Positions 1 to 64,000 of a stretch of 64,000 bases of DNA are shown piece after piece. A program made the position numbers and the translations under genes. The notes beneath the pieces were generated by a model. The model was not told the origin of the DNA and did not search any database. It saw only the letters and a program-made list of their open reading frames with translations. Numbering within the stretch: position 1 is the first letter of the stretch; each line of letters begins with the position of its first letter. The stretch comes from an uncultured Verrucomicrobiae bacterium (GTDB taxonomy: Bacteria > Verrucomicrobiota > Verrucomicrobiia > Chthoniobacterales > Chthoniobacteraceae). The stretch covers positions 384,001 through 448,000 of the forward strand of contig CAVYKI010000006.1 in assembly GCA_963769025.1 (NCBI GenBank), written 5' to 3'.

Positions 1-377
1 TCCATGAGACGCAAGAGGTTTTGGATCATATCCTGCCGGATCTCCTGCACCATCGCGTGGCCTTTTTCGCTGATGACGACGAGCACCTTGCGGCGGTCCT
101 CAGGGCCCTGCTTGCGGCTGATGAGGGAGAGCTTCTCGAGGCGATCGACGAGGCCGGTCGCGGCTGCGGTGGTGTGCTTCATGCGGCGGGCGACTTCGGT
201 CATCGTCAGCGGCTCTTCCTCTTGGGCGAGGAAGCTCAGGAGCAGGAATTGTGGAAAGGACAGACGACCCCGGACCAATTCCTTGGAAAGGTTGAGGACG
301 AATGAGCGTTGAAGGACGATAAAAATATCAGCCAGGCGCTCGGCGGAGGACTTCAGGTCTTGTCGGTGATCGTGCAT
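1..377 (-). CDS. MarR family transcriptional regulator (3' end runs off window)
   Basis: Not in ORF track. Manual minus-strand translation from ATG at 377: MHDHRQDLKSSAERLADIFIVLQRSF...LSFPQFLLLSFL...LTMTEVARRMKHTTAAATGLVDRLEKLSLISRKQGPEDRRKVLVVISEKG, a winged HTH with the DRR motif. Confidence 0.9.
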   Translation of the reverse strand, partial: MHDHRQDLKSSAERLADIFIVLQRSFVLNLSKELVRGRLSFPQFLLLSFLAQEEEPLTMTEVARRMKHTTAAATGLVDRLEKLSLISRKQGPEDRRKVLVVISEKGHAMVQEIRQDMIQNLLRLM

Positions 378-494
378 AGGATTTAGAATATTAAGCAGAT
401 AAAGGGTAGGGGCATCCCTCTTGTGGTCAACTGACATTTTCCCCGAACGTCGCGGCACGGCAGGTGCTTGAGAGCATTGGAATTCCCACAAGCC

Positions 495-947
495 ATGCAA
501 CGCTACACCGACCAACCCGCCACCGTGGAACTTTCGGAAACCCTCGCCGAAACCACCCCCGCCGAACTGAAGGGCAAGGTTCTCCTCCTCGAAGACGACC
601 CGCAGTTTAAGGAGATCATGAACGAGTTCCTCGCCACCCACGGCTTCCAGGTGGTCGCCGTCCAGAACGGCGTCGAGGGCGTCCACGAGGTGCTCGCCGG
701 GGACTTTGAGGTCATCCTTTGCGACATGATGATGCCTACGCTTCCGGGCGACATGTTCTTCCGCGCCGTGGAACGGATGCGCCCGCATCTCTGCAACCGT
801 TTCATCTTCATGACCGGCCATCGCGGAAACGCGAAAGTCTCGGACTTCATCCGCACCGTGAATGGCACGATGCTCGCAAAGCCCTTCCATGTGGACGATC
901 TGCTGGAGATGATCGCCTTTGTGCAGGTCCGCACCGCGGTGAACTGA
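495..947 (+). CDS. Single-domain response regulator (receiver)
   Basis: VLLLEDD, phospho-Asp in ILCDMMMP, FMTG, LAKPF; no output domain. ATG 495 preferred over TTG 468. Confidence 0.9.
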   Translation: MQRYTDQPATVELSETLAETTPAELKGKVLLLEDDPQFKEIMNEFLATHGFQVVAVQNGVEGVHEVLAGDFEVILCDMMMPTLPGDMFFRAVERMRPHLCNRFIFMTGHRGNAKVSDFIRTVNGTMLAKPFHVDDLLEMIAFVQVRTAVN

Positions 948-1009
948 GGCGAGGGGAGTAGTCGCGGGCCACCGTCCCACAAGATCGTTGGGCCGGATTG
1001 GGGCCGAGG

Positions 1010-1135
1010 TCACTTGCCGATGGCCTTGAACAAAACGAACACCAAGAGCGCAAGGCCCAAGCTGCCGCCAAAAAGCCAAACCAGGAATGCTTTGCCGGCG
1101 GCTGCGATCACGGGGATGAGAATGACGGTGCTCAT
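1010..1135 (-). CDS. Small hydrophobic membrane protein (41 aa)
   Basis: MSTVILIPVIAAAGKAFLVWLFGGSLGLALLVFVLFKAIGK fills the intergenic gap; pyrimidine-rich leader. Confidence 0.55.
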   Translation of the reverse strand: MSTVILIPVIAAAGKAFLVWLFGGSLGLALLVFVLFKAIGK

Positions 1136-1287
1136 ATTTGGAGGGAGGGTGGGTGTTTCACCTGTGGATCGTGGTGTGTCCTCGAATCGGACGTAAATCG
1201 TTTTGGCAATGCCGGGTCGGGAGCCCGACATCATGCCTCGGGTGTCCGAGCTTGTTCCTGCGATGGAGATTCCCCATCCTGTCGCGC

Positions 1288-2277
1288 ATGAAAGCCCTCG
1301 ACCTGCTCCTCGTCTGCGCCCTCGCGATCGCGCTCGGAATTTCCAATGGAAAATCCGCCGCCGCAGACGCACCCGGAACAACGACGGTGCTCAAATGGAA
1401 GGATGGGAAGAAGGCCGTCTTCCTCCTCATGTTCGACGACAGCGCGCCCAGCGCCATGAATACCGTCATCCCCGAACTGAAGAAGCGTGGCATGACCGGC
1501 ACCTTCTACGTCGTCCCCGGCGGCGACCCATTCAAGGTCGCGCAAAAGGCGTGGGAGACCGAACTGCCCGGCCCCGACATCGTCTATGCGAACCACACCT
1601 TCACCCACAAGGGAGCCACCACCGCCGAGCAGCTCGACGAGGAACTCGCGAAGTGCAACGAAGGCATCGCGAAGTGCTTCCCCGGCCTCAAGCAGCCGCG
1701 CCTGATTTCCTTCGGCAAGCCCGGCGGCGTCCCATGGACGGTGAGCAAGGAGGAAGTCAGCGCCGCATTAGCCAAATACCACCTCGTCGATCGGCCGCCG
1801 TTCAAGGGCTTCCCGATCAATTTCAAGACGACCGAGGAATTGCTCGCGCTCGTGGACGCCGCGCTCGCGAAAGGCGAAATGGAATACCACGTCTTTCACG
1901 GCGTGGGAGGCGACTGGCTGGTCACGCCGCTCGGTGTCTTCCACGCGCTGCTCGACAAACTCGCGGCCCACAAGGACGAGCTGTGGGTCACAGACGCCAT
2001 CTCATGGCATCAATACGCCGCCGAACGCAAAAGCGCCGAAGTCAAAGTCCTCGAAGCCGGGAAAGACCGCATCCGAGTCCGCCTGACCTCCCGGGAGGAC
2101 CCCGCCTTCTACGACCTCCCGCTCACGCTCTCCACGCAGGTCCCGCCGGATTGGAAGCAATGTCGTGTGACGCAGGGCGGCACGAGCACCACCGTTTCCG
2201 CAGCGGACGGCTTCGTGCGCTACCCGGCCGTTCCGGGCGCGGAGGAAATCACGATCCAGCCTGTCGGCGGGAGGTAG
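1288..2277 (+). CDS. Secreted polysaccharide deacetylase (NodB/CE4-like)
   Basis: Signal peptide MKALDLLLVCALAIALG; motifs MFDDS and NHTFTH. Confidence 0.8.
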   Translation: MKALDLLLVCALAIALGISNGKSAAADAPGTTTVLKWKDGKKAVFLLMFDDSAPSAMNTVIPELKKRGMTGTFYVVPGGDPFKVAQKAWETELPGPDIVYANHTFTHKGATTAEQLDEELAKCNEGIAKCFPGLKQPRLISFGKPGGVPWTVSKEEVSAALAKYHLVDRPPFKGFPINFKTTEELLALVDAALAKGEMEYHVFHGVGGDWLVTPLGVFHALLDKLAAHKDELWVTDAISWHQYAAERKSAEVKVLEAGKDRIRVRLTSREDPAFYDLPLTLSTQVPPDWKQCRVTQGGTSTTVSAADGFVRYPAVPGAEEITIQPVGGR

Positions 2278-2334
2278 GCTCCGCGCCCAAAGCGGGACTT
2301 GGAAACGGCGAACGGCTAGGTGAACGATCCGCAC

Positions 2335-3856
2335 TCACGGGTTCGTGAGGTTCGGCGCCCACGTGCCATCCCGCAGTTCAGGCATCTTGCCGTCGGCGGG
2401 GAAGGTGGTCTTCACGGCTTCGCGGAGCTTTGCGGAAAGCTCCGCGACGGTCGCGACGTGTGCGGGATTCTCGGCGAGATTGGTGAGTTCCTTCGGATCA
2501 TTGTCGTGGTCGTAAAGCTCGCGTCCCTGCCGGCCTTCGTCCCACTCGGTATAGCGCCAGCGAGGGGTGCGCAGGCTGTAGCCGAGGAAGCGCTTCACGT
2601 TGTCGCCCACTGCCGGGGCCGCGCCCATGCGCTTGAAGCCGCCGCCGCGCACCACCTGGCTGATCGTCCAGCCGCGTCCGGCTGCCGCCGGGTCTTTCAA
2701 CATGGGCGCGAGGCTCTGGCCCTGGAGATTCGCGGGCGGCTTCACGCCGCAGAGTTCCGTGAGCGTCGGATACAGATCGATGAGGCCGACGGGCGCCGAG
2801 GCGACGCTGCCGGGCTTCGCGACGCCGGGACCGGCGATGATGAGCGGGACGCGCGCGCTTTCCTCGAAGAGGCTCTGCTTCTGCCAGAGCCCGTGTTCGC
2901 CGAGGTGATAGCCGTGGTCGCTCGTGAAAACGACGATGGTGTTGTCGCTCAGGCCGAGGCGGTCGAGCGCGTCGAGCACCTTGCCCGCCTGCGCATCCAT
3001 GAAAGTGATGCTCGCATAGTACGCCTGCAACGCCTGCCTGCGCAGATCGTCGGTGAGCTTGTCCTGCTCCTTCTTGTAGCTCATCAGCCCGGCGGGCGGG
3101 ATGTCCTTCTGATCCTCCGCGACGCCCTGCACGACCGGCATCTGCGCCTCGGGATATTTTTCAAAGTAGGATGCCGGCGAGACGTAGGGCGTGTGCGGGC
3201 GGAAGAAGCCGACGGCGAGAAAGAACGGGCGATCCTTCTGCTTCGCGCAACGTTCCAGCACCCACTCCGCGTCCGCGGCCTCCATGCCGTCGGTGTGCTT
3301 CGCGTCGGGATTCTTCGAGGCGAGCCAGCTCAGCGTGCCGCCGAATTGCCCCGGCGTGAGGCTGAAAATGTCCGGCTCCTCCGTCATGCGGTCGCAGCCC
3401 GCGGGGTTCAGCTCCATTTCCCACGAGCCGGGATCGTCGTGGCCGTTCGTGCCGATCGAGTTCGGCACATTGTAGTGGTAGAGCTTGCCGATGCGCACCG
3501 CGAGGTAGCCCTCGAGCCGGAACGCCTGCGGCAGGCTCACGGCTGACGGGATCGTCTGCCGGAAAATCTGCGCATTCGCGAGGATGCCCGTGCTGTTCGG
3601 GTAGCAGTCCCGTGAGCATCGAGTTGCGGCTCGGCCCGCAGAGCGGGAACTGGCAGTACGCACGGTCGAAGCGCACGCCGCGCGCGGCGAGCTTGTCGAG
3701 GTTCGGCGTCTTCACGAGCGGATGCCCGTAGGTGCCCATGCTGTTGTTCAGATCATCGGCGATGATGAAGAGGACATTGGGCTTTTTTGCGGGGGCGTCG
3801 GCGGCGCTGGCGGTAACGACGAGCGCGGCGAGCAGGACGGGGAGGATTGGATTCAT
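2335..3856 (-). CDS. Cys-type sulfatase (iduronate-2-sulfatase-like), one frameshift near 3606
   Basis: Signal peptide, [22 protein letters not shown] (CxPxR) in ORF 3161..3856; continues in ORF 2335..3663 with [20 protein letters not shown]; about 506 aa joined. Confidence 0.9.
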
Positions 3857-3901
3857 GGGGGCGGGGATGGTTGCGTGGTCGGGGAACGAGGGGTGTGCGT
3901 G

Positions 3902-5575
3902 CTATTTGGCCGGAGGTTGCTGGGGCTTCTTCCTGCCGCCGCCGTCGCCGGCGTCGGTGAAAGGTGGCTGCTCGAATCGCGGGGGATTTTCCACGACACG
4001 CGGATCGTTCGCCTCGCGGAGTTTTTTCATCAGCTCGGCGGCGAGCCTGTCCTTCGCTTTCGCGAAGCCGGCGTTGCCCGCGAGATTGTTCACCTGGTCG
4101 GGATCCTTGCGCAGATCGTAGAGTTCCTCGGCGGGCCGCTTGCCGAATGCGAACTCGTAATGCCACTGCCACTCGGGATCATTGCGGTGCGTGACGAGCC
4201 AGGCTTTCGTCGGGCTCGCATCCATGTCGGCGAATGCGGCGTAGGTGGAATTTTGCAGCGCATCGGAGGGCGGCGTCTCCGTGGCGGTCACGCCCTTCGG
4301 CGAGCCCATCGGCCAGCGGTCGGCCTCGAAGTTGCGGATGTAAACGTAGTCCGGCGTGTGCAGCGCGCGCATGGGGTAGGGGAGATTTCCCTCGCGCGCT
4401 GCGCCGACGTGCCGCTCGCGCCCGGTGATGACCCAATCGCGCGTCGGATCGATGAGCCCGCTTTTGTCCGACTGCATGAGCGGCAGCAGCGAGCGGCCGT
4501 AGAGCCCCTCGGGCGGCTTCACTCCGGCGATCTCCATGAAAGTCGGCGCGAGGTCGGGCAGGCGCACGAAGTCCTCCACGATTCGGCCGCCTTTCCCGCC
4601 CGGCACGCGCATGACGAGCGGCACGCTCACGCCCATGTCGTAGAGGTTGCACTTGCCCGCGGGAACGCCCGGCATGCCGTGATCGCCGCTGAGCACGATG
4701 AGCGTGCGGGCCGCCTCGCCGGTTTCCTCGAGGCGCTTGAGCAGTTCGCCGACGCACGCGTCCACGGCCTGGCATTCGCCGAGATAGTCCGCCACGTCCT
4801 CGCGCACCTCGTGCACGTCGGGGAGAAACTTCGGCATCTTGCCCCTCAGCGCATCGGGCTCGATTCCCCAGAGTTTCTTGCCCGAGCCTTTGATCCACGT
4901 GCGGTGCGTCGTCGTGGTGCCGAAGAAATAGTGCCACGGCTCGCCCTCTTTCCGTGCGGCGAGGAATGCGTCGAAATTGCCCCGCACCTGCGCGAGGATC
5001 TCCGCGCGGGCCTGGTCGAAGGACATGCCCTTTCCCACGCGCGCGGTGGCTTCTTCGGAAAAATTGTTCGGTGCGCGCCCGGCCTTTTCATAGGCGTATT
5101 GCTGGCCGCCAAATGGCGCGTCCGCCGGCGTGCCGGGGCTCCACACCTTGTAGCTTTTCCCGATCCTGTAGCCGGCGTCGCGGATCATGAGCGGATACGT
5201 CGGGATGGAATCGTCCCACACCGCGCCGTTCAGGATCGCGGCGCGTCCCGTGTTGAAGAAATAACGCCCCGTGAGCAGCGAACTGCGGCACGGCGTGCAG
5301 CTCGGCGCGTTGACGAACGCATTCTTGAAGACCACGCCTTCCTTCGCGACGCGATCCACGTTGGGCGTCTGCACGACGTCATTGATCGTGGGCCGCCCGT
5401 CGAGGCCCTTGTAGCAGCTCGCGTAGCGACCCCAGTCGTCGGCGAAGACGAAGAGGATGTTCCAGCGGGGTGCGTCTGCCGCTGAGGCCGGGAGACAGAA
5501 GGCCGCGGCCAGCAGCAGGAATCCGGCGAAGCGCGTGGCGAAGGTGGAAGAGTGGGGTGTGTGCAGTGTGTTCAT
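3902..5575 (-). CDS. Cys-type sulfatase (sulfamidase-like)
   Basis: Signal peptide, NILFVFADD, CTPCRSSLLTG, GDHGMP, ELYDL. Confidence 0.9.
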   Translation of the reverse strand: MNTLHTPHSSTFATRFAGFLLLAAAFCLPASAADAPRWNILFVFADDWGRYASCYKGLDGRPTINDVVQTPNVDRVAKEGVVFKNAFVNAPSCTPCRSSLLTGRYFFNTGRAAILNGAVWDDSIPTYPLMIRDAGYRIGKSYKVWSPGTPADAPFGGQQYAYEKAGRAPNNFSEEATARVGKGMSFDQARAEILAQVRGNFDAFLAARKEGEPWHYFFGTTTTHRTWIKGSGKKLWGIEPDALRGKMPKFLPDVHEVREDVADYLGECQAVDACVGELLKRLEETGEAARTLIVLSGDHGMPGVPAGKCNLYDMGVSVPLVMRVPGGKGGRIVEDFVRLPDLAPTFMEIAGVKPPEGLYGRSLLPLMQSDKSGLIDPTRDWVITGRERHVGAAREGNLPYPMRALHTPDYVYIRNFEADRWPMGSPKGVTATETPPSDALQNSTYAAFADMDASPTKAWLVTHRNDPEWQWHYEFAFGKRPAEELYDLRKDPDQVNNLAGNAGFAKAKDRLAAELMKKLREANDPRVVENPPRFEQPPFTDAGDGGGRKKPQQPPAK

Positions 5576-5734
5576 CGGGGTGCGTAGTTTATCCGTGCGG
5601 GAGTTTCCGATTAGCCATGGCAGGCGGGCCGGGTCACGCTCTTTGGGAGCCCTTGCTCGCTTGGAGATTGTGGCGTCCGGTGCGTTTGACACCTTCTGCG
5701 CGGCCACCTAGCCTGCCGCGCTCAGAACCGTTCC

Positions 5735-6859
5735 ATGCGTCCACAGTCCCCCATCCAGTCCCCGCGTTTCGGCCGTACCGCGGCGATTGCGGCGGCGATC
5801 CTGGCGACGGTGGCGGTGCTTCAGCTCGGCGCGGTGACGGTCGCATTTTTCAAAAAGTCGGGGAGCGGCGCTTCGGAGAATGACGATGACAACGGCGGCG
5901 GCCCGCCGATGAAGATCGATATCTCCAAGCTCGTGCTCGACACACCGCCCCCCGAGGCACCCTTGCCGCTCGGCGTGGATCCGCTCGCGTCGGCCAACGA
6001 CGATCGCCCGCCGGGGCCGCAGCCAATCCTGCCGCGCGCCGAACCGCTCGTCCCGCCGCACGACCCCGCCGCTTCGCAGGCCGGGAATCTCGCGCCGCCG
6101 CGCCCGACGCCGGTGCCGCTGAGTGCGTTCACGCCGAAGGCCGATCCGCGCTTCAGCGAACTCGTGGAGCAGGGCAGGCTCCTCCGCAGCAGCGGCGATA
6201 CTGCGGGCGCGCTGGTGAAATTCCGCGAGGCCGCGGTGATCGAGCCGGGCAATCCGCTCGCCATCGCGGAGCAGGCGTACACCTTTGAAAAAATGAGCCT
6301 GCCGGACAAGGCGGCGGAGCAGTGGAAGCGCCTCGTCTCGATGGGCGACCGCGCGGGCCTGTATCATTCGGTGGCGATGTCGAAGATGAACACCGCAGTG
6401 CAGGGCACGATGCGCACGACAGCCGGTGGCGGGCCGCCGATCCCGCAGGGAAAGGTGATGGCCATCGGAAGCACCGTGGCGAGGGAGGAACCGGACCCGG
6501 AGGCGGCGAAGAAATTCACGCTGTCGGTGCCGATCCGCGCGGGTGCGGCGGAGACCATCGCGGTGCGCGACATGAAGGTCTTCGTGCTTTTTTACGAACG
6601 CGTGAGCGGCAAGGACATCGCGCGCACCATCGCGAACGTCAGCAACCGATGGTCTTCATCGCCGGTGGACTGGAAGGAAGGCGACACGGAGACGCTGGAG
6701 GTGAGCTACGATCTGCCCGCGCAGCAGGCGCGAGCCGAGCACCGGGAATATTACGGCTACATCGTGCGGCTTTATTACCGCGGCGAATTGCAGGATACGA
6801 AGGCCGAGCCGGCGAACCTGAACCAGAAGTTTCCACCCCCCTACACACTCTCCGAATAG
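5735..6859 (+). CDS. Membrane-anchored protein with Pro-rich linker, TPR-like helices and C-terminal beta-rich domain
   Basis: N-terminal TM AAIAAAILATVAVLQLGAVTVAFF; TPR-like GDTAGALVKFREAAVIEPGNPLAIAEQAYTFEKMSLPDKAAEQW. Confidence 0.7.
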   Translation: MRPQSPIQSPRFGRTAAIAAAILATVAVLQLGAVTVAFFKKSGSGASENDDDNGGGPPMKIDISKLVLDTPPPEAPLPLGVDPLASANDDRPPGPQPILPRAEPLVPPHDPAASQAGNLAPPRPTPVPLSAFTPKADPRFSELVEQGRLLRSSGDTAGALVKFREAAVIEPGNPLAIAEQAYTFEKMSLPDKAAEQWKRLVSMGDRAGLYHSVAMSKMNTAVQGTMRTTAGGGPPIPQGKVMAIGSTVAREEPDPEAAKKFTLSVPIRAGAAETIAVRDMKVFVLFYERVSGKDIARTIANVSNRWSSSPVDWKEGDTETLEVSYDLPAQQARAEHREYYGYIVRLYYRGELQDTKAEPANLNQKFPPPYTLSE

Positions 6860-6869
6860 AAACCAAATC

Positions 6870-9615
6870 ATGCGAATCCTGATTGTTGATGACGAGGCGG
6901 GCGTTCTCCAGGCGCTCATGGCAATAGTGAAGGCAATTCCCGGCCACGAGGTGCGGGTCGCTGCCAGCGCGCAAAAGGCGCACGAGCACGCGGCTGCGCT
7001 GGGCGGCGTGGATCTGCTGATCACCGACGTGGTGATGGATCCGACGGATGGCTTCACGTTGCGCGCGGAAATGCAGGGACTCTATCCGGAATTGCAGGCC
7101 GTCTTCATCAGCGGTTACGACCTGACGGAATACGCGGAGCAGACTGCCGGGACGCCAGTCCTCGCGAAACCCGTCGATGCCGACGCGCTGAGGACCGAAA
7201 TCGAAAATGCGGCAGCTCGTCTAGCCGCACCTGCGCCCGCTCCCGTCGCGGCTCCGGTCGCCGTTTCCGCGCCGCAGCCGGCTGTCGCCGCGGTGCAGCC
7301 GGTCGCCGCGGCAACTCCAACCGTGCGGGCGGTGCCGCAAGGGATGCCAGTCGCTGCGGTCGCGCAACCGACGGTCCGCGCAGTCCCGCAAGCGTCTCCG
7401 GCTGCCGTTCCTTCGGCTGTGCCGCGTGCGGCGGCTGTCCCGGCTGCTCCGACCGCGCAGCCGGCGGCGCGCGCAGTCCCGCAGGCGACGCCTGCAGCCG
7501 TGCCCTCCGCCGCCCCGCGTGCAGTGGCCGCTCCGACCGCACAACCGACCGTGCGGGCTGTCCCGCAAGCGGCTCCTGTCGCCGTGCCTTCCGCGACGCC
7601 GCGTGCCGCTGCTGTCCCGGCTGCTGTCCCGGCTGCTCCGGCTGCGCAGCCGGTGGCCCGCGCAGTCCCGCAAGCGACCCCTGCTGCCGTGCCTTCCGCA
7701 ACGCCGCGTGTCGCCACGGCTCCGGCCGTTGCGACCGCGCAGCCGGTGGTCCCATCCACTCCTGCCGCCCAGCCGACGGCGCGCGCCGCGTCCCCGGTGC
7801 CCGCCGTTCCTGTCGCTCCGCCTCCGGCCGTGCCGCGCGCTGCGACTCACGTGGCGAGCGCGGCAGCAGCGCCAGCCGGACCGCCGGACCCGCTGATTGG
7901 CGTGCAGCTCGGCGACTACCGCGTGCAGCAATTCATCGGCGACGGGAAATGGGGCCGCGTTTACCTGGCGCTGCAGCTCAGCGTGAACCGCCGCGTGGGC
8001 CTGAAGGTCCTGAACCCGGAGCGTGCCGAGGACGAAGGCGTCCGCGCGCAGTTCCTCGCCGACGCGCGGGCCAAGGCCGCGGTGCAGCATCCGTTCATTA
8101 TGTCCGTCTTCGAGGCGGACGAGCGCAACGGACTGGCGTTTTACACGCACGAATTCCTCGACGGCGCGAGCATGGCCGAGCGGATCGAGCGCGGGCAGAA
8201 GCTCGATGAAAAGACGGCGCTCCACGTGATGAAGGTCGCCGGCGAGGGGCTGCAATATCTCTGGTCGCACAATCTCTCCCACGCGCCGATCGAGGCCGAC
8301 AGCCTGCGCCTCGGCGCGGACAACATCGCCCGCATGGCAAATATCGCGGTTGCCGATGCGGACCCGTCCGTGACGGTCGAGCAGGAGCTTTTCACGGTCG
8401 GGACCATCATCCAACAGCTCACGCACGAGAACCTCATTTCCGGCGGCCTCCGCGCGCTGCTCGCCCGCATGACCGGTGGCCCGAACCCCGTGACCGGCTG
8501 GCCGGTGGTGCTCCAGGCCGTGAAGGCGCTCGAGCCAAAGGTGATCCCCGTAGAGGCCGCGAAGATGAAGGCGGCGGACGCGGCGGCGATGCGCGCGGTG
8601 GAGGCGGCCCGCAAGGCAAAGAAGCGGGCGCTTTACATCAGCGTCGCCACGCTGAGCGCGCTGGTGCTGATCCTCGGCGTCGTGGTTTACCGCTACGTCC
8701 TTACCAACGCGCGGCAGCTCGATGCCCAGGTGCAGATTCCTGCGGGCAGCTACAGGGTGGGCGAGGCCGGGAACCACGGCGGAGCTGGGCGCCTTCGAGA
8801 TCGACAAGTACGAAGTCAGCATCAACGAGTACGCCAAGTTCATCGCATGGTGCGAAAAGAATCCCTCCCAGGAGCATGAGTTCGACCACCCGCGGGGCGA
8901 GCGGAGGCTCTCGCACGTCACCGACGAGGTGAAGACACTCATCCTGAACGCCGCCGTCCGCGGCGGGCGGGTCTTCAAGCAGGAAGGGAATCCGACCCTC
9001 AACGTGCCCTCGGATCCGGGCGTGGAGATCGACCTGAACAGCCCGATGGTGGGCGTCACTTTCTGGAGCGCGTATGCCTATGCGAAGTGGCGGGGAAAAG
9101 TCGTCGAGAACGGCGCGGTGCGCGACCTTCCCACCGAGGAGGAATGGGAGGCCGCCGCGCGCGGCAAGAAGGGCTTCAAGTACCCGTGGGGCGATGAGCT
9201 GAAGCTCAAGAATTTCAACTCGAACCAAGGCTACATGCCGCTCGTTCCGGGCAGCAAGAAGACGGACGACGGCGCGAATTATTGGGCTGCGGTGGATGCG
9301 TTCGGCAATGACGTCAGCGAATTCGGAGTCGTGGGAATGGCGGGCAATGTCTGCGAGTGGGTCTATCGCAAGGAGGGCAACAAGGAGATCCCGCTGCTCA
9401 AGGGCGGTTCCTTTGCGAGCGATCCGATCCCGATGTGGGGCCGCATCCTGAAAATTCCCGCGGACGACGCGTGGTTTGTGTGGCCCGCGGCGAACAAGCC
9501 GAAGGGAAACATGCCGCCGTCGCCGGGGGCGACCAGCCGCTATTACGTGGGTGACGATGTCACCGCATCCTTTCGCTCGCTGTATGTCGGATTCCGCACC
9601 GTTAAGCGCAAATAG
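6870..9615 (+). CDS. Receiver / Pro-Ala repeat / pseudokinase / TM / FGE-sulfatase (SUMF1-fold) multidomain protein, one frameshift near 8772
   Basis: REC (ILIVDDE, LITDVVM, ISGY, LAKP); kinase N-lobe (IGDGKWGRVY, VGLKVL); TM LYISVATLSALVLILGVVVY; FGE-fold motifs FEIDKYEVS, LPTEEEWEAAARG, YPWG, GMAGNVCEW, KGGSF, GFRTV in ORF 8722..9615; about 914 aa joined. Confidence 0.85.
7225..7880 (+). repeat. Imperfect tandem coding repeats (five RAVPQ-anchored Pro/Ala/Val units)
   Basis: Units such as PTVRAVPQASPAAVPSAVPRAAAVPAAPTAQ recur; DNA gc(a/g/t)gt(c/g)ccgca(a/g) near 7329, 7380, 7473, 7557, 7662. Confidence 0.85.
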
Positions 9616-9621
9616 AAGCAA

Positions 9622-10494
9622 ATGAAGCCCCTGAACCGCCTCGCACTCCTGGTCCTCTTCGTGGGACTCCTTTCCTCCGCGAGCGCGCAGCTCGAGGTCG
9701 GCCTGGAAATGAAACGCCACATTTTCATGCGCGGTGAGCCGGTCGAGGCGACCGTCACCATCCGGAATCTCGCCGGCAAGGACGTGATCCTGCGCGACGC
9801 GGCCGGCAACCAGTGGTTCAGCTTTGAGATCATCAAGAGCGACACGCCGATCGGCCCGTTTGACCCCGACTACAAAAACGAACCGCTGGTCGTCCTCAGC
9901 GGCGCTTCCGTCCGCCGTAGCGTGGACCTGCTGAAGCTCTACCCGGTCAACGAATACGGGACATACTCCGTCCGTGCGGCGATCTATTTTGAGGAGACGA
10001 AAAAGTATATCTCATCCGGCTCGCTGAAAGTGGACATCAGCGACGGGCGGAAGCTCTGGACGCAGACCGTCGGCGTGCCGGCCGCGCAGGAAGGATCCGG
10101 CGAATACCGCGTGGTGTCGCTGCTCTCCTTCCAGCGGCCGAAGGAAATGACCATCTACGCCCGCGTCGAGGATGACCGGACGGGCGCCATCTTCGGCACC
10201 TATCCGCTCGGACGCATGGTGGCCGGCACGAATGTGGCGCATGAATTCGACCGGGATAATACGCTGCACGTCTTCCACATGGTCGGCCCCGGCCAGTACT
10301 ATCTCTCGAAAATCGGCGTGAACGGCGAGTGGCTCGGCCAGACCGTGTGGCATGCCGGCAAGGGCCGCGCGACCGTGCGCAAAAAGGAGGACGGACGCCT
10401 GGTCATCGTCGGCGCGACCCGCACCGCCGAGACGCCGCAGCCCGGCCCGGAGGTCCCGAGGCTCAGCGACCGCCCGATGGCGCTCCCGAAGTAA
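9622..10494 (+). CDS. Exported hypothetical protein (beta-sandwich-like N-terminus)
   Basis: Signal peptide ending SSASA-Q; starts 6 nt after upstream stop; host-like codon usage. Confidence 0.75.
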   Translation: MKPLNRLALLVLFVGLLSSASAQLEVGLEMKRHIFMRGEPVEATVTIRNLAGKDVILRDAAGNQWFSFEIIKSDTPIGPFDPDYKNEPLVVLSGASVRRSVDLLKLYPVNEYGTYSVRAAIYFEETKKYISSGSLKVDISDGRKLWTQTVGVPAAQEGSGEYRVVSLLSFQRPKEMTIYARVEDDRTGAIFGTYPLGRMVAGTNVAHEFDRDNTLHVFHMVGPGQYYLSKIGVNGEWLGQTVWHAGKGRATVRKKEDGRLVIVGATRTAETPQPGPEVPRLSDRPMALPK

Positions 10495-10516
10495 GTTGCC
10501 CGGGAGAATTCGCGCT

Positions 10517-10543
10517 TTGACGCGAGGGCGTTGCGTCTAAGGT
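10517..10543 (+). promoter_or_regulatory. Putative sigma70 promoter for leaderless dnaE
   Basis: TTGACG 10517-22, TAAGGT 10538-43, 7 nt before ATG 10551; spacer is short (15 nt). Confidence 0.45.
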
Positions 10544-10550
10544 CGAGGTG

Positions 10551-13500
10551 ATGTCCGACAGTTTCGTCCACCTCCATTGCCATACTGAATTCTCCACGCT
10601 CGACGGCATGGTGCGCGTCGATGCCGCGGTAAAACAGGCGAAGGCCATGGGCATGCCGGCGCTGGCCATCACCGACCATGGCGCGATGTATGGCGCGGTG
10701 GAATTTTACCAGAAGTGCAACAAGGAGGGCATCAAGCCCATCATCGGCTGCGAGGTGTATGTCGCGCCGGATTCGCACACGAAAAAGTCCGCGACCTCGC
10801 AAAAGGAATCGTCGTTCCACCTCACGCTGCTCGCGTCCGACGAGCAGGGGTATCGCAATCTGGTGAAGCTCGTCTCCACGGCGCACCTCGACGGCTTTTA
10901 CTACAAGCCGCGCATCGACAAGGAACTGCTCGCGCAGCACGCGCAGGGAATCATCGGCTTGAGCGGCTGCCTGAAGGGCGAGGTGCCGTACGCGATCCAT
11001 GCGGAGGACAATCTCGCGAAGGCCGCGGAGCTCGCGGCGACGTATCGGGACATTCTCGGGCGGGAGAATTATTTCCTGGAGCTGTCCGACCACGGCATCG
11101 AGGCGCAGCGGAAGGTGAACGCGCAGCTCCCGAAGCTCGCGCGCGATCTCGGGCGTCGGTCTCGTGGCGACGAATGATGTGCATTTCCTGAAAAAGGAGG
11201 ACCACGGCGCGCACGACGTGCTCGTGTGCATCGGCACCGGCGCGAAGGTCTCGGACGAGAAGCGCATGAAGTACGTGAACGAGGTGTACTTCAAATCGCC
11301 GGCGGAAATGCGCGCGCTGTTCGCGGACTTTTCCGGCGCGTGCGACAACACGCTGGCCATCGCCGAGCGGTGCGGCTTCAAGCTCGACACCTCGCCGAAG
11401 TTCCCAAACTACCAGCCGCCCGAGGGCAGGGACCGCAACGAGTACCTGCGCGAAATCACCGAGGCCGGCCTGCGCCGCCGCTACGGCGCGGATGCAGACA
11501 GCGAGGCGGTGCGCCGCCGGTATGAACTGGAAATCGGCGTGCTCGAGGCGCAGGGCTTCGTAAACTATTTCCTGATCGTCTGGGACTTCATCAACTGGGC
11601 GCGGGAGCAGGGAATCCCGGTCGGGCCCGGTCGCGGTTCGGCGGCAGGCTCGATCATCGCCTACGCGATGGGCATCACGGACATCGACCCGCTGAAGTTC
11701 AAGCTGCTCTTCGAGCGCTTCCTGAATCCCGAGCGCGTCTCGCCGCCGGATATCGACGTGGATTTTTGCCAGAACCGCCGCGGCGAGGTGATCGACTACG
11801 TCAAAAGGAAATACGGCGAACGTGCCGTGGCGCAGATCATCACCTTCGGCACGCTCGGCGCGAAGTCCGTGATCCGCGACGTGTCCCGCGTGCTCGACTG
11901 GAACTACGCGACGCCGACCGCATCGCGAAGATGATCCCGAACGAACTCGGCATCACGCTCGCGGGCTACGAGGGAAAGAACAAGGACACCGGCGCGGAGG
12001 AGCATGTCCCCGGCGCGATCGACAAGAATCCCGAGCTCGCGCAGGCGGTGAAGACCGACCCGAACACCGCGCAGATGTGGGAGGCCGCTACGAAGCTCGA
12101 GGGGCTCACGCGCGGCGTCGGCGTGCATGCGGCGGGCGTGGTCATCAGCGATCGCGACCTCAGCGAATACATCCCGCTCACGCGGGCGAACGACGGATCG
12201 ATCGTGAGCCAGTACGCGATGGGTGCGCTCGGCGACGTGGGCATGCTGAAGTGCGACTTTCTCGGACTGAAGACGCTCACGGTCATCCAGGATGCCGTCG
12301 CGCTGATCCACAAGCACACTCCCGCCTTCAACATCGACACGATCCCGTTCGACGACGAGGCGACGTTCAACATTTACAACCGCGGCGAGACGGTCGCGGT
12401 GTTCCAGGTCGAGTCCGGCGGCATGACGGGCTGGGCGAAGCAGTTCGACGTGCGGAGCATCGAGGACATCAACGCGCTCATCGCACTCTACCGGCCGGGC
12501 CCGATGGACCTCATCCCCGACTACGTGAAGCGCAAGAAGGGCCTCGCGAAGGTGCGGGCGCCGCACAAGCTGCTCGATGAAGTGACGAGCGAAACGTACG
12601 GCGTGCTCATCTACCAGGAGCAGGTCATGCAGGCCGCGCAGGTGCTCGCCGGCTACACGCTCGGCGCCGCCGATCTCCTGCGCCGCGCAATGGGCAAAAA
12701 GGACAAGAAGAAGATGGCGGAGGAGCGCGTGAAATTTTGCGAAGGCGCGGCAACGCTGCACGGAATCAAGGAGGCGAAGGCGAACGAGGTCTTCGATACG
12801 CTGGAGAAATTCGCCGGCTACGGATTCAACCGCTCGCACTCCGCCGCCTACGCGTGGCTCAGCTACCAGACGGGATTCCTGAAGGCGAATTACCCGGTGG
12901 AATTCATGGCCGCGGTGATGAGCAACGAAGTCTCGAACACGGACAAGATCAGCATTTTCGTCGCGGAATGCGAACGGCTGGGAATCCGCATCCTGCCGCC
13001 GGACATCAACAAGAGCGGGCTGAAATTCGAGCCGGACCACGTGGATACGGCCGGCGTCGAAGCGGCAAAGGCCGCGCGCAAAACCGCGCTCGCCCAGGCA
13101 GCGAAGCCGGGAGAGGACGAGTACCCGGACATTGCGCCGGACATCGAACCGGATTCAGGCGTTCGCTTCGAGGATATGCCCGTCGGAGAGAAGAAGAACG
13201 GAGCTGCCGGAGTGGCGGATGCCGCACCGCCGCCAACGGACGAACGGCTCCACCTCGGGGCGATCCGATACGGCCTCGCAGCGATCAAAAACGTCGGCGA
13301 GTCTGCGATGGAATCGGCAATGAGCGAGCGCGCACGTGGTGGACCGTTTGCGGGCATCGAGGATTTCTGCGCGCGCGTGGATGGAAAGCGGATCAGCAAG
13401 AAGGCCATCGAATGCCTCGTAAAGTCCGGAGCATTCGACGAGTTCGGCGCGGATCGTGCGACGATGTTTGCAGGCATCGAAGGCGCGATGGCCGCGGCGG

Positions 13501-14219
13501 CGAGTGCGCACCGAGACCGTGCGGCCGGGCAGGTTTCGCTTTTTGGTGACATGGGAACGGTCGCGAAATCCGCGCCGGCCCGGAATGTCGCACTGGTCCC
13601 GCCGTGGAGCCTCACGGAGAAGCTCGGCTTTGAAAAGGAGCTGCTCGGTTTTTACGTGACCGGTCATCCGCTCGACGAGTATCGCAGCGCGCTGGAGAAC
13701 CCGAAATTCGTCCCCATCGCGCGCCTCGCCGTGCAGGAAAACAAGAGCACCGTGACCGTGGCCGGACAGCTCGCGTCCGTGGAGCGGCGCTTCACGAAGA
13801 AGGACGGGAAGCCATTTGCCATCGTCGTGATCGAAGATCTCACGGATCAAATCGAAGTGATGGTCTGGAACGAAGCGTATGTGCGCGCGCAAAAGCTTCT
13901 CGAGCCCGGCGCCGTGGTCTCGATCACCGGGCGGCTCGATCTCCGCGAGGACGGACCGCGCATCAGCGCCGAAGACGTGAAGCCGCTCAAGAAACCGGGC
14001 GCGGATGAGAAGCCGCTTGTGCTCAAACTCGACACTGCGAGTGCCACGGAAGGCGACCTTTTGAAAATCCGCGAGACGCTCGTGCGCCATCCGGGGACGC
14101 GGCGCGTCGAACTGCTCGTCACCCGCGGCGGGGCGCTGGCGCGTGTCGTCTTCCCGGCGGAATTCCGAATCACGCTCAGCGAGGCCGCCAGGGAGGAACT
14201 CGCGCAGTGGCTGCGCTAG
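10551..14219 (+). CDS. dnaE: DNA polymerase III alpha subunit, frameshifts near 11152 (+1) and 11908 (-1)
   Basis: [69 protein letters not shown] fold; three ORFs join to about 1222 aa. Confidence 0.97.
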
Positions 14220-15193
14220 CGGTGGTGGGGCGCGCGGTGTGCGCCGTTGCATTCCTCCTGCTCGGCGGTCTGTCTCGGACGGACGCCGGCACGGTCATCG
14301 AGAACGTTCCGGGTCAGGCGGTGTTTTCATTTGAGTACCGCGGGGCGACGGATTTCAGCGGGCTCACATGGGCTGGCGGCAGCGATTACTTCACGGTTTC
14401 GGACAAGGTGAAGGCGGTCTTTCCCATGAACATCGCGATCGAGGAGGGGAGCGGACGGATTCTCAGCGCGTCCATCGGAACCGCGATTCCGGTGAAGACG
14501 AAACTTTCCGACTTCGAGGGCATCGCCTTCGTGGGCGACAGGCGGCAGGTGTACGTCAGCGCCGAAAAAGGCGACGGGATCTTCGGTTTCGATCTGCGGA
14601 AACGCAGCGTGATCCCCGTCGCGGTGCCGCCCATCTTTTCCAAGGCCCGCAACAACAAGAGCCTCGAATCCCTGACCTATGATGCGACGGTCGGGAACTT
14701 TTGGACGGCCAACGAGGAGGCGCTCAAATGCGACGGCCCGCTGAGTTCGCGCGAAGCCGGCACGGTCGTGCGGCTCCAGCGATTTGACGGGCGCTTCCGG
14801 CCAGCCGGCCAGTTTGCCTATGTCACCGAGACGTCGGCGTTCCGCGTGCCCGGAGGCGGGACAGGGGTGAGCGACCTTGCGCTCCTGCCGAATGGAGAGT
14901 TGCTCGTGCTCGAGCGCGTCGTCGGCAATTTCGGCCTGTCGGCGGAAATATTCCGCGCGGAACTGCGAGGCGCGACGGATGTCTCGGCGGTCCCGGCGCT
15001 CAATGACGTGAAGTACACCGCCTCGGGAAAGACGCGGCTTTTCAGCCGGACGACGCTCTCAAACAATTTCGAGGGCATCGCCCTCGGGCCGGTGCTGGCT
15101 GGCGGCTGGCGCAGCCTCATCCTCATCGCGGACAGCGGCGGCGGCACCACGCACTGCCTCATGCCGCTGCGGATCCGCTGGAGCGGCAAATAG
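14207..15193 (+). CDS. Secreted esterase-like activity of phytase family (beta-propeller) protein
   Basis: Signal peptide; DFSGL, DFEGIA, NKSLESLT, LLVLER, NFEGIALGP, LILIAD. Confidence 0.75.
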   Translation: MAALAVVGRAVCAVAFLLLGGLSRTDAGTVIENVPGQAVFSFEYRGATDFSGLTWAGGSDYFTVSDKVKAVFPMNIAIEEGSGRILSASIGTAIPVKTKLSDFEGIAFVGDRRQVYVSAEKGDGIFGFDLRKRSVIPVAVPPIFSKARNNKSLESLTYDATVGNFWTANEEALKCDGPLSSREAGTVVRLQRFDGRFRPAGQFAYVTETSAFRVPGGGTGVSDLALLPNGELLVLERVVGNFGLSAEIFRAELRGATDVSAVPALNDVKYTASGKTRLFSRTTLSNNFEGIALGPVLAGGWRSLILIADSGGGTTHCLMPLRIRWSGK

Positions 15194-15240
15194 CAGCCGC
15201 GCCTTGCGTTGCACGCCCGTCTCCGGCATTTCACCGCGCC

Positions 15241-16896
15241 ATGCTTGTTTCAATGCGCATCCGCAACCTCGCCCTCGTCGAGGAACTCGAGTGGCAGCCC
15301 GGCCCCGGCTTCGTCGCGATCACCGGCGAGACGGGTTCCGGGAAAAGCATCATTGTGGGTGCGCTGAAGCTCGTGCTTGGCGAACGCGCCGACAAATCGC
15401 TCATCCGCAGCGGGGCGGAGAGCTGCTCGGTGGAGGCGGTGTTTCAGCCGGCCGATGCGAAGACACTCAACGCTTGGCTGGAAGGGCAGGGGATCGAGCC
15501 ATGCGAGGACGGGCAGCTCATCGTGAAACGCGTCTTTGCCACCGCGGGGACCAACCGCCAGTTCATCAACGGCAGCGCGACGACGCTGAACGTGCTCAAG
15601 GAACTCGGCGACGGGCTCGTTGATCTGCACGGGCCGCACGACCACCAGTCCCTGCTCTCGAACGAACGCCAGCTCGATCTGCTGGACTCCTTTGCCGGCG
15701 CGGAGGCGCTGCGCGGGAAATTTGAGGAGCAATACCGGACGGTGAACCGGCTGACCGCCGAGCGGGAGGAACTGGCGGGCAACGAAGCGGCGCTGGAGCG
15801 GGAGGCGGACCTGCTCCGGCATCAGGTGAATGAAATCGAAGCCGCGAGGCTGCGCGCCGACGAGGAGGAGGAAACCGTCGGAAGGTATCACACCGCGTCG
15901 AACAGCCGCCGCCTGCTCGAACTTTGCAACGGTGCGATCGGGCGCCTGTCGGAGTCGGATGACTCCGCAATCACGCGTCTGAACGAAGTCGGCAGGCTCC
16001 TTCGCGATCTCGAGCGTGTGGATCCGGCGACGAAGCGGTTTTCCGATTCGCTCATCCGCGGCCTCGCGGAGATCGGCGATTTGGCCGGCGGCCTTTCTCG
16101 CTATGCGGAGGAACTGGACATCGAGCCCGCGGCGCTCGCGGAACTCGAGGAGCGCGTGTCCCTGTTCGAGACGCTGAAGCGGAAGTACGGCGGCAGCCTC
16201 GGGGAAGTGATCGCATTCGGCGCGGAGGCCGCGGCCCGGCTCAACCGGATTGATTCGCGTGCCGGGGAACTCGAACGGCTGGCCGGGGAGATTGCATCGC
16301 AGCGAAAGGCGATGATGGACTCTGCCCGGAAGCTTTCCGCGAAGCGCGCCGCCGCCGCGCCCAAGCTCGCAGCCGCAGTGACGGGGCATCTGCGCGATCT
16401 CGGATTCAAGAAATCGGACTTCACCGTCGCGCTCACGGTCGCTGCGGAGCCGGGTCCGCACGGGATGGAATCGGTCGAATTTGTTTTCGCCCCAAATCCT
16501 GGCGAGCCGGCCAAGCCGCTGAAGGCGATCGCGAGCAGCGGCGAAATTTCCCGCGTGATGCTGGCCGTAAAGTCCGCGCTGGCTGCGCAGGACACGATTG
16601 CGCTGCTTGTCTTCGACGAAATCGACGCAAACGTTGGCGGCGAGATCGCACATGCGGTCGGCGCGAAGATGAAGGCCGTTTCCGCCGAGCGCCAGGTGCT
16701 CGCGATCACGCATCTCCCGCAGGTCGCGGCGGCGGCGCGGACGCAGTTTGTCGTCACGAAGGATTTCACCGGCGGGCGGACCGTTTCCAGTCTCACTGGA
16801 GTCGAGGGCAAGGCCCGCGCGGCGGAGATTGCGCGGATGCTCGGCGGCAAAGGCGACTCGGCTCTAGCCCACGCGAAGACGCTGCTGGCCGGGTAG
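15241..16896 (+). CDS. recN: DNA repair protein RecN
   Basis: ITGETGSGKS, DLHGPHDHQSLL, coiled coil, ASSGEISRVMLA, VFDEID, ITHLPQVAA. Confidence 0.97.
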   Translation: MLVSMRIRNLALVEELEWQPGPGFVAITGETGSGKSIIVGALKLVLGERADKSLIRSGAESCSVEAVFQPADAKTLNAWLEGQGIEPCEDGQLIVKRVFATAGTNRQFINGSATTLNVLKELGDGLVDLHGPHDHQSLLSNERQLDLLDSFAGAEALRGKFEEQYRTVNRLTAEREELAGNEAALEREADLLRHQVNEIEAARLRADEEEETVGRYHTASNSRRLLELCNGAIGRLSESDDSAITRLNEVGRLLRDLERVDPATKRFSDSLIRGLAEIGDLAGGLSRYAEELDIEPAALAELEERVSLFETLKRKYGGSLGEVIAFGAEAAARLNRIDSRAGELERLAGEIASQRKAMMDSARKLSAKRAAAAPKLAAAVTGHLRDLGFKKSDFTVALTVAAEPGPHGMESVEFVFAPNPGEPAKPLKAIASSGEISRVMLAVKSALAAQDTIALLVFDEIDANVGGEIAHAVGAKMKAVSAERQVLAITHLPQVAAAARTQFVVTKDFTGGRTVSSLTGVEGKARAAEIARMLGGKGDSALAHAKTLLAG

Positions 16897-16901
16897 GGCG
16901 G

Positions 16902-19292
16902 CTACTTGGCCGTGGATGCCGGTTCGGCCTGCGACGTGCCCCGGCGCATGAGAAACGCGGGGCTTTTCACGATTCCGCTGATGAGCGACGAAAACCGGTA
17001 GTCGTTCTTTTCCAGTGTGAACGCGATGCGCGCGACGGTGGGCTCGTCGTAGTAGTCGAGACCGCGGCCCAGCGCGTAGGTGAGCATCTTCTCCGTGAGG
17101 CACCGCGTGAAGTCCTGCTTGCGGCTGCGGAGGAGCGTCTTCATGTCGGCGAGGCCTCCCATCTTCTGCCCTGTGGCGAGTTCGCCGGAGGTGTCGATCG
17201 CCGCGCCGGTTTCATCGCGGTCGCGCCACTGGCCGATGCCGTTGAAGTTCTCCAGCGCGAATCCGAATGCATCCATCTTCGCATGGCAGTTTGCGCAGCT
17301 CGGGTCGGCGCGATGCTGCTCGAGCTTCTGCCGGAAAGTCCCGCTCAGCTCCTTCCGCTTGCTGTCGTCGAGCGACGGGGTATTCGGCGGGGGAGGGGGC
17401 GGCGGCGTGCCGAGCATCTGCTGGAGGATCCACTGTCCGCGTTTCACGGGTGAAGTGCGCGTGGGATTCGATGTGACGGTGAGGATGCTCGCCTGCGTGA
17501 GCAGCCCGCCGCGCTGTGTCCCCTCGAGCGAGACGCGCTTCCATTCATCCTTCTGGAAATTGCCGGCGGACTTGATCCCGTAGAGGTCGGCCAGCCGCTG
17601 GTTCACCCACGTGAACTCGCCATCGAGCAGGTCGAGGATGCTGCGGTCGGTGCGCAGGATTTCGCCCACGAATCGCTGCGTTTCCTCGATCATAGACGCC
17701 CGGAGTTCGGGCTTCCAATTTGGGAACGCCTTCGGGTCGGCGCTGTGTCCCTCGAGCCGGCCGAGTTGCAGCCACTGCAGCGCGAAATTCCGGATGAGCG
17801 CCTCGGCCTGGGGAGCCTGGAGCATCCGTTTGACCTGCGCATCGAGGTTTGAGGTGAGCTTTCCGGCGGAGGCGAGCTGAAGCAGCTCGTCGTCCGGGCA
17901 CGAACTCCACAGGAAATACGAGAGCCGGGTCGCGAGCTGGAATTCGCTCACCGGATGCGGTTCGGGATTCTCCGGGCGGTCATCGGGTTCGAGCCGGAAG
18001 ACGAATTTCGGCGACGCGAGGATCGCGCTGATGGCGCGGCGCATGGCTTCCTCCCACGTGTCGTTGTGGGCCATCCCGTAGGCGACGAGCTTGCAGAGCC
18101 GGTCGAGTTCCTCGGCGGAGACGGGTCGGCGCCACGCGCGCGGCGCGAAACGCGCGAGCACCTCGCGGGTATGCTCGGCCTGCGGCTTGCCGGGAGTGAC
18201 GACGAGCAGCGATTTCGTCGCGGCGTTGCGCGTGTCCATCGGCCCCTCGTATTCCATCCACTCGACGTAAAGCGTCGGGGACGGCTGACCCGCCGGCGGC
18301 TTGAATGCGGCGAGCGCGATGCGTTCGATGCCCTCCATGCGGGGAACCTGCACCTCGATTATTTGCGCGTCCTTTTCCGACTGCGCGGTGATCTCGGTGG
18401 TTTTCAGGATGCGGGCGCGCTTGACGTTGGCGACGGCTGAACCGTCGAGCTTCGCCATCTCGGTTTCCGGAGCGGGCTTTGGAATGGCAGGCCCCGCGAC
18501 CATCAGCGCCACGCGGACGGGCTTGCCGACCGGCGATTTTGCATAAAGCCGCGCGCGCATGACGTAGTCCCCGTCCGCCGTGATCCTCGCGGGCGTATGC
18601 ACGGGGCCGGAGAGGACGGTGACCGTCTCGGACCCGCAAAACGGCCGGAACTGCGACGTGGGCACGTTGGCCGACTGGGGCTCCAGATACCTCGCTGCCA
18701 GCCTTCGTTTCGGGGGCGTCGTCGCGCTGAGCGGGATCGCCTGCGCGGCAATCTGGTCGGCCGCGTCGAGGTAGCGCTCCATGAGCACCGGCGAGACCGT
18801 GAGGACGTCGGCGATGTTGTCGAAACCGTGACCGACGTCGTCACTCGGGAAATTGTCCGCGGGCCGGAAGTCGATCTTCAGCAGATCACGGATCGTGTTG
18901 TTATATTCCGTGCGGTTCAGCCGCCGCACCGTGAGCCTGCCGGGGTCGGGTTTGCCGCTGTCGGCCTTGGCAAAAATGCCCGCGACCGATGCGAGGAAGC
19001 GCTGCTTTTCCTCCGCTGACGGCTGCGGCTTGTCGTCCGGCGGCATCTCGCCGGAGCGCACCAGTTCGACCACATCGCGCCAGCGTTTGCGAGCGCGCAG
19101 GACGGAGATGTCATCGCGGAATTCGTGCAGCGCCAGGTCGGCCTTCTGCTTGTCCTTCCCGTGGCAGGAGACGCAATACTTCTGGAGAAACGGAGCGCCC
19201 GCATCGGCAAAGGACGGCGTTGCGGCGCTGCCTATCCGTGCAAAAAAGGCGAGGGCGAGAGTGCCGATGAGAAGCGCGCTGGTTCGCAACAT
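16902..19292 (-). CDS. Planctomycete cytochrome c / DUF1587-DUF1592-DUF1588-DUF1585 family protein
   Basis: Signal peptide, CVSCH, RRLNRTEYNNTIRDLL, LATRLSYFLWSS, RTSPVKRG, CANCH, LTYALGRG. Confidence 0.9.
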   Translation of the reverse strand: MLRTSALLIGTLALAFFARIGSAATPSFADAGAPFLQKYCVSCHGKDKQKADLALHEFRDDISVLRARKRWRDVVELVRSGEMPPDDKPQPSAEEKQRFLASVAGIFAKADSGKPDPGRLTVRRLNRTEYNNTIRDLLKIDFRPADNFPSDDVGHGFDNIADVLTVSPVLMERYLDAADQIAAQAIPLSATTPPKRRLAARYLEPQSANVPTSQFRPFCGSETVTVLSGPVHTPARITADGDYVMRARLYAKSPVGKPVRVALMVAGPAIPKPAPETEMAKLDGSAVANVKRARILKTTEITAQSEKDAQIIEVQVPRMEGIERIALAAFKPPAGQPSPTLYVEWMEYEGPMDTRNAATKSLLVVTPGKPQAEHTREVLARFAPRAWRRPVSAEELDRLCKLVAYGMAHNDTWEEAMRRAISAILASPKFVFRLEPDDRPENPEPHPVSEFQLATRLSYFLWSSCPDDELLQLASAGKLTSNLDAQVKRMLQAPQAEALIRNFALQWLQLGRLEGHSADPKAFPNWKPELRASMIEETQRFVGEILRTDRSILDLLDGEFTWVNQRLADLYGIKSAGNFQKDEWKRVSLEGTQRGGLLTQASILTVTSNPTRTSPVKRGQWILQQMLGTPPPPPPPNTPSLDDSKRKELSGTFRQKLEQHRADPSCANCHAKMDAFGFALENFNGIGQWRDRDETGAAIDTSGELATGQKMGGLADMKTLLRSRKQDFTRCLTEKMLTYALGRGLDYYDEPTVARIAFTLEKNDYRFSSLISGIVKSPAFLMRRGTSQAEPASTAK

Positions 19293-19363
19293 GTTCGGGT
19301 GAACTAATCCGCGAAGCGCAGGATTCTCAAGCGGTGGGTTTCGCTGTGCGGCGCCGCGCCGGC

Positions 19364-20248
19364 TCAGTGAACGACCTTGTTCAGCGGGTATTCGATGATG
19401 CCTTCCGCGCCGAGCGACTTGAGCTGCGGGATGATTTCGCGGACGACCTTCTCGTCGATGATCGTCTCGACGGCAACCCAGCCGGGGATGGCGAGGTGCG
19501 CGATGGTGGGATTGCGCATCGCGGGGAGCGCGGCGAGCAGCGGCTGCAGCTTTTCCTCGGGGAGATTCATCTTCAGGCCGACCATGTCGCGTGCGGCGAG
19601 CGCTCCCTGGAGCAGCAGGACGATGCGGTCCATCTTCGCGCGCTTCCACGCGTCGGCGTAGGCGGCGTTATTGGAAATGAACTGCGGCACGCTCTCCATG
19701 ATCGTCTCGACGATGCGCAGCTTGTTCGCGCGCAGCGAGGAGCCGGTCTCGGTCACGTCCACGATGGCGTCCACGAGGTCGGGCACCTTCACCTCGGTCG
19801 CGCCCCAGGAAAATTCCACCTCGGCGGTGACGCCGTGCTTCGCGAGGAAAGTGCGCGTCATTTCCACGGCCTCGGTCGCGATTACCTTGCCTTGGAGATC
19901 CTTCACGCTCTTCACCGGCGAATCCTCGGGAACGCAGAGCACCCAGCGCGTGGGACGCGAACTGGTCTTGCTGAAGACGAGATCGCACAGCCGCACGACA
20001 TCGCTGCCGTTGTTCTCGATCCAGTCGCGGCCCGTGAGCCCGCAGTCTAGGAATCCGTGCTCGACGTAGCGCGAAATCTCCTGCGCGCGCAGCAGGCGGA
20101 TGACGATTTCGGGATCGTCCACGGCCGGCTTATAGCTGCGGCTGGAGACGGCGATGCTGAAGCCGGCTTTTGCAAAAAGGGCGATGGTCGGATCCTGCAG
20201 GCTGCCCGAGGGCAGGCCGATGCGAAGCTGGCGGATTTCGTCTGGCAT
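19364..20248 (-). CDS. hisG: ATP phosphoribosyltransferase (long form)
   Basis: [45 protein letters not shown]-terminal regulatory domain. Confidence 0.97.
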
Positions 20249-20352
20249 AAGAGCGCGCGGTTCTAGGTCCGCAGTGCGGGGGTTGCGAGGAAATTCCCGG
20301 TGCCATGCACTCGCGCCTTGCGGGAAAGGCGTCGAGGCGGCTCATTCGCTGG

Positions 20353-21165
20353 ATGGAGTTGCAGCCGATCAAAAAATTGCACGACACGCAGAGCCAGCGC
20401 GACCGGCGCGGGATCGCGATCGATCGCGTGGGCGTGCGCGGCCTTCGCTATCCGATCCAGGTGCGCGACAAGGCGCGCAAGCTCCAGCACACGGTCGCGA
20501 CGGTCACGCTCACGGTGGATTTGCCGCATCACTTCAAGGGCACGCACATGAGCCGCTTCGTCGAGGTGCTGAACGAATTTGGCCCCGTGCTGCACGTGGA
20601 CAATATCCAGACCATCCTCCGCGACCTGGCGAAGCGCCTCGAATCGGAAAGCTCGCACGTGACGTTTGAGTTCCCGTTTTTCCTCGAAAAGCGCGCGCCA
20701 GCCACCGGCGCTGTCGGGCTGATGGATTACGTCGTGCGCTTCGATGCGACGCTGGAGAAGAAGCGGACGGATTTTGTCGTCACGGTCATCGTGCCGGTCA
20801 CGACCCTTTGCCCGTGCTCAAAGGCCATCTCCGAGCGCGGAGCGCACAACCAGCGCGGGCAGGTGACCTACGGCATCCGCAGCGTGAAGCCGATCTGGAT
20901 CGAGGACATGATCGCGCTCGTCGAGCAGAGCGCGAGCTGTGAGCTTTTCAGCCTGCTGAAGCGGCCGGACGAAAAGGCGGTGACGGAGCGCGCATTCGAC
21001 AACCCGGTTTTCGTCGAGGATCTCGTGCGCAATGTCGCAGCCCGCTCGAACCGCGAGAGGAACATCGTCTGGTACCGGGTCGAGGCGGAGAACTTCGAGA
21101 GCATCCACAACCACAACGCGTATGCGCTCGTGGAGAAGCACGTGAAGCGCGCCGCAAGGAAATGA
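20353..21165 (+). CDS. folE2: GTP cyclohydrolase I type B (FolE2)
   Basis: IDRVGV, KGTHMSRF, TTLCPCSK, GAHNQR, LKRPDEK, FVEDLVR, ESIHNHNA. Confidence 0.95.
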   Translation: MELQPIKKLHDTQSQRDRRGIAIDRVGVRGLRYPIQVRDKARKLQHTVATVTLTVDLPHHFKGTHMSRFVEVLNEFGPVLHVDNIQTILRDLAKRLESESSHVTFEFPFFLEKRAPATGAVGLMDYVVRFDATLEKKRTDFVVTVIVPVTTLCPCSKAISERGAHNQRGQVTYGIRSVKPIWIEDMIALVEQSASCELFSLLKRPDEKAVTERAFDNPVFVEDLVRNVAARSNRERNIVWYRVEAENFESIHNHNAYALVEKHVKRAARK

Positions 21166-21219
21166 CAGCGTGCGTGGAAGACAGGGACGCGCCCGGGAAT
21201 TGCTGCTAGGGTTTCCGCC

Positions 21220-21972
21220 ATGGTGCACCGCCTCATCATCCTCTGCATTGTCGGCTTTTGGCTGGCAATGACCGGGCTGCTCGTGGTGCGCGAGGTTTAC
21301 CCGGAGTCCACGCGCCTCAATGCGGTGCCGGCCGGCTACGTCGGGCAGATCGTCTTCCAGCATGAGCAGGCATCCGACCTGCGGATTCTCTCGTCGGGAA
21401 AGGATGTCGGCTTCGTGCATATTCAGCCAAAGAGCTTCGCGAGCACGGGAAAGAGGACCATCGATATCCACGGCAGCCTGACTCTCACGCTTCCCGGCAA
21501 GACCTCGCAGCCGCTCGCCTGGTTCTCAGTGGCCGAGATGGATCGCGATCTTGCACTGGAGCGGTTGCATATTGACCTTTCGACCCCGTCGCCGGGCCAG
21601 CACTTGGATGTGACGGTCGATTTGGCCGCGAAGACGGCGGTCTTTGGTGTAAAGGTCGGCAACCAGATATTCAACGAGACGGCCTTTACCCTCGATGAGG
21701 CGGGGTTTGCGAAGCTGATGTCGCAAGCGGGTCTGGACCCGGCGATGATCCGGCAGCTCAAGGCGTCGCGGGGCGAAATTCCACGGATGGAATTCGGTGC
21801 GCAGTCGTCGTCCACCGTCATCGGCGGGCAGAAGCTCTCGACTTTCCTCCTCACGCTGAAGACGGGCGAGCAGACCGTATTCGAGGCGCAACTCAGCCAG
21901 CTTGGGCAGGTGCTCGGCGTGCAGGTGCCTTTGCTCGGGTGGAAACTCACGCCCTACCCGCAGCCGCGATGA
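21220..21972 (+). CDS. Membrane-anchored hypothetical protein
   Basis: N-terminal TM; ATGA overlap with downstream ABC ATPase. Confidence 0.7.
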   Translation: MVHRLIILCIVGFWLAMTGLLVVREVYPESTRLNAVPAGYVGQIVFQHEQASDLRILSSGKDVGFVHIQPKSFASTGKRTIDIHGSLTLTLPGKTSQPLAWFSVAEMDRDLALERLHIDLSTPSPGQHLDVTVDLAAKTAVFGVKVGNQIFNETAFTLDEAGFAKLMSQAGLDPAMIRQLKASRGEIPRMEFGAQSSSTVIGGQKLSTFLLTLKTGEQTVFEAQLSQLGQVLGVQVPLLGWKLTPYPQPR

Positions 21973-22715
21973 TCCAGACGAAAGGCCTCTCCAAAAATTT
22001 CGGCGCGCTCACGGCGGTGGATTCGCTCGACCTCGACGTGCCGCAGGGCGAGTTCTTCGCATTCCTCGGGCCGAATGGCGCGGGCAAGACGACGACGATC
22101 AAGATGCTCGCGGGCCTGCTGAAGCCGTCCGCGGGCTCGGCGAAGGTCGCGGGCTTTGACATCCAGCAGCAGCCGGAGCAGGCGAAGTCGCGGCTCGCCT
22201 ACGTGCCCGATTTTCCCTACACGTACGACAAGCTGACGGCGGTCGAGTTCATGCGGTTTGTCGGCGATATCTTCGGCATGGAGCCGCGCACCATCGAGGA
22301 GCGGATGGAGGCGCTGTTCGCCAGGTTTCACCTCAATGACTACCGGCACGAGCTCACCGAGAACCTCAGCCACGGCACTCGCCAGCGCCTCGTCATCAGC
22401 AGTGCGCTGCTGCACGATCCGACGGTGCTCGTCATCGACGAGCCGATGGTCGGCCTCGACCCGATGCATGCGCGGATTGTGAAGGAGGAATTCGAGGCGA
22501 GGTCGCGCGCCGGGATGACCATTTTCCTCAGCACGCACCAGCTCAGCGTCGCGGAGGAGCTGGCGGATCGCGTGGGAATCATCCACTGCGGGCGGCTCAT
22601 CGCGCTCGGCACGGTGGAGGAATTGCGCGAGATGAGCGTGGCGAAGGGCGGTCTGGAGAACGTGTTCCTCTCGCTCGTGGATGCGGAGGAGCGCGCGAGG
22701 GAAAAGACGCGGTAG
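21969..22715 (+). CDS. ABC transporter ATP-binding protein (ABC-2 exporter type)
   Basis: GPNGAGKTT, LSHGTRQR signature, VIDEP, STH. Confidence 0.93.
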   Translation: MIQTKGLSKNFGALTAVDSLDLDVPQGEFFAFLGPNGAGKTTTIKMLAGLLKPSAGSAKVAGFDIQQQPEQAKSRLAYVPDFPYTYDKLTAVEFMRFVGDIFGMEPRTIEERMEALFARFHLNDYRHELTENLSHGTRQRLVISSALLHDPTVLVIDEPMVGLDPMHARIVKEEFEARSRAGMTIFLSTHQLSVAEELADRVGIIHCGRLIALGTVEELREMSVAKGGLENVFLSLVDAEERAREKTR

Positions 22716-22755
22716 GACTGGATTTCCGGAGGCGTTTGCTGCTTTGTCGCCGCCC

Positions 22756-23874
22756 ATGTTTCAACTGCTCGGCACCGATCCTTCCTCGAAAGCGCGCCGC
22801 GGAATTTTGCGAACCAAGCGCGGCGACATCCAGACGCCGCAGTTCATGCCCGTGGGCACGCAGGGCACGGTGAAGGCCGTCTCGCCCGACGAACTCACGC
22901 AGCTCGGCGCGCAGATCATCCTCGGGAACACTTACCACCTTTTCGTCCGCCCCGGCATGGAGGTGATGAAAAAATTCGGCGGGCTGCACCGCTTCATGGG
23001 CTGGGACAAGCCGATCCTCACGGACAGCGGCGGCTTCCAGGTCTTCTCGCTCGCGAAGCTGCGCAAGATCACACCCGAGGGCGTGCATTTTCAAAATCAC
23101 CTCGACGGCTCGCCGATGTTCCTCGGCCCGCGCGAGGCGATGGAAATCCAGGCCGTGCTCGGCAGCGACATAGCCATGCTCTTCGATGAATGCCCGCCTC
23201 ATCCGTGCGAACGCGACTACGCCGCGAAGAGTCTCGCGCTCACGCTGAAGTGGGCCGCGATGTGCAAGGAGGTGGAGACGCCGGGGATGAAATTCGGCAT
23301 CGTGCAGGGCAGCAGCTATGCCGACCTGCGCCGCGAAAGCGCCGAGGCACTCGTGCAGATGGGCTTCGACGGATACGCAATCGGCGGCGTGAGCGTCGGC
23401 GAGTCCGAGCCGGAAATGATGGCCGCCGTTGAAGCCGCCGAGCCTTTTCTCCCCGCGGACAAACCGCGCTACGCGATGGGCCTCGGTACGCCGCCGCAGC
23501 TCGTGGAAATGGTCGCGCGCGGCGTGGACATGTTCGACTGCGTGCTGCCCACGCGCATCGCGCGCAACGGCACCGCCTTCACCGAGCGCGGCACGCTGAA
23601 CCTCAAGAACGCCGAGTTCACGATGGACGAAGGGCCGATCGAGGAAGGCTGCGAATGCCCCGCCTGCCGCAAGTTCGCGCGCGGCTACCTGCGGCATCTC
23701 CTGAAGGCCAACGAGATCCTCGGCCTGCGCCTCGTGACGCTGCACAACCTTCACTTTTACCTGAACCTCATGCGCCGCATCCGCGCGCACATCGAGGCGG
23801 GCACGTTTGCGGAGTTCCACAAGAAGTTCGTGAGCGAATACGTGCCGTGGAAGCCGGAGGAAGTGCCGGAGTAG
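22756..23874 (+). CDS. tgt: tRNA-guanine transglycosylase
   Basis: TPQFMPVGTQG, GNTYHL, TDSGGFQVFSL, DMFDCV, CECPAC...HN Zn site. Confidence 0.97.
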   Translation: MFQLLGTDPSSKARRGILRTKRGDIQTPQFMPVGTQGTVKAVSPDELTQLGAQIILGNTYHLFVRPGMEVMKKFGGLHRFMGWDKPILTDSGGFQVFSLAKLRKITPEGVHFQNHLDGSPMFLGPREAMEIQAVLGSDIAMLFDECPPHPCERDYAAKSLALTLKWAAMCKEVETPGMKFGIVQGSSYADLRRESAEALVQMGFDGYAIGGVSVGESEPEMMAAVEAAEPFLPADKPRYAMGLGTPPQLVEMVARGVDMFDCVLPTRIARNGTAFTERGTLNLKNAEFTMDEGPIEEGCECPACRKFARGYLRHLLKANEILGLRLVTLHNLHFYLNLMRRIRAHIEAGTFAEFHKKFVSEYVPWKPEEVPE

Positions 23875-23881
23875 ATCGACG

Positions 23882-25819
23882 CTACGACACCAGCGGCAGC
23901 AGCCTGCCCAGGAGGTCGCTGATTTTCACGCGTTCCTGCGAGCCGTCGTCGCGGTGGCGGAGGGTGACGGTGTCGAGCAGTTCGGGACCTTTTTCGCCGA
24001 GCGTGTCGAAGTCCACGGTGACGCAGAACGGCGTGCCGGCCTCGTCCTGGCGGGCGTAGCGTTTGCCGATGCTGCCGCCTTCGTCGTAGTCGGCGGCGAC
24101 GTGTTTTTTCAGCGTGTCGTAGATGGCGCGGGCCTTGGCGACGAGTTCGGGCTTGTTCTTCAGCAGCGGGAAGACGGCCACTTTCTTCGGCGCAATGCGC
24201 GGGTGAAAGCGCATGACGGTGAGCGTCTCCTTGTTGCCCTTCGCGTCGGTCTTTTCGACTTCGGTGTAGGCGAGCGTGAGCACGGCGAGCGCGAGGCGGT
24301 CGAGTCCGGCGCTGGGCTCGATTACGTGCGGGACGTAGAAGCCCTTGAAGAGCCGCTCGCACCACTCGGCAATTTTCTCCGCGGGCAGCACGCCTTTTTC
24401 CTTCGCGGAATTTTCGGCCTGCTTGCGGGCGACGAGCGCGGCGCGCTGCTCGGGCGTCCATTTGGCAAAGGCGAGCTTCACTTCCTCGTCGAAGACTTCG
24501 AGCGGTTTGCCGCAGGCATTCTGATGAGCGGTGAGATCGAAGTCGCCGCGCGCGGCGATGCCTTCCAGTTCCTCGGTGCCGAAGGGGAACTTGAACAGGA
24601 TGTCCACGCACGCGCGGGCGTAGTGCGCGAGGTCGCCTTTGCCCTGCCAGAAATAATCCAGCACGTCCGCGCCGAGGCCGATGCTGGCGTAGTACGCGGT
24701 GCGCTGCGCGACCCAGTAGCGGTGCCACATCTCCCAGCCCCAGTTTGGCTGCGGCGCGGAAAGGTCGGCGCCTTCGCTGTACTGCGCGACGCTGCCGCAC
24801 ACGGCCTCGATGGCCTCGTCGGGCTTGATGAAAAACTCCAGCTCCATCTGCTCGAACTCACGCGAGCGGAAGGTGAAATTGCGCGGCGTGACCTCGTTGC
24901 GAAACGCCTTGCCGATTTGGCAGATGCCGAACGGGACTTTCTGCCGCGTGGAATCCACGACATTCTTGAACTGCGCAAAGATCGCCTGCGCCGTCTCGGG
25001 GCGGAGATACGCCTTGTCGTCCTCCGACGCCGTCGCGCCAACGAACGTGTGAAACATGAGATTGAACGGCTTCGGCTCCGTGAGCTGCGCGCCGTTCTCG
25101 GGGTTGAAGCCGCGGGAGTTTTCGACCTTCGCGGTCGTCTCGCCGAGCAACGTCGGGTTCATCAGGCCGCGCGCGGTGTAAAATTGGAGCGCCACCTTGC
25201 GTGCGCTCTCCGGAGGTTTGCCGGGAGGGAGCAGCACGGAGAACGTTTCTTCGCGCCAGGACTCCAGCACGGACTCCACGATCTTTGCGACGGCGTTGTC
25301 GAGTGGCTCCACCTCGTGGGTCGCGTCCGGTTGGCTGAGCAGCGCGCGGACTTCGTTGGCGAGATCCGCCACATTCATCGCGGAGTTTTCACGGTGCTTC
25401 GCGAGGTGGCCGAGCAGGGCCTTGTAGCCGGTGGAGTCCGCCGGCACTTCCTCGCCAAGCGCGCCGACGTAGGAATAGACCGTGCCCGACTGCGGATCGA
25501 CGTGGTCGGCCCGGAAGCGCTTCTTCGTGACGAGGCAGTCCGCCATCGGATCGCTGAAGGTGTCCACATGGCCCGACGCCTTCCAGATGCCCGGGTGCAT
25601 GATGATGGTTGCATCGAGGCCCACGACATCTTCGCGGTCGCGCGTCATCGTGCGCCACCACGTGTCGCGGAGGTTGCGCTTCAGCTCCGCGCCGAGCGGG
25701 CCGTAGTCCCAGAAGCCGTTGATGCCACCGTAGATTTCCGAGCTTTGGAAAATGAAGCCGCGCCGTTTGCACAGGCTTACGATCTTTTCCATCAACGGGA
25801 TTTCTTTGGTCTGGCTCAT
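23882..25819 (-). CDS. glyQS: Glycine--tRNA ligase (alpha2 type), 645 aa with insertions
   Basis: IYGGING, LRPETAQ, GKAFRNE, FRSREFEQMELEFF, ELEGIAARGD, VIEPSAG, IGKRYARQDE. Confidence 0.95.
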   Translation of the reverse strand: MSQTKEIPLMEKIVSLCKRRGFIFQSSEIYGGINGFWDYGPLGAELKRNLRDTWWRTMTRDREDVVGLDATIIMHPGIWKASGHVDTFSDPMADCLVTKKRFRADHVDPQSGTVYSYVGALGEEVPADSTGYKALLGHLAKHRENSAMNVADLANEVRALLSQPDATHEVEPLDNAVAKIVESVLESWREETFSVLLPPGKPPESARKVALQFYTARGLMNPTLLGETTAKVENSRGFNPENGAQLTEPKPFNLMFHTFVGATASEDDKAYLRPETAQAIFAQFKNVVDSTRQKVPFGICQIGKAFRNEVTPRNFTFRSREFEQMELEFFIKPDEAIEAVCGSVAQYSEGADLSAPQPNWGWEMWHRYWVAQRTAYYASIGLGADVLDYFWQGKGDLAHYARACVDILFKFPFGTEELEGIAARGDFDLTAHQNACGKPLEVFDEEVKLAFAKWTPEQRAALVARKQAENSAKEKGVLPAEKIAEWCERLFKGFYVPHVIEPSAGLDRLALAVLTLAYTEVEKTDAKGNKETLTVMRFHPRIAPKKVAVFPLLKNKPELVAKARAIYDTLKKHVAADYDEGGSIGKRYARQDEAGTPFCVTVDFDTLGEKGPELLDTVTLRHRDDGSQERVKISDLLGRLLPLVS

Positions 25820-26030
25820 AAGGGCGGCGAAGATGCGTAGCGTGCAGGTGAGGCGCAAGCGGGAAGGCGGAGGGAGCATTTGGGAACAGGATCGTGCCCA
25901 TTCGATGAGGGGTTATCCGCCAGCAGTGACAGCGAACGCGCCCGGCGCCGTGCCGAACGAGGTGCAGGCGCTGCGAACGTGCAGCGGCGCGCTTGCGCCG
26001 GCATCGCGCCTGCATTACCATTTTGCCCTG

Positions 26031-27011
26031 ATGCCACGCTACGACGCCTACGCCGCACAGCCGCAACCACCGTCAGTCACGAGGGGATGGTTCATCTCCG
26101 CACTCACGGGGTCACTCGTCGTACACGCCGGGTTGGCCGTATTTTTTAACTTCAAGACGCTGGACAATTTCGGCCCGGTGGATCTGCCGCCCGCAAAGCC
26201 GGAGTCCACGCTGCATCGCGTAAAGATCATCGACGAGAAGCCGAACAAGAAGGACGAAGTGCGGACCGTCCTGCCGGACCGCAAGATTCCCGACAAAAAG
26301 TCGGACCTTACCTTGCCGAAGGAACTGCCCGCTCCGGACGAGATCAGCGTGGCACCGAAGCACAAGCAAATGGACACCTCGCAGCTCTTCGCGGACGAAA
26401 AGCCCGTGGTGGAAATGGCGAAGCTCAGCACGACTCCGAAGATCAATCAGGACGACTTGCTGCCGAAGCTGGACGATTCCTTTTTCAACTCCGGGCGCAC
26501 GGGCCCGAAGGTCGGCGCGCGTTACCAGAGCGACGTGGGACCGGATGGCGACGGGACCGCCCGAGCGATTCAGGTCGCGGGGCAGAACGTCGAGGGAATC
26601 CTGAGCGGCCTGACGAGCGGCACGGGTTCCAGCAGGCGTCTCTCGCTGCCGGGAAATCTCACTTTCGCCCATGATAACGCGGACGTGAGCAACGAGGGGC
26701 GCATCGAACTCGACAAGATCGCGCAGGCGTTGCGGAAATTCCTCGGTCCGGATCTCCAGAAGTCGATGTTCACGATCGAAGGCCACTCGGACCCTACCGG
26801 GACGGCTGAGTACAACCAGAAGCTGAGCGAACGGCGCGCGGAGTCGGTGAGGGCGTGGTTTGTGGCGAACATGGACGTGAATCCTGACCACGTGAAGACG
26901 ATCGGCTATGGTGCCACGCGGCCTGCCGAGGGCGTGCCGATGGAGGGCACCATCGAGCAAATGCAGGGGCACCGGCGGACGGAGATCGTGATTCGCCGGC
27001 CAAAGAAATGA
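26031..27011 (+). CDS. Membrane-anchored OmpA/MotB-type peptidoglycan-binding protein
   Basis: TM SLVVHAGLAVFF, Pro/Lys-rich linker, IEGHSD, YNQKLSERRAESV, GYG, RRTEI. Confidence 0.88.
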   Translation: MPRYDAYAAQPQPPSVTRGWFISALTGSLVVHAGLAVFFNFKTLDNFGPVDLPPAKPESTLHRVKIIDEKPNKKDEVRTVLPDRKIPDKKSDLTLPKELPAPDEISVAPKHKQMDTSQLFADEKPVVEMAKLSTTPKINQDDLLPKLDDSFFNSGRTGPKVGARYQSDVGPDGDGTARAIQVAGQNVEGILSGLTSGTGSSRRLSLPGNLTFAHDNADVSNEGRIELDKIAQALRKFLGPDLQKSMFTIEGHSDPTGTAEYNQKLSERRAESVRAWFVANMDVNPDHVKTIGYGATRPAEGVPMEGTIEQMQGHRRTEIVIRRPKK

Positions 27012-27262
27012 CGGATGGGCTGCCCGCTGGGCTGGCGAGATTTGTCGCTGCGGTCCTGGGGGATGAGGCGTTGCAACTTTGGTTTGAGAGACTCGAGGAC
27101 GCCGCTCCGGGGGCCCGCGCGGCGGAATTTCTCCACACGGCGTGCAAGTTGCGCGACGGTGGGGGCGACGACGAAGTCGCCCATGCGACCATCTTTTTCG
27201 CCGCACCCTGTGCGTATGAGGCCACGCTTGCCTCCATCCGTCGTGCGATATTGTCCCCGTGA
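27008..27262 (+). CDS. Hypothetical protein (84 aa)
   Basis: ATGA overlap with OmpA gene stop; fills the gap before ribBA. Confidence 0.5.
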   Translation: MTDGLPAGLARFVAAVLGDEALQLWFERLEDAAPGARAAEFLHTACKLRDGGGDDEVAHATIFFAAPCAYEATLASIRRAILSP

Positions 27263-27309
27263 CGCTTTCGCACTTTGATTTGCCGCACGCTGCCCGCAAT
27301 CTCCCGCAA

Positions 27310-28518
27310 ATGCCCGCATCACCAAAGTTCGACTCCATCGAGGACGCCATCCGCGACATCCGCGCGGGACGCATTGTCATCGTGACGGACGACGCGGACC
27401 GGGAAAACGAGGGCGATCTCGTGATGGCCGCGGAAAAGGTGACGCCCGCAACGGTCAACTTCATGGCCACGCACGGTCGGGGGCTCATCTGCGCGCCGAT
27501 CACCGAGGCGCGTGCCGAGGCGCTCGGCCTTGAGCGCATGACGCGCGAGAACCGGGAGACGCATAAGACGGACTTCACCGTCGCGGTGGATGCCGCGAAG
27601 GGAATCACGACGGGCATCAGCGCGCCCGACCGTGCGCGGACGATCAGCGTCCTTGCCAGCCGGAGTTCCGTGCCGGCGGATCTCGTCCAGCCCGGTCACA
27701 TTTTTCCTCTGCGTGCGAAGGATGGCGGCGTGCTGCGTCGCGCCGGACACACCGAGGCCAGCGTGGATCTCGCGCGACTCGCGGGACTCCAGCCGGCCGC
27801 GGTCATCTGCGAAATCATGAATGCCGACGGCTCCATGGCGCGTCTGCCGGAGCTGCTCGCCTTCAAGAAAAAGCACAAGCTGAAGCTGTGCAGCATCAGT
27901 GATCTCATCGCCTACCGTCGGCGGAGCGAGCGCCTCGTGGAGCGGGAGCAGGTGATCAAGATGCCCACGCAGTTTGGAGAATTCGACCTGCACCTCTACC
28001 GGTCCCTCGTGGACGGCGCGCATCACCTCGCGCTGGTGAAGGGCGCCATCTCCGCGAAGCGCCCGGCGCTCGTGCGCGTCCACAGCGAATGCCTCACCGG
28101 CGACGTGCTCGCCTCGCTGCGCTGCGATTGCGGCACGCAGCTCCACCGCGCGCTGCAGTTCATCGAGAAAGCCGGCAACGGCGTGCTGCTCTACATGCGG
28201 CAGCACGAGGGCCGCGGCATCGGCCTCCCTGCAAAAATCCACGCCTACAAACTGCAGGAGGCGGGGCTCGATACGGTGGAGGCCAACCTCAAGCTCGGCT
28301 TTGCGCCCGAGCTGCGCGACTACGGTGTGGGCGCGCAGATTCTCTACGATCTCGGCGTGCGGAAAATGCGTTTCATGACGAACAACCCGAAGAAGGTGAT
28401 CGGCCTCGAGGGCTACGGATTGAAAATCGTCGAGGTCGTCCCGCTGAAGTCCGTGCCGAACCGGCACAACGCAAAATATCTCGAAACCAAGCGGCTCAAG
28501 ATGGGCCACCTCCTTTAG
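27310..28518 (+). CDS. ribBA: Bifunctional DHBP synthase / GTP cyclohydrolase II
   Basis: DDADRENEGD, GHTEA, RVHSECLTGD, CDCG, EGRGIG, TNNPKK. Confidence 0.97.
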   Translation: MPASPKFDSIEDAIRDIRAGRIVIVTDDADRENEGDLVMAAEKVTPATVNFMATHGRGLICAPITEARAEALGLERMTRENRETHKTDFTVAVDAAKGITTGISAPDRARTISVLASRSSVPADLVQPGHIFPLRAKDGGVLRRAGHTEASVDLARLAGLQPAAVICEIMNADGSMARLPELLAFKKKHKLKLCSISDLIAYRRRSERLVEREQVIKMPTQFGEFDLHLYRSLVDGAHHLALVKGAISAKRPALVRVHSECLTGDVLASLRCDCGTQLHRALQFIEKAGNGVLLYMRQHEGRGIGLPAKIHAYKLQEAGLDTVEANLKLGFAPELRDYGVGAQILYDLGVRKMRFMTNNPKKVIGLEGYGLKIVEVVPLKSVPNRHNAKYLETKRLKMGHLL

Positions 28519-28536
28519 CGCATCGCGCGACCGATC

Positions 28537-29727
28537 GTGAGTGCGCCGAAGAGCATCGCCGTGATTGGCGGCGGTCCCGCCGGATTGCGTGCGGCGGAAG
28601 TCGCCGCGGTGGCGGGCGCGAAAGTCACGGTGTACGACGCGCAGCGTTCCGTCGGCCGGAAGTTCCTCATCGCCGGAAAGAGCGGGCTGAATCTCACGAA
28701 CACCGCGGCTCCGGAGGAATTCGTCAGCGCTTATTCCGGAGGTGAAATGCGCGCGCATTTCTGGCGGGACTGCCTTGCGGAATTTGACAGCGCCGCGCTC
28801 CGAAAATGGGCTGCGGCGCTCGGCGTGGAGACGTTCGCATCATCGAGCGGCAAGGTTTTTCCGACGCTGATGAAGGCCGCACTCCTGCTGACGCGGTGGA
28901 TTGCGCGGCTTCGGACGCTCGGAGTAACGTTTGAGATGAATCACCGCTGGACGGGGTTGCGTCCCGGCCCGCCGCCGGAAGTGCTCTTTCAGGATGAGAT
29001 GTCCGGCCATGCACACGATGCCACCGTCCTCGCGCTCGGCGGCGCCTCATGGCCGGAGACGGGGTCGGACGGCGGATGGGTTGCGATCCTCCAGGCGCTC
29101 GGCGTTGCCGTGCGTCCGCTGCAGGCGGCGAATTGCGGTTGGGAATGCGCGTGGACGCCGGAGACTCGGGAGAGGGTGGAGGGACAGCCGTTGCATAATC
29201 TGCACGTGAGGGCGGGGGACGCGCTCGCCATCGGCGAGGTGATGCCCACGCGCTACGGCTTCGAGGGCACGCCGATTTATGGTCTCGGCCGGACGCTGCG
29301 TGCCATGGACGCACCGGAGATCCGGATCGATTTCAAGCCCACGTTCACCGCCGTGCAACTGGTGAAGAAGATGGAATCCGCCCGTCGCAATTTCCTGAAG
29401 GAGGCGGAGGCGCGATGGAAGCTCCCTGCGGCAGCATGCGCGATCCTCGAACAATTCCACGGACCGTTCGATTCCTCGGAGAAGCTGGCTGCGGCGGCGA
29501 AGGACTGCCGCATCCCGCTTGTCGGCCCGCGTCCGATTGCCGAGGCAATTTCCACCGCGGGCGGCGTGTGCTGGAGCGAACTTGACGAACGCCTGATGCT
29601 CAAAAAGCTCCCCGGCGTTTTTTGCGCTGGCGAGATGATCGACTGGGAGGCGCCGACGGGCGGGTTCCTGCTGCAGGGATGCTTCGCGACCGGCACGCGG
29701 GCGGGGAGGGCGGCGGCGGAGTGGTGA
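28537..29727 (+). CDS. BaiN/HI0933-like flavoprotein (TIGR03862-like)
   Basis: [52 protein letters not shown]. Confidence 0.9.
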
Positions 29728-29755
29728 CTGGAACGAGCGTCCGAGCGACCCGAGC

Positions 29756-30616
29756 CTACGGCCACGACTTGCTTGCCTTGTCGTCCGGAAAACCTGGCGG
29801 GACTTTCTGCGTGACCTTCCCGGTCGCCGCCCACTCGGTGCCCCGCTGGAACGTGACGGCAAATGCGACGCAGTGCACCGCCTCGTCGCCATGGCCGAGC
29901 GCCGTGTGAAAGACGCGGCCTTTGCCGTAAGGGATCGCCATGAGCAGCGGTTCCTCTTCGCCGCTGCCGCCCGTTTCCGTCTGGGCCTTTGCGCTGGCGA
30001 GCACGGTCACGTCCTTGGCCGGTCCGCGCAGGCGGTCGTAGAGTTCGTCCTGCCGGTGCATGAATGCGGCGGGCAGGCCCTGCATGATCGGATGCTGCGG
30101 TGCGCGGTTGTTCAGCACGAACTCATGCTGCTTGCCGTGGCTGCCACCGCGTCCGGCCGAGGTGTCGAAGGTCCATTTTCCGTCGCGGAAGCGCAGGTAT
30201 GGCCCGCTTTTCTCGTTGCGGCCGCCCCAGCCGCCGACTCCGATCATTTCGTTGTAAGCTTTCCATTCGGAGAACGCGTTGTTCGCGGCATGCACCGGCA
30301 CGAAGCCGCCGCCGCCGCTCACATAATTTTCAAAGGCCGTCTGCGTTTCGGGCGACCACAGCTCGCCGTTGTAGTTCGAGACGACCACGGCGTAATCCGC
30401 AAATTTCGGCTGCCATGCCTCGATGCCCTTGCCCTTCTCCGGCGACGTGGACACGTCCACGCTGAAGATCCCCGGCGCTTCGAGGATCTGTTTCAGCACC
30501 GGCGAGATCATCGCCCACTTGTGGTTATTCTGTCCGTCCACGATGAGGACTTTGATTTTTTCCGCAGCGGTGGCCGAGACGGCGAAGGCGATGGATGCGA
30601 GGAGGAATGTTTTCAT
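29756..30616 (-). CDS. Secreted ThuA domain protein
   Basis: Signal peptide, VDGQNNH, GGGFVPVHAA, DELY, GRVFHTALGH. Confidence 0.88.
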   Translation of the reverse strand: MKTFLLASIAFAVSATAAEKIKVLIVDGQNNHKWAMISPVLKQILEAPGIFSVDVSTSPEKGKGIEAWQPKFADYAVVVSNYNGELWSPETQTAFENYVSGGGGFVPVHAANNAFSEWKAYNEMIGVGGWGGRNEKSGPYLRFRDGKWTFDTSAGRGGSHGKQHEFVLNNRAPQHPIMQGLPAAFMHRQDELYDRLRGPAKDVTVLASAKAQTETGGSGEEEPLLMAIPYGKGRVFHTALGHGDEAVHCVAFAVTFQRGTEWAATGKVTQKVPPGFPDDKASKSWP

Positions 30617-30719
30617 GGGGTCGCGAAACTGACGCCTCCGTGCAGACGTGGCAAGCTGCGGGAGAAAAGCGCGTCCGCTTCATTGCCCGGCGCGTTCTTC
30701 CTGTTACCCTCGGCGCATT

Positions 30720-32249
30720 ATGGCATTCGGCTCATTCCGCGATTTTGTGCAGCACCTCGACAGGGCGGGGGAATTGAAGCGCATCTCCGCGCCGGTCGCG
30801 ACCGAGCTGGAAATCACCGAACTGGCGAACCGCGAGATGAAGTCGCCCGATGGCGGGAAGGCGCTGCTCATCGAGCAGCCGACCATCAATGGCGTGGTGT
30901 CGCCATTCCCCGTGGCGATCAACACGATGGGTTCGCATAAGCGAATGGCGATGAGCATGGGCGCAAATTCCGTGGACGAGGTCGCCGCAGAGCTCGGATC
31001 GCTGATGAAGGCGAAACCGCCGACCACTTTCCGCCAGACGCTGAAGCTCCTCGGCCAGGCACTCGAACTCCGTCACGCGCGACCAAAGATCGTGAAGGAC
31101 GGTCCGTGCAAGGAAGTGATTCATAAGTATGAAGGCGGAAGGATGAAGCATGAAGGATGGCCCAAGGCGCCGGATGTCGCCGACCCTTCATCCTTCGGAC
31201 TTCATCCTCCGACTTTGCTGAACCTCCCCATCCTCAAATGCTGGCCGCTCGACGGCGGGCGCTTCATCACTCTGCCCTGCGTCGTCACGAAGGATCCCGA
31301 CACCGGCGAGCGCAACGTCGGCATGTATCGCATCCAAATTTACGACGACCGCAACACCGGCATGCACTGGCAGCTTCAGAAAGTCGGCGCGCGTCACGGG
31401 CGGCGCTACTACGAGAGAGGTGAGCGCATGCCTGTCAGCATTTTTCTCGGAGGCGATCCGATGTTTCCTTTTGCCGCAACCGCGCCGCTGCCTGATGGCC
31501 TCGATGAGTATTTGCTCGCGGGGTATTTGCGGAAGAAGTCCGTCGAGCTGGTGAAGTGCGAGACGAACGACCTCGAAGTCCCCGCGAATTCCGACTTTGT
31601 CATCGAAGGCTACGTGGACCCGACCGAACCGTTGCGCGACGAAGGCCCGTTCGGCGATCACACCGGTTATTACACGTTGCCCGAGCCGTATCCCGTCTTC
31701 CACGTCACCGCCATCACGCACCGCAAGGACGCCGTCTATCCCGCCACCATCGTCGGCATCCCGCCGATGGAGGACTTCTACATCGGCGGCGCATCCGTGA
31801 AGCTCTTCCTGCCCATCTTCAAGATGAACTTCCCCGAGATCGCGGACATCGCGCTGCCGGCCGAAGGCGTCTTCCACAACCTCGTCTTTGTCAGCATCAA
31901 GAAGACCTATCCGATGCAGGCCTACAAAATCATGCACGGCCTCTGGGGCATGGGGCAGATGATGTTCAGCAAGTACATCATCGTGGTGGATGACGACGTG
32001 GATGTGCACAACACGAGCGATGTGATCTTCCGCCTCTGCGCCAATACCGACCCGCAGCGCGACAGCATCTTCACCAAAGGCCCGTCCGACGTGCTCGACC
32101 ACGCAACGAGTGAAATCGCCAGCGGCAGCAAACTCGGCATCGATGCGACGAAGAAATTGCCGGGCGAGGGCTTCAAGCGCGCGTGGCCGCCGCTCATCAA
32201 GATGGATGCTGCGGTGAAGGCGAAGGTGGAAAAGCTTTTCGGTACGTAA
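30720..32249 (+). CDS. UbiD family decarboxylase (menaquinone/futalosine-associated type)
   Basis: RNVGMYR, EGPFGDHTGYY, GKPP-like GIPPMED, SKLGIDAT; mqnA and mqnE in window. Confidence 0.92.
   Translation: MAFGSFRDFVQHLDRAGELKRISAPVATELEITELANREMKSPDGGKALLIEQPTINGVVSPFPVAINTMGSHKRMAMSMGANSVDEVAAELGSLMKAKPPTTFRQTLKLLGQALELRHARPKIVKDGPCKEVIHKYEGGRMKHEGWPKAPDVADPSSFGLHPPTLLNLPILKCWPLDGGRFITLPCVVTKDPDTGERNVGMYRIQIYDDRNTGMHWQLQKVGARHGRRYYERGERMPVSIFLGGDPMFPFAATAPLPDGLDEYLLAGYLRKKSVELVKCETNDLEVPANSDFVIEGYVDPTEPLRDEGPFGDHTGYYTLPEPYPVFHVTAITHRKDAVYPATIVGIPPMEDFYIGGASVKLFLPIFKMNFPEIADIALPAEGVFHNLVFVSIKKTYPMQAYKIMHGLWGMGQMMFSKYIIVVDDDVDVHNTSDVIFRLCANTDPQRDSIFTKGPSDVLDHATSEIASGSKLGIDATKKLPGEGFKRAWPPLIKMDAAVKAKVEKLFGT
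31127..31214. repeat. Inverted 7-bp tandem repeat element within the UbiD ORF
   Basis: Left arm gtatgaa-ggcggaa-ggatgaa-gcatgaa; right arm ttcatcc-ttcggac-ttcatcc-tccgact. Confidence 0.75.
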
Positions 32250-32384
32250 CCGCCGAGGTGGTGGAGGCTCAGGCCGAGTGAGCTTTCAACCCTTTTCACG
32301 GCAGCCGGCCGCAATGCGGTCGCGGGCCTTGGCAGATGGGCACAATCGCGATCCCTCTGCCGCGCATTTTTTGTCCGCCGATCC

Positions 32385-32412
32385 TGCGTCCTTACGGGAA
32401 CTGGTTCGTCTC
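32385..32412 (+). promoter_or_regulatory. Candidate ECF-type promoter for DUF2703-sigZ
   Basis: TGCGTC (32385-90), 16 nt, CGTCTC (32407-12); CGT(C) is a common ECF -10 core. Confidence 0.35.
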
Positions 32413-32461
32413 AATGGGTGAACGGGCGAATCACAGACTGCCCGGCAACCAATAAATGCAT

Positions 32462-32983
32462 ATGGAAACACACATCATCGAATGGAAACGGCTCATCCGG
32501 CACAGCCGCACCTGCGACCGCTGCGGCGACACGGGAAAGACCTTGCGCAAGGTCATCCGCGAATCGAATGCCGGGTGCGGCGCAAGGGGGGCGCGGTTTC
32601 GCCTGAAAACCACCCGCCTGCCGGTGTCGCGAGTGGCGGAGTCGAACAGCATCCTCATCGACGGCCAACCGCTGGAGCAGATCGTGCCGGGTGTCGTGGT
32701 GGCGGAAACGGAGTGCAACTCCTGCGGCGAATTGGCCGGCCGGCCCGCGCAATGTCGTGCGGTCACCGTGGACGGACGCACGCACGACGCCGTGCCCGCC
32801 GAACTCATCCGCTCGGCGATCTGCCGGGTGGCAAATTGTTGCGGGGCGGATTGCGACTGCGGCTGCGGTTGCGGGGAATCGGGAGCGAAATCCCGTATGG
32901 GGAAGGAGCGGGCGGACATCCCGCTGGGCCGCGACTTGAATCGGGCGCGCTCCGGGCGACCTTTGAAGCGGCAACGCTCATGA
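32462..32983 (+). CDS. DUF2703 family Cys-rich protein
   Basis: IEWKRL...TCDRCGDTG, ESNSILIDGQPLE, CNSCG, CRAV, C-terminal CCGADCDCGCGC. Confidence 0.8.
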   Translation: METHIIEWKRLIRHSRTCDRCGDTGKTLRKVIRESNAGCGARGARFRLKTTRLPVSRVAESNSILIDGQPLEQIVPGVVVAETECNSCGELAGRPAQCRAVTVDGRTHDAVPAELIRSAICRVANCCGADCDCGCGCGESGAKSRMGKERADIPLGRDLNRARSGRPLKRQRS

Positions 32984-33573
32984 AGCACGTGCTTGAACAA
33001 ATCTGGATCGAACTCGCGGACAAACTCCGCGGGTTCATCCGGCGTCGCATCTCGAACGACGCCGAGGCGGAGGACATCCTTCAGGACGTGTTCCTCAAAA
33101 TCGTGCGCCGTGCGGAGGATTTGCCCGCGCCGACGAAATTGCAGGGCTGGATTTTTCTCATCGCGCGCAACGCGATCATCGACCACTACCGCACGCGCAA
33201 GGAAACCGTCGCCGTGCCGGAAACGCTCGCCGCCGAGGCGGCCACCGCGCCGGAAGAGGCGGAAGGATTGAACGCGTCGCTGCGGCGGATGATCGGCAGC
33301 CTGCCCGAGCCTTATCGTGAGGCGATCCTGTTGACGGAGATCGAAGGCGTGCCGCAGGTGGCATTGGCGAGGCGGCTGGGCATCTCGGTGTCCGGTGCGA
33401 AATCCCGCGTGCAGCGTGGCCGGCGGATGCTCAAGAAGATGCTGCTCGACTGCTGCCAGTTCGAGTTCGATCGGCGTGGTGGAATCAACGAATGCGCGCC
33501 GCGCGGAATCGATTGCCCGGAATGCGGACCGGTGAAGCCCCGTGTTTCGGCATCGCACGTGGACGCGGCGTAA
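32980..33573 (+). CDS. sigZ: ECF sigma factor, SigZ-like
   Basis: AEDILQDVFLK, IARNAIIDHYR, LPEPYREA, SGAKSRVQRGR, C-terminal DCCQFEFDRRG...C...CPEC; ATGA-coupled to the DUF2703 gene. Confidence 0.85.
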   Translation: MKHVLEQIWIELADKLRGFIRRRISNDAEAEDILQDVFLKIVRRAEDLPAPTKLQGWIFLIARNAIIDHYRTRKETVAVPETLAAEAATAPEEAEGLNASLRRMIGSLPEPYREAILLTEIEGVPQVALARRLGISVSGAKSRVQRGRRMLKKMLLDCCQFEFDRRGGINECAPRGIDCPECGPVKPRVSASHVDAA

Positions 33574-33585
33574 GCGGCGCGCCCG

Positions 33586-34077
33586 TCAAGCGTTCGCCTT
33601 TTGCAGACGCGCCGCATCCGATCCGGGATGGGCGACGGACGCCTCCTTCGTGAGGTAGAATTCCTTCCCGCTAATCCACGCTTCGGCCGCATTTCCGTGG
33701 TCGTCGGTTGCAATGACCTTGATGTCATGCGGATTGCCCTCACCGGTGTAGACCGCCAGCGCTATCGGCGGATCGAATGCCACGTCATCAAACGAAGAGC
33801 TCCGGTAGCTGTAGGGGCGCGCGCTCTCGACCGGGCCATGATGATAGGATCCATGCCCGTCCGGCAAATGCCAGGCCACGAATCGCAACTGGCTATCCGG
33901 CTCAAAGTCCGCACCCTCGAGAAGCAAATCCATCCGGGGGCGGGCTTCAGTCACGTTTTTGCGGGCCCTCAAGCTCAGGCGGGGATGCTTTCCCTTGGAA
34001 AGTTCGTGGCCAGCAACGCCGGAAAACATTGCGAACATGATTCCGAACAACACCGCGATGCCAATGAAGATGCTCAT
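33586..34077 (-). CDS. Hypothetical membrane-anchored protein, lower GC
   Basis: N-terminal TM MSIFIGIAVLFGIMFAMF; no recognised family. Confidence 0.55.
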   Translation of the reverse strand: MSIFIGIAVLFGIMFAMFSGVAGHELSKGKHPRLSLRARKNVTEARPRMDLLLEGADFEPDSQLRFVAWHLPDGHGSYHHGPVESARPYSYRSSSFDDVAFDPPIALAVYTGEGNPHDIKVIATDDHGNAAEAWISGKEFYLTKEASVAHPGSDAARLQKANA

Positions 34078-34369
34078 AACGGGAGGGTTTCCAAAGGGAG
34101 CTGACAAATCAACAAAACGCCCGCCTTTTCCCAATTGCAAGTCCGTTCCTTCCCAGAAACCGCGCCATCATCGACAGTCGCGCAGAACGCGATTGTGTCG
34201 AATCGGCGAGATCCGAAGACTTCATTGGGAACACCATGTTTCCGCGAACGAGGCGCACATCACTGCACGCTGAAGCACCGGCGGGCTTTGGCGAACGAAA
34301 TCGGGATGCTACAAATCTGGAAAAAGCGCCTGCGTGCCTGCCTGCCCATTTACCCCGTAAGATATGAAA

Positions 34370-34444
34370 TGGTGCGCGCTGCAGGGTTCGAACCTGCGAC
34401 TTCTTGCGTGTGAAGCAAGCGCTCTACCACTGAGCTAAGCGCGC
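34370..34444 (-). tRNA. tRNA-Val (CAC)
   Basis: GCGCGCT-TA-GCTCAGTGGTAGAGC-G-CTTGC TT CAC AC GCAAG-AAGTC-GCAGG TTCGAAC CCTGC-AGCGCGC-A-CCA. Confidence 0.97.
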
Positions 34445-34555
34445 GTTTCCCGGTTGCCGGAAAGAGTGTTTTCCGTCGCGGGAGGCGGAATAGAAGCGGT
34501 TTTTGCGGGGGAGGCCAGCGAATTTTCCACGCGCTCGGGCGTGGTGCGGCGGTGG

Positions 34556-34897
34556 CTACCAGATCACCGGTTTCACGATGCCGAGGTAGGCGTTGAGGCC
34601 GACGAGAATAAGGACGATGAGAATTTCGGCGACGAGCGGAGTCTTGAGTTTGCGAAAGAGGATCGGGAGCATCGCGATCAAGACCCAGATGACGGTTTTC
34701 ACGATGGCGAACTGCGGAAAACCGAGCCCAAGCTTCGCGAGCGAACCAAAACCGGAGACGATCATCACGAGGAGCCCGATGCCCTGTGCGATGGCAAAGG
34801 CTTTCCGCCTTTCGCCACCGGCCAATCTGCCCCCGGTGCCGAGGGCGAGCAGCGCGATTCCGGTGATGTGGATGATTTTGTAAGTGAGGGGGTCCAT
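34556..34897 (-). CDS. Small 4-TM membrane protein (SirB-like)
   Basis: YKIIHITGI...GIGLLVMIVSGFG...AIVKTVIW...AYLGIVKP. Confidence 0.7.
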   Translation of the reverse strand: MDPLTYKIIHITGIALLALGTGGRLAGGERRKAFAIAQGIGLLVMIVSGFGSLAKLGLGFPQFAIVKTVIWVLIAMLPILFRKLKTPLVAEILIVLILVGLNAYLGIVKPVIW

Positions 34898-34963
34898 GGG
34901 AATGAATGGTGTGAGCCCAGAAACCACCGCGACGCGCGGGATGCAAGAGCGCAGCGGGTGCGC

Positions 34964-36148
34964 TCAGCGCTTCGGCGCGAATTCGGCTGCGGCTTTCTGG
35001 AATGCGGGCTGGATCTTTTTTCCCTCGTCGCCGTTCGGGTAGCCGGCGTGCTGGACGAGGAAGAGAGTGATGATGCCCGTGCCCGGATACACCTGCATGC
35101 TGGTGGAATACGCGCCGCCGTGGCCGAAGGGGCCGCCGGGGCTTTTGTCCGTCGCCCAGCCGAGGCCGTAGCTGTTGGCCAGATTGCCGGTTTGCCGGGA
35201 GGACATCGCGCGCAGGGACTTTTCGGAGAGGTATCGTTTGCCGTCGAGTTCGCCCCCGCGGAGGATCATCTGGCAAAAGCGGGTGAGGTCTGCAGCGGTG
35301 GAAAAGAGGCCGCCGCCGGGCATCGGCTCGCGGCTGGGATCGTCGAGCGGGTACTTGAGCTGCGTGATCGGCGTCTCCTCGAGGCCGGTTTTTGCGGCGT
35401 CGGGTCTGTAGGATTTTGCGATGCGCGCGATTTGCGCAGCGTTCGGCGTGAAGGTGGTGTCCTTCATCCCCAGCGGCGTGAAGAGCCGCTCCTGCAGGAA
35501 GCGCTCGTAGCTGATGCCGCTGATCACTTCGATGATGCGCCCGGCGGTGTTGATGCCGGCGTTGGAATACTGGTACTTGCTGTCGGGCTCGAATTGCAGA
35601 GGGAGCATCGCGTAGCTCTGCACGCGTGTGGCGAGCGGCAGCAAATCGAGCGTGGGTGTCTCGATCGGCGATTTGAAAGGCATCCCGCTCGTGTGGCTGA
35701 GGATGTTGCGGATCGTGATGGGATGGACGGGCGCCTTCAGCACCACGTGTTGAGCGTCCTGCTCGGCTTGGATTCGCTGGCCCTTGAATTCCGGCAGATA
35801 TTTTTCCACCGGGTCGTCGATGGACACCTTGCCTTCGTCCACGAGCATCATGACCGCGGTGGCGGTGATCGGCTTCGACATCGAGGCGATCCAGAAAATC
35901 GCGTCTTTCGTCATGGGTTTTTTTGCGGCGATGTCTGCAAAGCCGACGGTGTCCAGCGCCAGAATCCTGTCCTTATCCGCGACGAGCGTGACCGCACCGG
36001 CGAGGGTGTGGCTGTCCACGAATGGCTGCAGCACCGCCGCGATGGAAGGCGGCTCCTCGGCGGAGATCCGGACGGGGAACGTGACGCCGAGGAGTGTTGC
36101 GGCGATGGCGGCTGCGAGGAGCGTGCGGCGGGGAAAGGGCATTTGCAT
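34964..36148 (-). CDS. Secreted serine hydrolase (class C beta-lactamase family)
   Basis: ASMSK (SxxK), LSHTSG, YSN, GGGLFST, HGG. Confidence 0.9.
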   Translation of the reverse strand: MQMPFPRRTLLAAAIAATLLGVTFPVRISAEEPPSIAAVLQPFVDSHTLAGAVTLVADKDRILALDTVGFADIAAKKPMTKDAIFWIASMSKPITATAVMMLVDEGKVSIDDPVEKYLPEFKGQRIQAEQDAQHVVLKAPVHPITIRNILSHTSGMPFKSPIETPTLDLLPLATRVQSYAMLPLQFEPDSKYQYSNAGINTAGRIIEVISGISYERFLQERLFTPLGMKDTTFTPNAAQIARIAKSYRPDAAKTGLEETPITQLKYPLDDPSREPMPGGGLFSTAADLTRFCQMILRGGELDGKRYLSEKSLRAMSSRQTGNLANSYGLGWATDKSPGGPFGHGGAYSTSMQVYPGTGIITLFLVQHAGYPNGDEGKKIQPAFQKAAAEFAPKR

Positions 36149-36245
36149 GAGAGGCGTATTCGCAGGAGCATTTCGCCGGGTCAATGCGCGCGCCTGCGGT
36201 GCGCGGGCTTGCCGCGGCCATGCGGGTGCGCTTCCCTCCCAGGAA

Positions 36246-37094
36246 GTGTACCCGGCTTTGCATGTTGATCTGGACGGTGCGTGGTCGCGAGATGCCGCGA
36301 CCGGGGCGGAGTATCTCGATGCGCGGAAGTGGGGGCCGCGGCTCCGCTATTCGGCGCCGCGCGCGGAAATGGAGCGCTTTTACGAGGAGCTGAAGCCGCG
36401 CCTCGCGCCGTTCACGCTGTACGGCTCGGGAGAGTTTCACCATTTGAGCGGGCTGTGGCTCCGGCAGTTTTCCGATCCGGTCGTCCTCGTTTCATTCGAC
36501 AATCATCCGGATTGGGACGTGCGTCCGCCGCACTGGGGCTGCGGCGGCTGGGTCAACCGTGCCTTGGAACTCCCTCACGTGCGGTCGGCATCGGTGTGGG
36601 GATGCGGGAATTTCGAGCTGAACCCGCCGCATCGCTGGTTTGCGAATCACCGCGCGGTCCGCGATGGGAAGCTGGTGGTCCGCGCGTGGAAGGAGCGGAT
36701 GAGCGAGAGCGTGCGCAAAAAGTGGCCGGTGATTTCGAGGGACGGCTGGCGGGAGCAGTTCACGGCCTTCGCCGCGAAGCTCGGTGGCAGAAAGGTGTAC
36801 GTGACGATCGACACCGACTGCCTGCAAAACGAGGAAGCGGTGACAAATTGGGAGCAGGGCCTTTTCACCGCGGCGGACATCGCATCCGCGCTGGCGATCC
36901 TGCGCACGAGCGGGGCGCGCATCGTCGGCGGCGATGTCTGCGGAGCATGGTCGCAGCCCGAGTACGCGAGGTGGAAGCAGAAGTTCGCCGCGAACTTTGA
37001 CCGCCCGAAGCTCCCTCCGGTCGAACCTTCGCGCGCGCGCGAAGTGAATGCCCGCTCGCTCGCGATCCTCTGGCCTGCGCTGACCGGACAGTAG
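36246..37094 (+). CDS. Arginase/ureohydrolase-fold protein
   Basis: GSGEFHH, FDNHPD (DxHxD), TIDTD (DxD), GGDVCG; start uncertain (GTG 36246 or TTG 36258). Confidence 0.75.
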   Translation: MYPALHVDLDGAWSRDAATGAEYLDARKWGPRLRYSAPRAEMERFYEELKPRLAPFTLYGSGEFHHLSGLWLRQFSDPVVLVSFDNHPDWDVRPPHWGCGGWVNRALELPHVRSASVWGCGNFELNPPHRWFANHRAVRDGKLVVRAWKERMSESVRKKWPVISRDGWREQFTAFAAKLGGRKVYVTIDTDCLQNEEAVTNWEQGLFTAADIASALAILRTSGARIVGGDVCGAWSQPEYARWKQKFAANFDRPKLPPVEPSRAREVNARSLAILWPALTGQ

Positions 37095-37108
37095 GCGCGT
37101 CGGGGCTG

Positions 37109-37441
37109 TCAGGAGGAGGCGAGCATGATGCCGGCGCAGATGAGCGCGACACCGCACACGAGCCGGACCGTGACCCGCTCCTTCAGGAAAATCGCGGCCG
37201 CTCCGACGAGGAACACCCGCTCCAGCCCCTCGAACGGATACAGCGTGCTGAGCGGAAAGCGCGACAGCATCGCAAGCCACAGGAAAAAGCTCAGCGCCAT
37301 GGCGCCCACGCCGATGGCGAGCATGGGGAAGCGGCCGCGGCGCGTGTGGCCGGTCTCGTCCATCGCGAGCTTGAAAAAAACCTGGCCGCCCACCTGCAGG
37401 GCGACGGAGAGGATGATGAGCGCGACGGCGGCAGCCTTCAT
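37109..37441 (-). CDS. SMR/EamA-like small 4-TM transporter (ArnE/F-like)
   Basis: 110 aa; GQVFFK, LSRFPLSTLYP, FLKERV, GVALICAG. Confidence 0.8.
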   Translation of the reverse strand: MKAAAVALIILSVALQVGGQVFFKLAMDETGHTRRGRFPMLAIGVGAMALSFFLWLAMLSRFPLSTLYPFEGLERVFLVGAAAIFLKERVTVRLVCGVALICAGIMLASS

Positions 37442-37827
37442 CGATGCTCCTCGGATTCCACGTGCGCGCACGTCTGAGCAGTGAGCATCACGCCGATGAA
37501 CACGAGCGAGATTCCCAGCCACTGGCGTCCGCTGATGTCTTCGCTGAGCACCAGCCACGAGCCGACCGGCACGAGCACGTGGAGCAGGCCGGAGAGATTG
37601 TAGGCGACATTCAGCTCGATGTGGCGCAACGCGTTCAGCCAGTACACGAGGCTGGCGATGGTGGCGATGATGCCGAGCCAGACCCATCCGGAGGCGAGCT
37701 GCGTGACATCCACCCAGGACTCCGCGACGTGCGAGTTCGCGCCGAGTTTCAGCATGACCTGCGAGACCGCGGCGAGGATCACGCTGATGAACACCTGCGC
37801 CGTCGGGCTCGACAGGCGCGCCCTCAG
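37438..37827 (-). CDS. SMR/EamA-like small 4-TM transporter (ArnE/F-like)
   Basis: SQVMLK, WLNALRHIELNVAY, LSEDI, GISLVFIG; start CTG 37827 or GTG 37794; ATGA overlap with next gene. Confidence 0.8.
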   Translation of the reverse strand: MRARLSSPTAQVFISVILAAVSQVMLKLGANSHVAESWVDVTQLASGWVWLGIIATIASLVYWLNALRHIELNVAYNLSGLLHVLVPVGSWLVLSEDISGRQWLGISLVFIGVMLTAQTCAHVESEEHR

Positions 37828-39032
37828 AGTTCGTGGGCGTTGGGGAATTTTTGGATCCCCTTGTCGTGCCGCGCCGGCTGGAGGTAGCGGAGTGCGATCC
37901 GGAAGATTGGGTTGATCAGGCGGGACGTGTGCCATGCGTAGAGGTCGAGCGGAGCGAGCTCCATCCGCAGATGGAACTTCGGGTCATAATTGAGCGGTGC
38001 CGTGTAGTAGTGTTTCAGCCCATTGTCCAACGCCCACTGCACCACGTCTCGCCAGGTGACGAAGTACAGGTGCAGGTCGAGCGCGACCGAGTAGTCGAGC
38101 CCGACGTTCATGTCGTGGATCGTGTCGCCGTGGACGATGCACAGCGCAAAGGCGATGATCTTCCCGTTTTGCCGCCACAGAAAATAACGCGCACACTCCG
38201 GCATCTCACGGCCGATGCGGACGAGGAAGTCCTTCGTCAGTTCCTCGAAGCGGAACTCCGAGCGCTGGAACGTCTGCGCGTAGAGCGGATGAATCTCGTC
38301 GGCCACGTGCGACACATCGGTGACCACCTCCATCGAGATCGGCGGCTGCGCTGCGAGCTTCTTGAATTTCCGCCGGAGGTTCTTGCGAAAGGAGTAACTC
38401 ACCCGCTCCTGCAAAAATTCCTCGAAGCTCGCGAAGTCCAGCTTCATGCCGCACGCCGGCATGCTCGGCGCCCGGCTGTAGCCCCGCGAGAGAAGCGGCT
38501 TCAGCGCCTCGCGGTAGCGGGAAGGGTAATCCTTCAGCAGGACGATGGAGACCTTCGAGCTGCGCGCAAATGCCGCGAGCGCCTCGCCCAGCGCATCCAC
38601 CGCCCACGGCTGCGTGCTGTCGAGCGAGCCTTCGCTGGCCGAGCAGCCGAGCATCAGCATGCGGAGCTGCAGCCAGCCAGGAAACATCTTCCGCGGCCAG
38701 TTGAGCATCGCGCGGAGCTTGCCGGGCATGCCAGCGGTGAGATCCTGCCGGACGAAGAAAAGCTGCTGCATCGCGACTTCGCCGGTCGCGGCATTTTCGA
38801 GGAAGAGATAGCGGTGATCGAACTGCGTCGCGAGTGTCTCCGCGGCGATGCGGTGGTAACGGTGATCCTTCGCATGCCCATTGAACGCGCGCTCCCAGCG
38901 CGCGAGGTCGTCGCCGTTGAGCGCGGACACGATGCGCGCCTTTCCCGACGACGTGGCGAACTCGAACGGCGTCGCAGCCGCAGTGCTGCGGGTGGAAATG
39001 CCGGCGCTCGCCGCCGGTGCGGAGCTTTCCAT
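37824..39032 (-). CDS. FemAB-like tandem GNAT family protein
   Basis: FASFEEFL...FRKNLRRK, LYAQT, FEELT, GLDYSVALDLHLYF, YDPKFHL. Confidence 0.8.
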   Translation of the reverse strand: MESSAPAASAGISTRSTAAATPFEFATSSGKARIVSALNGDDLARWERAFNGHAKDHRYHRIAAETLATQFDHRYLFLENAATGEVAMQQLFFVRQDLTAGMPGKLRAMLNWPRKMFPGWLQLRMLMLGCSASEGSLDSTQPWAVDALGEALAAFARSSKVSIVLLKDYPSRYREALKPLLSRGYSRAPSMPACGMKLDFASFEEFLQERVSYSFRKNLRRKFKKLAAQPPISMEVVTDVSHVADEIHPLYAQTFQRSEFRFEELTKDFLVRIGREMPECARYFLWRQNGKIIAFALCIVHGDTIHDMNVGLDYSVALDLHLYFVTWRDVVQWALDNGLKHYYTAPLNYDPKFHLRMELAPLDLYAWHTSRLINPIFRIALRYLQPARHDKGIQKFPNAHEL

Positions 39033-39114
39033 TACCTGCGCTTCCCCCGTCGTTCGTCCGCAGCGCGATGCCGGTCCGCGCAATGCGGTGCGGAGTTCCG
39101 CTGGAATGATGGTT

Positions 39115-39166
39115 CAAAAAGCACGCGCGGAGTTTTCGGAAAGTCCGCCGCACTTCGAGCTTTTTG
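39115..39166 (-). terminator. Probable terminator hairpin after folD-DMT transcript
   Basis: caaaaagc...gctttttg flanking the gcgga/tccgc stem; T tract on both strands. Confidence 0.5.
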
Positions 39167-39180
39167 TCGCGACGGGCGCT

Positions 39181-40158
39181 TCACGCCATCGGTGGTGGAT
39201 CTCCGTGGGCGGGTTGATCCGGACGGGCGATGAGCAGCAGGTTCGCGACGAGGATCAGCCCGCCGCCTGCGAAGAGTTGCCATGACAGACGTTCATTTGC
39301 GTAAGCGATCCCGGCGAAGCCGGAAAACCAGCCGGGGAGGAAGAGCGCCCACGCGGAGGCGAACACCGGTTCCGTCGCGTAGATGAGCCCGGCCTGCGTG
39401 GCGGTCACGCGCGGCTGCCAGTGCGTCATCGTGTAATACGAATACACCGTGCAGACGACTGCGAGCAGCGTGGTCAGCGCGAGCACGCCTGTGGACATGT
39501 AGATTTGCGCCGCGCCTGCCGTCCCACCGGCCATGACGAATGCGGCGAGCAGCGCGCCTTTCACCGCAAACATCACGGTGGTCGTGCGGCCGGAGTCGTT
39601 CACGTGGAAGCGCGAGCGCTCGAGGCAAAGGATTTGCCCGGTGAAAAGCGCGGCGCTCAGGATGGTTTCCCATTCGCCGCGGCCGAGGTGGATGGAGCCG
39701 AATTCCACGCCGCTCAGCACGGCGCATCCAGCCATCACAAGCATGCACGCGGTGATGACGAGCACCGACGGCATCCGGCGCGAACGCAGCGCCACGGTGA
39801 GAGGCACGAAGATGCACGTGAACTGCGTGAAGAACGCCGACGTGCTGGCAGCGATGTAGTTTTGCGCGTCGGTCTGCAGCAGCATGCCGAGTCCGCCGAA
39901 GAGGCCGAGCTCGAGGCCCTGGCGCAGTTCCAGCCGCGTGAACCCGCGCCGCCGCGCGCCGATCAGCGCGAGCATGATCAGCGTCGCGAGCGCCATGCGG
40001 TTGAAAAGGATGAGAGCGGCGTTAAACCACTCCGCATGTCCCGGCGCTGCCGAAGCCTGCGCCTGCATCACGGCCTTCGCCGTCGGGAAGCTCAGTCCCC
40101 ACGCTGCGGTCGAGAGCGTCAGCCGCCAGATGGCTGCCCGCGTCACGGCGCGGCTCAT
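39181..40158 (-). CDS. DMT/EamA family transporter
   Basis: WGLSF, about 10 TM helices, [14 protein letters not shown]. Confidence 0.88.
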
Positions 40159-41033
40159 CGGCCGATCCTTTGCGCGGCGAGGACGGTGTTGTGCATGAGC
40201 ATCGCGATCGTCATCGGGCCGACGCCACCGGGCACGGGCGTGATGGCGCTGCACTTTGGCGCGACCTCGGCGAAGGCGACGTCGCCCACGAGCCGCGAGC
40301 CTTTCGGGGCGGCGGGATCGCTGATGCGGTTGATGCCGACATCGATCACCACCGCGCCTTCGCGGACAAAGTTCGCCTTCACGAATTCCGGCTGACCGAT
40401 GGCCGCGATGAGGATGTCCGCGCTGCTGCACACCTCGGCGAGATTGCGAGTCCGCGAATGGGCGACGGTCACGGTGGCGTCGCCGCCGCGGCCCTTGTTC
40501 ATGAGCAGCAGCGCCAGCGGTTTCCCGACGATCATGCTGCGGCCGAGGACGACGACATTCGCGCCCGCGGTCTCGATCCCGCTCTCGATGAGCAGCCGCT
40601 GGCAGCCGAGCGGCGTGCAGGGGACAAAGGCGTCCGCATCGCCGAGCGCGAGCTTCGCGACGTTGATGGGATGGAAGCCGTCCACGTCCTTTCGCGGGTC
40701 GAGCGCCTCGACGATGGCGCGCTCGTCGATGTGCTTCGGCGGCGGCGACTGGACGAGGATGCCGTGGATGGCCGGGTCGGCGTTCAGCGCGCGCACGATT
40801 TCGAGGAGCTGCGCCTGCGTCGTCTCGCGCGGAAGATCGTGCTTCACGCTGTGCATGCCGAGTTCGCGCGAGGTCCTTTCCTTGCTGCGGACGTAGGCGT
40901 GCGAAGCGGGATCATCGCCGACGACCACGACCGCGAGCCCCGGCTGGATGCCGCGCGCAGCGAGTTCCGCGACTGCGGTGCGCGTCTGTTCGTTGATGCG
41001 TTGTGCGATTGCCTTGCCGTCGATCAAAGTCAT
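40155..41033 (-). CDS. folD: Methylenetetrahydrofolate dehydrogenase/cyclohydrolase
   Basis: [41 protein letters not shown]. Confidence 0.97.
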
Positions 41034-41090
41034 GCGTTCACGAGTGGCGGGGGGCGCGGCGCGAGGCAAGCGCGAAGGGGCGCGACGCGC

Positions 41091-41739
41091 TCAATCCCTG
41101 CCCATCACCGCAGCGAGGCGCGCGGTTTCCGCCTCGAGTGAGGCTGCGCCGTCCGCGATTTCGAGCGGCGGGAGGAAGGTGAGCCTCACTCTTGCGAATG
41201 GCTTCGGAATCCACAGCGCGTCCCACTTTTTCCCGATCCGCCAGAAGCGATCCATTTCCACCGCCACCGGCACGATGCGAACGTCCGCGTGGCCGGCGAG
41301 ATGGATGATGCCGGGTGCGATGTGGTAGTTCGGACCTCGCGGACCGTCGGGCGTGATCACGATGTCGTTGCCTTCGCTGACGGCGCGGGAGAGTTCCAGC
41401 AGGGCTGCCGCGCCGCGCCGCGAACTCGATCCCCGCACATTGCCCAGCGTGAAGCGCCGTGCCATCGCCGCGAGCCAGCCGCCGTCCTTGCTCGCGCTCG
41501 TGAGCACTTTCACAGGGTGGCAACGCTGCATCGCGCGCCAGTCGGCGAGGATGGAGCCGAGCAGGCGGTTGTGCCAGATGCAGAGGATGACCGGCTTGCG
41601 CGTCCGGTCGTAGAAAGTGCCGTTGTCCTCCCATTTCACGCGCAGCGTCCAGCGCGAGCAGCTTCAGCAGCGACCCGGCGACGAAGGACGCGAGCGTCTG
41701 CAGGAACGTGATTTTGTGGGCGTGGACGGGCTTGGACAC
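41091..41739 (-). CDS. DUF374 lysophospholipid acyltransferase family protein, frameshift near 41650
   Basis: WHNR, SASKDG, RGSSSRRG, ITPDGPRGP, WD...PKPF. Confidence 0.88.
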
Positions 41740-41845
41740 GGATGGAAATTTCTGACGCCAGCCGCCGGCATTTCTCGCGCTGCGACTGATGACTGGCCAC
41801 TGCTTATCGAATGCTGTTCACTCCCCGCCACTCCAAAAGCCGCGC

Positions 41846-42826
41846 ATGAACCTGACCCGCCGTCCCCGCCGCCTCCGCGCCACTCCGCAGATCCGCGCGC
41901 TCGTCCGCGAAGGATCGCTCTCGGCGGACGATTTCATCCTGCCGCTTTTTGTCTCGGAAAAAGTGAAGGGCCGCCAGCCCGTGGCCTCGATGCCCGGCGT
42001 GGCGCAGCTCGACGAGGACACGCTCATCGCCGAGGCGCGCGCGGCCCACTCGGCGGGAGTGCGCGCGGTGCTGCTCTTTGGGATTCCCGCGGTGCGGGAT
42101 GAAAAGGCTACGCAGGCATACGCCGAGGATGGCGTGGTGCAGCGTGCGGTCCGCAGGCTGAAACGCGAGATGCCGGAACTGGTCGTGATGACAGACGTGT
42201 GCCTCTGCGAATACATGAGCCACGGACATTGCGGAGTGACGGAATTCCACGGGGACGCGGCGCACGTCCACAACGACGCGAGTGTGGAGCTGCTCGTGAA
42301 GACCGCGCTTTCCCACGCCAAGGCCGGGGCTGATGTGGTCGCGCCGAGCGACATGATGGACGGGCGCATCGGCGCCATCCGCACCGCGCTCGATGCCGCG
42401 GGCCACGAGCAGACGATCCTCATGAGTTACGCCGCGAAGTTTGCGTCCGCTTTTTACGGCCCCTTCCGCGACGCCGCGGAGAGCGCGCCGCAGTCGGGCG
42501 ACCGCCGGTCGTACCAGATGGACGCGGCCAATGCGCGCGAGGCGCTGCGCGAGGTGGAGATGGATATCGCCGAGGGCGCGGACATCGTGATGGTGAAGCC
42601 CGGCATGCCGTATCTCGACCTCGTCTGGCGCATCAAGGACCGCTTCGGACTGCCGACCGCCGTTTACAACGTCAGCGGCGAATACGCGATGCTGAAGGCC
42701 GCCGCGGCGAACGGCTGGCTCGATGAAAAGGCGTGCGTGCTCGAGCAGATGACCGCCTTCAAGCGCGCCGGCGCGGACCTCATCATCACCTACTGGGCGC
42801 GCGAGTGCGCCGGGTGGCTGAAGTAG
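41846..42826 (+). CDS. hemB: Porphobilinogen synthase (Zn-type)
   Basis: RPRRLR, DVCLCEYMSHGHCG, SDMMDGR, YGPFRDA, MVKPG, YNVSGEY. Confidence 0.97.
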   Translation: MNLTRRPRRLRATPQIRALVREGSLSADDFILPLFVSEKVKGRQPVASMPGVAQLDEDTLIAEARAAHSAGVRAVLLFGIPAVRDEKATQAYAEDGVVQRAVRRLKREMPELVVMTDVCLCEYMSHGHCGVTEFHGDAAHVHNDASVELLVKTALSHAKAGADVVAPSDMMDGRIGAIRTALDAAGHEQTILMSYAAKFASAFYGPFRDAAESAPQSGDRRSYQMDAANAREALREVEMDIAEGADIVMVKPGMPYLDLVWRIKDRFGLPTAVYNVSGEYAMLKAAAANGWLDEKACVLEQMTAFKRAGADLIITYWARECAGWLK

Positions 42827-42881
42827 TGCGGGCGGGGAAACCGGTGGACTCGACCGGGACGTTGTGAAAGTTTGCGCCCGA

Positions 42882-44054
42882 ATGGCCACGATTGCCGAAA
42901 AACTGATCCCGGAGCCGCTGCGGCCCATTTTTGGAAAAGTGCGGGACGGACAGCGAATCACCGACGCCGAGTGCCTCGAACTCTATCGCTCGAACGACGT
43001 CAATGCGCTCGGCATGATCGCGAACATCATCCGCGAGCGGAAGAACGGGAACGTCGGCACCTACATTCACAATCTCTACGTCAACTATTCGAACCACTGC
43101 ATCCTGCGCTGCCAGTTCTGCGCGTTCGGCGCGCGGAAGAACGAGGCGCATGCGTTTGAGCTGAGCAGTGACGAAATCGAGCAGCGCGTCCGGCACGGGC
43201 TCGAGATGGGCATCACGGAAATCCACATGGTCGGCGGACTGCACCCGTCGCTGAAGCCCGAGTGGTATCTGGAATTGATCACCCGGCTCCGCGCCTTGGA
43301 TCCAAATCTGTTCATCAAGGCATTCACCGCAGTGGAAATCCGCCACCTCGCGGATCGCGTTTTCAAAACCGGCGTGCGCGATGTCCTCGGGCGCCTTCGG
43401 GATGCGGGATTGAATGCCATCACTGGCGGTGGCGCGGAGATTTTCGACCCGGCGATTCGCGACCAGATCTGCCGTGGAAAGGAAACCGCTGAGGAGTGGG
43501 CGGAGGTGCACCGGACGTGGCACGAGATGGGCATGCGCAGCACGGCGACGATGCTTTTCGGCCACGTCGAGAGGCCCGAGCATCGGGTGGATCACCTCCG
43601 GCGGCTGCGCGAACTCCAGGACATCACTGGCGGCTTCACGGGGTTCATCCCGTTTGCATTCGAGAGCGAGGGCGCGCGTCCGGAGCTGCGCCACATCCCG
43701 CGCGCGACGGCGTTCGAGGAACTGCGGAACCTCGCGATCAGCCGCATCTACCTGGACAACTTTGATCACATCACCGCGTACTGGGTGAGCCTCGGCCTGC
43801 CGATGGCGTCGCTCGCGCTGAACTACGGCGTGGACGATCTGCACGGCACGATCAAGGAGGAGAAAATCTTCCACATGGCGGGCGCGACCACACCGGTGCA
43901 GCAGACGATCCTCGCGATGGAGAAGGCGATCACCGAGGCGGGCCGCATCCCGATGCAACGCGACACGTGGTACCGCCGCATCGAAAGCACAAGGCCGAAG
44001 CCTTTGCCGATGCGGGGCGGCGCGGAAACGCAGGCGGAACCGGTGGGCGCGTGA
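42882..44054 (+). CDS. mqnE: Aminofutalosine synthase (radical SAM)
   Basis: CILRCQFC, VGGLHP, IKAFTAVEI, GGGAEI, RIYLDNFDHITAYW, EEKIFHMAGA. Confidence 0.9.
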   Translation: MATIAEKLIPEPLRPIFGKVRDGQRITDAECLELYRSNDVNALGMIANIIRERKNGNVGTYIHNLYVNYSNHCILRCQFCAFGARKNEAHAFELSSDEIEQRVRHGLEMGITEIHMVGGLHPSLKPEWYLELITRLRALDPNLFIKAFTAVEIRHLADRVFKTGVRDVLGRLRDAGLNAITGGGAEIFDPAIRDQICRGKETAEEWAEVHRTWHEMGMRSTATMLFGHVERPEHRVDHLRRLRELQDITGGFTGFIPFAFESEGARPELRHIPRATAFEELRNLAISRIYLDNFDHITAYWVSLGLPMASLALNYGVDDLHGTIKEEKIFHMAGATTPVQQTILAMEKAITEAGRIPMQRDTWYRRIESTRPKPLPMRGGAETQAEPVGA

Positions 44055-44830
44055 GCATGGGCGATCCGTGGGGTGCATTGCGCGGCCTCCGCATCGGCTG
44101 CGTGCGATATCTGAATTCCCGTCCGCTCATCTGCGCGTACGACGGCACCGTGGTGTTCGATCATCCCGCCGTGCTGGCGCAAATGCTCCGCGCGGATGAA
44201 CTCGACGCCGCGCTCGTGCCCGTCTTCGAGGCGCTGCGCGATCCGCGCTACCTGCTCGTGGATGATGTCGCGGTGGGCTGCGACGGCCCGGTGTTCAGCG
44301 TCTTCCTCGCGCACCGCGGCGAGCTGCGCGGCATCCGCTCGGTCGCGCTCGATCCCGCGTCGCTGAGTTCCGCGAATCTCCTGCGCGTCCTGCTCGCCGA
44401 GTATCACGGGCTGCGTCCCGAGTTTGGCGAGACCGGCGAGGCGCGGCTGCTCATCGGCAACCAGGCCATCGAGTTTCGGCAGGCAGAGGAGGGGGATTCC
44501 GACTGGCATTTTCTCGACCTCGGCGAGGAGTGGAAACGCTGCACCGGCCTGCCATTCGTCTTCGCAGTCTGGGCCGTGCGCGCGGGGATCGCGGACACGG
44601 CTGCGGTCGGCGACGCGTTCCGCCGGCTCAGGGATGCGGGCATCGCGCAAATCCCGGAGCTGGTCGTGCACGAGGATTTCGGCGATGCGGAAATGCGCCG
44701 CCGCTACCTCACCGAATTTCTCCGCTTCGGGATCGGCCCGCGCGGCAAGGAAGCGCTCGCCCTTTACCGCGCGCTGCTCACGAAGCACCGGCTCATCGGC
44801 AGCCACGCCGCGCCGCTGGAATTCATCTAG
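44051..44830 (+). CDS. mqnA: Chorismate dehydratase (futalosine pathway)
   Basis: IGCVRYLNSRPL, GPVFSV, LLIGNQA, DLGEEW, GLPFVFAVW; GTGA overlap with mqnE. Confidence 0.92.
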   Translation: MSMGDPWGALRGLRIGCVRYLNSRPLICAYDGTVVFDHPAVLAQMLRADELDAALVPVFEALRDPRYLLVDDVAVGCDGPVFSVFLAHRGELRGIRSVALDPASLSSANLLRVLLAEYHGLRPEFGETGEARLLIGNQAIEFRQAEEGDSDWHFLDLGEEWKRCTGLPFVFAVWAVRAGIADTAAVGDAFRRLRDAGIAQIPELVVHEDFGDAEMRRRYLTEFLRFGIGPRGKEALALYRALLTKHRLIGSHAAPLEFI

Positions 44831-44917
44831 CGGGATTGCCGCCAGTGCCGTGGGAGGGAGTGGGCGGCTCGCTTCGTTTGCGCTTCATTTTTCGCCGCGG
44901 CGTTTCCATGGTGGCGA

Positions 44918-45940
44918 ATGGCTGAAATTGTCTGCTTCGGCGAAGTCATGCTTCGCCTGACCACCCCCGGGTTCACCACGCTCGCCGATGCGACATCGCT
45001 CGACGTGACCTTCGGCGGGGCCGAGGCGAATGTCGCCGTGCAGCTCGCGGAGTTTGGCCGGAGCGCGGCCTTTGTCTCGCGGCTGCCGGAGAATGGGCTC
45101 GGGGACCGCTGCATCGCCGAGCTGCGCGGGCGCGGAGTGGATACCGCTTCCGTCCTGCGCGGCGGCTCGCGGATGGGCATCTACTTTCTCGAGCAGGGCG
45201 TCGGGCAGCGGCCGGGGAAAGTCACCTACGACCGCCAGCATGCCGCGATGAGCGAAATGCAGCCGGGCATGGTGGACTGGGACGCCGTCCTCGCCGGCGC
45301 GAAGTGGTTTCACTGGAGCGGCATCACCCCGGCGCTCGGCGCGGGATGCGCCGCGCTTTGCGAGGAGGCGTGCATCGCGGCGAAGAAGCGCGGCATCACC
45401 GTGAGCTTCGACGTGAACTACCGCGCGAAGCTCTGGAGCCGCGAGGCCGCCGCCGCCACGCTGCGCCCGCTCATGCGCCACGTGGATGTCTGCATCGCCG
45501 GGGAATCCGACGCCGTGGACATCCTCGGCGTCCCGCCGCATCGCGGCGAAGCAGGGCAGCCGGGCGGTGAGGAAACGCGACTGCCTGCGATGGCCCGGGC
45601 GCTTGCGGAGCTGCACGGGTGCAAGACCGTCGCGATGACCTGCCGCGCTGGTGACAGCGCCACGCACACGACCTTCCGCGCCATGCTCCATCGCGCCGGG
45701 GCGGACGCCTTTTCGCGGCGGCATGAAATCACCGTCGTGGATCGCGTCGGGACAGGCGACAGCTTCACCGGCGGCCTCATCCATGCCCTCCTGCGCGGCG
45801 ACGAGCCCGCGCGCGCCATCGAATTCGCCGCCGCCACCGCCGCGTGGAAGCACACCATCGCCGGCGACTGGAACCGCTGCACCGTCGCGGAAGTCGAGTC
45901 GCTCGCCGGCGGAACCGGGGGAGGCCGCATCGGGCGCTAG
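44918..45940 (+). CDS. PfkB sugar kinase (2-keto-3-deoxygluconate kinase-like)
   Basis: FGEVMLRL, GGAEANVA, FDVNYRAKLW, DRVGTGDSF. Confidence 0.9.
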   Translation: MAEIVCFGEVMLRLTTPGFTTLADATSLDVTFGGAEANVAVQLAEFGRSAAFVSRLPENGLGDRCIAELRGRGVDTASVLRGGSRMGIYFLEQGVGQRPGKVTYDRQHAAMSEMQPGMVDWDAVLAGAKWFHWSGITPALGAGCAALCEEACIAAKKRGITVSFDVNYRAKLWSREAAAATLRPLMRHVDVCIAGESDAVDILGVPPHRGEAGQPGGEETRLPAMARALAELHGCKTVAMTCRAGDSATHTTFRAMLHRAGADAFSRRHEITVVDRVGTGDSFTGGLIHALLRGDEPARAIEFAAATAAWKHTIAGDWNRCTVAEVESLAGGTGGGRIGR

Positions 45941-45960
45941 GAAAGACCCGGAAACATCCG

Positions 45961-45989
45961 TTGACAAAATGCCGGGCCGCCTCCAGTCT
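45961..45989 (+). promoter_or_regulatory. sigma70 promoter for rpoZ-smpB
   Basis: TTGACA, 17 nt, CAGTCT. Confidence 0.55.
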
Positions 45990-46034
45990 CCGCTCCCTTT
46001 TTTCCACAGGGGCAACCGCCTTTAACCACAAATT

Positions 46035-46250
46035 ATGATGAGCCATCTAGTCGATGAAGCCGCGAAGAAGATTCAGAATGTTCCCTTCCTGGTGAACATG
46101 GTCTCGAAGCGGGTCCGCCAGCTGACCGCCGGGCACCGCCCGATGATCGATCCCACTCCGAAGATGGGCCTCGCGGACATCGCGCTGCAAGAGATCATCG
46201 AAGGCAAACTCAGCTACGAGCTGAAGGAAATCGAAGAGGAAAAGGAATAG
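46035..46250 (+). CDS. rpoZ: RNA polymerase omega subunit
   Basis: LVNMVSKRVRQL...IALQEIIEGKL. Confidence 0.9.
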   Translation: MMSHLVDEAAKKIQNVPFLVNMVSKRVRQLTAGHRPMIDPTPKMGLADIALQEIIEGKLSYELKEIEEEKE

Positions 46251-46284
46251 CGCCGGCCCGCTCGACGGGCGGGCATGATTGACG

Positions 46285-46752
46285 ATGGGCACGGGCGGCG
46301 ACATTTCGGTCAACCGCAAGGCGCTGCGCGACTTTCACATCCTCGACCGGTTCGAGGCGGGGATCGAGCTGAAGGGCACGGAGGTGAAGGCCATCCGCGC
46401 CGGGCTGGCGAATGTGAGCAACGCGTTTGCGCGCATCGAGGGCGGCGAGGCGTGGCTGTTCGACCTGGACATCCAGGGCTACGACAAGGCGAGCTTTGAG
46501 CAGCACGTGCCGAAGCGGAGGCGCAAGCTGCTGCTGCACCGGCAGGAGATCGACAAGCTGTTCGGCAAGGTGCAGGTGGCCGGGCATTCGCTCATCGCGC
46601 TGCGGCTCTACTGGAAGGAGTCGCGGGTGAAGGTGGAACTCGGCGTGGGCAAGGGGAAGCTCGCGCACGACAAGCGCGAGGACATGAAGGAGAAGGTGGA
46701 GACGCGCGAGGCGGCGCGGGCGATGTCGGAATTCAACAAGAAGCGGAAGTAA
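46285..46752 (+). CDS. smpB: SsrA-binding protein
   Basis: NRKA, EAGIELKGTEVKAIR, RKLLLHRQEI, GKGK..DKRE. Confidence 0.97.
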   Translation: MGTGGDISVNRKALRDFHILDRFEAGIELKGTEVKAIRAGLANVSNAFARIEGGEAWLFDLDIQGYDKASFEQHVPKRRRKLLLHRQEIDKLFGKVQVAGHSLIALRLYWKESRVKVELGVGKGKLAHDKREDMKEKVETREAARAMSEFNKKRK

Positions 46753-46830
46753 GGGCAGTGTTGCGAGGTGAGAACTGAGAGGTGAGGCGCAAGTGGACTT
46801 GCGGATACCACCCCGCCTGCGGTGCCACCT

Positions 46831-48108
46831 TCAGCTTTCGACGCCCGACCCTGCCCCGAGCGGTTCGCCGTAGGTGAGTTCGTCGGGGAGCGGGACGAAT
46901 TCGCGGATCCAGTCCCAGAGCTGGGAGAAGTCCTTGTTCACGTCGCCCGAGAGGCAGTCGGTGATCTGGTCCGCGGCTTCGGGGTGGCGCTGGGTGACTT
47001 CGCGGAATGAGAATTTCGGATCGTAGAACGCATAGACCAGCTTGCGCATGTTCTCGACGCCTTCGCGGATGGCGGCGCCGTATGGCGCGAAGTGTGCGGG
47101 CGAGAGATCGCCGCTGACGAGCCCCTCGTGCACCGCTTCGCCCGCGAGGTGCCCGCATCTTCAGCGCGAGCATGACGCCGCTGCTGAAGACCGGATCGAG
47201 AAACGCGAACGCATCGCCGAGCAGCAGCAAGCCCCGGCGCGGCGCAGTAGCGCGAGTAGCGGCTGTATTCGCTGGTGACGAAATACTCGCCCGTGGATGT
47301 CGCCGACGCTGAGGTGGTCCTTGATCCACAGGTTCTCCTCCACCTCGCGGTGGAAAATCTCGCGCGGGTCCTTCACTCCGCCGCGCGTGAGGTATTTGCC
47401 CTCGGCGACGACGCCGACGCTCACCATGTCGTTGTGCTGCGGGATGTGCCAGAACCAGCCCTTGTCCGGCACGAACGCGACGGTCGTCTCGCCTTCGTCG
47501 ATGCCCGGCTCGCGCTTCGAGCCCTTGTAGTAGGTCCACACGGCGATCTTGTTGAGGTACGGATCGGCATGCGCCAGCCGCGGCGGTTCGAGGTGAACGC
47601 CTCCTTGCCCGAGCAGTCGAGCGTGATGGGCGCGCGCACCTCGTAGGTGCGGCCGGTCGTGCGGTCCGTGGCCTCGACGCCGATGACGCGGTCGCCGTCC
47701 ATGAGCAGGCGGTTCACGATCGTCTCCTCGCGGACCTCCGCGCCCTTCTCGCGGGCGTTGTCGAGCGAGCATCTGGTCGAATTCCGAGCGCAGCACCTGC
47801 CACGTCTGCGCGACGGTTTCCTTGTCGTAGCGGTTGAAGAAATAGAACGGCTGCGAGCGTTTCCCGTCCGGCTGCACGAAGGTCACGCTGTATTTCTTCA
47901 CGAAGTGCGACGCCTTCATCTTCGGGATCATCCCGATGCGCTTCAGCGGCTCGAAGGTGAAAGGAATCAGCGATTCGCCGATGTGGTAGCGCGGGAATTT
48001 GTCGCGTTCGAGGACGAGGACGCGATGGCCGTATTCCGCAAGAATCGCCGCGGCGCTCGAGCCGGCGGGGCCGCCGCCGATGAGGATGGCATCGTAGTCG
48101 TGGTTCAT
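46831..48108 (-). CDS. Flavin-dependent halogenase-like oxidoreductase, several frameshifts
   Basis: GGGPAGS, FPRYHIGESL, RSEFDQML, GWFWHIP (WxWxIP), GDAFAFLDPVFSSG spread over four ORFs; shifts near 47768, 47568, 47300-47255, 47160. Confidence 0.85.
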
Positions 48109-48271
48109 GGGTCAGTGAGTATGCCCCCGTGTGGCTTAGAGCGGAAGTAGGCGTTTGGCATCGCTCTGATGCCGGGGCGGGATAAGCGACGCATCGACAT
48201 GGCCAACCCGGGGGCAGTTCGCGCCAATATTCGCGTGGACGCCAGGGCGGGCGGTTTGGATTCTTCCGCCG

Positions 48272-48823
48272 ATGAAAAAGCTCCTCCTTCCTCTCGTTGC
48301 GTTCGGACTCTGCATTCCCGCCGCCCGCGCGGAAACTCCCAAGCCCGCTGCTGCCAGCCAGGCATCACAACCGGCCTCGAAATTCAGCACCGAGTACGAA
48401 GGACGCGCTTACAGCTTTCCAGACGAGGCATCGCTCGCGAGATGGAAGGCGGATCGCGAGGCGAGCATCTACCAGCAAATCGGCGGCAAGCCCTCGATGG
48501 ATGCCGCCATCGAGATTTTCTACAAAAAGGTGCTCGCAGACAGCCGCATCAAGCACTTCTTCGAGGACGTGGACATGGTGCGCCAGCGGACGAAGCAGAA
48601 CCAGTTTCTCTCGGCGGCGTTTGGCAGCCCTGTGCCGTACGAAGGCAAGGATCTGCGCAAGGCGCACGCGAAGCTGCCCGGCCTGAACGACAGCCATTTC
48701 GACGCTGTCGCCGAGCATCTCCAGGCGACGCTCACCGAGCTGAAGGTGAAGAAGGAACTCATCGACAGAATCATGGCCATCGCCGGGAGCACCCGCGCGG
48801 ACGTGCTGAACCGGACGAAGTAG
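48272..48823 (+). CDS. Group I truncated hemoglobin with signal peptide
   Basis: SIYQQIGG, FYKKVLAD, FF, proximal His in LRKAH, HFDAVAEHL; N-terminal MKKLLLPLVAFGLCIPAARA. Confidence 0.9.
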   Translation: MKKLLLPLVAFGLCIPAARAETPKPAAASQASQPASKFSTEYEGRAYSFPDEASLARWKADREASIYQQIGGKPSMDAAIEIFYKKVLADSRIKHFFEDVDMVRQRTKQNQFLSAAFGSPVPYEGKDLRKAHAKLPGLNDSHFDAVAEHLQATLTELKVKKELIDRIMAIAGSTRADVLNRTK

Positions 48824-48894
48824 TCCGGCGCATCGTCTTCGGGCGTCGCGCCCCGGCCTTGCACGCGGGGCGTTTCCCCGTGAAAGTCCGCGCC

Positions 48895-51800
48895 ATGAAG
48901 CTGCGCTTTTTCCTCCCGTTGCTCGCTGCATGCCTTCCGCTCCATGCCGAGGAGCCGGATTATTTTCCTGGGGTCGCGAAACTGATCGAGGACCGCTGCC
49001 TCGATTGCCACACTGCGGATGACCCGGATGGGAAGCTGGTGATGGAGCGGCATGAGGACATCCTGAAAGGCGGGGAAAGCGGGGCGGTGGTAACGGCGGG
49101 GAAGGGCGGCGAGAGCCTGCTGGTGAAGTATCTGCGCGGCGAGGTGGAGAAGGACGGAAAGAAGAGATTCATGCCGCCGGGCAAGCGCGAAAAGCTGACG
49201 GCCGACGAGATCGAGATGTTCGTGAAGTGGATCGATGCGGGCGCGAAGCCGCCACAGCGCGCGATGGAAAAAAAGATCGTGGAGGTGCCGAAGGTGCAGC
49301 CCAAGGGGACGCCGCGCGTGCCGGTGAATGCGCTCGCCTTTTCGCCGCAGGCGAAGCTCGTGGCGGCGGCGCACGGCACGGTGGTGGAACTCGTGGATCC
49401 GGCTTCGCAGGCGGTGGTGAAGCGGCTCGAAGGGCACCGGGGTGCGGTGAATGCAGTCGTTTGGTCGGCGGATGGCACGATGCTGTTCGCGGCGTCGGGC
49501 GAGCAAGCGATTGAGGGCGAGGTGCGGCAGTGGAACGTCTCGGAGGCGAAGTTGGCGCGCATATTCACGGGACACCGCGACATGATTTTCGCGGTCGCGC
49601 TTTCCCCGGACGGGAAGACGCTCGCGACCGGGAGCTACGACCAGAAGATCAAGCTGTGGAATGTCGCGGAGGGGACGGAGCGGAAGACTTTGGGCGGGCA
49701 TAACGGCGCGGTGTTCGGGCTGGCGTTCCGGCCCGACGGGAAGCTGCTCGCGAGCGCGAGCGCGGACCGCACGGTGAAGCTCTGGGACGTGGCCAGCGGC
49801 GAGCGGCGCGACACGCTGAGCCAGCCGACCAAGGAGCAATTCGCCGTGGCGTGGAGCGCCGACGGGAAGCGGCTGGCGGCGGTGGGAGCGGACAACCGCA
49901 TCCGCGTGTGGCAGGTGTCGGCCGACGCGAAGGAGACGACGAATCCGCTCGTGGTCGCGCGGTTCGCGCACGAGCAGCCGATCCTGCGGCTCGTGTGGAG
50001 CGCGGATGGCGCGACGATGCTGAGTTCCGCGCAGGACGGCACGGTGCGCGTGTGGGATGCGGCGGAGGTGAAGGAGCGCATGCTGCTGGAGAAGCAGCCG
50101 GATTGGCCGACGGCGCTGGCGTTTTCCGGCGATACCGTGGTGACCGGGCGCGCGGATGGGACGGTGGCATTTTACGATGCGAAGACGGGGAAGGTGATCG
50201 TGGCGCCGAAGAGCGGCGCGGTGGAGAAATGCGGACATGAGATGCGATCGAGGAAGATTTTCTGCCAGGCGAAGACGGCGATGGCGAAGCCGGCTTCAGC
50301 GCCGAAGGGGCCGTCCGTGTCGGGCATTTCGCCGCGTGGCATCGAGCGCGGGCCGATGTTGGAACTGAAACTGACGGGAGCAAATCTGCCGGCGATCCTG
50401 TCGGTGAAATGTGAAGATGCGCGGGTGCGGGTGTTCACGGGCTCGCCGGAAAAGGACGCGGTGCCGGTTGTCATCTCCACGCCGGGGAATCTTCCGCGCG
50501 GCGGGTATGCGATCGTCGTGAGCGGTGCGGATGGGAAGGAAATCGGGCGCGCCACGCTGCGCATCGAGGACATCACGGTGATCGACATTCCTGCCGCGTC
50601 GGCGATGCAGAAGCTCACCGCGCTGCCGGTGAATGTGTGGGGGACGATTGCCAAGGCGGGGGAGAGCGACCGGCATGAGTTCGAGGCGAAGGTGGGCACG
50701 ACGCTGATTTTTGACTGTCAGGCGAAGGCGCTCGGCTCGAAGGCGAATGCGGTGCTCACGCTCGTGGACGCCGCGGGGCGCGTGCTGGCGACGGACAATA
50801 ATTTCGATGCGAGCGGCGATCCGTTCATCGCGCACAAGTTCGCCGCGGATGGCCGCTATGCGATCGTGGTGGGCGATGCGATGATGACCGGGAGCGCTGA
50901 GCACTTCTACAACCTGACCGTCGGTGCGCTTCCGTTTGTGACCGCGCTTTTTCCGCTGAGCGTGCCCGCGAATTCGGAGACGAAAGTGGAACTGGTCGGC
51001 TACAATCTTCCCGCCGATCCGGCCTCGCGGACGGTCGCGGTGAAGGCCGGTGCGAGCGGAACGGCACCGGTCAAACTGGATGGGCAGAAATTCCGCAGCC
51101 GCGCCCCGGCGGCACTGGCTGTGAGCGAGGAGCCGAATTTTGTGGCTGCCGCGGGATGCGACACGGTGAGGGGCGCGCAGAAGCTTGACGTTCCATTTTC
51201 CGTGAACGGCCGTTTTCTCAAGGCGGGAACGGCGGAGCATTTCCGTTTCACGGCGAAGAAGGGCATGAGCTACGCGATCGAGACGGAGGCATCGCGCCGC
51301 GGTTCGCCGGTGGACACGAAGATCTCGGTGCTTTGGCCGGATGGGCGGCCGGTCGAGCGATTGCTGCTGCAGGCGGTGCGCGACAGCGCGATCACATTTC
51401 GGGCGATTGATTCCGCGGTGCCGGACGTGCGCGTTGAAAACTGGCGCGAGATGGAACTGAACGAGCTGATGTGGATGCAGGGCGAGGTGGCGAAGATTTT
51501 CCGGATGCCGGAGGGGCCGGACAGCGGTTTTGCGTTTTACGCGAACGCCGGGAAGCGCATCACGCACTTCGACACAAGCGCGACAGCGCACTCGGTCGAT
51601 GAGCCGTGCTACATCGTGGAACCGCATCCGCCGGGTGCGAAGCTGGTGGCAAACGGGCTGCCGGTCTTCACACTGAATTTCGAGAACGACGACGACGGCT
51701 CGCGCAACGCGGGCAGCGACTCGCGCCTGCTCTTCACCGCCCCGGCGGATGGCGACTACGTCGTGCGCGTTCAGAACAGCCGCGGTGACGCGGGCGAGCG

Positions 51801-52551
51801 GTTCATCTACCGGCTCATCGTGCGCGAGGCGCGGCCGGATTTCGCGGTGAAATTCACGGAGTCCGCGAGTGTGGTGAATGTGGGAAGCGGCGCGGCGTTC
51901 ACGCTGACGGCGGAACGGAAGGATGGATTTGACGGTGACATCGTTTGCGAAATCACGGGCGTCCCGGCGGGTTGGCATGTGACGAGTCCGCTGGTGATCC
52001 AGGCGGGGCATCTGCAGGCGAAGGGAAGCATCTCGGCGCTGCCGGGCGCGGGGAAGTGGACGGCCGCGAAGATTTCCGCGACGGCGGACATTGACGGGAA
52101 GCGGGTCTCGCATCCTGCCGGCGAAATCGCGGGCGTGAAGGCGGAGGGCGAGCCGCCGATCGTGGTGTCGTTACAGCCGGCGGGTGCGGATCACAGTGCG
52201 CCTGCATTTCAGCGCGACGCAGCGGCGGTGCCGCGCGAAATCACGATCTCGCCGGGTGAGACGGTTTCCGCGTGGGTCGTGCTGAAGCGCGGGAGCGCGA
52301 AGGGCGCGCTGCGCTTCGATGTGGAGAATCTCCCGCACGGAGTCGTGGTGGACAATCTCGGGCTGAACGGCATCACGCTGCTGGAAGGGCAGGACTCCGG
52401 TGAGATTTTCCTGAAGGCTGCACCGTGGGTGCCGGAGACGGATCGGCTCGCGTATGTCGTGTGCCGCGAGGCGGGCAAGCAGGCGTCGCTGCCGGCGCTG
52501 CTGCACGTGCGGCGGAAGGGTCTGGCGGCGGACGCAAATGCGAAGCCCTGA
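48895..52551 (+). CDS. Secreted planctomycete cytochrome c / WD40 / PPC-like domain protein (1218 aa)
   Basis: CLDCH...MPP...WIDAGA; repeated GH...SPDG...WD/WN; PPC-like DDDG, DSRLLFTAPADGDY. Confidence 0.9.
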   Translation: MKLRFFLPLLAACLPLHAEEPDYFPGVAKLIEDRCLDCHTADDPDGKLVMERHEDILKGGESGAVVTAGKGGESLLVKYLRGEVEKDGKKRFMPPGKREKLTADEIEMFVKWIDAGAKPPQRAMEKKIVEVPKVQPKGTPRVPVNALAFSPQAKLVAAAHGTVVELVDPASQAVVKRLEGHRGAVNAVVWSADGTMLFAASGEQAIEGEVRQWNVSEAKLARIFTGHRDMIFAVALSPDGKTLATGSYDQKIKLWNVAEGTERKTLGGHNGAVFGLAFRPDGKLLASASADRTVKLWDVASGERRDTLSQPTKEQFAVAWSADGKRLAAVGADNRIRVWQVSADAKETTNPLVVARFAHEQPILRLVWSADGATMLSSAQDGTVRVWDAAEVKERMLLEKQPDWPTALAFSGDTVVTGRADGTVAFYDAKTGKVIVAPKSGAVEKCGHEMRSRKIFCQAKTAMAKPASAPKGPSVSGISPRGIERGPMLELKLTGANLPAILSVKCEDARVRVFTGSPEKDAVPVVISTPGNLPRGGYAIVVSGADGKEIGRATLRIEDITVIDIPAASAMQKLTALPVNVWGTIAKAGESDRHEFEAKVGTTLIFDCQAKALGSKANAVLTLVDAAGRVLATDNNFDASGDPFIAHKFAADGRYAIVVGDAMMTGSAEHFYNLTVGALPFVTALFPLSVPANSETKVELVGYNLPADPASRTVAVKAGASGTAPVKLDGQKFRSRAPAALAVSEEPNFVAAAGCDTVRGAQKLDVPFSVNGRFLKAGTAEHFRFTAKKGMSYAIETEASRRGSPVDTKISVLWPDGRPVERLLLQAVRDSAITFRAIDSAVPDVRVENWREMELNELMWMQGEVAKIFRMPEGPDSGFAFYANAGKRITHFDTSATAHSVDEPCYIVEPHPPGAKLVANGLPVFTLNFENDDDGSRNAGSDSRLLFTAPADGDYVVRVQNSRGDAGERFIYRLIVREARPDFAVKFTESASVVNVGSGAAFTLTAERKDGFDGDIVCEITGVPAGWHVTSPLVIQAGHLQAKGSISALPGAGKWTAAKISATADIDGKRVSHPAGEIAGVKAEGEPPIVVSLQPAGADHSAPAFQRDAAAVPREITISPGETVSAWVVLKRGSAKGALRFDVENLPHGVVVDNLGLNGITLLEGQDSGEIFLKAAPWVPETDRLAYVVCREAGKQASLPALLHVRRKGLAADANAKP

Positions 52552-52642
52552 GAATGCCCTGAGAAAGTGGTTGCCGAGAGGGCGGGGGATTGCTTTCCTC
52601 CGCACCCTCTTAAAACCAATCTCCTAAACAGCAAATCACAGC

Positions 52643-52747
52643 ATGGGTTCCATCAAGAAGCGCCGTAAGTCCAAAATCAACCGTCACAAACGCAAGAAGC
52701 GGATGAAGCTTAACCGCCACAAGAAGCGTTTGCGGTACAAGAGCTAG
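52643..52747 (+). CDS. AURKAIP1/COX24 (bS22/mS38-like) small basic ribosomal protein
   Basis: Not in ORF track: MGSIKKRRKSKINRHKRKKRMKLNRHKKRLRYKS; AC-rich leader. Confidence 0.85.
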   Translation: MGSIKKRRKSKINRHKRKKRMKLNRHKKRLRYKS

Positions 52748-52764
52748 GCGCTACGGTTTGCGTC

Positions 52765-54681
52765 ATGAGCTGGAGCCGGATTTCCGCAAGTCGCCGTTGG
52801 CGGCGCGGGATTTCCGGGCTGCTGGCGGTTTTGTTCGCCGCGGCGACCGGAGCGGCATTTGCCGCGCCGAAACCGGTTAAGAAACCTACGCCGGTACCCG
52901 TGCCTGCGGGTCAGCGCCCGCCTGCGAAGGACGACCTGTATGAAGGTCCGTCCGCGGCTGCGGCTGCGAAACGTGGGGCACCAAAGCCCGGTGCGGAGAA
53001 TCATCTCAGCGCGCCACTTTCGCCGGGGCCGAAGTACGCGGACGCGTGGCCTTCCGAGAAGCGGAAGCCGGAGCAGGATCTGCAACTCACGCACGAAGGC
53101 GAGAACCGTGCGCAGGCGATCGCGGCGTTTGCCGAAGGCCAGATGGCGGACGAGAAGGGCGACCCCGACAGGGCGCTCGAAGCGTGGAAGCGCGCAACGG
53201 ATCTCGACCCGGCGAATGCCGGACTCGCGGTGAAGGTGGCGACTGAGTTGGCAAAACGGAACGAGCCTGCCGAGGCGATCCGCGTGCTGAAGGATTCCAT
53301 CGCGGCGGCGCCGAAGGAGCCGGCAACCTACATTTACCTCGCGCAGGTGTACGCGAAGCACCTGAACAAGCAGGAACTCGCGATCCAGATGGCGCAGAAA
53401 GCGCTGGAAGTGGCGCCGGATTATTTTGGGGCGTGGGCCGCGCTTTATGAACTGCATGCCCAGTCGGGTGAGAAGGAGAAGGCCTCGGGATTGATCGAGA
53501 AAGGGCTGAAGAGCACGTCGAAGAACCCGGCTTTCTGGCTGATGTTCGGGAGCTACCTGCAGAAGGTTTTCCTGAAGGAGGACGGGACGGCGACGCCGGA
53601 GGAATTGCGGCAGATGGAGGTGGCATTCCGCAAGGCCGCCGAGCTGAAGCCGGGCGATGCGTCGGTGCTCGCGCAGACCGGCGATTTTTTTGTCCTGGCC
53701 AGGAGGAGCAAGGAAGCGCTCGAATTTTACGAGCGCGCGGTGAAGCTGAACCAGCCGGCACGTGACGAAGCCACGAAAAATCTTCGCGAAAAATACATCC
53801 GTGCGCTGGCTGCGAATGACCGCAAGGCCGAGGCGATCCCGCTCCTCGAACAGTTCGCGCGCGACCCGAACGAGGCGCTGCGGCAGGACTTGTTCGAACT
53901 GCTGGGCGAGCTTTACGAGCAGAACGGCGAGACGGACAAGGCGATCGAGCAATACAAGCGCTCGCTCGTGCTGGACGCGGGGGAGCCGCGGAATCACTTC
54001 AATCTCGCCAACATGCAGCTCCGCGCGAAGCGGGGCGGTGACGCGGTGGAGACGATGGAGAAGGCGCGGCGGAAATTTCCGGACCGCCCCGACGTGACGC
54101 TCGGGCTCGCGCTCGCATTGAGCGCGGCGAAGCGGCACGCCGATGCGATGAGGATGTTCGCGAATGTGGTCGAGGAGGCGAAGGGCCGGAACGAGGGGCT
54201 GATCGACGGCGAGTTTTATTTCAAGTGGGGCGCTGCTGCCGAGCAGGCGGGGCAGGTGGACAAGGCCGCCGAGCTTTTGCGGAAAAGCATTTCGCTGAAT
54301 CCCGAGGCGCCCGAGGCCTACAATTACCTCGGTTACATGTGGGTGGACCGCGGCCAGAACGTCGAGGAGGCGGGACAACTCATCCGCAAGGCGCTGGAGA
54401 TCAGCCCGGACAACGGCGCATATCTGGACTCGCTCGGCTGGTATTATTTCAAGGCGGGAAAATTCGAACAGGCGAAGAAGGAACTGCTCACCGCGCTTGA
54501 GAAGCTGACCGAGGAGGATGCAGTGGTGTTTGATCATCTGGCCGACGCCTGCGAGCAACTGGGTCACCACGCGGAGGCGATCAAGTACTGGGAGCGCGCG
54601 CTGAAGCTCAAGCCCGACGAACCGGAGAAGATCGAGCGGAAGTTGGAAGCTGCGAAGCAGAAGCAGGCCCCGGGCAAGTAG
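52765..54681 (+). CDS. Exported TPR repeat protein
   Basis: Signal peptide; many TPRs; NYLGYMW, ALEISPDNGAYLDSLGW, DHLADA. Confidence 0.9.
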   Translation: MSWSRISASRRWRRGISGLLAVLFAAATGAAFAAPKPVKKPTPVPVPAGQRPPAKDDLYEGPSAAAAAKRGAPKPGAENHLSAPLSPGPKYADAWPSEKRKPEQDLQLTHEGENRAQAIAAFAEGQMADEKGDPDRALEAWKRATDLDPANAGLAVKVATELAKRNEPAEAIRVLKDSIAAAPKEPATYIYLAQVYAKHLNKQELAIQMAQKALEVAPDYFGAWAALYELHAQSGEKEKASGLIEKGLKSTSKNPAFWLMFGSYLQKVFLKEDGTATPEELRQMEVAFRKAAELKPGDASVLAQTGDFFVLARRSKEALEFYERAVKLNQPARDEATKNLREKYIRALAANDRKAEAIPLLEQFARDPNEALRQDLFELLGELYEQNGETDKAIEQYKRSLVLDAGEPRNHFNLANMQLRAKRGGDAVETMEKARRKFPDRPDVTLGLALALSAAKRHADAMRMFANVVEEAKGRNEGLIDGEFYFKWGAAAEQAGQVDKAAELLRKSISLNPEAPEAYNYLGYMWVDRGQNVEEAGQLIRKALEISPDNGAYLDSLGWYYFKAGKFEQAKKELLTALEKLTEEDAVVFDHLADACEQLGHHAEAIKYWERALKLKPDEPEKIERKLEAAKQKQAPGK

Positions 54682-54903
54682 GCGCTTTCGCGAGGTGGAA
54701 CGTCTCGGCAGCGTGCAGCGGGCTTTTTTTAGACGCGCTGGAACGCGTGGCAGAGCACCGGCGGGGCGTGCTAGCGTACTGCTCCTGGCGCTGGATGCGC
54801 CGGAGCAGCCGAAGCAACGGAAGTGAAACGGACCGCCGCGCTGTGATTCGCACCAATCGCGCTGAGTTCTGCGCTCGCGATGGAAAAATCACTCAATTTG
54901 GTT

Positions 54904-54931
54904 TTGACAGGTGGAGGTGGGTTGCTAGGTT
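54904..54931 (+). promoter_or_regulatory. sigma70 promoter of tRNA-Thr/tuf operon
   Basis: TTGACA 54904-09, 16 nt, extended -10 TGcTAGGTT, GC-rich discriminator gcgcgccc. Confidence 0.65.
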
Positions 54932-55068
54932 GCGCGCCCGCTTTTTGGAAAAGAAGCAGCAGAAAATTCCCAACTCGGTCCGGCGGTCACCCGTCAGTTC
55001 GGGGCGGGGGTTTTCGCTTTTTTTTCCAATGCGGATCGGCCAAAAGCCGGAACCTGTTCTTTGCATTC

Positions 55069-55144
55069 GCCTCAGTAGCTCAGTTGGTAGAGCACGTCCT
55101 TGGTAAGGACGAGGTCATCGGTTCAATCCCGATCTGAGGCTCCA
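55069..55144 (+). tRNA. tRNA-Thr (GGT)
   Basis: GCCTCAG...CGTCC TT GGT AA GGACG...ATCGG TTCAATC CCGAT CTGAGGC T CCA. Confidence 0.97.
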
Positions 55145-55209
55145 TGCCTCCGGCAGGCACCCATTCATAAAAATCCACAACAACAAACAACCACACACAC
55201 CTAACCACC

Positions 55210-56409
55210 ATGGCAAAGGAATCATTCAAGCGCGAAAAACCGCACATGAACGTCGGCACGATCGGCCACGTCGATCACGGCAAGTCCACGCTCGACCGCT
55301 GCGATCGTCCACGTCCAGTCGCTCAAGGGTCTCGCGACCCCGATCAGCTACGCCGACATCACCAAGGGCGGCACCGTCCGTGACGACACCAAGACCGTCA
55401 CCATCGCCGTCTCGCACGTCGAGTACAGCAGCGAAGCCCGCCATTACGCGCACGTCGACTGCCCCGGGCACGCCGACTACGTGAAGAACATGATCACCGG
55501 CGCCGCGCAGATGGACGGTGCGATCCTCGTCGTGTCCGCCGCGGACGGCCCGATGCCGCAGACCCGCGAGCACATCCTCCTCGCCCGCCAGGTCGGCGTG
55601 CCTGCGATCGTCGTCTTCCTGAACAAGGTGGACCTCGTCGAGGACACGGACCTTCTCGAACTCGTCGAGATGGAAATCCGCGACCTGCTCACGAAGTACG
55701 AATTCCCCGGCGACAAGACGCCGATCGTCAAGGGTTCGGCCTCCAAGGCCCTCGCCTGCGGCGATGCGAAGCACGCGGACGCGAACTGCATCGGCGAACT
55801 GCTCGAGGCCGTGGACGCGTTCATCCCGCTCCCCGAGCGCCCGATCGATCAGCCGTTCCTGATGCCCGTCGAGGACGTGTTCAACATTGAAGGTCGTGGC
55901 ACCGTCGTCACCGGCCGTGTCGAGCGCGGCATCCTCAAGAAGATGGAGGAAGTCGAAATCATCGGCATCCGCGACACGCAGAAGACCACCGTCACCGACA
56001 TCGAAATGTTCCGCAAGCTCCTCGACGAGGCGCGCGCAGGTGACAACGTCGGCGTGCTGCTCCGCGGCATCAAGAAGACCGACGTCGAGCGCGGCCAGGT
56101 CTCGCCAAGCCCGGTTCGGTGAAGCCGCACAAGAAGTTCAAGGCCGAGATCTACGTCCTCTCCAAGGACGAGGGTGGCCGTCACACGCCGTTCTTCTCGA
56201 ACTACCGCCCGCAATTCTATTTCCGCACGACGGACGTGACCGGCTCGGTCACGCTCCCGACCGGCGTCGAAATGGTCATGCCCGGCGACAACGTGAGCAT
56301 CGAGGTCGAACTCATCTGCCCCGTGGCGATGGAAAAGACGATGCGCTTCGCCATCCGCGAGGGCGGCAAGACCGTCGGCGCAGGCCGCGTCACCGACATC
56401 ATCGCCTAA
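55210..56409 (+). CDS. tuf: Elongation factor Tu, frameshifts near 55294 (+1) and 56100 (-1)
   Basis: [45 protein letters not shown]; 399 aa joined. Confidence 0.97.
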
Positions 56410-56430
56410 CGAAACCATTTGCCGATTCAC

Positions 56431-56465
56431 GCGCGGGGTGGAGAGTCCCTCCACCTCGCGCTTTC
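56431..56465 (+). terminator. Hairpin between tuf and tRNA-Trp
   Basis: gcgcggggtggag-agtcc-ctccacctcgcgc followed by only ttt; weak terminator or processing stem. Confidence 0.45.
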
Positions 56466-56476
56466 GGCTCAGAGAT

Positions 56477-56553
56477 ACGGCGAGTAACTCAATTGGTAGA
56501 GTAGCGGTCTCCAAAACCGCCTGTTGGGGGTTCGAGTCCCTCCTCCCGTGCCA
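56477..56553 (+). tRNA. tRNA-Trp (CCA)
   Basis: GCGGT CT CCA AA ACCGC; T loop TTCGAGT; 3' CTCCCGT-G-CCA; 5' arm ACGGCGAG has one extra base (likely indel). Confidence 0.93.
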
Positions 56554-56571
56554 CCCTGACAGCCAAAGCCC

Positions 56572-56784
56572 ATGTTCGCAAAGACCACCAATTTCATCCG
56601 CGAGGTTAAGACCGAGCTCCAAAAGGCGACGTGGCCTTGGGACCCGAAGGAAAAAGCCTTCGGGGCCAAGTACAAGGAACTCATCGATTCCACCATCGTG
56701 GTCATCATCGCGATGCTTATGCTCGCAGCCATCGTGACGGTTTTTGACTTTGCGCTGATGCAGATCAGCCGCCTCCTTTTCTAA
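56572..56784 (+). CDS. secE: Preprotein translocase SecE
   Basis: [15 protein letters not shown] plus one TM; between tRNA-Trp and nusG. Confidence 0.93.
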
Positions 56785-56794
56785 ATTTATACCC

Positions 56795-57364
56795 ATGACC
56801 GAAGAGCAAAAACGCAAGCAGTGGTATGTCGTCCACGTCCTCTCCGGACAGGAGAAGAAGGTGCACGACAACCTCGTGAAGCGCATCAAAACGGAGGAAA
56901 TGGGCGACTACGTCTACGAGGTCCTGCTGCCCACCGAGCGCGTCTCCGAGGTGAAGCGCGGCAAGAAGACCGAGACCACGCGCAAATTCTTCCCCGGCTA
57001 CATCGTCATGAACATGTGGCTCATCGACGAGAACAAGCAGCTCGTGGACAAGACGTGGTATTTCATCAAGGACACCGCCGGCGTCCTCGGTTTTGCCGGC
57101 ACGAAGGATCGTCCGATCCCGATGCTGCAGAAGGAAGTGGACGCCATGCTCGCGCAGGTCCGCGCCAGCGAGGAAAAGGCCCGCCCGAAGGTCGAATTCA
57201 CGGTCGGCGAGATCGTGAAGGTCGCCGACGGCCCATTCCAGAACCAGACCGGCGTCGTCGAAGAAATCGACCCCGAGCGCGGCAAGCTGCGCGTCAGCGT
57301 CAGCATCTTCGGCCGCGAGACCCCCGTGGACCTCGAATACTGGCAGGTCGAACGCAACGCATAA
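56795..57364 (+). CDS. nusG: Transcription factor NusG
   Basis: [33 protein letters not shown]. Confidence 0.97.
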
Positions 57365-57431
57365 CTTTACGCACTGATCCCAAAACCCGGGCGCTGAAGC
57401 CTCTCTTCGCCCACCAAAAAACACACTCACC

Positions 57432-57858
57432 ATGGCAAAAGAAATCGTCGGTTCAAATCAAACTCCAGATCCCAGCAGGCGCCGCCAACCCCGCACCGCC
57501 GATCGGCCCCGCGCTCGGTCAGCAGGGCGTGAACATCATGGCCTTCTGCAAGGAGTTCAACGCACGCACGGCCAAGCAATCCGGGGACATCCTCCCGGTC
57601 GTCATCACCGTCTTCAAGGACAAGAGCTTCACCTTCATCACCAAGCAGCCCCCGGCGAGCTCGCTGATCAAGAAAGCGCTCAACCTCGCCAGCGGCTCGA
57701 AGGAGCCGAACAAGGTGAAGGTCGGCAAGCTGACCAAGAAGCAGGTCGAGGAAATCGCCAAACGCAAGATGCCCGACCTCAACGCCCGCACCACGGCAGC
57801 CGCGATGAAGATCATCGCCGGCACCGCGCGCCAGATGGGCGTGGAGGTCGAAGCCTAA
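57432..57858 (+). CDS. rplK: 50S ribosomal protein L11, frameshift near 57452
   Basis: [38 protein letters not shown]...KMPDLNA...GTARQMG; 141 aa joined. Confidence 0.97.
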
Positions 57859-57880
57859 GCGCGAGCGGCCAGACAATCTC

Positions 57881-57915
57881 GAAGGGGGCGGACGAAAGTC
57901 CGCCCCTTTTCGTTT
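57881..57915 (+). terminator. Intrinsic terminator after rplK
   Basis: ggggcggac-gaaa-gtccgcccc then ttttcgttt. Confidence 0.8.
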
Positions 57916-58088
57916 ATCAGGTGGGTAGAAGGAACAGCGGGCGCAACTATCAATCCGAGGCTGCTTCCCGTCTGCGGTGGGTGAAATACTATGCAGTGCT
58001 GGCTTGTCTTTTCGGGTTGCGAGTTGCATTTTCGCGATGCCGTATCCGGTGCGTCGGCATCGTGCTGTTTCCATATTCGCCATCTCCC

Positions 58089-61000
58089 ATGCCGAACGAC
58101 CATTCACCCGTGCCCAAGGACTTCAAAGGGGTCATGGTCTCGAGCACGTTCACGGATGTGGAGGATCACCGTGCGGCGCTGATCAAGATCATCAAGGCCC
58201 ATGGGTTGACCGAATTGGCGATGGAGAATGATTCGGCGAAGCCCGATGTCGATGTCATCGAGTCCTCGCTTGGCATGGTCCGGGATGGCGCTGCCTACAT
58301 CGGGATAATCGCAAAGAAATACGGCCAAACGCCCAAGTGCCCGAAGCGCAACTCGGGAAAGGTTTCGATCACCGAATTGGAGTTCGACGAAGCCCAACGG
58401 CTCGATCGGCCCATTCTGCTCTTCATCATGGGAGAAAAGCACCTCGTGCTCGAATCCCAGATCGAGACCAAGGCGGCGAACAAGAGGAAGCTGAACGCCT
58501 TCCGTGAGCGCGCGAAGCAGATGGGGCCGGATTCGGAGGTCCACCGGGTTTACGCCACTTTCAATAGCCTGGAGGAGTTCAAGGAGAAGGCTGCGCAGTC
58601 CGTCGCCGAGTTGCGTCGCTACCTCGACGAGCAGGACGACGCTGAGTCCAAAGCCGACGACATCCCCGACGAGGAGAAGAAAGCCGAGAAACGCGATCCC
58701 GACCCGATCCCGAAGCCGCCCGCATTCTACGCTGAGCCGGCATACCTCGGTTCACACGAGTTCGTCGGGCGGAGGGATCAGTTGGAGACTTTGAATGAAT
58801 GGGCGCTGCCGGCGGACTCGCATCCGGTGCTGCTCTTTGAAGCCATCGGCGGCACGGGCAAGAGCATGCTCACGTGGGAGTGGGTGCGGAAACACGCTCC
58901 CGCGGTGCAGCCGTGGGCGGGGCGCTTCTGGTATTCCTTTTACGAGCGCGGGGCCATCATGGCCGACTTCTGCCAGCGGGCGCTCGCCTACATGACCGGC
59001 CAGCCGCTGGAGGAGTTGCGGAAAAAGAAGACCACCGAACTCGCCCCGCAGCTCCTGCATCAGCTCCAGGCCCGGCCGTGGCTGCTCGTCCTCGATGGCC
59101 TCGAACGCGTGCTCGTGGCCTACCACCGCATCGATGCCGCGCAACTCCGCGACGAGGAAGCGGGCCAGACCGACGAGATCGCCCAGCGCGATGTCTGCGC
59201 CGCCATCCGCCCGGAGGACGACGAACTCCTGCGGCAGCTCGCCGCCGCCGCGCCGTCGAAGCTCCTGCTCACCTCCCGGCTCATTCCCCGCGTGCTGTTG
59301 AATAAAGCCAGCCAGCCCATCCCCGGCGTGCAACGCGTGCCGCTGCCCGGCCTGCGCCCCACCGACGCCGAGGCGCTCTTCGGCGCCTGCGGAGTCACCG
59401 GCGACTCGACCGCCATCCAAGCCTACCTCAAAACGCACTGCGATTGCCACCCGCTCACGATCGGCGTGCTGGCGGGGCTGGTGAAAGACTACCTGCCCGA
59501 CCGCGGAAACTTCGACCGCTGGTCCGCCGACCCCGACGGCGGCGGCCGGCTCAACCTCGCCGAGCTCGATCTCGTCCAAAAGCGCAACCACATCCTGCTC
59601 GCCGCCATCGCCGCGCTGAGCCCGGAAAGCCGCCAGCTCCTGTCAATGGTCGCGCTGCTCTCGGAGGCCGTGGATTACGAAACGCTCAAAGCTCTCAACC
59701 CGCACCTGCCGCCGGAGATCAAGAGGGTATCGGTACCGAAGAAGCCGGAAGACCACTGGCGCTGGAGAATCATGTCCGAAGAGGAAAAAGAGGAGACGAA
59801 GAAGCCATTTGAAACCTCCCTCCAGCGTCGGGCGAAGTATGAGCAGGCGATGGAGGCGCGGCTTCGATCGCCGAAGTTCCTTGCCGCGACGAAGCATCTG
59901 GCGGCGACGATCAAGGACCTCGAAAGCCGCGGCCTGCTGCAATACGACCCGCAGGCAAAGCACTACGACCTCCATCCCGTGGTACGTGGCGTCGCCACGG
60001 GGCAACTCGCGCAGACTGAAAAACAAACCTATGGCCAACGAGTCGTGGATTACTTCTCCTCGAGGCCGCACATTCCGTACGAGAAGACCGAGACGCTTCG
60101 GGATTTGAGCGACGCCCTGCACGTCGTACGCACCCTCGTTCAAATGGGACACTTTCAGGAGGCGTGTGACGCCTATCGAGGTGGCCTTGCGCGTGCGCTC
60201 CTTTTTAATTTGGAAGCGAATGTCGAGGTTGTGGCGTTACTCCGTCCTTTCTTTCCGGCCGGGTGGAACAATCTGCCGCAGCAGATGACTGAGGACGACG
60301 CTGCGTATCTGACGAACGACGCCGCAATCGCGTTGGGCAGACTTGATCAACAATCTGCAGAACTTCTTTGCTATGAAACTGCCATCCGATCGGCTCTGAA
60401 GCGCAAAGATTGGCAACCAGTCTCGGTATACCTGCGGAATTTTTCGGTGACTTACTTTCAGAAAGGCGAACTCGCGAAGGCCGATCGTTACGTGCGATTC
60501 GGGTTGGATCTCGCGCGCCTAACTGATGATGAGGATGAGGTTTTCATGACTCGCTTGCATCTCTTCGAGCAGCTTTCCCATCGGGGTCGTCTGGAAGATG
60601 CCGAGGACGTGTGGCGGTCTCTCGAAAGAATGGGCCTTGATCGCCCCCGTGCGACCTACCGTCGCGACTATGCTGAATTTCACCACGCCTACTCTCGATT
60701 TGAACAAGGTACCTTACGGGAAGACGATCTCGCCGAGACCGAGGGATTGGCTGCCAAGGGCCGGACCCGGCAACTCATCCGGTGGTTGCGGCGGCTCCGA
60801 GGCGAATGGCTAATTCAACGAGGATCATGGGAGCCGGCGGTCGAGAGTCTGCGTGAATCCGTCCAGATGGCCCGCGAAGTCGGGCAGGAAGATCCCCTTG
60901 CTGAGACGCTGCTCGCACTTGCGAAGCTCCAGTTCGGTCAGCTTGCTGAACCACGCCAAGACGCGGAGCAGCTCGGAAACGCATCCTGGATCGCGCGACT

Positions 61001-61331
61001 CGCACTCGCTGAGCTTTGGCTCGCCATCGGAGACCGAGATCAGGCGAAGAAGTATGCGCTCGCTGCTTACCAGCGGGCATGGCACGAAGGAGAGCCGTTC
61101 GTAGATCGCAACCGATTGAACAAATCCCGCGCGCTGCTGGAGCAACTCGGGGCGGAGATTCCGAAGCTGCCGCCTTACGACCCGGCCAAAGATGAAAAGC
61201 TGCCGTGGGAGGATGCTGTGGTGGTCGCCATCGAAGTACTCCGTGCCAAGAAAGCCGCCGAAGCCGCGAAGGAAGCCGCCAAGCCAAAACCAGCAGCCGC
61301 ACCCGAAAAGCCAACCGGCACCGCCCGATGA
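58089..61331 (+). CDS. DUF4062 / STAND NTPase / TPR protein (1080 aa)
   Basis: VMVSSTFTD...YIGII..KYG...SITELEFDEA; FVGR, GGTGKS, LLVLDGLE, LTSR, HPLTI, LHPVVR; helical C-terminal repeats. The 57432 start in the ORF track is an artefact of the rplK frameshift. Confidence 0.88.
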   Translation: MPNDHSPVPKDFKGVMVSSTFTDVEDHRAALIKIIKAHGLTELAMENDSAKPDVDVIESSLGMVRDGAAYIGIIAKKYGQTPKCPKRNSGKVSITELEFDEAQRLDRPILLFIMGEKHLVLESQIETKAANKRKLNAFRERAKQMGPDSEVHRVYATFNSLEEFKEKAAQSVAELRRYLDEQDDAESKADDIPDEEKKAEKRDPDPIPKPPAFYAEPAYLGSHEFVGRRDQLETLNEWALPADSHPVLLFEAIGGTGKSMLTWEWVRKHAPAVQPWAGRFWYSFYERGAIMADFCQRALAYMTGQPLEELRKKKTTELAPQLLHQLQARPWLLVLDGLERVLVAYHRIDAAQLRDEEAGQTDEIAQRDVCAAIRPEDDELLRQLAAAAPSKLLLTSRLIPRVLLNKASQPIPGVQRVPLPGLRPTDAEALFGACGVTGDSTAIQAYLKTHCDCHPLTIGVLAGLVKDYLPDRGNFDRWSADPDGGGRLNLAELDLVQKRNHILLAAIAALSPESRQLLSMVALLSEAVDYETLKALNPHLPPEIKRVSVPKKPEDHWRWRIMSEEEKEETKKPFETSLQRRAKYEQAMEARLRSPKFLAATKHLAATIKDLESRGLLQYDPQAKHYDLHPVVRGVATGQLAQTEKQTYGQRVVDYFSSRPHIPYEKTETLRDLSDALHVVRTLVQMGHFQEACDAYRGGLARALLFNLEANVEVVALLRPFFPAGWNNLPQQMTEDDAAYLTNDAAIALGRLDQQSAELLCYETAIRSALKRKDWQPVSVYLRNFSVTYFQKGELAKADRYVRFGLDLARLTDDEDEVFMTRLHLFEQLSHRGRLEDAEDVWRSLERMGLDRPRATYRRDYAEFHHAYSRFEQGTLREDDLAETEGLAAKGRTRQLIRWLRRLRGEWLIQRGSWEPAVESLRESVQMAREVGQEDPLAETLLALAKLQFGQLAEPRQDAEQLGNASWIARLALAELWLAIGDRDQAKKYALAAYQRAWHEGEPFVDRNRLNKSRALLEQLGAEIPKLPPYDPAKDEKLPWEDAVVVAIEVLRAKKAAEAAKEAAKPKPAAAPEKPTGTAR

Positions 61332-61381
61332 CGCAGCAAGAAATGCGGCTCGACTGCGAGAAGCGATTCTACGTTACACCC

Positions 61382-62683
61382 ATGCGCGCCGCATTTCTCC
61401 TCCCGCTCCTGCTCGTGATGGCTTGCGATGGGATGTGCGCGGAGGAGGGGAGGGTGCGTCCGCTGATGAAGGATTTCATCGGGCTCAATGTCCACACGGT
61501 GCAGTTCAAGCCGGAGCTGTATGCGCCGGTCACGCGGGTGCTGCGGAATTATCATCCGATCAAATGGGACTTCGGCGAGGACACTTCCGCGGCGTCGACT
61601 TTCCCGTTCGCCAGAAACCGCGTGAACTGGGCGCAGCTCTACGGAAGCTGGAAGAAGGCGGGATACCGCACGCACGCTTCGCTGATGTTCGACGACATCG
61701 CGCCCGGTGCGTGGAAGGACATCGCGCGCGATGCGAAGGCGTACGGGCTCGCGTTTGCAAAGGCGTTCGGCCCGTCCGCGAAGGAGCCGCTGCTCGAAGC
61801 GGTGGAGATCGGGAATGAGCCGGGGAAGTATGACGACGCGACTTACCGGCGGCTGTTCGAGGCGATGGCGCGCGGAATCCGCGCGGGCGATCCCGCGCTG
61901 CGCATCGCGACGTGCGCGGCGAATCTCGGGCCGAGCGGACGCTACTCGAAGAGCGTGGACGTTCTCAGCGGACTCGAAAGCCTGTGGGACATCCTCAACG
62001 TCCACTTTTACGCCGAGACCGAGCCTTGGCCGACATGGCGGCGCAGCTATCCGGAGGATCCGGCGACGAAGTTTGCGGAGAACGTGGGCCACGTGCTGAA
62101 ATGGCGCGGGGAGCACGCGCCGACGAAGGAGGTGTGGGTGACGGAATTCGGCTACGATGCTTCGACGAAGCCGGCGCCGGCGACGGGGGATTTTGCAAAA
62201 TGGGAGGGGAGCACCGAGGAGCAGCAGGCGGTGTGGACCGTGCGATCCTTCCTGCTGCTCGCGCGGCTCGGCGTGGATCGCGCGTACCTCTATTTTTTCA
62301 ACGACAGCGATGTGCCGCACCTCCACGGCAGCAGCGGCATCACGCGGAATTTTGTGCCGAAGCCCGCGTTCCACGCGCTCGCGTGGCTGCAGCGCTCGCT
62401 CGGCGAATACCGTTTCGCGCGGGTGGATCGCGAGGAGGGCGATTGTTACGCGTACGAGTTTGTCCACGGCGCGCAGCCTGGGAAGCGGGCGTGGGTCGTG
62501 TGGCGTCCCGTCGGCGAGCCGCATGTGGTGCGGCTTTTCAACGATCCGCTGCGTGTGGTCCGCGCCGAGCGCATGCCGCTGGTCGCCGGGGAAGCGGAGA
62601 AGGTGGACGTGCGCCAGGAAATCGAGGGCTACATGGCGGTGGAGGCCGCGGAACGCCCGGTGATCATCTGGCTGGAAAGGTAG
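61382..62683 (+). CDS. Secreted clan GH-A glycoside hydrolase-like protein
   Basis: Signal peptide; acid/base EIGNEP; nucleophile WVTEFGY; LNVHFY. Confidence 0.75.
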   Translation: MRAAFLLPLLLVMACDGMCAEEGRVRPLMKDFIGLNVHTVQFKPELYAPVTRVLRNYHPIKWDFGEDTSAASTFPFARNRVNWAQLYGSWKKAGYRTHASLMFDDIAPGAWKDIARDAKAYGLAFAKAFGPSAKEPLLEAVEIGNEPGKYDDATYRRLFEAMARGIRAGDPALRIATCAANLGPSGRYSKSVDVLSGLESLWDILNVHFYAETEPWPTWRRSYPEDPATKFAENVGHVLKWRGEHAPTKEVWVTEFGYDASTKPAPATGDFAKWEGSTEEQQAVWTVRSFLLLARLGVDRAYLYFFNDSDVPHLHGSSGITRNFVPKPAFHALAWLQRSLGEYRFARVDREEGDCYAYEFVHGAQPGKRAWVVWRPVGEPHVVRLFNDPLRVVRAERMPLVAGEAEKVDVRQEIEGYMAVEAAERPVIIWLER

Positions 62684-62740
62684 GGCGCGTTCGCCGAACG
62701 CGGCCCAATTCGCGGGACGGCTCGGCGAGCCGTCCCTACC
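62679..62740. repeat. REP-like GTAG...CTAC double-hairpin element
   Basis: ggtaggg...ccctacc ends enclosing cgcgttcg/cgaacgcg and gggacggctc/gagccgtccc; between convergent genes. Confidence 0.7.
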
Positions 62741-62746
62741 GGGCGG

Positions 62747-63377
62747 TCACGGCGAGTCGGGTTCGGCGGCGACGGCGGTGCGGGCGACCTTCGCGACGTA
62801 GCGGAGCGCGACCACGGCGGCGATGATTCCGACGGCGAGGAAGACGTATTCGAGCGGGTGATGCGGCCTGCCTTTGCCGACGAGCGAGGAGAGGCTGCCG
62901 TGGAAGGTCGAGCCCATCCAGACGAAGAGGCTGTTGGCCGGAATGATCGCGAGACACGTCGCGCCGAGATACGGCCAGAAGCGCACGGGCGTGAGGCCGT
63001 AGCAGTAGTTGGCGATGCCGAACGGGATCGGCACGAAGCGCAGCAGCGCGACAATCTCTCCAGCCTTCGCGGGCGACGGCCTTGTCGATGAGGCGGAATT
63101 TTTCATTGTTGCCCAGCCAGCGGGTCACGGCGGCACGCGCGAGGTGCCGCGCGATCAGGAAGTTGATGCTCGCACCGACTGCGCAGCCCAGCATCAGGCC
63201 GACCCAGCCGCGCGTGAATCCGAAGAAGAGGCCGAATGCCATGCCCAGCGGCGCGACGGGCACCATGACGAGTTGCGCGGCGACAAAGATGCCGGCGAAC
63301 GCGAGAAGCCCGAGGGCGTTCATGTCCTGGATGCTTTGCTGGAGGCGTTCGAGGGATTGGACGAGTTGTTCGAGCAT
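62747..63377 (-). CDS. TVP38/TMEM64 (VTT/DedA) membrane protein, frameshift near 63058
   Basis: GLFFG...GASINFLIARH; LLRFVP.PFGIANYCYGLT. Confidence 0.88.
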
Positions 63378-63436
63378 GTGTGGAGCGCCTTTAGAGCGGG
63401 CATCGCGCCGCGCCGCGAGCGGGAAAAACGGCGGGC

Positions 63437-64000
63437 CTACGTTCCGGGCAGCGCGATTCCCTTCACCCGGCGGTAAAGCGCGACGGCGTAACTGTCCGTC
63501 ATCCCGCTCACGAAATCGAGCATGCGCATGAGCCGCAGATACGGCCCCTCCTCGTGCGCGGCGCGGACGCATTCGGCGGGGAGCTGGCTCGCGAGCTTTT
63601 TGCTGCGCTTCGAAGCACCGTCGCCTTGCGCCGCGATGTCGTTCACGGCGCTCATGAAGACATCGAGCAAACCGCCGAGGACTTCGTAGCCGGCGATCTC
63701 GATCTGCACGCCGCGCGGGGTTGTGTAGATGGTCTCGCGGCTGTGTTTCTGGATCGCGGCGAGCGCGGCGGCGGCGGGGATGACGTCGGTGAGCGGCGTG
63801 TCGAACTTTCCGTCGAGCAGATCCTTTTCGTGATCGAGGAAAAGCGCGGTGCATTGCGAAAGGCATTCGCCGATCGCCATCGCGCGGAGCATCTCGATGG
63901 CGGCCTTGGTCGATGTCATCCCGGTCAGATCCCGCGGGTGTCTCGCCGCAGGGAGGATGGTGAGAAATGCGTCGCGCACGGTCTCGTAGCTGAGGTGTCC
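63437..64000 (-). CDS. dgt: dGTP triphosphohydrolase, C-terminal part (5' end outside window)
   Basis: EIAGYEVLGGLL, YLRLMRMLDFVSGMTDSYA. Confidence 0.85.
   Translation of the reverse strand, partial: GHLSYETVRDAFLTILPAARHPRDLTGMTSTKAAIEMLRAMAIGECLSQCTALFLDHEKDLLDGKFDTPLTDVIPAAAALAAIQKHSRETIYTTPRGVQIEIAGYEVLGGLLDVFMSAVNDIAAQGDGASKRSKKLASQLPAECVRAAHEEGPYLRLMRMLDFVSGMTDSYAVALYRRVKGIALPGT

Follow-up and report, generated by a model that had tools for sequence, protein, structure and literature searches.

A three-gene set around a receiver-pseudokinase-FGE-fold protein as a candidate trans-membrane scaffold in a soil Verrucomicrobium

Three adjacent genes of a soil Verrucomicrobium appear to form a conserved and hitherto undescribed set that probably links cell signalling to cell-envelope building. 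We tentatively interpret the set, with a probability of roughly 0.4, as a non-catalytic trans-membrane scaffold connecting a phospho-signal in the cytoplasm with an envelope complex in the periplasm. The genes were analysed within a window of 64,000 nucleotides (C6:384001-448000), and their features are listed in Table 1.

Gene layout and the frame break in gene 2

The preliminary description of the locus had counted three co-oriented genes, and the coordinates of the ORF list agree. All three genes lie on the + strand, with gaps of 10 nt between gene 1 and gene 2 and 6 nt between gene 2 and gene 3. Upstream of the trio are two Sulfatase genes on the - strand (2335-3663 and 3902-5707). It had also been stated that the window holds no histidine kinase; indeed, a profile search placed none of the 69 HATPase_c matches of the genome inside the window, the nearest being about 100 kb off on each side.

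Table 1. Positions of the three genes and of the features of gene 2 in the window.
Feature	Position	Strand	Length or residues	Basis
Gene 1 (P1)	5735..6859	+	374 aa	ORF list
Gene 2	6870..9615	+	914 aa once one base near 8767 is discounted	
Gene 2 as printed	6870-8879 and 8722-9615	+	two overlapping ORFs, frames one base apart	
Receiver (REC) domain	6876..7202	+	residues 3-111	Pfam PF00072
Ala/Pro/Val-rich spacer	7221..7889	+	residues 118-340	composition
Truncated pseudokinase	7905..8519	+	residues 346-550	Pfam, solved kinases, motif positions
Juxtamembrane helix, then single TM helix	8520..8699	+	residues 551-586, then 587-610	alignment
One-base surplus splitting gene 2 (most likely an assembly indel)	8766..8772	+		relatives' contigs, homologue alignment
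Periplasmic FGE-fold (SUMF1/C-type-lectin-like) domain, presumably non-catalytic	8730..9612	+		Pfam PF03781
Gene 3 (P4)	9622..10494	+	290 aa	ORF list

The split of gene 2 is most likely an assembly indel in a noisy assembly. The homologue alignment puts the break point between VGEAG and TTAELGAF, with one extra base in GCCGGG (8766-8771), and a four-letter step at the break gives a continuous reading of the gene. The contigs of relatives are one base shorter at 8767 in all three covering runs (X19, X20 and X1; run X2 had no cover at this position and is outside the count). Moreover, the receiver, kinase and FGE families occur together in a single ORF in 106 of the 120 listed gene 2 homologues. 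Similar breaks are found elsewhere in this assembly, which has a completeness of 83% in only 13 contigs: dnaE inside the window is broken into three frames, the sole other PF07733 locus of the genome is also frame-broken, so that both pol III alpha genes are affected, and three HATPase_c domains are split across frames. The relatives' contigs, the single-ORF homologues and the damage to both pol III alpha genes thus point to an indel, and support the single middle protein of ~914 aa that had been claimed.

A genuine frameshift in the source strain would leave either a pseudogene or two separate products, a REC-pseudokinase-TM protein and a cytoplasmic FGE fragment. We consider this quite improbable. 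The break is present in the sequence as given, and the share of words of the closest public run with the stretch is only 0.23, both of which favour a real frameshift. However, indels occur throughout the assembly, the relatives are intact, and a product of the second ORF would be missing the first beta strand of its domain as well as an export signal.

Domains of gene 2

The receiver matches Response_reg (PF00072) along profile positions 1-110 of 111, scoring 47.9 bits where the cut-off is 30.2. The hallmarks of receivers are an acidic pocket (DD), a phospho-acceptor Asp, and Ser/Thr and Lys switch residues. This set, earlier described as intact (DD, D, S, K), is present as D7, D8, D53, S81 and K100, none of which varies among the 11 aligned proteins. 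The region behind the receiver had been described as a ~220-aa Pro-Ala spacer; it comprises 223 residues, of which 76% are Ala, Pro or Val (82 A, 51 P and 36 V). The spacer DNA contains an 84-nt tandem repeat in two copies (7442-7606), and the alignment shows that spacer length differs between relatives.

The claimed kinase-like fold is recognised by Pfam (Pkinase, 47.7 bits against a cut-off of 31.7), with coverage of only profile positions 1-122 of 263. The best solved kinase match is PknA (E 1.2e-13), and matches to solved kinases stop at residues 513-521. SHA stands in place of HRD and ANI in place of DFG, only ~60 residues follow the DFG position, and each of the 26 relatives viewed has other residues where the two aspartates should be. 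With these aspartates absent, the domain is a pseudokinase. The Gly-loop (GDGKWG) and beta3 Lys379 are kept, and the 11 aligned sequences show no substitution of K379, G357, G359 or G362. Judged from these motifs, the pseudokinase should be unable to transfer phosphate, with nucleotide binding still possible. Invariant columns of the 11-sequence alignment concentrate at residues 552-586, and the juxtamembrane helix, compared across 26 relatives, is nearly invariant within Chthoniobacterales. PADLOC matches to anti-phage defence kinases (PD-T4-6, mad6) were rejected, as they cover only residues 339-513, that is, the kinase fold; genes 1 and 3 had no PADLOC match.

The FGE-sulfatase profile (PF03781) scores 116.9 bits in the ORF at 8722-9615, against a cut-off of 23.3. 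FGE enzymes carry a catalytic, copper-binding cysteine pair near the C-terminus. Solved FGEs align at E 6e-12, ending at residue 214 of the 297-aa ORF, short of the region of this pair. The stretch after GGSF in the window's domain contains no Cys, and none occurs in the invariant and near-invariant columns of the domain in 11 sequences. The FGE/C-type-lectin fold presumably serves binding, not catalysis, in line with the ligand binding noted earlier for such folds, no cysteine being conserved in the family. It is highly improbable that gene 2 is a working formylglycine-generating enzyme maturing the two upstream sulfatases. Its position beside two Sulfatase genes would suit such an enzyme, as would the annotation of relatives as 'formylglycine-generating enzyme required for sulfatase activity' or 'SUMF1/EgtB/PvdO family nonheme iron enzyme'. 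Against it stand not only the lack of a conserved cysteine and the early end of the alignments to solved FGEs, but also the flanks of 15 relatives' loci, which contain no sulfatase, and the presence in the genome of two other FGE-sulfatase genes that are full-length and stand alone (300 and 238 bits).

Genes 1 and 3

Gene 1 encodes a short conserved cytoplasmic N-terminus, a predicted TM helix (13-42) and a disordered Pro-rich tether of ~85 residues (43-125), followed in the structural model by a putative three-TPR domain (~136-231) and an Ig-like beta sandwich (242-358). The model has a pLDDT of 76 overall and >90 in both folded domains. At the sequence level, the TPR_2 score is below threshold (13.3 bits against 27), and just one of the 120 listed gene 1 homologues has any Pfam family, namely TPR_2; the homologue at locus L115 has a TPR_19 match (3.7e-6). 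Structure comparison aligned residues 136-231 with three-TPR domains over 90-96 residues (Z 13-14, rmsd 2.5-3.4 A), a range of Z that the mere arrangement of helical repeats can produce. The top 50 structural matches to this region are all TPR proteins, and residues 242-358 match Ig-like folds. In total, 155 homologues of gene 1 were found at E<=1e-3 among 8000 candidates scored.

The third protein had been described as secreted and beta-rich, which agrees with its signal-peptide-like N-terminus and its all-beta model (pLDDT 87.3, pTM 0.75). Behind the signal peptide, an Ig-like sandwich spans residues 24-141 and a propeller-like beta domain of three blades spans 142-270; the tail is disordered and contains the conserved motif PKLSDRPxxLP. 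No Pfam family scored over its cut-off. The N-domain matches Spo0M and AsaP1 (Z 11.2) and RbmA (Z 10.5), and the C-domain matches propeller fragments at Z ~8. The modelled folds of genes 1 and 3 (TPR, Ig-like, propeller-like) are generic protein-binding modules with nothing specific to a function.

The gene 3 family is phylum-wide (247 of 401 genomes) and single-copy. Of 11 loci of other classes, 10 have P4 behind a gene for a phosphodiesterase and one for an LPS heptosyltransferase II-like protein, and an Amidase_3 gene follows P4 in L002, L091, L093, L094, L095 and L115. These LPS and peptidoglycan neighbours place the module in a setting of envelope biogenesis, an aspect absent from the preliminary description.

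Conservation and gene linkage

All nine Chthoniobacterales loci have P1 immediately upstream of the gene 2 homologue. P4 lies directly downstream in seven of the nine, and the contigs of the remaining two end first. In 25 of the 31 other genomes with both places listed, P1 and P4 are on the same strand, 1.6-3.0 kb apart. The sequence between them was fetched for 18 of these gaps and contained a pseudokinase match in 18, an FGE match in 17 and a receiver in six. These synteny counts make the support look stronger than it is, as the relatives' genomes are not independent. The trio is met again across the class, including the gut bacterium Akkermansia (homologues ACD05605-ACD05607). A survey of synteny had been suggested as a check, and these results indicate that the three genes travel together well outside the source genome. 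We found no published description of the trio, which agrees with the earlier statement that no characterised system has such an architecture.

The receiver was found in the window's order and in one other family, and is absent from all 12 Akkermansia-genus loci. It is therefore an accessory part of the module, and phospho-control cannot be the core function. The phospho-signal-coupled transmembrane scaffold put forward in the preliminary description holds only in part: the single gene, the dead kinase, the non-catalytic FGE fold and the conserved linkage speak for it, whereas the accessory nature of the receiver does not.

Variant loci suggest which gene is central. In L116, P1 and the dead kinase are paired and P4 is 32 kb away, while in L115 and L094 P1 and P4 occur without the dead kinase, with a small REC/DUF4388 protein or nothing between them. 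Since gene 1 keeps one partner when the other is distant or missing, it seems to be the hub of the module. Among the 32 flanking ORFs of 10 trio loci, no shared fourth gene or histidine kinase was found; HtrA-type proteases stand beside the trio in L008, L009 and L082, and the flanks are otherwise variable. Loci with P1 only adjoin LpxB or YkuD transpeptidase. As a counterpoint to an envelope reading of such neighbours, envelope genes are common in any genome.

Proposed mechanism and alternative explanations

In the proposed scaffold, gene 2 would be a bitopic inner-membrane protein, with the receiver, the flexible Ala/Pro spacer and the dead kinase inside the cell and the FGE fold in the periplasm. 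Gene 1 would be anchored in the same membrane, its disordered tether carrying the putatively peptide-binding three-TPR domain and the Ig-like domain into the periplasm, where gene 3 would be a soluble protein. For this topology we rely on the positive-inside rule and on the signal peptide. The extracytoplasmic parts of all three proteins would assemble into a complex around gene 1, and the dead kinase would be a scaffold that works by dimerising or allosterically. In loci with a receiver, an unlinked histidine kinase would phosphorylate it and shift the state of the scaffold. The signal would run from inside to outside, the scaffold state tuning the effect of the periplasmic complex on envelope assembly.

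The signal could also run the other way, with the FGE/lectin-like domain, and P1 and P4 as co-receptors, sensing a ligand from the envelope or the environment. In that case, the dead kinase would recruit or sequester a cytoplasmic partner, and the receiver would serve as a phosphate sink or connector in a two-component pathway. The build of gene 2 is receptor-like, a single TM helix connecting a ligand-binding fold outside the cytoplasm with a kinase fold inside it, and the near-invariant juxtamembrane helix also favours a sensor. Furthermore, FGE-sulfatase domains lie outside the membrane on active Ser/Thr kinases of the same genome (paralogues of 871 aa and 1073 aa), and they are described in the bacterial STK atlas for the 'Proteo1' kinase family (bioRxiv 10.1101/2025.01.12.632604). 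However, gene 2 has no cytoplasmic output domain, and no conserved cytoplasmic partner gene lies in the trio flanks described above. In response regulators, the receiver usually controls the domain after it, which likewise argues against a sensor. We regard such a sensor as somewhat unlikely, yet the data do not discriminate between the outside-in and inside-out readings.

A purely structural envelope machine, that is, a fixed ring or tether like PorK/PorN or an EssB scaffold that does no signalling, appears unlikely. It would agree with the resemblance of the FGE fold to PorK/GldK (TIGR03525, E 8.3e-15; solved PorK chains, 3e-8), with the persistence of the trio in Akkermansia without a receiver, with the single-copy, phylum-wide P4 and with the existence of bitopic pseudokinase scaffolds such as EssB/YukC. 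In contrast, the GldK score of 55 bits falls far short of the cut-off of 350, with coverage limited to profile positions 220-335 of 408, and no ATPase, secretin or motor gene is conserved beside the trio. In the window's order, the conservation of a receiver with all its acceptor residues speaks for regulation.

Relation to known systems

The preliminary description gave chlamydial Pkn1-like proteins as an example of kinase-TM-FGE fusions. In the STK atlas, the Hanks-type Ser/Thr kinases of the 'Proteo1' family have their TM helix on the C-terminal side and an FGE-sulfatase domain outside the cytoplasm (bioRxiv 10.1101/2025.01.12.632604). Gene 2 shares with 'Proteo1' and with the two paralogues in this genome the order of kinase fold, single TM helix and outer FGE domain, as well as the presumed binding role of the FGE fold. 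It differs from them in its dead kinase, truncated after the DFG position, in the receiver and 220-residue spacer in front, and in being locked to two partner genes. The Pkinase profile is covered at positions 4-220 and 24-252 of 263 in the paralogues, compared with 1-122 in gene 2.

Type VIIb secretion has a bitopic pseudokinase scaffold in EssB/YukC. M. tuberculosis MviN carries a pseudokinase domain that belongs to family ActPs3 of the atlas (bioRxiv 10.1101/2025.01.12.632604). Gene 2 resembles EssB/YukC and MviN in architecture, as a membrane-anchored dead kinase fold that would act by binding in an envelope process. According to the accessible part of the atlas, each of its seven pseudokinase families has lost the beta3 Lys, either in part or in every member, and none is described there with a receiver or FGE domain (bioRxiv 10.1101/2025.01.12.632604). 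Unlike these seven families, the gene 2 family keeps the beta3 Lys invariant.

PorK/GldK and PorN of the type IX secretion ring likewise combine an FGE-fold periplasmic protein with a beta-rich periplasmic partner in envelope assembly. Gene 2, however, has no lipoprotein signal, no T9SS genes nearby and an attached cytoplasmic signalling half, and it was rejected as a PorK/GldK equivalog on the TIGR03525 score and coverage given above. Gene 1 recalls LpoP, LpoA, CpoB and BamD, periplasm-spanning TPR regulators on disordered tethers, in its membrane anchor, long disordered linker and putative TPR domain. This domain compares with the LpoP C-terminal domain (6w5q) at Z 12.6 and with BamD at Z 11.6, where helical repeats inherently score high, so that the likeness is a generic TPR match. 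Gene 1 differs from these regulators in its inner-membrane TM anchor and its extra Ig-like domain.

Gene organization and reading frame

The three genes of the trio, gene 1 (encoding P1), gene 2 and gene 3 (encoding P4), are separated by gaps of 10 and 6 nt. In the assembly, gene 2 is represented by two ORFs, which share 158 nt and differ in frame by one base. The first strand of the FGE domain (VQIPAGSYRVGEAG) is coded in the frame of the first ORF, and the remainder (TTAELGAFEIDKYEV...) in that of the second. A 914-aa read-through, built with a four-letter step, was used as search query. Its C-terminal 575 residues matched 1035 proteins at E ≤ 1e-3 (8000 candidates scored). Among the matches listed, receiver, kinase and FGE domains were found in one ORF in 106 of 120 cases, at 44–87% identity, and the homologues with source names came from Chthoniobacteraceae or Chthoniobacter.

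Positions of the features described in the text (window coordinates, unless a contig or locus is given)
Feature	Position	Strand	Remarks
ORF running off the window	3–1079	−	MarR-type winged helix at C-terminus only (272–347 of 359); long N-terminal part without family
Sulfatase gene	2335–3663	−	divergent, upstream of trio; matches Sulfatase profile from position 62 only; may be truncated or frameshifted
Sulfatase gene	3902–5707	−	divergent, upstream of trio
Gene 1 ORF	5735–6859	+	374 aa; no Pfam family above cut-off
Gene 2, first ORF	6870–8879	+	669 aa; Pfam receiver and kinase
Gene 2, second ORF	8722–9615	+	297 aa; Pfam FGE-sulfatase, 116.9 bits
Gene 3 ORF	9622–10494	+	290 aa; no Pfam family above cut-off
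dnaE	10548–14219	+	PHP, pol III alpha, finger, HHH and OB domains; cut into three overlapping ORFs
dnaE fragments	10548–11177, 11164–11934, 11766–14219	+	overlapping frames
Cytochrome protein gene	16902–19649	−	915 aa; planctomycete-type PSD2–PSD5, PSCyt3, cytochrome c (DUF1585, 1587, 1588, 1592, 1595)
Other pol III alpha locus	G000:C9:635205–635922		the only other one in the genome; likewise broken
FGE-sulfatase fusions	G000:C2:226905–229520, C12:123226–126447, C3:243753–246053, C9:159278–160861
Protein between P1 and P4 in another genome	L115:3866–4543	+	225 aa

Alignment with ten relatives placed the join between VGEAG and TTAELGAF, which amounts to one surplus base in GCCGGG at 8766–8771. 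Exactly one base was absent at 8767 in contigs (90–95% identical) from the public runs X19, X20 and X1, i.e. in all three runs with cover there, from two studies; these contigs are those of relatives and not of the source sample. No public run shared half or more of the words of this stretch, the best shares being 0.23 and 0.20. The assembly, which is 83% complete in 13 contigs, seems to contain many single-base indels, and hence any 'pseudogene' in it needs checking. Signs of this are the broken dnaE, the likewise broken other pol III alpha locus and, elsewhere in the genome, three HATPase_c domains whose coding sequence is spread over different frames. In view of the single-ORF relatives, the absence of the base at 8767 and this indel-prone assembly, gene 2 is best read as a single unbroken gene, interrupted only by an error of assembly. 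A frameshift that is real in this strain would agree with the window as deposited, but against these three lines of evidence it is improbable. Repair of the indel that the preliminary description had noted near 8772 gives one reading frame of 914 codons. A scan of positions 5300–10700 gave no promoter-like sites and seven terminator-like sites (3.5 expected), none of them placed informatively.

Domain structure of the gene 2 protein

The receiver (47.9 bits in Pfam) has kept its phosphoacceptor set, as claimed earlier, with D7, D8, D53, S81 and K100 invariant among the aligned relatives. The spacer (residues 118–340) consists for 76% of Ala, Pro and Val, contains an 84-nt duplication and varies widely in length among relatives. 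The kinase match spans only positions 1–122 of the 263 in the Pfam profile. The Gly-loop and the beta3 Lys are retained, whereas the HRD position reads SHA and the DFG position ANI; the HRD and DFG Asp residues were absent from all 26 relatives viewed, Akkermansia among them. Because only about 60 residues lie between the DFG position and the juxtamembrane helix, the C-lobe is truncated. Within Chthoniobacterales, but not beyond that order, no part of the protein is more conserved than the juxtamembrane helix itself (551–586). The juxtamembrane helix is followed by a single hydrophobic helix (587–610), preceded by a KAKKR cluster, which according to the positive-inside rule would place the FGE fold outside the membrane.

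Kinase–TM–FGE is a known architecture. In the STK atlas, a survey of bacterial Ser/Thr kinases (bioRxiv 10.1101/2025.01.12.632604), FGE-sulfatase is named among the domains of the Proteo1 family, and each of the seven pseudokinase families has members without the beta3 Lys, in some cases the whole family. In contrast to the families described there, the gene 2 family keeps this residue.

All 69 HATPase_c matches of the genome fall outside the window, in agreement with the earlier statement that it contains no histidine kinase. An anti-phage defence system was considered and rejected, as PADLOC gave generic kinase-domain matches only.

Conservation and variants of the trio

In nine loci from named MAGs of Chthoniobacterales and related bacteria, P1 was encoded directly upstream of gene 2 in all nine cases, and P4 directly downstream in seven, the other two contigs ending first. 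Among 31 other genomes with both places listed, P1 and P4 were encoded on one strand 1.6–3.0 kb apart in 25, and directly adjacent in two; in the remaining four, 32 kb or more lay between them. The trio is syntenic elsewhere in Verrucomicrobiota. Of the P1–P4 gaps, 18 were fetched; all contained a pseudokinase and 17 an FGE domain, but only six a receiver, namely four loci of the window's order and two of family f15. In genus g12 the receiver was absent from all 12 loci. An exact look-up identified the proteins of one g12 locus (L082) as ACD05605, ACD05606 and ACD05607 of Akkermansia muciniphila, which thus has a receiver-less form of the trio. ACD05606 is annotated as 'SUMF1/EgtB/PvdO family nonheme iron enzyme', and ACD05607 bears the automatic name 'Molecular chaperone'.

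Most families of the class had either both P1 and P4 (f2, f3, f5, f7, f11 with 31/31, f15 with 4/4, and f16) or neither (f9 with 0/26, f10 with 0/35, and several smaller families), although this co-occurrence is not a statistical test because the genomes are kin. Only P1 was found in f6 and f13, and only P4 in f20 and f22. In one variant (L116, genome G081) P1 and the dead kinase are adjacent while P4 lies 32 kb off, and in another (L094, family f3) P1 adjoins P4 with nothing between. In L115, also of f3 and of the window's order, the protein between P1 and P4 has a receiver-like N-terminus and DUF4388, but lacks a TM helix and both the kinase and the FGE fold. Since P1 is kept with the dead kinase in L116 and with P4 in L094 and L115, it looks like the common partner.

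The 32 flanking ORFs of 10 loci included no fourth gene common to them and no histidine kinase. In three loci (L008, L009, L082) the trio has HtrA-type proteases at its side; LysM and ExbD/TolR proteins and MlaE were each encountered once. In the window, the trio is flanked by two sulfatases upstream and dnaE downstream. A functional link with the sulfatases was rejected, as the flanks of 15 relatives' loci contained no homologue of sulfatase or dnaE. A PSCyt1/PSCyt2/PSD1 protein related to the cytochrome protein of the window adjoins the trio in L084.

The partner proteins P1 and P4

Almost all of the 155 homologues of P1 are unnamed. The P1 model (pLDDT 76 overall and over 90 where it is folded) comprises a TM helix (13–42), a disordered Pro-rich stretch (43–125), a helical repeat (136–231) and a beta sandwich (242–358) that matches Ig constant domains. 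The repeat aligned with three-TPR peptide-binding domains (P58IPK, PP5, Sti1, Sgt2, CHIP) at Z 13–14, scores which helical repeats may attain through their arrangement alone; TPR proteins filled all of the top 50 rows. Three Arg residues before the TM helix and a net acidic flank after it indicate that the bulk of P1 should be periplasmic. Its 12 cytoplasmic residues are conserved, and G13 and T15 occurred in at least 90% of 33 sequences. The P1 profile matched 76 of 141 genomes of the class and 71 of 401 in the phylum sample, with strong matches confined to the class. Loci with P1 only adjoin LpxB (L118, L119) or a YkuD transpeptidase (L120).

P4 had 165 homologues; the 120 listed matched no Pfam family, and all names given were 'hypothetical'. 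Its model (pLDDT 87.3) contains an Ig-like sandwich at residues 24–141 (Z 11.2 to Spo0M and AsaP1), a three-blade propeller-like domain at 142–270 (Z about 8) and a disordered tail with a conserved PKLSDRPxxLP motif. Among 23 diverse members, Big_14 (8/23) and Arrestin_C (4/23) were matched below the Pfam cut-off. In the protein atlas, P4 matched unnamed verrucomicrobial clusters only, with no usable match among named clusters. The P4 profile was found in 247 of 401 phylum genomes sampled and 120 of 185 genera, nearly always in single copy, and matched 2396 clusters (50% identity) in a representative library of 1.84 billion proteins; the family is without annotation.

Eleven loci were sampled from other classes, and in 10 of them genes for a YfcE-like phosphodiesterase and a GT9 protein are followed directly by P4 on the same strand. 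Given this conserved run, the P4 family probably represents an envelope factor by itself, so far without annotation. In one locus the GT9 gene scored above the cut-off for LPS heptosyltransferase II (158.7 vs 134.6 bits). The run of YfcE-like phosphodiesterase, LPS heptosyltransferase and P4 occurs in L085–L089 and L096–L100, with a phosphoribosyltransferase first in L086 and L099. Six loci of the class have an Amidase_3 gene immediately after P4, namely L091, L093, L094, L095, L115 and, with the complete trio, L002. The tail motif was rejected as a marker of P1-bearing genomes; it held for the class sequences in alignment A4, but L096, from another class, has a similar DERPxxxP. A link between motif and P1 presence may be kept as a weak lead. 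An apparent 866-aa P4 fusion in L083 was an artefact of ORF picking.

Possible function

The trio is real, conserved and undescribed, consists of parts of known kinds, and is best classed as a variant of the membrane kinase/pseudokinase receptor theme. Its two exported partners appear to be composed of generic protein-binding modules, and the partner families lie in envelope-biogenesis neighbourhoods. The literature searches found no paper on the receiver–pseudokinase–FGE architecture or on ACD05605–7/B2UMQ1, in line with the claim that no characterised system is known to have this architecture. The text and supplements of the Akkermansia papers gave no relevant term; the tables of an Akkermansia transposon study, which lay outside the search, may bear on function.

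We tentatively read the trio as a non-catalytic scaffold that joins a cytoplasmic phospho-signal to a periplasmic envelope complex, from the inside out (probability about 0.42). An unlinked kinase would phosphorylate the receiver, the scaffold would change, and with it the periplasmic complex. The dead kinase may act as a dimerising or allosteric scaffold. The three extracytoplasmic parts would assemble in the periplasm with P1 as hub, the TPR groove of P1 possibly receiving the C-terminal tail of P4. Receivers normally control the domain next after them; this, the lack of a cytoplasmic output in the protein and the nature of the receiver as an add-on argue for the inside-out direction. Judging from the gene content of Akkermansia, the core appears able to work in the absence of the receiver, which would be an addition to it.

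Outside-in sensing, for which the trio's place in the receptor theme would be congenial, is less likely. Less likely still is a purely structural trio, which the dead kinase and the receiver-less forms would suit and the invariant phosphoacceptor residues would not. A complex prediction with the FGE domain, P4 and the P1 ectodomain scored 0.00 in two runs without controls and carries no weight either way.

The scaffold reading can be extended, with low probability, to a Verrucomicrobia-specific trans-envelope checkpoint, in which the phosphoryl signal of the receiver gates outer-envelope assembly from inside. P4 would then be a phylum-wide periplasmic factor, overlooked until now, that serves the assembly of LPS or peptidoglycan and is held by the inner-membrane TPR/Ig tether P1 and the dead-kinase receptor. 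The C-terminal tail of P4 would dock in the three-TPR groove of P1, whose conserved 12-residue cytoplasmic N-terminus would touch the dead kinase. If true, two-component signalling would here have an output of a new kind, without a transcription step.

Little is understood of pseudokinases and orphan receivers in bacteria. Gene 2 unites the two in a conserved membrane protein whose partners are fixed, which makes their non-catalytic roles testable side by side. Transposon libraries exist for Akkermansia muciniphila, so that its receiver-less form makes the function of the trio directly testable. The verrucomicrobial envelope has been little studied, and the P4 family may be one of its missing components.

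FGE-fold proteins and their annotation

The FGE fold of gene 2 lacks a conserved cysteine, and alignments to solved FGEs end ahead of the catalytic region; public databases name gene 2 relatives as iron enzymes or as enzymes of sulfatase maturation, probably wrongly. Elsewhere the same genome has two complete FGE genes that stand alone, and two paralogous kinase–FGE proteins with near full-length kinase matches. The FGE fold serves as a general extracytoplasmic module in this genome.

The fusion partners of FGE-sulfatase in the four loci of the table are the two Ser/Thr kinases just mentioned, which look complete (one also has PEGA), a multicopper-oxidase and a planctomycete cytochrome c. Three metagenomic proteins (P0089, P0090, P0103) match the FGE half only, at 69–74% identity, and carry PF21760/PF22599, no family and DnaJ, respectively, at their N-termini; they may be chimeric gene calls or genuine domain swaps.

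Follow-up and report, generated by a model that had tools for sequence, protein, structure and literature searches.

The protein analysed here shares a DUF4062 (NIR) domain at the N-terminus with several described systems. Preprints from 2026 assign the role of TIR-like NADase effector to the DUF4062 of Swarozyc, Evangelion, Vulcan, Vesta, and a Pseudomonas Avs2, and mention the domain in other NLR-like proteins. NAD+ hydrolysis and phage defence by DUF4062 are demonstrated, according to the published text, in KpSwz, PsAvs2, Vulcan, Vesta, and Eva01. The catalytic residue is a glutamate (E97 of KpSwz, E108 of PsAvs2, and E98 of Vulcan). The Swarozyc preprint (bioRxiv 10.64898/2026.05.01.722283) places DUF4062 between the TIR and NDT superfamilies. 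A census of STAND proteins (Lee et al., Nature 2026, PMC13581612) describes 589 clades and 684 sensor clusters with an effector-STAND-repeat architecture and interchangeable heads; TPR-like sensors dominate, and sensors recognise conserved phage proteins. The term DUF4062 is absent from the main text and seven supplement files of the census, and its text names no member of the clade described below among the tested Avs1-21.

The window, which is the whole 64,000-nucleotide stretch of DNA analysed (contig CAVYKI010000006.1 of an uncultured Verrucomicrobiae bacterium), encodes a protein of this kind, P0002. PsAvs2 of Pseudomonas chlororaphis (Le Mouellic et al., bioRxiv 10.64898/2026.09.04.749371) resembles P0002 in combining a DUF4062/NIR domain, a STAND NTPase, and a TPR-type sensor, in its conserved catalytic glutamate, and in being a single gene. 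By analogy, P0002 would be expected to deplete NAD+ and thereby arrest growth. PsAvs2 differs in that its reported trigger is the terminase, and P0002 is not Avs2 by the available PADLOC profiles, the two being compared here by published description. Swarozyc (KpSwz, Osinski et al., bioRxiv 10.64898/2026.05.01.722283), Evangelion (10.64898/2026.06.25.731849), and Vulcan/Vesta have a homologous NADase head, but with an auxiliary, HEAT, or small ligand domain attached to it directly. P0002 falls outside these STAND-less systems, because a complete STAND module lies between its head and its repeats. KpSwz is activated by assembly on the phage portal, whereas P0002, with its full NTPase switch, is expected to be activated via nucleotide-dependent oligomerisation. 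In the eukaryotic NIR-NLRs (TEP1, NWD1, NWD2, NPHP3, and TTC41), according to two preprints, DUF4062/NIR likewise stands at the N-terminus, ahead of a STAND NTPase and repeats. However, they carry NACHT modules and mostly WD40 repeats, and the likeness to P0002 is described here at the level of domains.

We propose, with a probability of roughly 0.6, that P0002 combines sensor and effector in one NLR-like (Avs-like) protein, which most likely acts by abortive infection to defend the cell from phages or other invading elements. The NAD-processing effector-STAND-TPR protein of the initial annotation stands in this proposal; the new defence type that it also suggested does not. In particular, the idea of a possibly unclassified defence type is outdated, as DUF4062 NADase effectors are already described in the 2026 preprints. 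The gene adds to a known kind, of which the class, the chemistry, and the eukaryotic relatives have been described, and the gain is in breadth and evolutionary detail, not in a new principle. The NIR effectors tested to date come from Proteobacteria or Firmicutes only, the PADLOC 2.0 profiles miss the P0002 clade, and the available text of the cited DUF4062 and STAND papers reports no activity, trigger, or phenotype for it. If confirmed, the proposal would extend the newly defined NIR NADase immune effectors by an abundant clade.

Gene model and domain layout

The ATG at 58089 opens a frame of 1080 residues, and its Met1 is aligned in all 35 N-terminal sequences of relatives. With the frame ending at 61331 on the forward strand, the coordinates 58089-61331 of the initial annotation are right (Table 1). 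An ORF start at 57432 was dropped, because the upstream extension overlaps rplK (57433-57858, in another frame) and relatives begin at the methionine of 58089. The antisense ORF 58752-59591 is the usual high-GC artefact; its third-position conservation is limited to certain allele pairs and is not general. The motifs that had been listed (SITELE, GGTGKS, LLVLDGLE, TSR, HPL, and, at residues 628-630, LHP) are all present in the translation. The observation as a whole is thus confirmed, namely one intact gene with a DUF4062/NIR head, a STAND NTPase, and a TPR-like C-terminus, and homology bears out the effector-STAND-TPR layout. A sigma-70-type promoter scan of 57400-61700 gives no sites, and an NCBIfam search with P0002 gives no matches. 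The hairpin after rplK is missing from the output of the consensus scan.

Table 1 Features of the P0002 locus (positions in the window; aa, residues of P0002)
Feature	Position	Strand	Basis or remark
Terminator-like G+C-rich hairpin and T-run just after rplK	57884..57919	+	Read from sequence
Variable cassette, 3.45 kb, P0002 gene alone	57911..61362	.	blastn boundaries
P0002 gene	58089..61331	+	Intact 1080-aa NIR(DUF4062)-STAND-TPR ORF, stop codon included
NIR/DUF4062 TIR-like domain, aa 15-165	58131..58583	+	Pfam DUF4062 and family profile against KpSwz chain 10wc_A
SITELE motif, aa 93-98	58365..58382	+	E98 codon at 58380-58382, predicted catalytic Glu
STAND nucleotide-binding domain, ~aa 216-470	58734..59498	+	Motifs, conservation; the recombination-conserved block
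Walker A GGTGKS, aa 254-259	58848-58865	+	Translation, family alignment
Walker B LLVLDGLE, aa 332-339	59082-59105	+	Translation, family alignment
TSR, aa 395-397, invariant R397	59271-59279	+	Translation, family alignment
CHPL (contains HPL), aa 453-456	59445-59456	+	Translation, family alignment
DLHPVVRG-type motif, winged-helix-like part	59970..59990	+	H629, P630, and R633 invariant
Hypervariable part of TPR-like sensor, aa 701-960, low GC3	60189..60968	+	Window identities, GC3
Conserved C-terminal end of sensor	60969..61211	+	Contains PPYDPAKDEKLPWE at 61170-61211

The gene occupies a variable site and is horizontally acquired

When 56500-63500 is aligned with L021 by blastn, identity is 89% over 56500-57910 and 79% over 61363-63500, and nothing aligns between. 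Homology with the congener G001 stops at 57910, the left boundary of the variable site. Between the same flanks (rplK and a 450-aa secreted-looking protein), G001 carries another cargo, of 4.1 kb and lower GC. This cargo was considered as a known defence system and rejected, as it gives weak PADLOC/Pfam matches of coiled-coil type and no PDB sequence matches. The homologue that G001 does possess is a 3.8-kb insert elsewhere, and the corresponding site of the source genome is empty (42 bp). In the source genome, tuf, nusG, and rplK lie to one side of the gene, and the genes for the secreted-looking protein and a dGTPase-like HD protein lie with prmA to the other. A search for direct or inverted repeats in the flanks, as expected of a mobile element, returned short chance-like pairs only.

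A full-length homologue is present in two of the 24 other congeners, at an identity of only 56-57%; both carry divergent alleles at other sites. None is found in 16 genomes from other families of the same order, and none of 300 genomes drawn from the phylum is matched. The P0002 gene is therefore accessory, patchy, and horizontally acquired, and vertical conservation in the lineage, which the initial annotation listed as part of what would speak against its reading, is clearly not what we observe.

The homologue search, which covered proteins of 594-1890 aa, finds the family in at least 11 phyla, with 4216 cluster representatives at E ≤ 1e-3. The identity of relatives from these 11 phyla is 44-67%, and the phylum label needs 25 changes on their tree (minimum 10). 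Tandem paralogues occur in two loci. The family is frequent in soil phyla of complex lifestyle, among them Acidobacteriota, Planctomycetota, and Actinomycetota (Lentzea, Frankia). Carriage on a phage or plasmid was considered and rejected, as the family is almost absent from the mobile-element collections: no phage record matches, one plasmid matches in the core only, and one distant relative is found in 2.9 million viral contigs.

The gene is a recombination mosaic

Comparison with the relative L108 reveals two blocks of very different identity. DNA identity is 93-97% over the codons of aa 241-420 and 46-60% over those of aa 481-960. The flanks of L108 have only 71-72% DNA identity with the source genome. 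At the protein level, 40-residue windows of the sensor starting at aa 721-881 are 25-60% identical where windows of the NTPase (aa 241-481) are 78-100% identical. Identity at four-fold sites against L108 is 0.83 in the NTPase domain and 0.25 in the sensor, with 0.27 expected by chance. The GC3 is 0.50-0.60 for aa 681-880, compared with 0.85-0.93 in the NTPase domain. The P0002 gene is thus a recombination mosaic, with a near-identical NTPase block and a sensor that is saturated at synonymous sites and differs in codon composition. Such a sharply bounded mosaic is a natural experiment in how bacterial NLR-like receptors change specificity.

A wider reading, tentative and in our judgement unlikely, is that P0002 belongs to a distinct and very large Avs-like lineage of soil and aquatic phyla that defence catalogues have missed. 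The conserved NTPase DNA would then act as a recombination hinge, and heads (NIR, SIR2, TIR, PNP, phosphoesterase, CHAT, and cyclase) and hypervariable TPR cassettes would be reshuffled among alleles, and across phyla as well. Such a hinge would create a combinatorial single-gene immune repertoire, with a trigger other than the phage proteins known for Avs1-21.

Heads are exchanged on a common core, with no defence-island signal in the loci sampled

Among 31 relatives scanned, the same STAND-TPR core carries SIR2_2 (4), TIR_2 (3, and 1 weak), or metallophosphatase (5) heads, and one case each of PNP_UDP_1, CN_hydrolase (nitrilase-like), DUF4062+CHAT, and DUF4062+TIR_2. A separate search finds a cyclase head (PF00211) on a relative. 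Swappable heads on one core support a role in a conflict system. P0002 matches no family of PADLOC-DB 2.0.0 at E ≤ 1, AVAST/Avs models included. It therefore lies outside the Avs types modelled there, though it is Avs-like by layout, and no experimentally validated family vouches for it.

Co-localisation with defence islands, proposed in the initial annotation as a check, gives no signal, as a complete candidate system lies within four genes in one of 32 homologue loci, a sample too small for comparison with the published null of 1.5% (within 5 kb). Among the 256 neighbours (four genes per side), seven proteins in six loci match PADLOC at E ≤ 1e-12. The sole complete candidate is PDC-M07A/B in L086; the other matching proteins comprise generic ABC ATPases, a methyltransferase, a UvrD-like helicase, and an AAA+ protein. 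The 144 immediate neighbours (36 loci) match mostly metabolic or housekeeping Pfam families, and none of the families recurs more than twice. In the clustering of neighbour families, the family of P0002 itself is present in 78 of 79 loci, and the largest other cluster reaches seven. A conserved partner gene is accordingly rejected, and the description of the protein as a solo one holds.

This context bears on an alternative that we consider improbable, namely that P0002 is an NLR-like switch for cell death or growth arrest that uses the same NADase chemistry to answer an endogenous or environmental cue (stress, development, or kin conflict) and not phage. The position of homologues mostly amid housekeeping and metabolic genes, without a defence-island signal, speaks for it, as do the near absence of the family from phages and plasmids and its frequency in soil phyla with complex lifestyles; moreover, the STAND census (PMC13581612) has defence and non-defence clades interspersed. 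However, a conserved physiological switch is expected to be inherited vertically with its sensor retained, whereas the swapping of SIR2, TIR, PNP, and CHAT heads, the hypervariable recombining sensor, the extreme patchiness, and the independent insertions in congeners are traits of an arms race.

The NIR head is homologous to proven NADases

The N-terminal DUF4062 domain is real. Pfam DUF4062 (PF13271) matches aa 15-102 of P0002 with an E-value of 6.3e-16 and 58.8 bits, above the curated cut-off of 24.7, and it matches all 46 aligned relatives. The family profile matches the solved DUF4062 NADase of KpSwz (10wc_A) over profile positions 6-164, about 160 residues, with an E-value of 4e-22, and the NIR chain of human TEP1 (11gz_A) with an E-value of 1.8e-4. 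In the 58-sequence family alignment, E98 is invariant (58/58), and position 96 is Glu in 54. Opposite E98 in the alignment stands residue 84 of the KpSwz chain, an Ala that corresponds to position 97 in the E97A construct; the numbering offset of 13 is deduced from R18 and D71 named in the Swarozyc preprint. E98 is therefore predicted from the alignment to be the counterpart of the catalytic Glu97 of KpSwz. An oligomerisation-activated NAD-processing effector, as the initial annotation had it, would fit by analogy the experiments of three 2026 preprints on other DUF4062 proteins, including a DUF4062-Avs2.

The head of a conflict system might instead make a signalling nucleotide, as Thoeris TIRs do, or attack another nucleotide substrate, rather than simply deplete NAD+; we regard this as more improbable still. 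It would suit the position of DUF4062 between the TIR and NDT superfamilies (Swarozyc preprint), the older annotation as 'CMP hydrolase' or nucleoside deoxyribosyltransferase-like, and the second nearly invariant glutamate, E96, beside E98. According to bioRxiv 10.64898/2026.09.04.749371, the PsAvs2 head was formerly annotated as CMP hydrolase, and a CMP hydrolase is among its top structural matches. However, the DUF4062 proteins assayed in the cited preprints all give ADP-ribose and nicotinamide and deplete NAD+, and no conserved gene that could read a signal accompanies the family (at most 7 of 79 loci).

The STAND module and the TPR-like sensor

The features that define a STAND NTPase, namely Walker A and B, downstream Arg and His motifs, and a winged-helix module, are all found in P0002. 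We take the downstream motifs to be RNBS-B, GLPL, and MHD-like. Invariant in all 58 sequences are E98, G254, G255, G257, K258, S259, D336, G337, E339, R340, R397, H454, H629, P630, and R633. The closest solved STAND protein by profile is PH0952 of Pyrococcus horikoshii (PDB 6mfv, 'tetratricopeptide repeat sensor PH0952'; E 6.5e-10), matched in the P-loop region, the helical domain with H-P-L, the winged helix with a His motif, and the TPR sensor. The DLHPVVRG-type motif aligns with its 'HDMVR' stretch. PH0952 is archaeal and lacks an NADase head, and the resemblance to it is a distant one, confined to five short, patchy stretches. Taken by itself, P0002 has no Pfam NTPase-family match at E ≤ 0.01; among the 46 relatives, NB-ARC matches eight (weakly, best 7e-6), AAA_16 eight, NACHT one, and NPHP3_N one (weakly).

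The term TPR-like in the initial annotation is apt for the family but not for P0002 taken singly. TPR_12 is matched by 16 and TPR_2 by 14 of the 46 relatives, and the family profile matches, besides PH0952 (E 6.5e-10), the TPRs of kinesin light chain (E 3e-8), as well as CSN2, NprR, and Rap. An Atlas feature search with aa 640-1080 leads to TPR clusters. By itself, P0002 has no Pfam TPR match at E ≤ 0.01, and in a PDB search its single sequence gives weak kinesin-light-chain TPR matches only (best E 0.041). A search with the P0002 sensor matches members of its own family only. It is hardly credible that P0002 is merely a regulatory STAND protein of MalT/AfsR type, passed on vertically, or else a decaying functionless remnant. 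The adjoining tuf-nusG-rplK cluster would suit this reading, as would the weak resemblance, at profile level, between the TPR part and AfsR or MalT-type TPRs. Against it, P0002 has no DNA-binding domain, its head is an enzyme domain with the predicted catalytic Glu intact, the ORF is intact with all nucleotide-binding residues conserved, the gene is missing from 22 of 24 other congeners and has sharp cassette boundaries, and orthologues are neither syntenic nor universal in the lineage.

As an Avs-like sensor-effector, P0002 would be kept at rest as an autoinhibited monomer by its STAND NTPase. The C-terminal TPR-like solenoid, with hypervariable aa 700-960, would bind a protein of foreign, probably phage, origin. 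An exchange of nucleotide at the P-loop (K258, D336, R397, and H629) would then allow oligomerisation, by which the N-terminal NIR/DUF4062 TIR-like domains may meet and become active. For P0002, we only infer NADase activity, oligomerisation, the trigger, and protection. The hypervariable aa 701-960 are an obvious candidate for the ligand-binding surface. Further towards the C-terminus, G1001 and P1003 are invariant in both alignments, and E1041 is invariant in the 46 relatives and nearly invariant in the 58-sequence alignment.

Gene boundaries and domain architecture

For the protein P0002, we describe its anatomy, the conservation of its residues, its homologies, and how it has evolved. The forward-strand ORF that ends at 61331 is listed from 57432, and its upstream part crosses a G+C-rich hairpin. 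The product from the ATG at 58089 has 1080 residues. Because Met1 of this product is aligned in each of the 35 N-terminal sequences from relatives, and the first 650 bases of the longer ORF overlap rplK in another frame, the boundaries assigned in the initial annotation (58089–61331) are correct. Every motif that it named is also present in the translation. In an alignment of 58 sequences (31–81% identity), residues E98, G254, G255, G257, K258, S259, D336, G337, E339, R340, R397, H454, H629, P630, and R633 are invariant. The position of E96 is Glu in 54 of these sequences and R, Q, or A in the other four.

Coordinates of sequence features in and around the P0002 gene
Feature	Position	Strand	Remarks
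rplK	window 57433-57858		Pfam L11 N- and C-terminal domains
G+C-rich hairpin and T-run	window 57884-57919
SITELE	P0002 aa 93-98		read in translation
E96 codon	window 58374-58376
E98 codon	window 58380-58382
GGTGKS	P0002 aa 254-259		read in translation
LLVLDGLE	P0002 aa 332-339		read in translation
TSR	P0002 aa 395-397		read in translation
CHPL	P0002 aa 453-456		read in translation
LHP	P0002 aa 628-630		read in translation
dGTPase-like HD protein	window 63437-64000 and beyond (L010:3438-4790)	-	PADLOC dGTPase model E 8e-73; Pfam HD and HD_assoc
prmA (L11 methyltransferase)	L010:7203-8105		~6 kb downstream of rplK

The sole Pfam match of P0002 is DUF4062 (aa 15–102, E 6.3e-16; score 58.8 bits, cut-off 24.7), renamed NIR in the preprint of Le Mouellic et al. 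(10.64898/2026.09.04.749371). P0002 has no match in NCBIfam and none at E<=1 in PADLOC-DB 2.0. Among 46 aligned relatives, Pfam matches DUF4062 in all 46, TPR_12 in 16, and TPR_2 in 14. NB-ARC (best 7e-6) and AAA_16 are matched in eight each and NACHT and NPHP3_N in one each, and these matches do not allow a firm assignment of the NTPase to either NB-ARC or NACHT. Against PDB sequences, the family profile matches the DUF4062 chain of the Swarozyc NADase KpSwz (10wc_A, E 4e-22), the P-loop, helical, winged-helix, and TPR parts of the TPR-sensor STAND protein PH0952 (6mfv_A, E 6.5e-10), kinesin-light-chain TPRs (3e-8), and the NIR chain of human TEP1 (11gz_A, 1.8e-4). Therefore, the layout of P0002 is NIR(DUF4062)–STAND NTPase–TPR-like sensor.

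The HMMER alignment places ..LSFTEKAFDYA.. of the KpSwz chain opposite ..LSITELEFxEA.. of the family. The Swarozyc preprint mentions residues R18 and D71, and the cryo-EM construct there is 15-C, E97A (Osinski et al. 10.64898/2026.05.01.722283). Chain residues 5 (Arg) and 58 (Asp) match R18 and D71 only at an offset of 13. Since this inferred offset would put chain residue 84 (Ala) at position 97, the mutated catalytic Glu, and the invariant E98 of P0002 aligns with residue 84, E98 is probably the counterpart of the catalytic Glu97. E96 aligns with a Glu also present in KpSwz; the P0002 family keeps two glutamates two residues apart, and KpSwz has both.

Proposed mechanism

DUF4062 is reported as a TIR-like NADase in the preprint of Osinski et al. 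(10.64898/2026.05.01.722283), in which a phage portal activates KpSwz. The preprint of Le Mouellic et al. (10.64898/2026.09.04.749371) reports NAD+ depletion and defence by DUF4062-Avs2 of Pseudomonas chlororaphis, Vulcan, and Vesta, and a further system, Evangelion, is described by Ibarra-Chavez et al. (10.64898/2026.06.25.731849). Lee et al. (Nature 2026, PMC13581612) sort prokaryotic STANDs into 589 clades, 198 of them defence-associated, with 684 sensor clusters, and identify phage-protein triggers for Avs7-21; the term 'DUF4062' is absent from the main text and seven supplement files of that paper (clade tables apart). The initial annotation had proposed a solo Avs-like DUF4062-STAND-TPR protein as a candidate antiphage sensor-effector. 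The mechanism that it suggested has since become mainstream and belongs to a class that is already published. None of the tested proteins in the available parts of the 2026 DUF4062/STAND literature is from the P0002 clade.

By analogy with these relatives, from which we infer activity, assembly, trigger, and phenotype, P0002 at rest would be an autoinhibited monomer. A foreign protein would be bound by the hypervariable TPR surface, and nucleotide exchange at the STAND module would lead to oligomerisation. The clustered NIR domains would then hydrolyse NAD+ via Glu98, and the infected cell would be arrested. We give this working model as a whole a probability of about 60%.

Genomic context

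The upstream neighbours of the P0002 gene are tRNA-Thr, tuf, tRNA-Trp, nusG, and rplK. Downstream are genes for a secreted-looking protein of 450 residues, an HD protein resembling dGTPases, a gluconolactonase-like protein, methyltransferases including prmA, and PSCyt2/PSD1 proteins. The PADLOC dGTPase model also matches housekeeping Dgt, and the HD protein, two genes downstream, could be either housekeeping Dgt or a defence dGTPase. Elsewhere in the window, a 1460-aa protein (48169–52551, +) carries many WD40 repeats; its Pfam and PDB matches are only of the WD40 type and leave the N-terminal 380 residues and the C-terminal half without assignment. A 638-aa TPR protein (52765–54681, +) follows it.

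The homologues have no conserved neighbour; their own family apart, the largest gene cluster occurs in seven of 79 loci. We scanned four genes on each side in 32 loci (256 proteins, E<=1e-12) with PADLOC, a database with a bias towards well-studied phyla. The loci were drawn from 47 with full flanks, five near-duplicate Lentzea loci and ten over the size limit being left out. Seven proteins in six loci match: one pair, PDC-M07A/B (L086), which is the only complete candidate system, a UvrD/GajB-like helicase (L052), a two-domain AAA+ protein (L032), and three generic ABC ATPases or methyltransferases (L041, L056, and L083). For the two nearest genes on either flank in 36 loci (144 proteins), Pfam matches are mostly to transport and metabolism, with no family in more than two proteins; TIR_2 occurs twice, and PNP_UDP_1, ARPP-2, phage integrase, and IS110 transposase once each. 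Homologues are found in none of 50,697 phage records. There is one plasmid occurrence, of the core only (Nostoc pNsp_l, mobilizable), and one distant homologue in a viral contig collection.

In the preprint of Le Mouellic et al. (10.64898/2026.09.04.749371), 20.0% of NIR genes have known defence systems nearby, where 3.9% would be expected. The genomic context gives no positive support for defence, and the sample is too small to separate the published 20% from a 1.5–3.9% background, a published null for a distance of 5 kb being 0.0153. The observation behind the initial annotation is confirmed, and its interpretation, right in kind, is supported in part; the co-localisation with defence islands that it proposed as a check gives no signal. 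A switch for non-antiviral death or arrest, in favour of which this context counts, is unlikely.

Exchange of N-terminal domains

We scanned 31 relatives for heads, most of them chosen for a match start near query residue 200 or for unusual length. On the same STAND–TPR core we find calcineurin-like phosphoesterase (five), SIR2_2 (four), TIR_2 (three and one weak match), and PNP_UDP_1, CN_hydrolase, DUF4062+CHAT, and DUF4062+TIR_2 (one each). Two relatives have a C-terminal AAA_15/21/23 ATPase extension, and three have no recognisable domain. A cyclase head (PF00211) is found in a separate search with aa 690–1000. Head swapping on one core, as read from these domain matches, is the pattern of conflict-system NLRs. 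A different nucleotide chemistry or a signalling product for P0002 is, in our view, slightly less probable than the non-antiviral switch.

Some full-length relatives of ~1540 residues, P0124 and P0049 (also P0283 and P0299 by precomputed Pfam), have at the C-terminus an additional ATPase region of ABC type (AAA_23, AAA_15, AAA_21), of a kind found in several defence ATPases. They may be true fusions or merged gene calls.

A horizontally acquired cassette after rplK

The genome of the window has one DUF4062 gene. A full-length homologue is present in two of 24 other genomes of the genus (G015, 57%; G001, 56%) and in none of 16 genomes of other families of the order; the remaining four matches in this survey are short, weak, and to other proteins. 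A draw of 300 genomes (>=90% complete) from across the phylum contains no match at E<=1e-30.

DNA homology with G001 reaches window position 57910, just past the rplK hairpin, and restarts at 61363. At the same site (L021:1733-5807), G001 carries a different, lower-GC (49–58%) cargo of 4.1 kb between rplK and the gene of the 450-aa protein. Its three ORFs encode 372, 345, and 332 residues; the first is coiled-coil-like with weak SMC/LmuB-type PADLOC matches, and for the other two, searches of Pfam, PADLOC, and PDB sequences give no match. In G001, the variable site may be occupied by a different accessory or defence cassette. The allele of G001 itself is a 3.8-kb insert, whose flanks are 42 bp apart on contig C4 of the window's genome; therefore, that insertion site is empty there. 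The allele of G015 is at a third place.

Five congeners were examined, and each has its own gene set after rplK, never rplA; in the window's genome, rplA is on another contig (G000:C3:938720-939292). The classical rplKAJL cluster is broken in the genus, with rearrangement or insertion at the point just after rplK. No flanking repeats marking a transposon are found around the cassette. The P0002 gene is a horizontally acquired single-gene cassette. Therefore, vertical conservation in the lineage, which the initial annotation had set against its own proposal, is ruled out. A vertically inherited regulator or dead gene is very improbable.

Recombination mosaic

The P0002 gene displays a clear recombination mosaic. 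Compared with ten close protein relatives in 40-aa windows, the NTPase domain (aa 241–481) is 78–100% identical. Windows starting at aa 721–881 have 25–60% identity in eight of the ten (P0005-P0008, P0010, P0012, P0015, and P0019), and the window starting at aa 1001 is back to 85–90% in all ten. The top relative varies by domain (NIR, P0008; NTPase domain, P0007; sensor, P0003). With aa 690–1000 as query, only two proteins exceed 53% identity (74% and 66%), and all matches are within the family.

The metagenome locus L108 carries a close allele. DNA identity to it is 72–83% over aa 1–240, 93–97% over aa 241–420, 88% over aa 421–480, 46–60% over aa 481–960, and 73–79% over aa 961–1080. At four-fold degenerate sites of conserved amino acids, NTPase-domain identity is 0.83 where chance predicts 0.45 (n=163), and sensor identity is 0.25 where chance predicts 0.27 (n=53). 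In addition, NG86 dS is lowest in the NTPase domain (0.27), reaches 1.14 in NIR, and saturates in the sensor. The flanks of L108 are only 71–72% identical to another locus of the window's genome, so similarity in the NTPase block greatly exceeds that of the genomic background. Against L026, the conserved block shifts to aa 301–540. These comparisons argue that the conserved blocks are recombination tracts with differing breakpoints, probably near aa 240 and aa 480–540, not just uneven constraint.

GC3 falls from 0.85–0.93 in the NTPase domain of P0002 to 0.50–0.60 over aa 681–880 (window 60129–60728). The same dip is present in six of six relatives tested (L108, L026, L107, L110, L003, and L004), with GC3 of 0.51–0.75 in the sensor segment versus 0.77–0.92 in the NTPase domain. 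A single recent transfer is no explanation for a family-wide dip.

Family size and spread

P0002 represents a large clade that is invisible to PADLOC. A word-indexed search scored 7999 candidates, of which 1565 proteins reach E<=1e-3, and the best 119 of the 1565 have 57–82% identity to P0002, mostly over >=95% of its length. An exhaustive search finds 4216 representatives of 50% clusters at E<=1e-3, 1035 of them at E<=1e-30. In one-genome-per-species contigs, relatives are encoded by 495 of 600 pattern-matching stretches among the matches listed. From these at least 495 stretches we kept 79 loci (44–66% identity), from Acidobacteriota, Actinomycetota, Verrucomicrobiota, Planctomycetota, Bacteroidota, Pseudomonadota, Chlorobiota, Gemmatimonadota, Cyanobacteriota, Deferribacterota, and Zixibacteria. 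In a FastTree tree of 74 rows (rows <900 aa excluded), phyla are mixed within well-supported clades, and the phylum label needs 25 changes versus a minimum of 10 and a shuffled mean of 47.7.

Tandem pairs of paralogues, adjacent or separated by a few kb, are present in two loci: L094 (4967-7993 and 13337-16360) and L058 (9974-12919 and 12916-15834), the genomes being a Haliscomenobacter MAG and Lentzea miocenica. Divergent copies of the family are also present in several Lentzea species.
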